Notes: generated by a model not told the origin, from the letters alone. 34,069 nt of DNA from Nemertoderma westbladi (GCA_032718475.1 JAUCBJ010004952.1:1-34069); one strand, 5' to 3'; shown: positions 1 through 34,069, counted from the first letter of the stretch. Made by a program: numbers and translations.

Positions 1-1
1 T

Positions 2-1216
2 CTCTGCTATCTGGACAGGGATATTCTCTTGGACTGTTCCACCGGGTACAGGCAGTGTAGTACTATGTAAAGGGAATTTAGAGTTAAGCTCTGGAAGTAC
101 AGGGGTCTCTAACACAGAAGTGACTTTGGGAACGACAGGCCTAATTATTTCAGGCTCATCAACTATTGTAGGAAGTCTTTCTATTTTAACCACCTGGTCT
201 ATGGGTTCTGTACTACCTAAGTTGGTGTTATTTAGTTGCCTTCTAACAGCTGGAGGCAAATCAGGCAATTTATGACGGTGGGATGTTCTTCCACGTCTGC
301 TTAGACGAGATCTATTTCCTTTGCCTTCAGTATCTGTTGTATCTCCTTCATCAGAGGATGTAAATCCCTGTCTCTTGTAAGTAGTCCGACTTATCAGCTG
401 CATATCACTAGCCGTTATCTGTTTATTTAAGTAATCGCGCTTCTCTTGAAGATTCTCCAACTCTAGTTGGACCTTTTCTTTAGATGCCCTCCGTTCCGCT
501 TCGGCCACTGCTATTGCCGCTGTCTTTCTGTCCTCTATCTGTTTTTTCTTCAACTGTTGTTCCCATTCTCTAACGATGCGGATTCTTTCATCAATTTCCG
601 CTCTATTCGCTGCCAACATTTCCACATCTATTGCGTCCAACACAAACTTGGCTCCTTCACTATTGGGGGAAAGTCCAGACAGTCGTCTCCTCAACTCTTC
701 GTCTCCTAAGAATCGCTGATAGTCGGATAGGTAGATGTCAATGGCGTCTCTAGTTCGCGGCTTCTCTGCTGCTGTTAATTCGCTTTTCACTTCGCTTTCC
801 ACTTGAGAAGAAGTGGCGTCGGTTGATTCTTCATAGGTTGGCCGCTCATCATAAACCGTATCCGCCATCTCCGCTCTGCGTTCGGGCGTCCGCTCAACAG
901 TATCCGAACTACTGGAGCTATCGGGCCGCTGAGAACTAGGTTCTTGGCTAGGATGTTGCTGCTGATTGACAGCTGCTTCTTGATCCCGCTTGACTTGGGC
1001 CCGAGTGCCGATGATAGACCTACGTTGTTCTACTAGCCTAGGGTCTGACACTACTACTGTAGGGATGGCCTTTCTTACAATAGTAGGTGACTTAGACTTG
1101 GATCTAGGATGTTCTATACTTGGATCTGGGTCACTGATCTTTTTAAGGCACTGTCTAACAGTCATTCTAACACTTTCTAAGAGACTATCCGACAGTGATT
1201 GGGTTGTGTCTGACAT
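2..1216 (-). CDS. Partial ORF (>=405 aa, runs off the window), Ser/Arg/Pro-rich with a coiled-coil segment; probable Gag/ORF1-like protein of a retroelement
   Basis: Hand translation from the ATG at 1216 (MSDTTQSLSDSLLESVRM...AIDVEMLAANRAEIDERIRIVREWEQQLKKKQIEDRK...KEKVQLELENLQEKRDYLNK...NIPVQIAE) is open to the window edge. It is absent from the ORF track, presumably because it has no stop inside the window. The product call is inference from composition and context only. Confidence 0.6.
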   Translation of the reverse strand, partial: MSDTTQSLSDSLLESVRMTVRQCLKKISDPDPSIEHPRSKSKSPTIVRKAIPTVVVSDPRLVEQRRSIIGTRAQVKRDQEAAVNQQQHPSQEPSSQRPDSSSSSDTVERTPERRAEMADTVYDERPTYEESTDATSSQVESEVKSELTAAEKPRTRDAIDIYLSDYQRFLGDEELRRRLSGLSPNSEGAKFVLDAIDVEMLAANRAEIDERIRIVREWEQQLKKKQIEDRKTAAIAVAEAERRASKEKVQLELENLQEKRDYLNKQITASDMQLISRTTYKRQGFTSSDEGDTTDTEGKGNRSRLSRRGRTSHRHKLPDLPPAVRRQLNNTNLGSTEPIDQVVKIERLPTIVDEPEIIRPVVPKVTSVLETPVLPELNSKFPLHSTTLPVPGGTVQENIPVQIAE

Positions 1217-2430
1217 GTTTGTTTACACAGTTGAATGCCTACGGCTATAAATACAGTTAAAGCAAGTCTAGCAATTTAGTATCACTGTTAGTCTAGTACC
1301 GGTAATTACAGTATTAGAATACCGGTATATACTTATAGTATGTATAAGTATTGTAAACTAGTTTTGTCACAGAGTACCGGTATATAAATTTAGCACAAAT
1401 ATATATAAATATATATAATAAGCCTATGGTAAGTACCGGTATGTCAATTATTTTTTAGAATAATTGAATTTCTGAATATTTTAGGGTTACTTGGTTACTT
1501 TAACTTACTTTATTACCGTTATTTAAGCAGTAGTCCAACTGATAGTGAGACCTAGTTGTTGTATGACAGGCCTACTATTTATAAATCGTTTGAGTTGATT
1601 TATAATATTTATATATCCGTTTATATGGGTCTTTTGTCAATATTTGAAATAAATGCTATTATTTCTGGGGGAGTCACTACACAGAAGCTGAACGCTCTCA
1701 GTGAAGTGCTATTTATTTGACACTAAAACTGATAATTCTAATTTACCTAAGTTACTTAATACTACAAATTACTTACTATACTGGTGAGATTAATTCTCTA
1801 ATTAAGCGCAACAAAATATTACGTACGAAATTTTTAGGGTAATTTTACAGGAAGTCTACAACCAGCCTAACAAAGGGTTAGATTTCTGGTTATTACAACG
1901 GACAGGGTACTACGGTATTTGAAATAATAAGTAGTAGTAAATATATTGTACTGTCCAGATAGGAAAATACCACCGCCTGACGACCTATAACCGTATCGCT
2001 ATAGGTACTACGTTATGTATCACGGATTGTTCCTACCCAGAAGCTAATAGAGCTAACGAATGTGCCTATCAACCACTTTACAACACAAATATACTACCTA
2101 CACTAATTACTTCGGAAAGCACTGTACACTAAACCCTAAATTAGGTACAAGTACCGGTATAACAAATAATCAGTAGTTAAATATACTTGAACAGTTAAAA
2201 GAACCACGGCATCTGCTGGAGTGACCGAAGCACAAAATCTCCAGTCTTTACCTACGCCAAGCAGCCCTGATGTAGTACCGGGGTTAGTTTAACTATAACG
2301 GTATGTATAACAAGCACAATTACTGTAGGAATAAACTTGGGGACATGAATGTTGCGAATAATCGCATAAACTCTGAATAATAAATATTACGCTACCCGTA
2401 CAGAATACTCAAACAAATACAAACCAAACG

Positions 2431-2960
2431 CTGGCAGACTACTATTAAGCCTAAACAAACTACAGTATGTGCAGATTCTGAAACTGTTAGTTAGTATGCG
2501 TTCTAACACGGTAGTACGACTTACTCTTTAAGAGGGGATTGACCTTACCGCTTATGGCTGCCCCAACTTACTAACGGCACTTGATCAGACCAACTCTACA
2601 CACGCAGCAATCCCTTCAGACCTAAAAATAGCTAGACAACAATCCAGCCTACAAATATTTGAGTAATAACTATTACGGTACCTGAACAGACCACACAAAC
2701 AAACACAGGCTAAAACACTGGTAGACTACGATCAAGCCTAAATAAACTACAGTATATGCAGACTCTGAAACTGTTAGTTAGTATGCGTTCTAACACGGTA
2801 GTACGACTTATTCTTTAAGAGGGGATTGACCTTACCGCATATGGCTGCCCCAACTTACTAACGGCACTTTATCAGACAAACTCTACACACGCCGTAATCT
2901 CTCCAAACTCAACAACAGTCAGACAGCAGCTCAGCCTACAATTATCTGAACAATCTGAGC
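2431..2960. repeat. Diverged tandem duplication, period ~287 bp, in the long non-coding region upstream of the 1216 ORF
   Basis: The block ctgaaactgttagttagtatgcgttctaacacggtagtacgactta...gaggggattgaccttaccgc occurs at ~2478 and ~2765. Confidence 0.9.
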
Positions 2961-4489
2961 AGGGTCACACGCCTTCTGCTCAATATTAGCCTACTAGGAA
3001 ATAAAACCGACAGAAATAGGTAAAATCTCAATAAAAATTCAGGGCTGCAGTCCCTGATTAAGTACTAAGACCTACCAGTATACAATAATCAAATCGAATA
3101 ATACTAAATGTACTTGTACAGCAGTACCGGTACCGGTGATGACAGTTAGGCCTACTGACCTACAAAGTACCGGTTCAGTTTTACCAGTCACTACGGTATT
3201 TTGCAACCTTATTGCCTACTGCAATAAGACTATAAACTGTTACTGTTCGCGCTTTTGAAGACCTTTAGCAGTTTAACCTGCCAAAATTTATATGTCTTTT
3301 AGTTAATTAAAACACCTTTAGCATACGACAACAATTTATGCTAATACACAAAACATTAGCCGAAGTCAGCCCATGCGCGATCATTCACCCGATGGATCTA
3401 CACCCGGGAGGCTGAATTCGGATGCTTAAATTTTATTATTGCAGTGTAAGGTTGCAGCGTAAACTTACTGTATTATTCGATAGATCGTTAATAATTAATT
3501 CCTGACAGATATTATTGGCTTTCGGGAAATATTAACAGTTCCTTTAGGACGTGGCGCTTTATCTATTTAAACAGAACTAAGACTTATACTAAAACGCAAC
3601 GATACTGCTTATGATTGAAGTATAAAGCGTATTCTTTAGGAAATACTTTGTTACCAATCACAATCATACACACTATTCTGCCGACCGTCAGTATATTTGA
3701 TCACACATAAAGAGAGCAGCAATTGACTCACGTAGGGTCTGCTAAATAACATTGGATTCAAAACACACCACATTAATATAAATCGCAATTGTTATGTATA
3801 GCCGGTCTCTCTAACCTGTAGTGTATCAAGAAAATTGGGAATTTGGGTGATTTATCCGTATTATCCAAAGAGCAATATTTCCATCAACAAATAGGTACAA
3901 TTAATAACTGACGGTAAAATAACAGTACAAACAATATGATTAATGCAATTAAATTAAGTGAGCATGTTAATTAGTGAGTTATTGAGATTAGTTAGGGTAA
4001 CAGTTTATACTTTCGATAATTTAAGCAGTTTTACTAGAGTTCTTCCCAAAAAGCCGGTGTTTCTGGCTTAGACAGCAATAACAACAAAGTATCAAGTAAA
4101 AACAGTAAGACTGAACACTCTCCTTATGATCGGCCGAAAAGCTACACGTCGACAGGAAAAATCGCTCTGATTGGCTCAAGCCAAACAAAGAACCATGCGT
4201 CCAATGGCTGTTTCCATGTCAGCAACCAGCTGTTAGATGTCGTAATATGAATCATCACGGCTAAGCTGTGAAAGGTAGTTGGTTCATTGCAGGTTTTTTG
4301 CCTTACCGTGTCCGCCAAAACACGTATATAGCAGAATGACTTTTATGTCCGTTAAAACACCTGTAACGGTACCTTGCGGGCGAGGGGAATATATATACAG
4401 TTAGAGAACCTTTTTAGAGTATTCCAGCGCCTGGGGGGAAACTGGATTGCGAAGCAAAAGGGGCCAGTTATATCCCACAGAAGCTTTTA

Positions 4490-5947
4490 CAACATGTTTC
4501 TGTTAATAATAATACTAAATAAACCATTCACTGAAAAAATATTACATGTTTCTGTTAATAATAATACTAAATAAACCATTCACTGAAAATTATTACATAT
4601 TTATGTTACTATGTTGCAAATTTCATCTACGCCGTTATTGAAAAATTCTACAAAAGTATCAAATTTACTTCCTATGTATTTGTTTCTTACATTGGCCATT
4701 CGAGGGCAATCTTGTAAAACGTGTAATTCGGTTTGCAAGTCGTTGCCGCATGAGCAAAGAAGCTGTTCGCGGGGGGTTCGCGACCAACGGCCCATCTCAA
4801 TGCGGAGACGATGTGAGCTCAATCTAAAACGAGACACATTTACTCGTTTATAATCGGGAATGTAACATGAGCTTTTACAGTAAATTGCATGCACAGTTAA
4901 CTGGGGATTTAACTCTGTGTATATTTTAAACTTACTTTTAATTGTGGCCATTTCTAGTATATTATTTTTAACCTTTACACGACTATTATTAACTATATCC
5001 CTATGATTATTCACAAGCCCATCTAAAAATCTATAATAGGGCGTGTTTTCGGTTCTACACATGTCATAAATACGCCTCAATGGATCTGAAGCGTCCCAAA
5101 TTGACATCTGTTTGAGAAACGACTTTCTAATAGCGTTATCGATTACCGCGTCAACATCAGCCAAACCCAACTCCACTAAACATAGTAAGTTTGGCGTTGT
5201 AATTTGTACATTTAATAAGATTTTGACCAAACGTATATACACATTACGTATTGGTTTCCTACCTACAGTGGAAAGCCACGTATCAGATGAATACAAAATG
5301 GAAGCCAGTATTGCACAATTAAACACTTTCAGTTTTAACTGAAATGGCATGTTACCGTCAACGGCACAGAAAATTGAGAATTTTCGTACATGTTTCTCGC
5401 ATTCTTTTGCATGGTATTGCAAACATGGTGACAATTTACCATCCTGCGTAAATATAGCCCCGAGATACACATAAGTATCTGTATTTTTTATCACATTGCC
5501 TTCAGCACATAAAGGTTCTCTGTCTGCGTGGCTACCGTTTATCACCATAAACTTTCTTTTATCTACATTAATAATCATATTATGCGCTTTACAGAAATCG
5601 TGCAAAATTTGTAGCTTTTGCAAACAACGTTGACGGGTAGAGGCAAAAATAGCGGTGTCATCCATAAAAAGTAAGGCATGGATAGTAGATAAATAATCGT
5701 TACTACTACACAAGTTATTAAACAATATAATTAATGCATCTATATATAATGTAAACAGGAATAAACTGGATGGATATCCCTGGCGGACGGACGCCTGTGC
5801 TTACATTTATATCGGTGTGATTTAGCTGTAGGTATGTATGCCTATATACCGCGCGAATTGCGTTTATCATATTTAACCCGCATCCGAGTGATATAAGTTT
5901 ACTTATAAGGATTACTCTTGATACCCTGTCGTATGCTTTGGATTCGT
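4490..5947 (-). mobile_element. 5'-truncated non-LTR retrotransposon (LINE, probably CR1/L2-group); C-terminal half of the RT ORF
   Basis: ORF 4601-5725 has the catalytic LLFMDD, YVYLGAIF, ILYSSDTW and the C-terminal RFRLSSHRLRIEMGRW..CSC..ELHVLQDC. The frameshifted upstream part (5726-5947) reads SKAYDRVSR...TGVR/QGYPSS...LFTLYID. The 3' boundary is approximate. Confidence 0.88.
4492..4599. repeat. 52-bp tandem duplication at the 3' end of the LINE
   Basis: acatgtttctgttaataataatactaaataaaccattcactgaaaa starts at 4492 and at 4544, just past the LINE ORF stop. Confidence 0.9.
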
Positions 5948-6136
5948 CTACCCGTCGTATTCTATCTCCTCACATTCTCTAAAGTTCCTTGCGACCCTCT
6001 CAGCCCTCTCTTTATTCTCTCTCGCCAGTTCTCTCTCTCTTTCCAACAACGCAGTTCCCTCTTCCAACTGCCTCTCCAACTCCTTTTGGTCTAGCGCCAC
6101 CATATCCAACTGGCACGCCAGATCTATTTCTAACAC
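5948..6136 (-). pseudogene. Short coiled-coil-like ORF fragment, probably a frameshifted continuation of the host ORF ending at 6142
   Basis: E/R/L-rich heptad-like sequence (QKELERQLEEGTALLERERELARENKERAER) that ends at the LINE 5' junction. Confidence 0.35.
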
Positions 6137-6141
6137 CCTTC

Positions 6142-9100
6142 TTACTTTTGCGGAGGATGTAGCGGACTTGTCGGTCGCCTCTCCGTCCTACTAACTTTCC
6201 CCCGCTTTCTGGGGTTCTCGCTAACCGACGAGACCGAATCCTCGGGGTTAATCTCGGATTCGCCCTCGTGCGGGTCTGCCCAACCCACTAACTTAATTCC
6301 CCTAGCATCCACTAAATACGGCCCTATGTATACAACTTGGGGCTCCATAATCCCGGATCGCCACAGTTCAAATAGTTCGGTGGCGACCCCCCTCGCTCTC
6401 TCACTGGCTAGTTCTCCCTGCCCAAAGCGAACTAGGTATTTAAAGTGTTTGTTCGACTCTACTACTACTAGGATCGGCATGCTGCATTGCAGCTGCATTT
6501 TTAAGAATGCTGTGCCGGCTTGTCAACAAAATTGCACCGCCACAACTCCCTATCACCCATGACATTTGCTAGATCATCCGCATCTTTAAGGCCAGTGTCC
6601 TTTAAGATGCGTCTCAAGAAAGTCATGGGCTGTCCACCATGCTTATTCACTCCATGAGGCTGCCAAAGTACAAGATTATGCACTGGCTTGTCCTCACGGC
6701 GAAAGCAATGTCCTGCAAAGCGGAGGCGATTTTGTTCTAGTGTCAAGCTTGGGGGAACCAATGAGACACCTCCAATGTGATATAGTGTCTGGTTGGAGAT
6801 GTGTGCATTGTACTTGACACAATGAACCCGGCGCAGCATTCTTGTGAAAGTGCCATCCAGAGATTTGGTGTCCTCAGCAGTTAGAGCCCAGCATGGACTC
6901 CCATAGAGGAGTACTGGAACTACTGCTGCTCTAAATAATCGGACCTTAAGTTTCCGATTAATTCTCGGTGACTTCCAAATCCTGGAAAGCCTATTCAAGG
7001 CTGCCCATGCCTTTCCCGTACGTATTCGAAGGTCCTCACCTGACTTCCGGATCCATGATCCCAGGTAACAGAAGTCGTCCACATGCTCAAGCATACCATC
7101 CTTTGAGCTTATGCTCATCCGATCAGAGACTTGCTGAGGACTTTCAAAGTTAACTGTCAGAAGTTTGGTCTTTCTGGAGTTAATAAAAAGACCAACACTA
7201 GAAGCAGCATGTTCTAATGAGCTGAGGAGCCGTTGAGCTCCCTCTAATGATTCTGAGAGTACTCCTAAGTCATCAGCAAAGTCTAGATCAGTTAGGTACT
7301 TGGCAGGATTTCCTCGACTTCTGGAGCCAGTAGGTGGAGTTATCATCACCCCATCATCATTATAATGATCTAAGGACATGCGTAGAACATAGTCAACCAC
7401 AATAATGAACAAGAATGGTGCAAGTGTGTCTCCTTGGAGGACGCCCCATAACACTTCAAATGGTTCTGTGTCACCGTCAACAGTAGAAACAAATGTTGTC
7501 GAACCATCATATACTGATCTGATTCCTGCAATAATCCATCAATAAATCAATAATTCATCAGGAATCCCATATAATGAAAGTATGATGAACATACGTGAGC
7601 GAGAGACTGAATCAAAGGCCTTGAAGAAGTCAACAAAGATAACAGCCTGTCTTTCTTTTTTGATAATTCTTCAATTATCCTTCTAAGTGCCAAAATGGGT
7701 TCCATGGTCCCACGACCTGTACGGAACCCATTCTGATTTCCACGGAGCAGTCTCTCAATGGGATCCCTGATGCGATTTAATAGAATCCTATTGTATAGCT
7801 TTGCAGCAATCGAGATCAATGAGATTCCCCGAAAAGAACCATAGAGTGTTAGGTTGCCCTTCTTGGGAACTGGCACCAACTTATTCGTTTTCATTTCTTG
7901 TGGGACTCTTGTTGTTCGGTACATGTCTACTATGATGGGATAGATGAGCTTTAAACACTCAGGTATTTTAAAGACCTCAGGGGGAACACCATCTACTCCA
8001 CTGGCACGATTGGTCTTAATGCTCTTTGCAGCAGCCTTCACTTCTGCAAAGGAGATATCGCCAATGGGAATATCTGGGAGTACAGACTCAGACACTTTTA
8101 CTTCTATAAAGTTATCAGGCAATACCCTGTCATTATTGAGGAGCTTTTCAAAGTGGGCTTTCCAACCATTGAGGCGATCGGCTGGTGATTCAGCCTTAAC
8201 CTTGGTGGTTGGTTGGCTTTTCCGCCCAGTAAGCAGATTGATCGATTTCCATGCCTGGGATGATTGCCTGCTGTCGTCAGCATCATTGATGGCATCAACC
8301 TGTTGGTTTATTAGCTCCTGTAGATTAGCAGAGTACTGCCTGTTCAGGGACCTAGATGCAGCCTTAACTGCATTCTTGGCCGCTGTAGTCTGTTTGAGTC
8401 GGGACTCTTTCTGTGCCTTATGAAGGTCATTTCGGCACTTCTGAATTTTGTTGTCAGTCCAGGGGGCCCTTTTCCTGTTTCGAGGGTATACAGGAACTGT
8501 TTCTGCAGCTGCTAACTTAACTGCTTCTGTAAAGGCAGTATAGCCCTCACAGTGATCTGCCGCCTCAGAGGCAAGAGCCTCATACCTGTTGCTCAGCTGT
8601 AGTGTGAAGCTGGATCTCACACTTGGCTTTTGCAACAGAGAGGACCAGTCATGCCGCGGCAAGGCAGATTTCGTTGTTCTGCTAGCACGCAGACTAAGTC
8701 TTACCTTGGCCACAATATGTTCGACATCGCTTGGGATGCAGCTTGTTCGACTCACCTAGTTGCTGGTTTAACTTCCCTGGATCTATCTTTACACCCTCTC
8801 TCTCTAGCCTCCTTGAGTTGTTTCTTGGTTGCGTTGTAGGCTCGTCGGAGCCAGTCGCTGGTTCCGACGTCCTCATCCCGATCTCTCCTCCTCCCCTCCT
8901 GGTTCGGCGTCGTACCGGCGGCCCCACCGTTGCGGTTCCGGTGGGCCGTACGTCGCCCTCGGCCTGTGGCTGGCCGGCGACATTGGTACGTCGTGCGCCG
9001 TCGTGTGTCGACTCTTCCTCTTGCCCTGGTAGACGGCCGCCCTCCGCCTGGGCTACCAGATCGTTCCTCTCCGGCGAGTCCGGCGTTGCGGGTCGATACC

Positions 9101-9191
9101 GTCGCGTTGCGGCCTCGCGGATCATTTCGTTCGTATCGTCCCGTGTCCGCGGCGGTGTCATCTCTCCCTCGAGGTTTCGGGTTTCGCTCAT
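6142..9191 (-). pseudogene. Host ORF (251 aa reconstructed) of an unclassified element, split by the RTE insertion
   Basis: Removing 6460-8742 and one TSD copy joins ...KLNQQLGESNK (track ORF 8694-9227) in frame to ESNKHFKYLVRFGQG... (track ORF 6142-6498). ATG at 9191 (MSETRN). Confidence 0.75.
6460..8742 (-). mobile_element. RTE-like LINE, 5'-truncated and frameshifted, with a (TAG)n tail and an 11-bp TSD
   Basis: RT motifs ASGVDGVPPE, VPKKGNL..FRGISL, QNGFR.GRGT, (frameshift) GVLQGDTLAPFLF, LDFADD, FCYLGS, VPVLLYGS, RLRFAGH. The 3' end is ...gcatgccgatcc(tag)n. TSD TTGTTCGACTC at 6449-6459 and 8743-8753. Confidence 0.93.
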
Positions 9192-9772
9192 CTTGTCTCT
9201 CCTTTTTTTCTGGTGGCTGGCAGTCACAGTTATCTAGGTACTCGGTAACTTTACTGGGTCAGTAGGCGACTTTAATACTGTGACGGGATCAGGGGATCCC
9301 GACCGGTTTGGTTTATTTACGCGTCGCCTCACGGTTAAGAAAACAGTTGGATATTGTTGTTCCAATATTGTTAATAGAGTTCGATAATATAATATATAAT
9401 ATAGAGTGATAGCATGAGATAACTGATGCAAGGTTACCGGTAAATGTTGTGATACAGTAATAATTGGTGACGGCGGTGACGGTGTTAAAGTGTCACCGTA
9501 CTGCCCTGAGTGACTGAGATAACTGAAATATGATATGGATACTGACTGGTAATATATTGATTACCTACTTTACTTGTGGCCTTATTACTTAGCGGATGCA
9601 GTTTCTTTGGCTCTGATTGGCTAATAACCTAATTCTCGGCTCCCACCTCTGTGGGAGTGTTCCCCCCCCCCCCCCCCCTCCCCGCTGCTGTCACTTTCCT
9701 CTCCTGGAGGTTTAACCTCTGACCTCCCTTTGTGTGGCCCTTCGGGTTTGTTGTCCCGTTTATTTGGTGTGT

Positions 9773-9805
9773 GATACGAGGTTAATTGGGGATTAACCTC
9801 GTATC
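9773..9805. repeat. Perfect 14-bp-stem hairpin
   Basis: gatacgaggttaat-tgggg-attaacctcgtatc. Confidence 0.85.
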
Positions 9806-10000
9806 CCCAATATTGCTAAAAGGTGCCGTTTCCCAATTTTATGGGGTGGTTGGGCGGAATTGAATCCGCTCACAGTTCGGAGTCTGTCTAGTCTCCTGTT
9901 CTCTCCTTGGTGGTCGATGTTGTCTAGGTTGTTCTACTTCCACACTGGTCCGTGATCTATCTGATGATCGCGCTTAGAGTCGCTCTTCAAGTTGAGCTAG

Positions 10001-10324
10001 TCAGTCCGCCACAGGTCGCATTATTTCGGCGAGTCTGTTAGTGCTAATCGTCTCAGTCAGTTGTAACACAGGTTTCTGGACAGGTGTTTCTCGTGGAGGA
10101 ATGTCGATGTACTGATTCATAGATCTCTCCTCTAGTTTGAAATCATCCGCCGCTCCAGTATGGAATATTTCTCTCTCCGTCGAGTCCAAGTCGCTAGATG
10201 AGTCGCTGTCATCCGGATAAGGTGGTTGACGGGTTCGCGTTCGACGTATTAATTTTGGTCGCGCTCGTCGTGGTTTGGGATCTACGGCTCTCCGTTGTTC
10301 GGTAGGCTCGCAAGCCTTCCACAA
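10001..10324 (-). pseudogene. Arg/Ser/Pro-rich ORF fragment, probably the decayed downstream part of the 11975 ORF
   Basis: Same strand and composition as the neighbouring ORF; non-ATG start; overlaps a short tandem duplication at ~10295-10435. Confidence 0.3.
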
Positions 10325-10651
10325 AGTCGTAGTTCTCGTTAAACGTGGTTCGATCCTGTGGGTACTACCCTCAAGGTTAGTCCTTCATTGTTCGGTAGGC
10401 TCGCAAGCCTTCCACGAAGTCGTAGGTCTCGTCGAACATTGTGTCAACGGTCGAATAAAATGGTCGGGTTTCGTAGTCGGTCTGTAAATGACTGGGTTCG
10501 CACAGCACGTCACAGATTTAACTGCTAACGGCTTACTTACCTGTTTAATTGTCATAAATGCAGGTTCCTCTCTTCCTACAAGTAGACTACAACTTACTGT
10601 AGGTGGACTATTTACTTTACCTGCTAAAATTGGCGATGAAGTTGCCCTAGG

Positions 10652-11975
10652 TTACGGCATTTCCGTCACAACAAACCTGTTACCTTGCGTCGAACGCACA
10701 GGTGATATTTCTTTAGGTTTCGTAACAAAGACCGGTTTTATCCGAGTTGTAGGTTTGAGCATAGGAATCACTTGTGGAAAACGTTTACAGTAATCCTCGA
10801 CGAACTCCTCTCCTCGATCTATCGCTTCCACACTTCCTTCCTCGATTCGCTTCTGAATCCCGCGGTATCGAGTTTCTATGCGATCCAGGGCAGACAAGTC
10901 ACGACCAGCTCGAGATCTTATAGATCCATCTCTTGCGTCGAGTTTGAGGTCCGCTTGCGCATTCGCTGCCTCGTGCGATCTACGATATAGTTCGAACTGT
11001 AGTTGCATCTCCCTTTCGCGTCGATCTGCTACCTGTTGTTGTGCCGCTAACTCCACTTCTTGTATAGCTAATCGAGCGTTTATTTGTCTCGCTTCCAACT
11101 TGGCACGAGCGTCGGATGCTGCTTTCTTCCATGCTAACTCTGCTGCGTTTACCGTCGCTACTACTAGGATCGGCATGCTGCATTGCAGCTGCATTTACCG
11201 TCGCAACTCGTGCTAACTCGTCGCCTGCAGCCGCCGCTGCCGCTTCTTGCGCCAAGTCCCCCTCCAATCTTCGCATTTCTGAGGCTTTGAATTCGGCTTG
11301 AGCCTTGAGTTTCGCAATTCTTGCCTCATCCTCTCTATGTTGCTTCTCTCCCTCGATGGCGATCTGTGCCATCTGCCGTTGCGCTTCTTCCTCGATGACT
11401 TGTTGTCGGCGTGCAACCTCCTGTTGTTGTCGAGTAATTACAGACGCTGTTCTACTAACGTCGCCAACGTCGCTCCGTACACTAACGAACGATCTATCCA
11501 GTGGTGGAATTTGGTAGGCTTGCAAGCCTTCCGTAGTTAAAACTTCCGTCGTCCCTCGCAGTTCGACTTCCGGTTCTTCGATCGGTACGCCGCATCTACG
11601 AAGAAATGTGGTGAGTGTCTCCAACCTCCCATCCAGGCAATAGAGTTCTTCTTCCTCTTTGGGTTGCAACAACGCGTCCAAAACTGACTCACCTAGCAGT
11701 TGGTCGAACTGCTCCTGTTGAGCCAATCTTATTACTGACTTAAACTGGATGAGGCTTTCTCTCGCACTTACCAACTTATCTATTATCTTTACCTGAGTAA
11801 AGTTGTCGCCACGCAACTCTGCAAGTTCGTGTAAACCTTTAAGTTTATTTACGGAAGCATGTACCCTACTTTCTATCCTTACCTGTAAGGTGTAGAACTC
11901 ATATCTTGACATCGGGGCAGTTAACTCGCGTAAAACGCGAAAACCTTCTCCGAGGTTCCGAGTAATCTGGGCCAT
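10652..11975 (-). pseudogene. Long coiled-coil Gag/ORF1-like ORF (425 aa reconstructed), frameshifted by a 46-bp insertion
   Basis: Track ORFs 10980-11975 (...GDELARVATVN) and 10652-11194 (..VATVNAAELAWKK..) fuse in frame when the 35-bp insert plus 11-bp TSD is removed. A degraded upstream extension with stops seems to start at the ATG at 12235 (MSDTPH). Confidence 0.7.
11159..11193 (-). mobile_element. 35-bp extreme 5'-truncated copy of the same RTE-like LINE
   Basis: tactactaggatcggcatgctgcattgcagctgca is identical to the RTE 3' end at ~6463-6497. TSD TTTACCGTCGC at 11148-11158 and 11194-11204. Confidence 0.92.
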
Positions 11976-13232
11976 GTGTCCTCCTATACTCCTAATAAAA
12001 CTACCATGTCTGTTTCCCGTGACCTGGTCTGCGGGACTGTAAGGAAATCTTCGATTCTGCCGTCACCACGCGTTGCGGCTTCCAGTATTTCCGTTCAGGG
12101 TACCGGCGACGCATGCGGTGTGACATCGGTGGAATCTCGGGTTCTCCTTCTCGGTTCGTCTACTGTCGATCTGTCCGGGTCGCACGAGTCATAGTCGGTA
12201 GGTGGGTGTCGAGTCGAATGTGGTGTGTCACTCATGTCTTATTATATACGTCAAGTACGGGTAATAAAATGTCAAAGTATCAGAATGTCGAAATGTCAAA
12301 ATGTCGAAATGTCAAAATGTCAAACTTACCTTGATATATATATCATATATATATACCCTAACCAGTACAAATAAAATTAAAGTGTATAATAAAATATGTA
12401 ATAATCTAGCCTACCGGCTAAATTTGTACGAACAAGTGAGATAACGGTATACGTCACCAAAATGTAGATCAACAAGTACAAATAATAGGCAAAACAGCAA
12501 CGTCTAATGGGAAATAAGTACCAACAACACTACTAATTAGACAGTGAAACCCACAAATTTTGAGTACTACTGTGCTCTTAAGTTTGAACGACACGAGTCG
12601 TAAAACTTACGCTCCTTTGATCTTCCAGTCGTGCAAATTCTCAAATACAAACCGGACGTGGGTCGTTCCGTTTTTCGGCGTCGCGGATGAATTTTGTGTC
12701 TCCCAAACTTTGCAAAAAGCGGTCTAATCCCTCGAAGCGCTCCAGAAACGAGTCCTTGAGTCCTGAAAAGTCGAAGGTGAGAGTTTTACTTCTACTCTAC
12801 GAAAAATCTTCCTAGGTACCGATACAACTTGGTCTTTAAACCCTATGTACCTTTTCAAGTACCGAAAGTAACACCGCACACACACAGCGTAAAACAAATT
12901 GCTATAGACTAACTATTAGCTAGTCAAATATTAAATACGAAACTACTAGCTACCCTAAAGGCCTACTGGCAGGGGACATTCTACAAATTACTAACTTTAC
13001 TAATTTTAAATTGTAAATATCTCCTACTTCTACAATAGCTAACAGTATATAGTTATATATTCCTTACTGTAAAGTGCGCACGCACTTTTCAGAGTGCAAT
13101 ACTAAACAATACTATACTCTAATTTATATAATATTTCACAGTATCTCTTACTTTGAGATCCTCTACGGTAAGAACTATCCCACGGCCTACAAATCTACTA
13201 ATATGAAGCTATAGAATATCTCTTACTGTAAA

Positions 13233-15313
13233 GTCCAGTAGTATACCACTTACCAGATCCTAGTAACAATGTATCTTACAGTAAGATCCAGTAATGTATA
13301 CGGGCTCGTACAGTATCTGACAACAAATCCCAGTCCAGGGTATCTAATCAAACAGATACAATACACAAACGACTACTGGCGAGGAGCAGAGCCTAGTGTC
13401 TATTCTATGTACGTGAGCGGGTCTAATGCCTACGGACTAGACAAAAGGAAACCTGTCCTCTAACCGGTGAGGCAGATGTACAGTTACATTAACATACCAA
13501 ACTCACGGGAAAACAATCCCCGCGCAGCGAATCCTAACTATCGCTGACAGTCCTAAATACCGTAACTTGCCGCGGTGTGATTTATATGGTTTATATACGA
13601 GCTAGGGGGTTAACAGACCTAGCGTAACAATACTGATCCCGTATTAAATCAGTCTAAAGGGGGTCGTGCCTAATGTAACAATACCGCTGCTCAGACAAAC
13701 AACAGTTTAATAACGAAATGAATACTCCCTTTTTGCCGTAACTAAATATCATATCCTAAATTTACAAACTACGAATAGTAAATTACAGATAAATTCTGCC
13801 TAAAAGTAATCTAAAGTGCGCTATAACTAGTAGAACTCTAAGGGTAAATATGTTTTAGGGCGTGTGTGTGTGGGTGTGTTGCAATAAAACAATTTTGGTG
13901 TATCTCATTTTACTAGGTTTCAGTGATTTTCTGACCAAAACAATACCGTGCGCTAGCTACGAAAATAAGCTAGTCGCGCTCTGTAGAACTTTATACTTAC
14001 AAATGACGTCAAAGCTCTCTCCTTCCTATCCACAACTCAACCGGGCAATTACGGTGTTAGTAACTACACCCGTGATCGGCACAAATACCAGATTCTGGTT
14101 GTAAGATAAGAAATAGGGGTTAATTGCTACCGTACGTTAGCTGATCTGGTATACAAATTTGATTCTAGAATTTTGTTGCCACGGTGGCTAGCAGCAATAC
14201 CTATCAGTACGTGGCAAGGCGCGGTAGGATATTAATAAACCTCCCTAGGCCAAGCGAAGTGCCGATAGCAGAAATACTCCTTGCCTGATCAAATAACTAA
14301 GGTTCAGACAGGGGGGGGGGGGTACTAATGTATATTCTACAAAGCAAACCGGTACCGAACTGTCAGTATTGCGAATCACTAAATTATGGAACATATGCTG
14401 TCTGTACCTAATATGTACTCGCGTACTGACGAACGGCAATAGTTCACACCTGTAAGAGATACAGGTTAACCCAGGGATTTGCAGTACAGGGTCCTGACTG
14501 AATCTAGCTATCTGATCCTAAATTTTGCGGCGTCTCAGGACGGCGTCACGCTTACCCTGATCTATAGGTCTTACGTCGGGCAAGGGCGTCAAACAAAGTC
14601 TTACCTTCCTCGGAAATCGGGCGCTGCATGGCAAGTGGAGTATTTCGAAGGGGCGAAGGGGGTGCGCGGTCTAATCTAATGTGGGCGCTAGCGTGTTGTG
14701 GACATCTTCCCTGCGTTGCTGACGGTCTAACGGTCTAGGCGGCCATCCTCCCAATGCTTGGCTGTCCCAATGGTGGACAATTAGAAATATACATGTTCAA
14801 AAGTTTACAGTATATTTACGTAATTTACAAAGATTTATCAACCTGAATAAAGAGTGATAGTGAGAGATAAGTTAACAAGAGTGATAGTGAGAGATAAGTT
14901 AACAAGAGTGATAACCGAAGGCAAACCAGCCTATCTGGGACATGAATCCGCTAGAACCTTCCAGAGCATTCCATGGCCTTACATTGGAGCAATAAGATGT
15001 TCCATGCCCTATGATTGGCCCAACTCATCGTTCCATACGTTGTACGCACCTCATTGGTTTATCAAATTAGATCAAATGAAAATAAATTGCCCAAAAATGC
15101 AAATTTCCCGACTGGGATTCGAACTCGTAACCTATCTGTAATGTAACCAACGCCTTAACCATCTGACCACTGCGCCATTAGAGTTACCTACGGGTTTATG
15201 TGTACCAATATGAATAGGCATATTACATTACTGTAATTTAATCAAAATGCGTCGGATTTTAGAAAGTTTTTACGTTAAACTACAAATGCTACTTTATAGT
15301 GAAATAATCCATC
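13233..15313. repeat. ~2.1-kb non-coding interspersed repeat, copy 1 (LTR-like or 5' leader of the unclassified element)
   Basis: Colinear, same-orientation match to 30855-33120 from gtccagtagtatacc to tagtgaaataat, with many substitutions and indels. Confidence 0.9.
15104..15176 (-). other. tRNA-derived Pol III head (SINE-like or pseudo-tRNA) inside the long repeat
   Basis: Minus strand reads ggcgcagtggtcagatggttaaggcg...gagttcgaatcccagtcggga: A box TGGTCAGATGG and B box GAGTTCGAATC. The acceptor stem does not pair well. Confidence 0.65.
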
Positions 15314-15399
15314 AAAAATAATAATCTATAATGAATTTAATAAATAGGAATTTGAATTGAATTGGCATTACTAACATAAACAATAACATTATAAATTAA

Positions 15400-15845
15400 G
15401 AGAAAACAATAAACGATTACTTTTACAAATTGAGGGAAAGGATCAGGTTACAGAGGCAGGCTTTTCTAACCAAAAGAATAAGCAGTCGTAAGTGACTGGG
15501 AAATGAGCAATTGAGGGAAAGGAGCGGGTTGCAGAGGGGGGATTTTCTAACCAAAACAACAAGCCGAAGAGCAGGTTACAGAAAAGGGCTTTTCTAACCA
15601 AAACAATAAACGACCACTTTACCAATTGAGGGAAAGGAACAGGTGACAGAGGCATGCTTTTCTAACCAAAACATTAAACGGTCACTTTACCAATTTGGGA
15701 AAAGAGCAGATTACATGGATTTTCTAACAAAAACAATAAACGATCACTTTAACAATTAAAAGAAAGGAAAAGGTTACAGAGGCGGGATTTTCTAACCAAA
15801 GCAATAAACGATCATTTACCAATTGAGGGAAAGGATCAGTTTACG
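15400..15845. repeat. Minisatellite, ~60-bp unit, about 7-8 diverged copies
   Basis: Repeated ttttctaaccaaaacaataaacgatcactttaccaattgagggaaagga.caggttacagagg. Isolated related units occur near 27710-27770 and 30690-30740. Confidence 0.88.
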
Positions 15846-16017
15846 GCGGCATATTTTTATTTATATTTGTATACAGTAGTTCTTTAAAAACATAAATACC
15901 ACGTTCACGGTAAATTTTTTATTCTGGAAAATAAATAGTATTAGTATTAAATAAATAGTAAACAGTATTTCCTTGTATTTATGATTTACGATCACTACTA
16001 TCATTGTACTTAAGTTA

Positions 16018-16125
16018 TTCCACCTTGGCGTACTGTAGTTGGTTAAATCGGTGGCATTGAATTCACATCTCTCCTTGAGTCGTGGGTTCGATCCCAACAT
16101 GGGGGTAGGGTAGTTTTCGTTTCGG
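16018..16125 (+). mobile_element. tRNA-derived SINE head
   Basis: ttccaccttggcgta..gttggtt..tgaattcacatctc..gggttcgatccc..agttttcgttt; a related copy lies at 17691-17780 on the minus strand. Confidence 0.65.
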
Positions 16126-16700
16126 CACGAATACTTTAAAGACAATAAAGATATTTATTAGCCAGGGCGCATCTCTTCCTTCCGTAAATAGTAGCTAAAT
16201 GAGTACTGGAGTTTCCTCTGGGTAATAAACACTGGGGGACCGCACTGGAAACAATTATTGAAACTTTGTGCGTAATCACTGGTCTAACGGACGATTTTTT
16301 AGTATAACAATCCATCATTAGGACACTCGTTTCAAGAAATCTTGGAGAACTATACCATCTTGGTCAGTAATTTCTGTCATCTGTGATATATTCCGTTTGG
16401 CCCTTTCGGCACCAGAAATGTGAGTATTACTGTAGACGTAAGAGACAGGACTAAACGGACGCAATGAAGAATGTCGTACATTACGATGATGTAAGTGAAT
16501 ACGTTCGAATGTACTGTCAATGGACACTTGTCAAACTAAAAGGAGCTGAATACTTCCAGTTTACATAGTGATGAATAATGTATACAAAGCAGAATGATTC
16601 TTACCTAACCTACCGCATCATAGTGAGTCCGTAACGAAGAATGTGTGAGTCCGTAACGCTGTTCTTAAACGTTTCAGCTGCAATACAGAACATAGAGACC

Positions 16701-17143
16701 AGTAGTAGGGTCTTGGTCCTCTCGGCGACAGTTAGACCTAACTGACACCCATTGGGTGTCATATGACACCCAATTATCACCCTATGGGTGTCATTGGGTG
16801 TCATTGGCGCCAGACTGTCTGGGTGACACCTCCCAATTAGGCTAATTAGACCCTAATTGACAGGTGTCATCAATTAATTAGTACAATTAAACCCTAACAG
16901 GTGTCATATGACTCCTAATTAGGGTTTAATTGATTATCCTAATTAATCAGACTGATTAGTGCCCTGACACACAATGGGTCATCAGTGATGTCTAACTGTC
17001 GCCGAGAGGAGCAAGAGGGTGTCATAAGTGACACCGCAGCTCTTTTATTCATTAATACTTATTTATTTATATTTAATTTTAATTAATTATTTGCATTTTA
17101 TTTTATTCGTATTTATTCATTTGTACTTTATACATTGATTTCT
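16701..17143 (+). repeat. Left TIR of the mini-Polinton
   Basis: Near-perfect reverse complement of the right end over ~390 bp, degenerating in the AT-rich inner part. Rich in TGACAC/GTGTCA and TAATTA motifs. Confidence 0.95.
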
Positions 17144-17337
17144 TAGCCATACTTAGACATAGGGTATACAGCTCCCTTACTGGTAACTAATTACTCCAGA
17201 CAGCTTTATCGTTGACCTTTGACCCCCAATTAGCTTTAACCAAGCAACAGCATATTAATGATAGTTGTATCCAAGCGCCCCCGCCCCCACCCCGTGACCG
17301 CTCTGATTACTAATTACTGTTACCTATATCCAACCGC

Positions 17338-17601
17338 CTGCAGTTCCATAGTCTGCCGCTAGAGGGCGTATTGTTTAAAAATTAACATCTTCTCTAGCTT
17401 TGTTATTTACAATCCGCAAAACCATGAAGTTATATTGCTTAAGAGTTCTAAGGGGCGAGCCATGAGGCAAGATGTTTGAGGCTTATTTAGATATATTATT
17501 ACTTAATTTGACCCCCCAATCGGCATCTATTACGGCATAGGCTATATCTTTTGCAGGGTCACAGAGTAGTCTGAAGTTCCCCAGTCTGCCGCTAGAGGGC
17601 G
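17338..17601 (+). promoter_or_regulatory. Two extended CTCF-like motifs (17338-17368 and 17571-17601)
   Basis: ctgcagttcc-atagtc-tgccgctagagggcg and ctgaagttcc-ccagtc-tgccgctagagggcg: a core resembling CCASYAGRKGGC plus the upstream TGCAGTnCC module at the usual spacing. Confidence 0.55.
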
Positions 17602-17690
17602 AAATGTCTTAAAGTGAAAACCATACGGTAGCCATGAATTGGTTACTAGGCAATAATACTGCATTTTGCAACGTTAGGCCTATTGCTAAC

Positions 17691-17780
17691 CAAACGAAAA
17701 CTGCCCTGGTTCATGCGGGGATCGAACCCATGACATACGGGAGATGTGAATTCAACGCAACCACTACACCAAGGTGGAAC
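17691..17780 (-). mobile_element. tRNA-derived SINE head inside the mini-Polinton
   Basis: Minus strand reads gttccaccttggtgtagtggttgcgttgaattcacatctcccgtatgtcatgggttcgatccccgc..agttttcgttt; same family as 16018-16125. Confidence 0.65.
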
Positions 17781-17859
17781 AGTAACCTTCGAATTTGTTC
17801 GTTGACGTTCGAATTTGTAAGACTCACATTTAAGACCTGACACAGACTATGCCTCACTG

Positions 17860-17936
17860 AGGCACTGAGGCATAGACTATGACTCACTGAGGCATAGTCT
17901 ATGCCTCAGTGAGTCATAGTCTATGCCTCAGTGCCT
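17860..17936. repeat. Perfect 77-bp palindrome (38-bp arms, 1-nt centre)
   Basis: aggcactgaggcatagactatgactcactgaggcatag-t-ctatgcctcagtgagtcatagtctatgcctcagtgcct. Confidence 0.95.
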
Positions 17937-18294
17937 AACGCCCTGATTTACAACAAACTGAAGCCTCTAGAACAAAAACTGGGTTGCCAGATTCGCTGTC
18001 TAGTCGGTGATACGGACGGATTCTCTAATGCTAAGCGTAACTAATACACCACAGCTAACCTTTCAGATGCGAGTACAGTGGTAAAGCCCATCCATAGTGA
18101 GATAACGTTGCACTAGCTCTCAAGGATAGTTATACTCACCATTCAAATATCCCTCGCAAACAACATCTAAAGTATTCCACTTCAATGAAAAATATATAAT
18201 GCAATATAACTCGAATATTTCTGTTTTTATAATATAAATAATAATTGTAGCATAAATTTATCATTTAACATAAATATAATGTGAAAATTCACTT

Positions 18295-18825
18295 TAACAT
18301 AGAGTAACTAAACTAAACACAAAATAGGATAAACAGATGGTCACGGGTTCAATCCCTACTCCGCGACCAATATAAAACCAACACAAAATAAGTTAAACAT
18401 AGAATAACTAGAGTACCTAAACTAAACATAAAATAGGATAAACAGGTGGTCACATGTTCGATCCCTAGTCATATCCCGTTTTATGGAAAATAAACAGGAG
18501 GTCATAGGTTCAATCCCTACTCGCGACCAATATACAACCAACACAAAATAAGTTAAACATAAAATAACTAGAGTACCTAAACTAAACATAAATTAGGAAA
18601 AACATATGCTCACAGGTTCGATCCCTATTCATATCCCGTTTTATGGAAAATAAACAGAAGGTCATGGGTTCAATCCCTACTCGCGACCATTATAAAACCA
18701 ACACAAAATAAGTTAAACCAGGGTTCGAGTCCTACTAATGCAATTATAAAAAGTAGGTAACACGGATGGTCATGGATTCAAACCCTACTCACGGAAAAAT
18801 AAAAACCAACACAAAATAAATAATA
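18295..18825 (+). repeat. Tandem array (~160-bp higher-order unit) containing seven Pol III B-box/tRNA T-arm-like motifs
   Basis: (G/T)GTTCRATCCC at 18346, 18455, 18507, 18615 and 18667, GGTTCGAGTCC at 18722 and a degenerate copy at ~18774. Several are followed by tactc(c)gcgacca, resembling a tRNA 3' half. Confidence 0.8.
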
Positions 18826-18858
18826 TAGTAAACTTTCATGTATACCATAGTAAATAAA

Positions 18859-19374
18859 CTAATTTAATAATAAAGTTTGTAAAATAGATAATGAAACGGG
18901 GAATTCACCGGCAGGACACATGGAAACAATTTTATTACTATGAAATACACTGAAATATGCACGTCCTATATATATTCTAATCGCGCAAAATAATTCAGGG
19001 GTATAGCTAATAAATATTGCTTTATTATTAATTGTATGATGTCCACATTTTTTCATTAATAATTTAAAATTAACACTTGGAAAAATAATAGTTCGTGTTT
19101 CGGTATTAAGTTTCAAATTTTGTAATTGCATACCGATAGTTTGTTTTAAATAAAGCAATTCACTAGCTAAATTATTGCACAGGCCTACAATTGTTACTGC
19201 GCCGCTGGGAAATAGCATTATAGTTGAATCGTCACCTTTGTAGATAAACATGTTTGGTTTTAAGCATCTTTGACCTGTAATTTGCTGTGAAATTTTCTCT
19301 AGTTCAAATTTGGCAATGTTTTTTCCGGTAAACTGTTTATTGGTTAATTCTATTTTGATGCTCAATTTCTTATT
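18859..19374 (-). CDS. Divergent TATA-box-binding-protein-like protein (both TBP repeats), probably a spliced 3' exon
   Basis: [21 protein letters not shown] resembles [35 protein letters not shown] resembles [39 protein letters not shown] resembles SYEPELFPGLIYR..VLLIFVSGKVV. The ~170-aa length equals a TBP core. There is no ATG at the start, and the frame opens right after TTTCTAG at 19375. Confidence 0.78.
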   Translation of the reverse strand, partial: [171 protein letters not shown]

Positions 19375-19394
19375 CTAGAAATTAAAATTAAATC

Positions 19395-20231
19395 CTATTG
19401 ACCCGTTAAATAGGGGTTGCGTTGGGAACATGCAATCTCAATAGTTATTCGCTCGATGGCTATTATGCGCCAACCCGAGCCGAGGCAGAGAAACACGCTT
19501 AACAGTTGATCGATGCGATTGACGGCGCTAGAAAACCAGTTATTAAAGTCGCTATTATTTAGAATTTGATTATTGTTACCGCTAGATTTAAAACAGAATG
19601 ATTCAATTTGAAAACCCTCGCTGGTTTCACGCTCCATTACGATATTGATTGTAAGCCAGACTCTTAAAAAAGTTCCCATGGCACTACGTAAATGGCTACT
19701 AACGTGTTCTTGAATGTGTGGAAAATTTTCGTTTAATGTTAATTCTGCGTCGAGTCTTGTTTCTGCGAGGTCGTTGTTATAGCTAAACAGTCGTCCGTGT
19801 GCGCTTCCGTTGGAGGGGGGTTGAAATGGATTGTTTGGGGAAAAAGAATCTCGTGAAGTTGAAGGTTCATTATTGGAGCCGCCGCCGCCGACTTGTTCTG
19901 GAGTAGAGTTGATGGGGGATGAGTGGGAGGTAGTCGGAGTTTTGCGTTTCCGCAAAAAAAGTCGAGTGTAGCATTCATGCTCAGAAAAGGATGATAGGGT
20001 GAGCGAATCCCCGCAGCGGCAATCGGCTGGCTCGTTTACGTAACTAAATCCTGTTCCCCCCTGAGGACACGAAACAAGATGGCCAACCAGCGTCTTCTTT
20101 TCCAAGGACCAAGTCGGGCAACAGTCGCATCTATATTGCGCGAAATGAATTTTAATATGTGATTTTAGATTATCACTCCGCATCTATTTGTCGCAGATGG
20201 GGCAGCTAACTTTATTGGTAGACATAGGCAT
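19395..20231 (-). CDS. C2H2-type zinc-finger protein with a C-terminal GSGW domain resembling the N-terminal region of Polinton-type PolB; one in-frame TAG in the first finger
   Basis: Extending track ORF 19395-20183 upstream gives MPMSTNKVSCPICDK*MRSDNLKSHIKIH. Further Cys/His clusters follow (CDCC..HLVSC, CRCG..HEC), then a low-complexity linker, then FCFKS..AVNRIDQLLSVFLCLGSGWRIIAIERITIEI..NPYLTGQ*. Confidence 0.62.
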
Positions 20232-20757
20232 CTTGAATCTAGAAAAATACGTTGATTATTTATAAAAAGATAAAAAATACTGTATACTTGGTAAAAATAA
20301 AGTAAAACAGTAGGTATTAATCGGTTACTAGGCAACAATACTGTGTTTGTACAGTTAGGCCTATTGCTGTATTGTAACAATCAGTCGGTGAAACATAAAG
20401 CAGGCAGTCGGCAGTATCTAGTGCAGTAGTGTTAGTGAACCAGCGGTTAGATAGTGGCGATAACCAAGACACAAAAGCGATGCCAGTTATTATTCGTGGA
20501 AAGAGGGTCTATAAACAACAGTCATCAGTCAGTCAGTGCAGTAGTGCTAGTGATATAGTCTGCTATAAGTGATAAGTCAGATGTACCGGTAGCGTTAACC
20601 AATACAAATCAACGATAGGCCTAGCTAATCGCTGTATGAGAACTCAGTTAGTCAGTAGGATATATAGTGAAAACTGCAGTAATCATTGTTGTTCAGTAGG
20701 ATCTAGGCTAACTCGAATGATGCGGTACCGGTAGTCAGGTAGACAAGCAGATAGACA

Positions 20758-21535
20758 GATGTAGGCCTATTGATCGAATGCTTCGATCACGGTTTAGGCT
20801 ATCGGTATCACCGCAGTCTGACAGTAATTAATAATGAGCCTACTGCAATACTGTTGTACCGGTAGACATTAAAGGTAAATTGTTTGCTAGCGGCGTCGAT
20901 AGTACAGTCAGATGGTGGAAGGGAAGGCAGATTTTACTTACGGTGTTAGTAAATATTCACGGAAAGAAGAAGATTGTAAGTTCGTGAAGAAGTTGGTTGA
21001 CGTGGACGATGAGAGAATTTATTTACCGATAGAACGGAATGGTATCGGAAATTAGAAATAATGGAATATTACGCGGCGGATATGCGGAAAGTTTGTTGTC
21101 GACGATGAGCGATAGCGCGGCGAAATGATACTAGAAAAATAAGATGATTATTTGTAAAAAGAAAAAATATTGTAAGCAGATAGGCGGATGTAGGCCTATT
21201 GATCGAATGCTTCGATCACGGTTTAGGCTATCGGTACCACCGCAGTCTGACAGTAATTAATAATGAGCCTACTGCAATACTGTTGTATCGGTAGATAATA
21301 AATGTAAATTGTTTGCTAGCGGCGTCGATGGAGATGGTGGAAGGCAGATTTTACTTACGGTATTAGTAAATATTCACGGAAAGATGAAGTTCAGAAGTTC
21401 GTGAGGAAGTTGGTTGACGTGGACGACGAGAGAGTTTATCAACCGATAGAACGGAATGGTATCGGAAGAATATTACGCGGCGGATACGCGGAAAGTTTGT
21501 TGTCGACGATGAGCGATAACGCGGCGAAATGACAA
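20758..21535. repeat. Diverged ~430-bp tandem duplication inside the mini-Polinton
   Basis: gatgtaggcctattgatcgaatgcttcgatcacggtttaggctatcggta... starts at ~20758 and ~21187, and both copies run to gacgatgagcgata.cgcggcgaaatga. Confidence 0.92.
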
Positions 21536-21731
21536 TAATACAACTATACAACTGGATAGTTGACTGACGATAACAAATAAATATTCTTAAATAAATAATA
21601 TTAAATTCGAAAACAAAATAATGGTAAATGATGTTAATTGTAACTTGCAATTGAAATAATGACCTAATATATTGGTGGGGACGTATTAAATAGCAATTCG
21701 GTTAGTAAGGGAGGCCCTTGTCTCTTAAATG

Positions 21732-21776
21732 AGCCAATCAGAACGCAGCAGTAGAAATGAAGCCCGCTGATTGGCT
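21732..21776. promoter_or_regulatory. Inverted pair of CCAAT boxes; candidate promoter for the minus-strand transcript of the element
   Basis: agccaatcag (21732-21741) and ctgattggct (21767-21776) lie upstream of both minus-strand ORFs. Confidence 0.4.
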
Positions 21777-22330
21777 GTTCATGCATAAGCGGTTACCAGG
21801 GCAACTTCTCGTGTTGATGTATCTATTAGAAAACCCTGTAGGCATCTTGACTAATTATGTTGAGTTGGCTGTATAACAGAAGCAAGTCTGGTGCAAAGGA
21901 AAGGGATTAGTAGAGAGGAATGCGTGATTAGAGGCGCTTCATTGTTATGATACGGGCTGCCTGGATATAGGAAAGGGACAAAGCGACGCCGGCTATAGTG
22001 GGAACAATGGAGGGCCGCTGGAACATTAGCCTTGAGCGATATACGGATTTGCTGTAGTCAAAGCCGCATTGGGATTATTAGTGAGTCATCGAGGGGGCTG
22101 CTAACAGTCGGGACCGCTGATTTATATTTGCCTTGGGGGTATACGTATAGAAGATTCACTGCCTGTTGTATCTAGTTAATGAATAGCGACGGCGAGGAGG
22201 GGTCCCCGCCGATGAACGTAGTTGATAGTTGCCAGTAGGGAGCCGTATACCATAGCCATTATAAAGTTAATTATAGACATTATGTCATAGTGATCTCGTT
22301 GGTAATATAAAAACTAATTAATCTAAAAAT

Positions 22331-22801
22331 AGAAATCAATGTATAAAGTAAAAGTAATACAAATATTTAATTTAAAATAAAGTACAAATGAATAAATAAA
22401 GTAAAATAGAATACAATTAATTAAAATTAAATATAAATAAATAAGTATTAATGAATAAAAGAGCTGCGGTGTCACTTATGACACCCTCTTGCTCCTCTCT
22501 GCGACAGTTAGACATCACTGATGACCCATTGTGTGTCAGGGCGCTAATCAGTCTGATTAATTAGGATAATCAATTAAACCCTAATTAGGAGTCATATGAC
22601 ACCTGTTAGGGTTTAATTGTACTAATTAATTGATGACACCTGTCAATTAGGGTCTAATTAGCCTAATTGGGAGGTGTCATCCAGACAGTCTGGCGCCAAT
22701 GACACCCAATGACACCCATAGGGTGATAATTGGGTGTCATATGACACCAATGGGTGTCAGTTAGGTCTAACTGTCGCAGAGAGGACCAAGACCCTACTAC
22801 T
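22331..22801 (-). repeat. Right TIR of the mini-Polinton
   Basis: Reverse complement of 16701-17143 with few differences in the outer ~390 bp. Confidence 0.95.
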
Positions 22802-23399
22802 GAGACCTAATGGATGGTTTTGATTGGTTGTAATCCAAAGGAAAATGACGCAGTTTAATATACATGCGGGTTGTACTCCAAATTAAAACTTTAAGTAGTT
22901 TAGATTACGGACTCACATATTTATGTAGGTCAAATCTCAAATTTTTGAAACTTTGAATACACAATGCTACGCTGTCAATATTCAAATTTTTATCATCAAT
23001 AGCTTATATTAAATGTTGAATTTTTGGTTGGTGTAATTACAGTACCTGTCTTAATCAGACAATTTCAATAATGGTAGTAAGATTATGTCAAAAATGAGAT
23101 GGATTAATTTCAACAAATTTAAAATACGTAAAAAAATTCCTCATATTGAATAATGAAAAACCAGTTGTTACCCTCAAGAATATTAAAAATCTGTCACTTT
23201 TATTAAAAAAATTCTTTCTCGTCATTTTGATACCGCTGATTAGATGACTTTTATTTTCGAAATAGTGTTACATCAATGGTGGAATTGCCCATTCATTACC
23301 GGTATACCAGGTGTTCCATAATGATGCCCCCCCCCCACAGACACTTCCGATATTGGTGAACAGTCAAGTGCAAAAAGTTGGTGCAAGCACCAAAATTTC

Positions 23400-23665
23400 A
23401 AATTTAGCACCCTACGAAAATAGTAGAGCCGTCCATCCAGTCGCTTAGTAAATATTACCATCGCATTCAGCACCGAAGAAAAACCTATATAGATTATGAA
23501 TCAGGCCATAGAAAGTCATAATTCATAATCTTGAAAAATGAAATTTTCATTTTTGTTAACCCAATTTTAGCACCCAACGAAAAGTAGTATAACCGTCCAT
23601 TCAGTCACCTCATAAATATTATCATTGCATTCGACACCCCACAAAACCTATGCAGATTGTGAATG
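23400..23665. repeat. Old diverged duplication (~165-bp spacing), probably part of a decayed non-autonomous DNA element
   Basis: aatttagcaccc.acgaaaa..gtag..ccgtccat.cagtc..taaatatta.cat.gcattc..cacc..aaaaccta occurs twice. Confidence 0.6.
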
Positions 23666-24310
23666 AGAGCTTATAAGTGTAGATTTAGGATTTCTTAAAA
23701 TTGATACTTTTATGTTAAGTGTAGGCCTAACCATTTTTGAGTGTTTTTTACTTTTCGCTAAATATCGTCAAAACGAAAAAATATATGACGAAGCTGATTG
23801 TATATTTGAAATCTCCATAAAATTTAGGACATAATGAGATAATAAAAACAAAATCTATTTTTTTAAACAACATCTGACTAAATATGAGATAAACAGAAAC
23901 CGGCGCTTTAAACTTAGGAAGGGGTCCTTTTTTTGGACACTGATACAAATGCATAATTACTACAAAATACTTTAAAAATAGTATATATGCCAAGATATTA
24001 ATAACGTTTTATGAAACATAATGTCCGCGTACGCCAGCACTTTATATTGCACCTGCTTATAGATAGACCCTGACAGATACTCTGGATGGGAGACCGCGCT
24101 ATACGTGAATTACTGTAACATAAAAGAGTCAGCGGTAAAAATCATGTTTGTTATCAATTAATGAAAGTTATTATGAACAAATATTAAACATAAACATAGT
24201 AACATTTATATTAAATAATACTGCAAGCTTTGTAGATTTTAGCTTTGCTAAAATCTGACATAGTCTAATTATATAAAATTATGACTCGAATTAAGAAAAT
24301 AATTGTAAAC

Positions 24311-24955
24311 CAAGGCGTACTATATACAAGGCCATGCCATCGAGTTACCTGGGGGCGGTGACTGGGGGCAAGATGTTTTTTTACAACAATTGGATATTTT
24401 GATATGGGGAGAGTTCTATAAATTTTCATTTGCTGCAATTTGGTCAATGGACGTAATTGAGGCATCTTCGTTAAGTAAGATAAAAAATTTTATGGTAGCT
24501 AGTGTTTTAGATAGGTTTAGCTAGTAATTTCGACACTGGTTCCGACATCCTGCTTCCCTCTATAAATATTTTGTAGTAGCTAGTTCTTTTTACTATTTGT
24601 ATAGAAAATGTTCCAGAACATGTTAGCTATTCATTTTTTAAAAAAATTATGTTCTAGAACAAATATTTTTTGTTCTAGAGCATTTTTTAGAAAAAAATCT
24701 GGGTTCTATTTAAAACGCATGGAATCGTTCTAAAACGTGTTTAAAATCAATAAAAAAAATTTCACAATTTAAAAAAAAAAAATTTTTTCACAATATTTTT
24801 TTTCACAATTTTTTTATAGTCGCATATAGAAGGATGCTTCAATTACGTCATCGACCAATTTGCAGCAAATAAAAATTTATAGAACTATCCCCATATCAAA
24901 ATATCAAATTGTTGTCAAAAAATCTTTGGCATGGCCTTGTATATAGTACGCCTTG
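24311..24955. mobile_element. hAT-type MITE (645 bp) with an 8-bp TSD
   Basis: TIR caaggcgtactatatacaaggccatgcca / tggcatggccttgtatatagtacgccttg, plus ~95-bp subterminal inverted repeats. TSD TTGTAAAC at 24303-24310 and 24956-24963. Confidence 0.88.
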
Positions 24956-25089
24956 TTGTAAACACGATAATGTTTTATTAATCTGGTCAGCTTTGGAGGT
25001 TTTTAACTAGTTTAAACAATCGTTGCGTTATAATGCAAAGCAAACACGAAACTATGGTAAATCAGTATTCTAGAGCACTAAAGTACTAA

Positions 25090-26457
25090 TTATGGATTGT
25101 AATAGTCATAGTCTGATGTAATAACAAAATCATCACCAGGATCAAATTCGCCGGCGAAATCCTCCAGTAGGGTGGTAGTGTTGGGTTGGTTATTAAACTT
25201 GCGGGTTACATCGAGATTCGTACACAAAACAAAGACAATAGTTAAAAAGAAAAGTGAAAAATCTATGTAATTTAAAATTTTGATCCACAATCGAATTTGC
25301 TTACGGGTTAGTCGGCATGAAAACACCAAGATGGTAACTTTAATACTTTCGGGTTTATTTTCTTTCTCGTTTACTTCTTTACTATCCAATGGTTCCAAAG
25401 CAATATCTTCTTCTTTAATATCCAGATCGCCACGAAGACTTTTACCATCACCCGTAGAACAACTATCTTGCATTTTGTCCAAAAGGTTGTACAACCTCTG
25501 TACAATAACGCACGCGATTACTGTAACTATAGTAACAATAACATTCAAGTAGTACATTTGACTAAGAAGAGCCTCAGGTTTCCCTGCTGGTGGAACAAAT
25601 TGTTGGACCATCACAAGATTAATGAGCTGAGCAAAAAATAAGGCAGATACGAGACCAATCCTGTCGCCCTCCTCGTGTGGAAGGAGAAAAACAAAAGGGA
25701 TGATTGCGCTGATAATGATAGATGGAAAAATTATTATCTTGTAGTAGAATTGCGGCGTTCTATGGATTGTAATGGCGTATATAAGGGTCGTGTATGGTGT
25801 AACGTTTTGGTCTTTTCGGATTTCACTCACCGAACTATTAGAGCGAGCTTCGCCTTTGTCCCAAATCCACTCGTTCGAAGAAAAGCGAACTTTACTCATA
25901 ATTTCTGACATATAGGTCGACCAGTGGAGGCGCACCTGTGATTCATCGTAAATCCATGAAGCGAAATTAAATTCGATAATTTGTCGGTCGTAGGGGAAGA
26001 AACGCGCGCTCAAATCTTGGGAAACTTTCATGTTTATCCGTTGGAGATGTTCGGCGTTTCCCGAAGATCGTAAAATCACGTAATCCACAGTGTCTCCCTC
26101 CCCTCGCTCTAACATATCCATAACTGTAACCTTTGGGTTCCATATCTGTGATGGAGATAACGACAGTTCTTTAATCCCATTGTAGTCTTTTGGATTCCAC
26201 TTTAGGTTTACATCCTCCCAGGACATTGCTGTCCAAGCAGAAAAGATGACACATGAATGAACTATGTCCACATCGGCAATACTTGTCAGTCTGAATGTCA
26301 CATTCACATCAATTACTGCAGAATCGTTTAAGGCAGGGCGATACTCCACCTTGTAATTACTTAAATCCAAAGCAGCAGTCAGTTTTTTCACATTGGCTTG
26401 ACTTTGGGCTTCAGTAAGTGCAGCTATAACGACCAATATAAATACTTTTATTAACAT
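25090..26457 (-). CDS. Pentameric ligand-gated ion channel subunit (nicotinic acetylcholine/5-HT3 receptor-like), intronless, Cys-less loop; 455 aa
   Basis: ATG at 26457 gives the signal peptide MLIKVFILVVIAALTEA. Motifs YRP, WEDVNLKWNPKDYNGI, IWNP, FFPYDRQ..FASWIYD, IHRTPQFY, then M1-M3, a cytoplasmic loop and M4 (IDFSLFFLTIVFVL). Confidence 0.93.
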   Translation of the reverse strand: MLIKVFILVVIAALTEAQSQANVKKLTAALDLSNYKVEYRPALNDSAVIDVNVTFRLTSIADVDIVHSCVIFSAWTAMSWEDVNLKWNPKDYNGIKELSLSPSQIWNPKVTVMDMLERGEGDTVDYVILRSSGNAEHLQRINMKVSQDLSARFFPYDRQIIEFNFASWIYDESQVRLHWSTYMSEIMSKVRFSSNEWIWDKGEARSNSSVSEIRKDQNVTPYTTLIYAITIHRTPQFYYKIIIFPSIIISAIIPFVFLLPHEEGDRIGLVSALFFAQLINLVMVQQFVPPAGKPEALLSQMYYLNVIVTIVTVIACVIVQRLYNLLDKMQDSCSTGDGKSLRGDLDIKEEDIALEPLDSKEVNEKENKPESIKVTILVFSCRLTRKQIRLWIKILNYIDFSLFFLTIVFVLCTNLDVTRKFNNQPNTTTLLEDFAGEFDPGDDFVITSDYDYYNP

Positions 26458-26736
26458 TTTCAGTAAATATATACCGGTACCGGTACACTTACAAATTGAA
26501 TCTGTTCTCAAGTGTTCAAATATACAATAATTAATAGTGAGAGATACAATGGGAAGCTAAAATCCCAGAGCAGTAAAGAATATGACTCACGATTTAATAT
26601 TTATTTCTCTCAATAATTTGTTGACATATTAATTGTATTTAATTTAATTTTAATAAATTATTGTAGGAAGATATATTACATTAATAGATAAGAAACCGCC
26701 GTGGGATAAGGGATCCGGTTTAGTGTATATATATTA

Positions 26737-27035
26737 GTAAGCATATAATAATAAATAAAATATTATTTTAAATGAACCTAGATCGACCTCAGAAAAAAAT
26801 TCATATATTACTTTATCACTAGCTTTCGATATAATTATGTATTTAATATGTAATACCGGTATATTTAATAATATGTTATTAATTTATTTAATTTATAAAT
26901 AGTTGGTTTTCAACACTTGAAAAAGATATACATATTATATCGAAAGATAGTGATAAAGTAATATATGAATTTTTTCTGAGGTCGATCTAGATTTATTTAA
27001 AATAAAATTTTATTTATTTATTATTTTATGCTTAC
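26737..27035. mobile_element. AT-rich foldback/MITE-like element with ~100-bp inverted arms
   Basis: gtaagcat..ctagatcgacctcagaaaaaaattcatatattactttatcactagctttcgatataat is mirrored by attatatcgaaagatagtgataaagtaatatatgaattttttctgaggtcgatctag..atgcttac. Confidence 0.75.
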
Positions 27036-27977
27036 AAATATAATTTAATTTTAATATATATTTAAATATATTACATATTGATGAAGCAACAACTCCAAAA
27101 GGAGATAATTATATGATAACAGGCAGATCATTCTCATAAAATCACCCGTTATAAGAAGTTCAATATACATACAATGCATACAATACATACATACATACGC
27201 ACTGCCAATTGAGTTAACATTTTCAAATGAAATACAGTACAATAAAATCCAATCCTTCACTTCATGTTATAGCATGATGGGAACTCTGTTTCTACATTTA
27301 TCGCCCACCACACAGCCAATTATTCGGGGATTGGGCCTCCAAAACCATTATAATGCCCAACATCAGTAATGGAACCCCAATTTCAAAGCATTACTCCCCA
27401 TTTATATTAACTAGGAGCGTAAATACAGATGGATAGTGTTTGCTGGCGGCAGATGTAATTTATATCTACCAATGACAATAAGAGTTAATATCGTAAACTA
27501 CTGTATGGTACCGGTACTAAAGTGCACTCACTAGTCACTACACATTATCAAATAATTCTTATCTCAAAGCACCACGAATTCACACAACATTGTTTAGTTT
27601 ATAAACCATTTACACGTTTGAGCCTTTGTGTCTTGTGTGTGTTCGAGACATGGGGGGAAACTGCAAACCCCATTAATATCCGAATTAATATCCCGCCTCA
27701 ATGTTAACTTTTCAATTTAGGGAAAGGAGCAGGTTACAGCGGTACGTTATTTTAACCAAAACAATAAACTAAACACAATAGGACAGGTTACAGTTTTATT
27801 TTTGAGACAGTGGAGAGGGTTTATTGCGTCCAGCCCCCCCCCCCCCCCCCCCCATGTTCATGATTCACTGGGATTGGCCAGAATTGTAATTCCATTTAGG
27901 CGATTAATGATTTATATTAGACATCAGATAGAGCAAAAATAATTGTCATTAATAATACTATAAGATAAAATATAATA

Positions 27978-28225
27978 TTATTAAGTAATTTAAAGAGGAC
28001 TTAGTATAATCCATCTCTATAGCAAATGGAGCGGGAAAAATGATTCGCCACCAGCGGATGGCGAATTAGCATACCTGAACGTTTATCGAGAGACGCAGGT
28101 TCGATCCCCGCTGGTGGCGAATTCATTTTTTCCGCTCCATTTGCTATAGAGATGGATCATACTAAGTCCTGTTTAAATTACTTAATAATTTATACAATCT
28201 CATGGATGCTAAAAACATGTAGACA
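27978..28225 (+). mobile_element. SINE-like insertion forming an ~80-bp-arm hairpin, flanked by 17-bp direct repeats
   Basis: Arms at 27978-28057 and 28108-28188. B box ggttcgatccc at the loop edge. ATAAAATATAATATTAT at 27965-27981 and 28226-28242. Confidence 0.65.
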
Positions 28226-29174
28226 ATAAAATATAATATTATCTCATATATTTAATAATTGACACAAAATAAAAATAGATAAGTTCAAGAAGGAGCGCCA
28301 ACCAACGCGGACGCGTCAAGCAGATGCGAAAAAAAAAGATAAATACCTGCAATATAATAAATATTAAAAAATAAATAATAAATAAATTATATTTTATTAC
28401 CGGTAAGATTAACTGTATAGTTAAAATATCATAATAATAATTATAACGATTTAATTTTGCTCACTGTGATTTGGTATAGTGATAATGTAACGTGATGTTA
28501 CTTTTAAACCAATATATTTTTATATCTGTGTTACTTCGTATCGTATAAAACAATGTGTTATTGTAGAAACACGATAATTTATTATACTTTATAATTATAT
28601 AAAAAATACTACCAAACTGCATGAAATATCCCGGTTATATGCGCATTGTATAATATTGATGCGTAACGCCTCCCCTTTGGTTGGTGTTCCCCCACAAATT
28701 AAGCACTTACTCATAAAACATAAGACATTATTATTTATGGCACCTAATAAGTAACTATAGTAACAACCAACAAACCAACCACTAAACAGTGACAGCCAGC
28801 TGATTTCAGATTACAGAGTTACTCTCTGTGGGAAGGAAGAGGTGTGACTATAGAAAGAAACAAACGGCGTTTCCGATATTCCAAGCAGTTTGCAGCCGTT
28901 CATGTATGAAGATACTGTTGGAAATACATTATTATTCATTTGCTGTATCTGCTATTTATTCACTGCAGCCTTCTATATCAGTATTCTATATCACAGAAAC
29001 ACGACGTTCGTGGGGCCTTCGCGGAGCACGGGGCTCAGTTATGAGATATAGATTAATATTGAGCGATTCTACTGTATCACAAACTCGGTATCTAAGAAAT
29101 TTCAAACGCCAGTAAATCAAAGAGAGGGAAAATTCAGCTGATTCAGCTCTGACCTCCAATTCAGCTTTCATCAG

Positions 29175-29538
29175 ATTTTTAACGCGGACGACTTGGATGA
29201 CGAAGTCATTGTCTGGGCTGAGCTGTAACGGTGGTTCGGCCGTAATGATAAGTCAAAGAAAGAAGAGGATTTGGATGAGCACTTTGCCATGGTCCTTGAT
29301 AAACTCCTTCCAAATGTAGCCTTCCTTCTAAAGCTCCTTGGGACTGTACCCGTCTCCAATGCGGAGGCTGAACGCAGTTTCAGTGCAATGAAGCGATTGA
29401 AGACTCGCGCACTCAGTCATCGGCCAGGATCGCATAAATAGGCTAGCGCTTATGGCAATTCACTCTGAGGTGCGAATAGACTCGGGGAAAGTCATTGAAA
29501 TTTATTCTTAACAAAACCGGCGACTCCTGTTTAAATAG
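29175..29538 (+). pseudogene. hAT transposase C-terminal dimerisation-domain relic
   Basis: Hand translation gives LPNVAFLLKLLGTVPVSNAEAERSFSAMKRLKT from 29307, a frameshift, then QDRINRLALMAIHSEVRIDSGKVIEIYS*QNRRLLFK*. Internal stops are present. Confidence 0.85.
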
Positions 29539-30412
29539 TATAGGTGTTGAAAAACTAAAAGATATATCCTGCTTGTTATGCTGTATATAGTTATTGTTAT
29601 CCAGTTATCATCAGTTTCCTACCATCAATTATATTCTCGGTTTAGTATTCTAATGAAATTTTAGCGAAATTTCAAACAACCCCCGCCCCCTCCCGCCCCC
29701 TCTAAAGCGCACACAGGATTGATTAAAGGCTGAGCTATTCTCATAAGTAATATATTAAATATTTTAGGCGTGGAGGCGACCTAATTTGTAAGAAATATAA
29801 AACTTACCTTATGCCGATAGTATTGATACTGAGATGTTAAATTATCATGTCAACACCTCAACAAAATTATATAGCTAATTATTCTGAAGAATCATGATTA
29901 AGAACTCGGCCAATCATTTTGTAAACTAAACACAATAACCAAGCTGGCTTATTAGTCTGGCTCATTACAATGCTGCCTTTGAGTAGAGGTGAGGTGTGGG
30001 TGGACTGGTTCCCCTTCCACCAAGCTAGGCTAGTCATGCCAAGGAAGGAGGGAGCTATAGCTGGAGACTGGGCATTTTAATAACTTAATTACGTTTAGAT
30101 CAATTAAAAACACATTTCTTAAAGCAATTCTCTTGAACTAATTAAAATTGGAATGGTAGGGGGTTGTATAATTTTAAAGTATAATTATTTAAATCGTATA
30201 CTAGAAAATAATTAATATCCTTCAAGAGACAGGTTGAAAATACTTTTTTTTCCCCTAATCAACTTAATTAACTAATTAACTGCTATTATCTTAGCTTCTC
30301 GAAGGCCACACGGAAATTCAACTTAGAAAATTTCTAAACTTGAGCCAGACTACAGGTGTACCAAGTTTGGATAGATTTCATTAACATTTGGCTGAGTTAT
30401 TAACGTTTAAAA

Positions 30413-30480
30413 TAGAACACAACAGAACAACAGAACGACAGAACGACAGAACGACAGAACAACAAAACAACAGAACGACG
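30413..30480. repeat. 8-bp microsatellite (ACAGAACR)n
   Basis: aacagaacaacagaacgacagaacgacagaacgacagaacaac. Confidence 0.85.
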
Positions 30481-30854
30481 GACACACCGATTGAGTTAGT
30501 GATACCCGTTTGTTAAGCTCGCTTACTTGCGTGGCTCGCTCCACAATGTCGTTTACAGTTAACATATTACCAATTAACTAGGTTGTCGATTCAGCCTATT
30601 TTAACATATTAACTTAATTTCGCGAATATTTAATTTCGATATTCACCATTTAAGGTACCTAATAAAGGAAAGTAGCATGATATAATGGTAGGCTTTTCTA
30701 ACCAAAACAATAAACTAAATGTAGGAAAACAGTTTACAGTAAAATTTTTTTCTAGGCTTTAATTTTTCAATATTAATTTAACATTAACCCTATGAGAAGG
30801 CTGAACCGACACCCCACAATTGGCTTTTTGCTTGCAGAAAGGCTATATGTAAGG

Positions 30855-33120
30855 GTCCAGTAGTATACCGCTTACCAGATCCTAGTAACGATGTATCTTA
30901 CTATGAGACTCTAGTAATGTATACGGGCTTGTACAGTATCTGACAACAAATCCCAGTCCAGGATATCTAAACAAACAGATATAGTACACAAACGACTACT
31001 GGCGAGGAACAGAGCCTTGTATCTATTCTATGTACGTGAGCGGGTCGAATGCCTACGTACTAGACAGAAGGATACCTGTCCTCTAACCGGTGAGGCAGAT
31101 GTACAGTTACAGTAACAGACCAAACTCACGGGAAAACAATCCCCGCGCAGCGAATCCTAACTATCACTGACAGTCCTAAATACAGTAACTTGCCGCGGTG
31201 TGATTTATATGGTTTATATACGAGCTAGTGGGTTAACAGACCTAGCGTAACAACACTGACAGTCCTAAATCAGTCGAAAAGGGGTCGTACCTAAATGTAA
31301 CGATAACTGATCCCCCTGTACGAAATCAGTCTAAAAGGTCAGGCCTAAATGTAACAATACCGTTGTCCAGACAAACAACAGTTTAATAACGAAAGTGAAA
31401 TACTCCTTATTGTGCCGCAACTAAATCAGATCCTAATTTTACAAATACAGATAATTTCCACCTAAAGTAATGTATAGTACGCTATAGCTAGTAGAACTTT
31501 AAGGGCGATATGTTTTAGGGCGTGTGTGTGTGGGTGTGTTACAAATAAAACAATTTCGTGTAATTCCTTTTACTAGGTTTTAGTGATTTTCTGACTAAAA
31601 TGATACCGTGCGCTAGCTACTAAAATAAACTAGTCGCGTTTGTAGAACTTTATACTCACGAATGACGTCAAAGCTCTCTCCTTCCTATCCACAACCCAAT
31701 GGGCAACCACAGTGTTAGTAACTACACCCGTGATCGGCACTAATACCAGATTCTGGTTGTAAGATAAGAATAGGGGTTAATCGCTACCGTACGTTAGCTG
31801 ATCTGGTATACTAATTTAATTCTAGAACTTTGTTGCTGCGGTAGTTAGCAGCAATACCTATCAGTACGTGGCAAGGCGCGGTAGGATATTAATAAACCTC
31901 CCTAGGCCAAGCAGTGTGCCGGTAGCAGAAATACTCCTTGCCTGATCAAATAGCTAACTCCAGACAGGGGGGGGGGGGGGGGGGGGGGTACTAATGTACG
32001 TTCTACAAAGCGAACCGGTACCAAACAGTCAGTGCTATGAATCACTAAATTATGGAACATATGCTGTCCGTACCTAATATGTACTCGCGTACTGACGAAT
32101 GGCAATAGTTCGCACCTGTAGGAAGTACAGGTTAACCCAGGGATTCGTAGGACATGACAAAGGGGGGGTGTCTGGATATAATTATTTGATCCTAAATTTG
32201 CGGCGTCCAGTACGGTGTCACGCTTACCCTGATCTATAGGTCTTACGGCGGGCAAGGGCGTCGAACAAAGTCTTACCTTTCTCACAAAGCGGGCGCTGCA
32301 TAGCAAGTTGAGCATTTCGAAGGGGCAAAGGGGGTGCGCGGTCAATCCAATGTGGGCGCTAGCGTGTTGTGGACATCCCTTCCCTGCGTTGCTTACGGCC
32401 TAACGGTCTAGGCTGCCATCTCCCTGATGTTCGGCTGTCCCGAAGTCGGACCAAAAGAAAACATGTCAGGAAATTGCAGTATATTTACAGTTTTACAAAG
32501 AATTATCAAACGAAGTTTCAACAAGAAACCGAATAAACTAATTTTACAATAATATAAAGGAAGTGAAGGTGTCATAAGTGTGTAATAACGTGATAACCGA
32601 AGGCAAACCGGCCTTTTTATACTAGAATATCGCACATGGAAACTAAACAGAATTTTCCACAGCTTCACCATTGAGCAATGAAGTGCTTCGTGCTCTATGA
32701 TTGGCCCAGCTCATCGTTCAACGCAGTCCGGCCCTTACACTAAATCTGGGACATGGAATCCTAACAGAATTTTCCACTGCCTCACATTTGAGCAATAAGA
32801 TAATTTATGCCCTATGATTGGCCTGGCTCATTATTCGCTACGCTGTACGCTTCTCATTGGCCTACCAATTAGCACCACACGAAAATAAATGGCCCCAAAA
32901 TACAAATTTCCCGACTGGGATTCGAACTCGTAACCTACGTAATGTAACCAACGCCTTAACCATCTGACCACTACGCCACGAGAGTACCTAAGGGTTTTAT
33001 GTGTACAAATATGAATAGGCATATTACATTACTGTAACTTAATCAAAATACGTCGGATTTTCAAAAGTTTTTACGTTAAAGTTAAACTACAAATGCTACC
33101 TTATAGTGAAATAATTCATC
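30855..33120. repeat. ~2.3-kb interspersed repeat, copy 2
   Basis: Direct-orientation match to 13233-15313, with extra internal duplications near 31250-31350 and 32620-32830. It includes the tRNA-like head at 32907-32977 on the minus strand. Confidence 0.9.
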
Positions 33121-33601
33121 ACCGCTCCATGAAAACAGTAAGTAAGACTGTTTTCACCAATCAAAATATAAAATATCTACAAACTATTTCTAAATTTACT
33201 GGTAGGGCCTAAAATATAAAATATAATCACTATCTAATCATTGCATACTTAATATTGCAGATACGGCGTAAATACAATCGATCGTACATACAAATACAAA
33301 TTTACGAATTAACTTTAGTGCCTAAAATACAAAAAAAAAGGCTTTCGGTTATCAAGATAAGCAAATTAAACAAATCAGAACAAATAAATCAAACAAATCA
33401 AACAAATAAATCAAACTCTTTCGATAAATCTTTATATATTGTAAATATACATAATAAACCTTTACCAAATTAAATCTGTCCAAATATAATATAAACATAA
33501 TGCGCTAATAACTTCCAAATGAGTCTCAAAGAGTCCTCCTGACAAGCTTAAAAGTTCGTCCTGCTGGTCTGGATATCTTCTCCTGAGCACTAATTGCTAA
33601 C

Positions 33602-33783
33602 GGTAGGCTCGCAAGCCTTCCTTTCCATATCTCGCTCCTCCAAACCCAACATTCAAACATAATGTCCAATATAAATATCCAAATAAAATATCCAAATATA
33701 ATATCCAAATATAACATCCAAATATAATATCCAAATATAATATCCAAATATAATATCCAAATCGGTAGGCTCGCAAGCCTTCC
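33602..33783. repeat. 13-bp minisatellite (CCAAATATAATAT)n bracketed by two copies of GGTAGGCTCGCAAGCCTTCC
   Basis: 20-mer at 33602-33621 and 33764-33783, with the array at ~33660-33762. Confidence 0.85.
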
Positions 33784-33796
33784 TTCCACTCGCTTC

Positions 33797-34069
33797 CTAT
33801 TCCTTCGCTGAGCGGGCTCGTCCACGTCCTCTAGTGCGATTGGGGGGTGGTCGAGGTCGAACTGGGCTCGGACTTCGGCGTCGAGTCGTCGGTGGTTCCA
33901 AAACGCTAGGAAAAGGGACGACGGGAGTTTCGCACATCCATCGTGCGCTCAATCCTCTAAATCCTCGTCCGATTCCAACTGTCGACTTAACATCGGATCG
34001 AGTTTCTACAACGCTAGGAGGAAGTCGAAAGGGTAGGACTGTTCCGTCCGTTGACACTTCGCTCTCTGA
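33797..34069 (-). pseudogene. Arg/Pro/Ser-rich ORF end entering from the right edge, probably from an element related to the one at 10-12 kb
   Basis: Similar composition and strand, and the adjacent 20-mer hairpin is shared with 10301, 10394 and 11513. Confidence 0.3.

Follow-up and report, generated by a model that had tools for sequence, protein, structure and literature searches.

The 34,069-nucleotide stretch of Nemertoderma westbladi DNA analyzed here (GCA_032718475.1 JAUCBJ010004952.1:1-34069; the window) contains a 6.1-kb mini-Polinton, at 16701-22801, that is a member of an amplified 6-kb family. We consider it probable, at roughly 0.6, that this is a non-autonomous Polinton/Maverick family: it has Polinton ends, lacks polymerase, integrase and capsid genes, and carries a terminal-protein (TP) gene that likely serves as its own primer for the polymerase of a full-size helper.

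Ends, insertion site and copy family

Inspection of the sequence placed AGTAGT at 16701 and ACTACT at 22796-22801. The left terminal inverted repeat (TIR), which starts with AGTAGT, occupies 16701-17131 (+ strand, 431 nt), and the right TIR, which finishes with ACTACT, occupies 22377-22801 (- strand, 425 nt); the two are identical at 418 of 424 aligned bases. In the left TIR, positions 11-61 are predicted to pair with positions 265-316 (z -15.8; 0 of 100 shuffles), and TGACAC/GTGTCA words occur 11 times, whereas the remainder of the window would predict 0.23. The element lies between direct repeats of GAGACC at 16695-16700 and 22802-22807. In three of four runs (X1, X2 and X3; two studies), we read contigs of an empty site that fuse 16694 to 22802, with 6107 bases missing and six letters matching both sides. 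Because these contigs fit the six letters on either side, the GAGACC repeat is a true target-site duplication. Mavericks are defined in the available text of PMC8097293 by (AGT)2//(ACT)2 or (AG)3//(CT)3 ends and long TIRs, and the ends, TIRs and duplication found here agree with that description. Hence, the Polinton-type (AGT)2//(ACT)2 ends, the long, near-identical TIRs and the 6-bp duplication reported in a first-pass annotation of this DNA were all confirmed, as was the empty GAGACC site it had proposed to look for.

Perhaps this short element is simply a one-off deletion? The interior is covered evenly, at roughly 60-180x the nearby low-depth contigs (2034 versus 17-21 in X3, 2035 versus 28-32 in X1 and 8111 versus 45-72 in X2), where sequencing depth is a rough guide and not a copy number. 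Between 18690 and 22830, all 30 of 30 bins were covered in all three runs, and long pieces were colinear in the three studies. Among the joints and loose ends listed (15 of 18 and 18 of 305, respectively), no deep ones implied additional kilobases; because only these were listed, a minority of longer family copies may exist. The flank repeat is mostly empty of the element, and a different flank lies beyond 22801 in X4. Many like-structured copies therefore sit at different sites, their number being rough, as in a non-autonomous derivative. We conclude from the deep and evenly covered interior that the element belongs to an amplified family, and its depth, evenness and colinearity rule out a one-off deletion. 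The unique post-insertion deletion that the first-pass annotation had set against its own reading thus falls away, and its suggestion that a 6-kb unit was mobilized in trans is upheld.

A zinc-finger gene ending in a predicted terminal-protein domain

The interior holds just two frames longer than 112 aa, at 19395-20183 (-) and 18859-19374 (-), in line with the two credible ORFs annotated before. The first belongs to a gene of 278 codons at 19395-20231 (-), comprising zinc fingers, a linker and a TP domain, and interrupted in this copy by an in-frame stop at 20184-20186. Its zinc-finger region (19941-20225, -) contains two C2H2-like units, a further Cys/His cluster and a basic RKRK stretch; the zf-C2H2 match (E 0.023) is below cut-off. 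A 1.84-billion-sequence search returned a single relative of this part (P0002, 38% over 97 aa), a singleton on a 1003-base contig.

The C-terminal part (19398-19763, -) is a predicted terminal-protein (D1) domain, a putative replication primer. We surveyed 95 fetched Polinton-like loci, with 3 duplicates excluded, and obtained 50 TP matches, 39 of them long enough for a profile of Polinton-type polymerase TP domains. A motif scan had given 19 loci, of which 2 were Polinton-type polymerases and 17 were discarded as chance. Against 581 window frames, the profile scored the element's frame at 44.1 bits (E 6.6e-13), compared with 5.3 bits for the next best frame and 8.9 for the top of 1000 shuffles. 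Identity to the 39 profile rows is distant, at 11-25%. A profile of 6 polymerases not picked by the YxPxxG motif gave 25.1 bits against a shuffle maximum of 4.6, and with the serine loop and last strand removed, the scores were 13.4 bits (8 sequences) and 9.0 bits (6 sequences), with shuffle maxima of 4.6 and 4.0. The frame thus has profile homology to the pre-vOTU domain of PRD1-like terminal proteins. It also has the serine that 37 of the 39 profile rows share (predicted linking codon, 19476-19478), which sits near a Gly/Pro residue in the loop that joins helix 2 to the last strand. The available text of the 2024 preprint (10.1101/2024.03.18.585575) gives the TP fold as helix-strand-strand-helix-loop-strand, defines the serine/Tyr loop, and relates the domain to the LF/PAD region of Y-family polymerases.

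A structural model of the domain (pLDDT 86.6) has the order helix-strand-strand-helix-loop-strand; trimmed at residue 137, it retains two helices and three of four strands. Since the model was folded on the TP-domain alignment, the fold and the profile match are not independent lines of evidence. Searching BFVD with Foldseek, we found one match at E<=0.001, a C2H2-type protein of Drosophila-associated adintovirus 2 (E 3.5e-4, TM 0.66), followed by bidna-like and MELD polymerases; a Foldseek search of the PDB gave no match at E<=0.001. In a PDB structural comparison, 8 of the 9 best rows were Y-family polymerases, aligned at the LF/PAD region (Z 5.0-7.1, in a range below 8 where such values are common). 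Atlas leads for the TP part were all under 0.9. The first-pass annotation had placed a zinc-finger gene here in lieu of replication genes; because that same gene ends in the TP domain, the cargo would include a replication gene.

Where the TP frame stops bears on how it arose. In fused polymerases, YxPxxG ends 22 residues past the serine and the protease cysteine lies about 48 past it. The element's frame stops 26 residues past the serine, at the TP/vOTU border. Might the domain be a stump left by the 5' end of a broken polymerase gene, its breakpoint falling at the TP/protease border by chance? TP domains are normally N-terminal in polymerases, and in 1 of 35 fused polymerases a C2H2-like pattern precedes the TP, as a stump would have it. 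However, the stop codon comes one residue past the border word, profiles detected no protease or exonuclease remnant anywhere in the window, and the next gene begins only 20 bases on. We regard a stump as highly improbable.

A TBP-like gene

The second frame (18859-19374, -; 171 aa stop to stop) is likely a TBP-like gene. Pfam TBP (PF00352) matched residues 16-65 at E 0.003 and 17.8 bits, below the gathering score of 22.9. Atlas returned 0.95, with 206 of 256 features and TBP in 29 of 30 matches, a likeness that we grade as weak to moderate because the recognition value (1826) falls short of the 2300 that the tool sets as its mark. By eye, from TBP motifs, we take both TBP repeats to be recognizable; by sequence, the two halves were not alike, and a single-sequence model had a pLDDT of 31. 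The TBP-like assignment made before is thus retained at this strength. Because an acceptor-like TTTCTAG precedes the frame and the first ATG comes only at residue 42, the gene likely has a spliced start; crude-matrix splice-site scoring gave no convincing first exon or donor.

Absence of the Polinton core

The element has no frame of sufficient length for a protein-primed DNA polymerase B core, and no integrase, packaging ATPase, protease or major or minor capsid gene, both frames above 112 aa being otherwise assigned. Profile searches for vOTU and exonuclease found no match anywhere in the window. When 604 frames from the 95 Polinton-like loci were compared with the window by tblastn, all 4 rows lay inside the TP domain, with no remnant of another Polinton protein. 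Neither frame matched phages, NCBIfam or PHROGs; viral contigs gave no related loci for either, word-based protein searches no relative, and a PDB sequence search no match. Among 5901 frames of the 95 loci, no TBP-like or zinc-finger homologue was found, a weak negative given that many loci are short.

Retention of the TP gene

If the TIRs alone suffice for mobilization, the element might be a passive deletion derivative of a Polinton whose TP was already separate: the core was lost, and the TP and TBP-like genes hitch-hike. We think this unlikely, though it is the alternative with most in its favor. Full polintons with separate TP genes exist, according to the available part of the preprint (10.1101/2024.03.18.585575); a C2H2 and TP-fold protein occurs in a near-complete adintovirus; and this copy moved or stayed despite its broken TP gene. 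The early stop is nonetheless private: the contigs listed at the 20184-20186 codon (17, 21 and 5 in three runs) all differ from this copy. In relatives that are 80-90% alike, moreover, the TP region has 0-1 gaps per 190-390 bases, whereas the non-coding stretch 20240-22300 carries many indels, and the tblastn rows revealed no scraps of any other Polinton protein. This pattern resembles selective keeping more than random loss. This copy, with its early TP stop, is probably carried along as a passenger among the members of its family.

TPs and polymerases usually form cognate pairs. Hence, the element's TP might be nothing more than a separate gene of the parent, kept since it lay between the deletion breakpoints.

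Non-coding features and host repeats

The first-pass annotation had combined B-boxes and CTCF-like sites with the two genes into an element that may be specialized for transcription control. Such words are present; the B-box and CTCF labels rest on consensus motifs and not on database matches. Two CTCF-like words (17356 and 17589) lie in a 43-bp repeat at 17338-17613 (+), part of a dispersed host repeat: at 17562-17622, loose ends came from up to 44 contigs with unlike flanks. The B-box at 17719 belongs to a tRNA-like SINE head (17690-17775, -) in which A-box-like and B-box-like words occur, also a host repeat, 79% like 16050-16122 outside the element; a tRNA scan called no tRNA there. Both features occur beside dozens of unrelated flanks and at much greater depth, and we rejected them as element-specific control sites. 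With these words in host repeats and the zinc-finger gene ending in a TP domain, a specialization for transcription control is not supported.

A 160-bp tandem repeat at 18295-18820 (+) contains seven B-box-like words (18346-18785) and resembles the SINE head. A perfect hairpin of three 22-nt units, at 17860-17936, emerged from the repeat and fold search; as a miRNA it was rejected (Rfam scores 31-40 versus gathering thresholds of 53-100), and at curated thresholds neither the tRNA scan nor the Rfam scan yielded a gene. A non-coding unit of about 420 bp is tandemly duplicated at 20745-21532, with a copy number that varies across the family; a joint runs from 21534 back to 20926, and the unit is exon-like on the - strand, with GTAAGT donors at 21358 and 20941.

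How a helper could copy the element

Under the reading that we favor, in which a full-size helper supplies the missing enzymes, helper integrase would excise and insert the element via its TIRs, and helper polymerase would join the first nucleotide to the serine that the element's TP provides. That TP would be made ready-cut, requiring no vOTU cleavage. The TP of Polinton polymerases normally comes with them as a fusion in cis and would be consumed each round, so a free extra TP would favor satellite copying. The zinc fingers perhaps steer the TP to the TGACAC-rich element ends, and the TBP-like protein, whose gene was likely inherited from the parent Polinton, may support transcription from element or helper promoters. 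We put forward more tentatively, as a possibility somewhat short of even odds, that the element is a selected satellite with two levers on its helper: a zinc-finger-guided, ready-cut TP with which it would out-prime the helper in access to the helper's own polymerase, and a TBP-like factor that would turn on helper or element promoters. It would then be the first animal satellite replicon to hijack protein-primed replication by supplying the primer.

Could the element instead be one segment of a multipartite Polinton-like virus, in which TIR-sharing pieces bearing TP/TBP, polymerase or capsid were inserted separately and need one another? TP and TBP-like functions could be used in trans by a polymerase or capsid segment. 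In X4, TIR depth is 265 (one contig, two TIRs per element) versus 72-118 inside, leaving room for other TIR bearers, but this is near the expectation for two TIRs per copy. One contig each in X2 and X3 departs from the TBP side at 19397 and reaches the terminal hexamer within 20 bases; other contigs show TIR variants and do not extend over the interiors. Against separate segments, no further segment was seen, and all 50 of 50 TP matches in the 95 fetched loci were fused to, or broken from, a polymerase frame, with no clean separate gene among them. We consider a multipartite origin improbable.

Implications

In the accessible text of the preprint, the start of Polinton replication was predicted in 2024 from models, with a vOTU protease cutting the TP domain off the polymerase (10.1101/2024.03.18.585575). 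A natural TP-only gene that stops one residue past the border word supports the TP/vOTU domain boundary from a different side, and it singles out a short protein and one predicted priming serine. A multi-copy element that has retained TP while losing polymerase, integrase and capsid implies trans-acting Polinton enzymes in this genome, as well as the production of linear copies in free form; both are open points for Polintons, whose virions, to our knowledge, have yet to be observed in animals. If the satellite reading is true, the element would be a natural minimal system for the predicted priming serine; even with genes that are only passengers, it represents a clean and abundant family of non-autonomous Polintons, a kind with few published descriptions. 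A search of titles and abstracts, with most subscription papers and Repbase outside its scope, found no paper on a TP-keeping or TBP-bearing non-autonomous Polinton. Maps of animal elements with TBP or separate TP genes may be contained in the supplements of the 2024 preprint and of two papers on adintoviruses.

Comparison with known systems

With autonomous Polintons/Mavericks (polintoviruses and adintoviruses), as described in the available text of PMC8097293 and PMC8502044, the element shares (AGT)2//(ACT)2 ends, TIRs that run to hundreds of bases, a 6-bp target-site duplication and TP-domain homology. It differs in its 6.1-kb length and in its gene content: neither a polymerase core nor a vOTU, integrase, ATPase, protease or capsid was found in it. 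According to the same sources, the ORFs conserved in intact vertebrate Mavericks number 7-8 and lack introns, whereas the element has two ORFs, one of them likely spliced.

The Stylophora pistillata polinton and adenovirus pTP, as far as the available preprint text describes them (10.1101/2024.03.18.585575), resemble the element in that their TP is encoded separately from the polymerase, with the cut at the TP/vOTU border, and in having a serine next to a Gly in the loop that leads into the last strand. There, however, the polymerase is on the same genome, whereas it is absent here, and in the element zinc fingers precede the TP. TBP homologues of MELD viruses (Fig. 5 legend of PMC8502044, the part available) and of NCLDV clusters in Atlas likewise are TBP-like proteins of about 170-180 aa on Polinton-related replicons; the MELD examples were published for non-animal datasets, whereas the element is non-autonomous and from an animal.

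The best structural match of the TP domain, A0A7D4VFN9 of Drosophila-associated adintovirus 2 (109 columns, rmsd 2.5), is a 560-aa protein of a 13.3-kb near-complete virus, according to the accessible part of PMC8363768. Because it is named for a C2H2 finger, the combination of zinc finger and TP fold may recur in full adintoviruses. Finally, the non-autonomous linear plasmids of yeast (killer and cryptic), in the available text of PMC13348850, are also protein-primed linear replicons with TIRs, dependent on a helper and equipped with their own TP. They carry that TP in a TP-polymerase fusion, are cytosolic and do not integrate, whereas the element has TP only and was inserted with a 6-bp target-site duplication.

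Ends and insertion site of the element

The element (16701-22801) opens with AGTAGT, closes with ACTACT and has GAGACC flanking it on either side. Its terminal inverted repeats (TIRs), of 431 and 425 bases, are identical at 418 of 424 aligned bases, and the two long frames that it contains both lie on the minus strand. Passages of PMC8097293 give the same end motif and 6-bp duplication for Mavericks. Reading the flanks and aligning the repeats thus confirmed the Polinton-type ends, long near-identical TIRs and 6-bp duplication described in the first-pass annotation, which had also called for a search for the empty GAGACC site. In contigs from three of four public DNA runs (X1 to X4), position 16694 was followed directly by 22802: the 6107 bases in between were missing, and six letters could be assigned to either side. 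This joint is an empty target. Could it represent the other allele? The insertion target (16255-16700 plus 22802-23274) is itself a repeat, whose empty form is present at a depth of 286-586. Hence, sister copies of this repeat, not the second allele, are the likely source of the empty sites.

Each TIR (left, 16701-17030) folds back into a hairpin of ~300 bases (z -15.8), possibly an origin structure, with its first 10 bases left unpaired. TGACAC occurs 11 times in the TIR against 0.23 expected, and these words are candidate zinc-finger binding sites.

CTCF-like words and B-boxes had been put forward as control sites of the element. However, the sequence that holds the CTCF-like words is far deeper and continues into dozens of flanks unrelated to one another, and the B-box at 17719 is part of a tRNA-like SINE head, a copy of which occurs outside the element. 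Seven B-box-like words (18295-18820) form a tandem array within the family that resembles the SINE head and is a putative insulator or Pol III template. We conclude that the control-site argument for the element is weak.

A 6-kb family form

We read family structure from the contigs of the four runs, which cover one organism and three studies; X1 and X2 are one sample, and one of the four may be the window's own source. The interior was ~60-180 times as deep as low-depth contigs nearby (2034 versus 17-21 in X3, 2035 versus 28-32 in X1 and 8111 versus 45-72 in X2), which we take to mean tens of copies, up to about a hundred, summed contig depth being a rough guide and not a copy number. From 18690 to 22830, all 30 bins were covered in all three runs, and long pieces were colinear. 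Among those listed (18 of 305 loose ends, 15 of 18 joints), no deep joint or loose end pointed to extra kilobases in the interior. Therefore, the 6-kb form is the main form of the interior and has moved as such, rather than being a unique post-insertion deletion. The element is not an autonomous Polinton but behaves as a non-autonomous derivative would; we put the probability that it belongs to a non-autonomous Polinton family at about 0.9.

Within the family, the number of copies of a ~420-bp unit at 20745-21532 differs: one joint leads from 21534 back to 20926, depth there is about five-fold in X4, and contigs reveal one subfamily without ~550 bases in this region. X2 and X3 each have one contig that exits the element at 19397 and, within 20 bases, meets a terminal hexamer of Polinton type; these contigs may be a TBP-only variant or a chance match.

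A probable terminal protein in gene 1

Gene 1 spans 20231 to 19395 (-) when an in-frame stop (20184-20186) is read as X, and a TATA-like word at 20264 precedes the first ATG by 33 bases. The stop differs from all contigs listed there (17, 21 and 5 in three runs) and is private to the window's copy. Across the stop, a single metagenomic protein matches the N-terminal part (97 residues) at 38%, and this part has a weak C2H2 score. The C-terminal end is a GSGW loop plus one strand, which we took to resemble Polinton polymerases.

For comparison we gathered polymerases of the Polinton type from contigs of viral and metagenome origin (95 distinct loci). These loci carry endonuclease VII matches, one has a DNA_pol_B_2 match and, at another (L005), the polymerase has neighbours that look by eye like genes for capsid, protease and ATPase. 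From 39 of the polymerase sequences we built a profile of the domain that precedes the protease motif, the terminal protein (TP). When 581 window frames were searched with this profile, gene 1 reached 44.1 bits (E 6.6e-13); the next-best frame reached 5.3 bits and the best of 1000 shuffles 8.9. A profile of six polymerases picked by exonuclease motif alone gave gene 1 25.1 bits. With the loop and last strand removed, profiles of eight and six sequences gave scores that fell to 13.4 and 9.0, still above every shuffle. By tblastn, 604 frames of the 95 loci gave four rows against the element, all in the TP domain. The zinc fingers of the first-pass annotation thus stand, on a weak score, but its claim that replication genes are absent does not: the same gene very probably ends in a terminal protein.

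Might the domain be a chance stump of a polymerase? A serine conserved in 37 of 39 polymerases is present in gene 1. Where TP is fused to the polymerase, this serine is followed after 22 residues by the end of a YxPxxG word and after ~48 by the protease cysteine; gene 1 stops 26 residues past it, and a profile search found no protease or exonuclease remnant in the window. We regard a chance stump as very improbable. Contigs 80-90% alike, from sister minis or full Polintons, show 0-1 gaps in stretches of 190-390 bases across the TP region, a pattern that selection on a gene would be expected to leave.

As set out in parts of 10.1101/2024.03.18.585575, the terminal protein is the domain ahead of the vOTU protease; it primes through a Ser or Tyr in the loop that joins helix 2 to the last strand, has a fold related to that of the LF/PAD domain in Y-family polymerases and is predicted to be cleaved from vOTU. 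Our TP-domain model (40-row alignment, pLDDT 86.6) has the order helix, two strands, helix, serine loop, strand. Among viral models, the sole Foldseek match at E<=0.001 was a C2H2-type protein of Drosophila-associated adintovirus 2; bidna-like and MELD polymerases ranked next. In the PDB, Y-family polymerases made up 8 of the best 9 rows, at middling Z (5.0-7.1). Given these Z values and a model that draws on the TP alignment, the predicted fold agrees with the profile match and is not independent proof.

Gene 2 is TBP-like

The likeness of the annotated gene to TBP is weak to moderate. Gene 2 (18859-19374, -) scored 0.95 in Atlas, with 29 of 30 hits to TBP clusters, several viral; the recognition value falls short of the tool's mark, and the Pfam TBP match of gene 2 (E 0.003) is below cut-off. 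That match begins at residue 16, the first ATG comes only at residue 42, and the frame opens right behind an acceptor-like site, 20 bases past the gene 1 stop. Hence, the start is likely spliced; a crude donor scan gave no clear first exon. Acceptor-like TTTCTAG precedes both genes and an exon-like unit (21131, 20240 and 19375, minus strand).

Other features of the window

An intronless Cys-loop receptor-like ORF of 455 aa (25090-26457, -; Pfam Neur_chan_LBD, E 2e-33) is flanked by several inverted repeats (24311-24955, 26730-27042). Three reverse-transcriptase fragments lie at 4601-7924 (-; Pfam RVT_1, E 5e-8 to 3e-5). With the receptor-like ORF, they indicate that the host is likely an animal. 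A high-depth repeat of 1.8-2.2 kb is present as two direct copies, 82-86% alike, at 13233-15320 and 30855-33121; both have AGTAGT four bases from their start.

Proposed working and known systems

Because the element has clean ends and is amplified, with a colinear interior free of integrase and polymerase genes, we infer that a helper would supply both in trans, in keeping with the trans-integrase reading first proposed. That the element is instead a segment of a multipartite virus seems improbable. A satellite would contribute ready-cut TP. Since a Polinton polymerase normally comes with one fused TP, which remains on the DNA end, extra free TP directed at satellite ends may favour satellite copying. 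The TBP-like protein might aid transcription, a weaker proposal than the TP step, and its gene likely came from the parent Polinton. It is the satellite's active use of its TP that carries the doubt: separate TP and TBP genes of a parent could have been carried along passively. One coral polinton has a separate TP gene (10.1101/2024.03.18.585575, in part), and TBP homologues appear, in passages of PMC8502044, for MELD elements from non-animal datasets; a coral polintovirus survey does not mention TBP, and we found no TBP homologue in the 95 loci, many of which are short. We consider such hitch-hiking unlikely and favour a satellite that uses its TP.

A title and abstract search, with Repbase and most subscription papers outside its scope, found no published non-autonomous Polinton keeping a separate TP. 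Passages of an anole survey note an apparent absence of non-autonomous Polintons there, and partial elements are described from C. elegans. Yeast linear plasmids, as portrayed in sections of PMC13348850, are helper-dependent, as the element would be, but, unlike it, retain their own polymerase.
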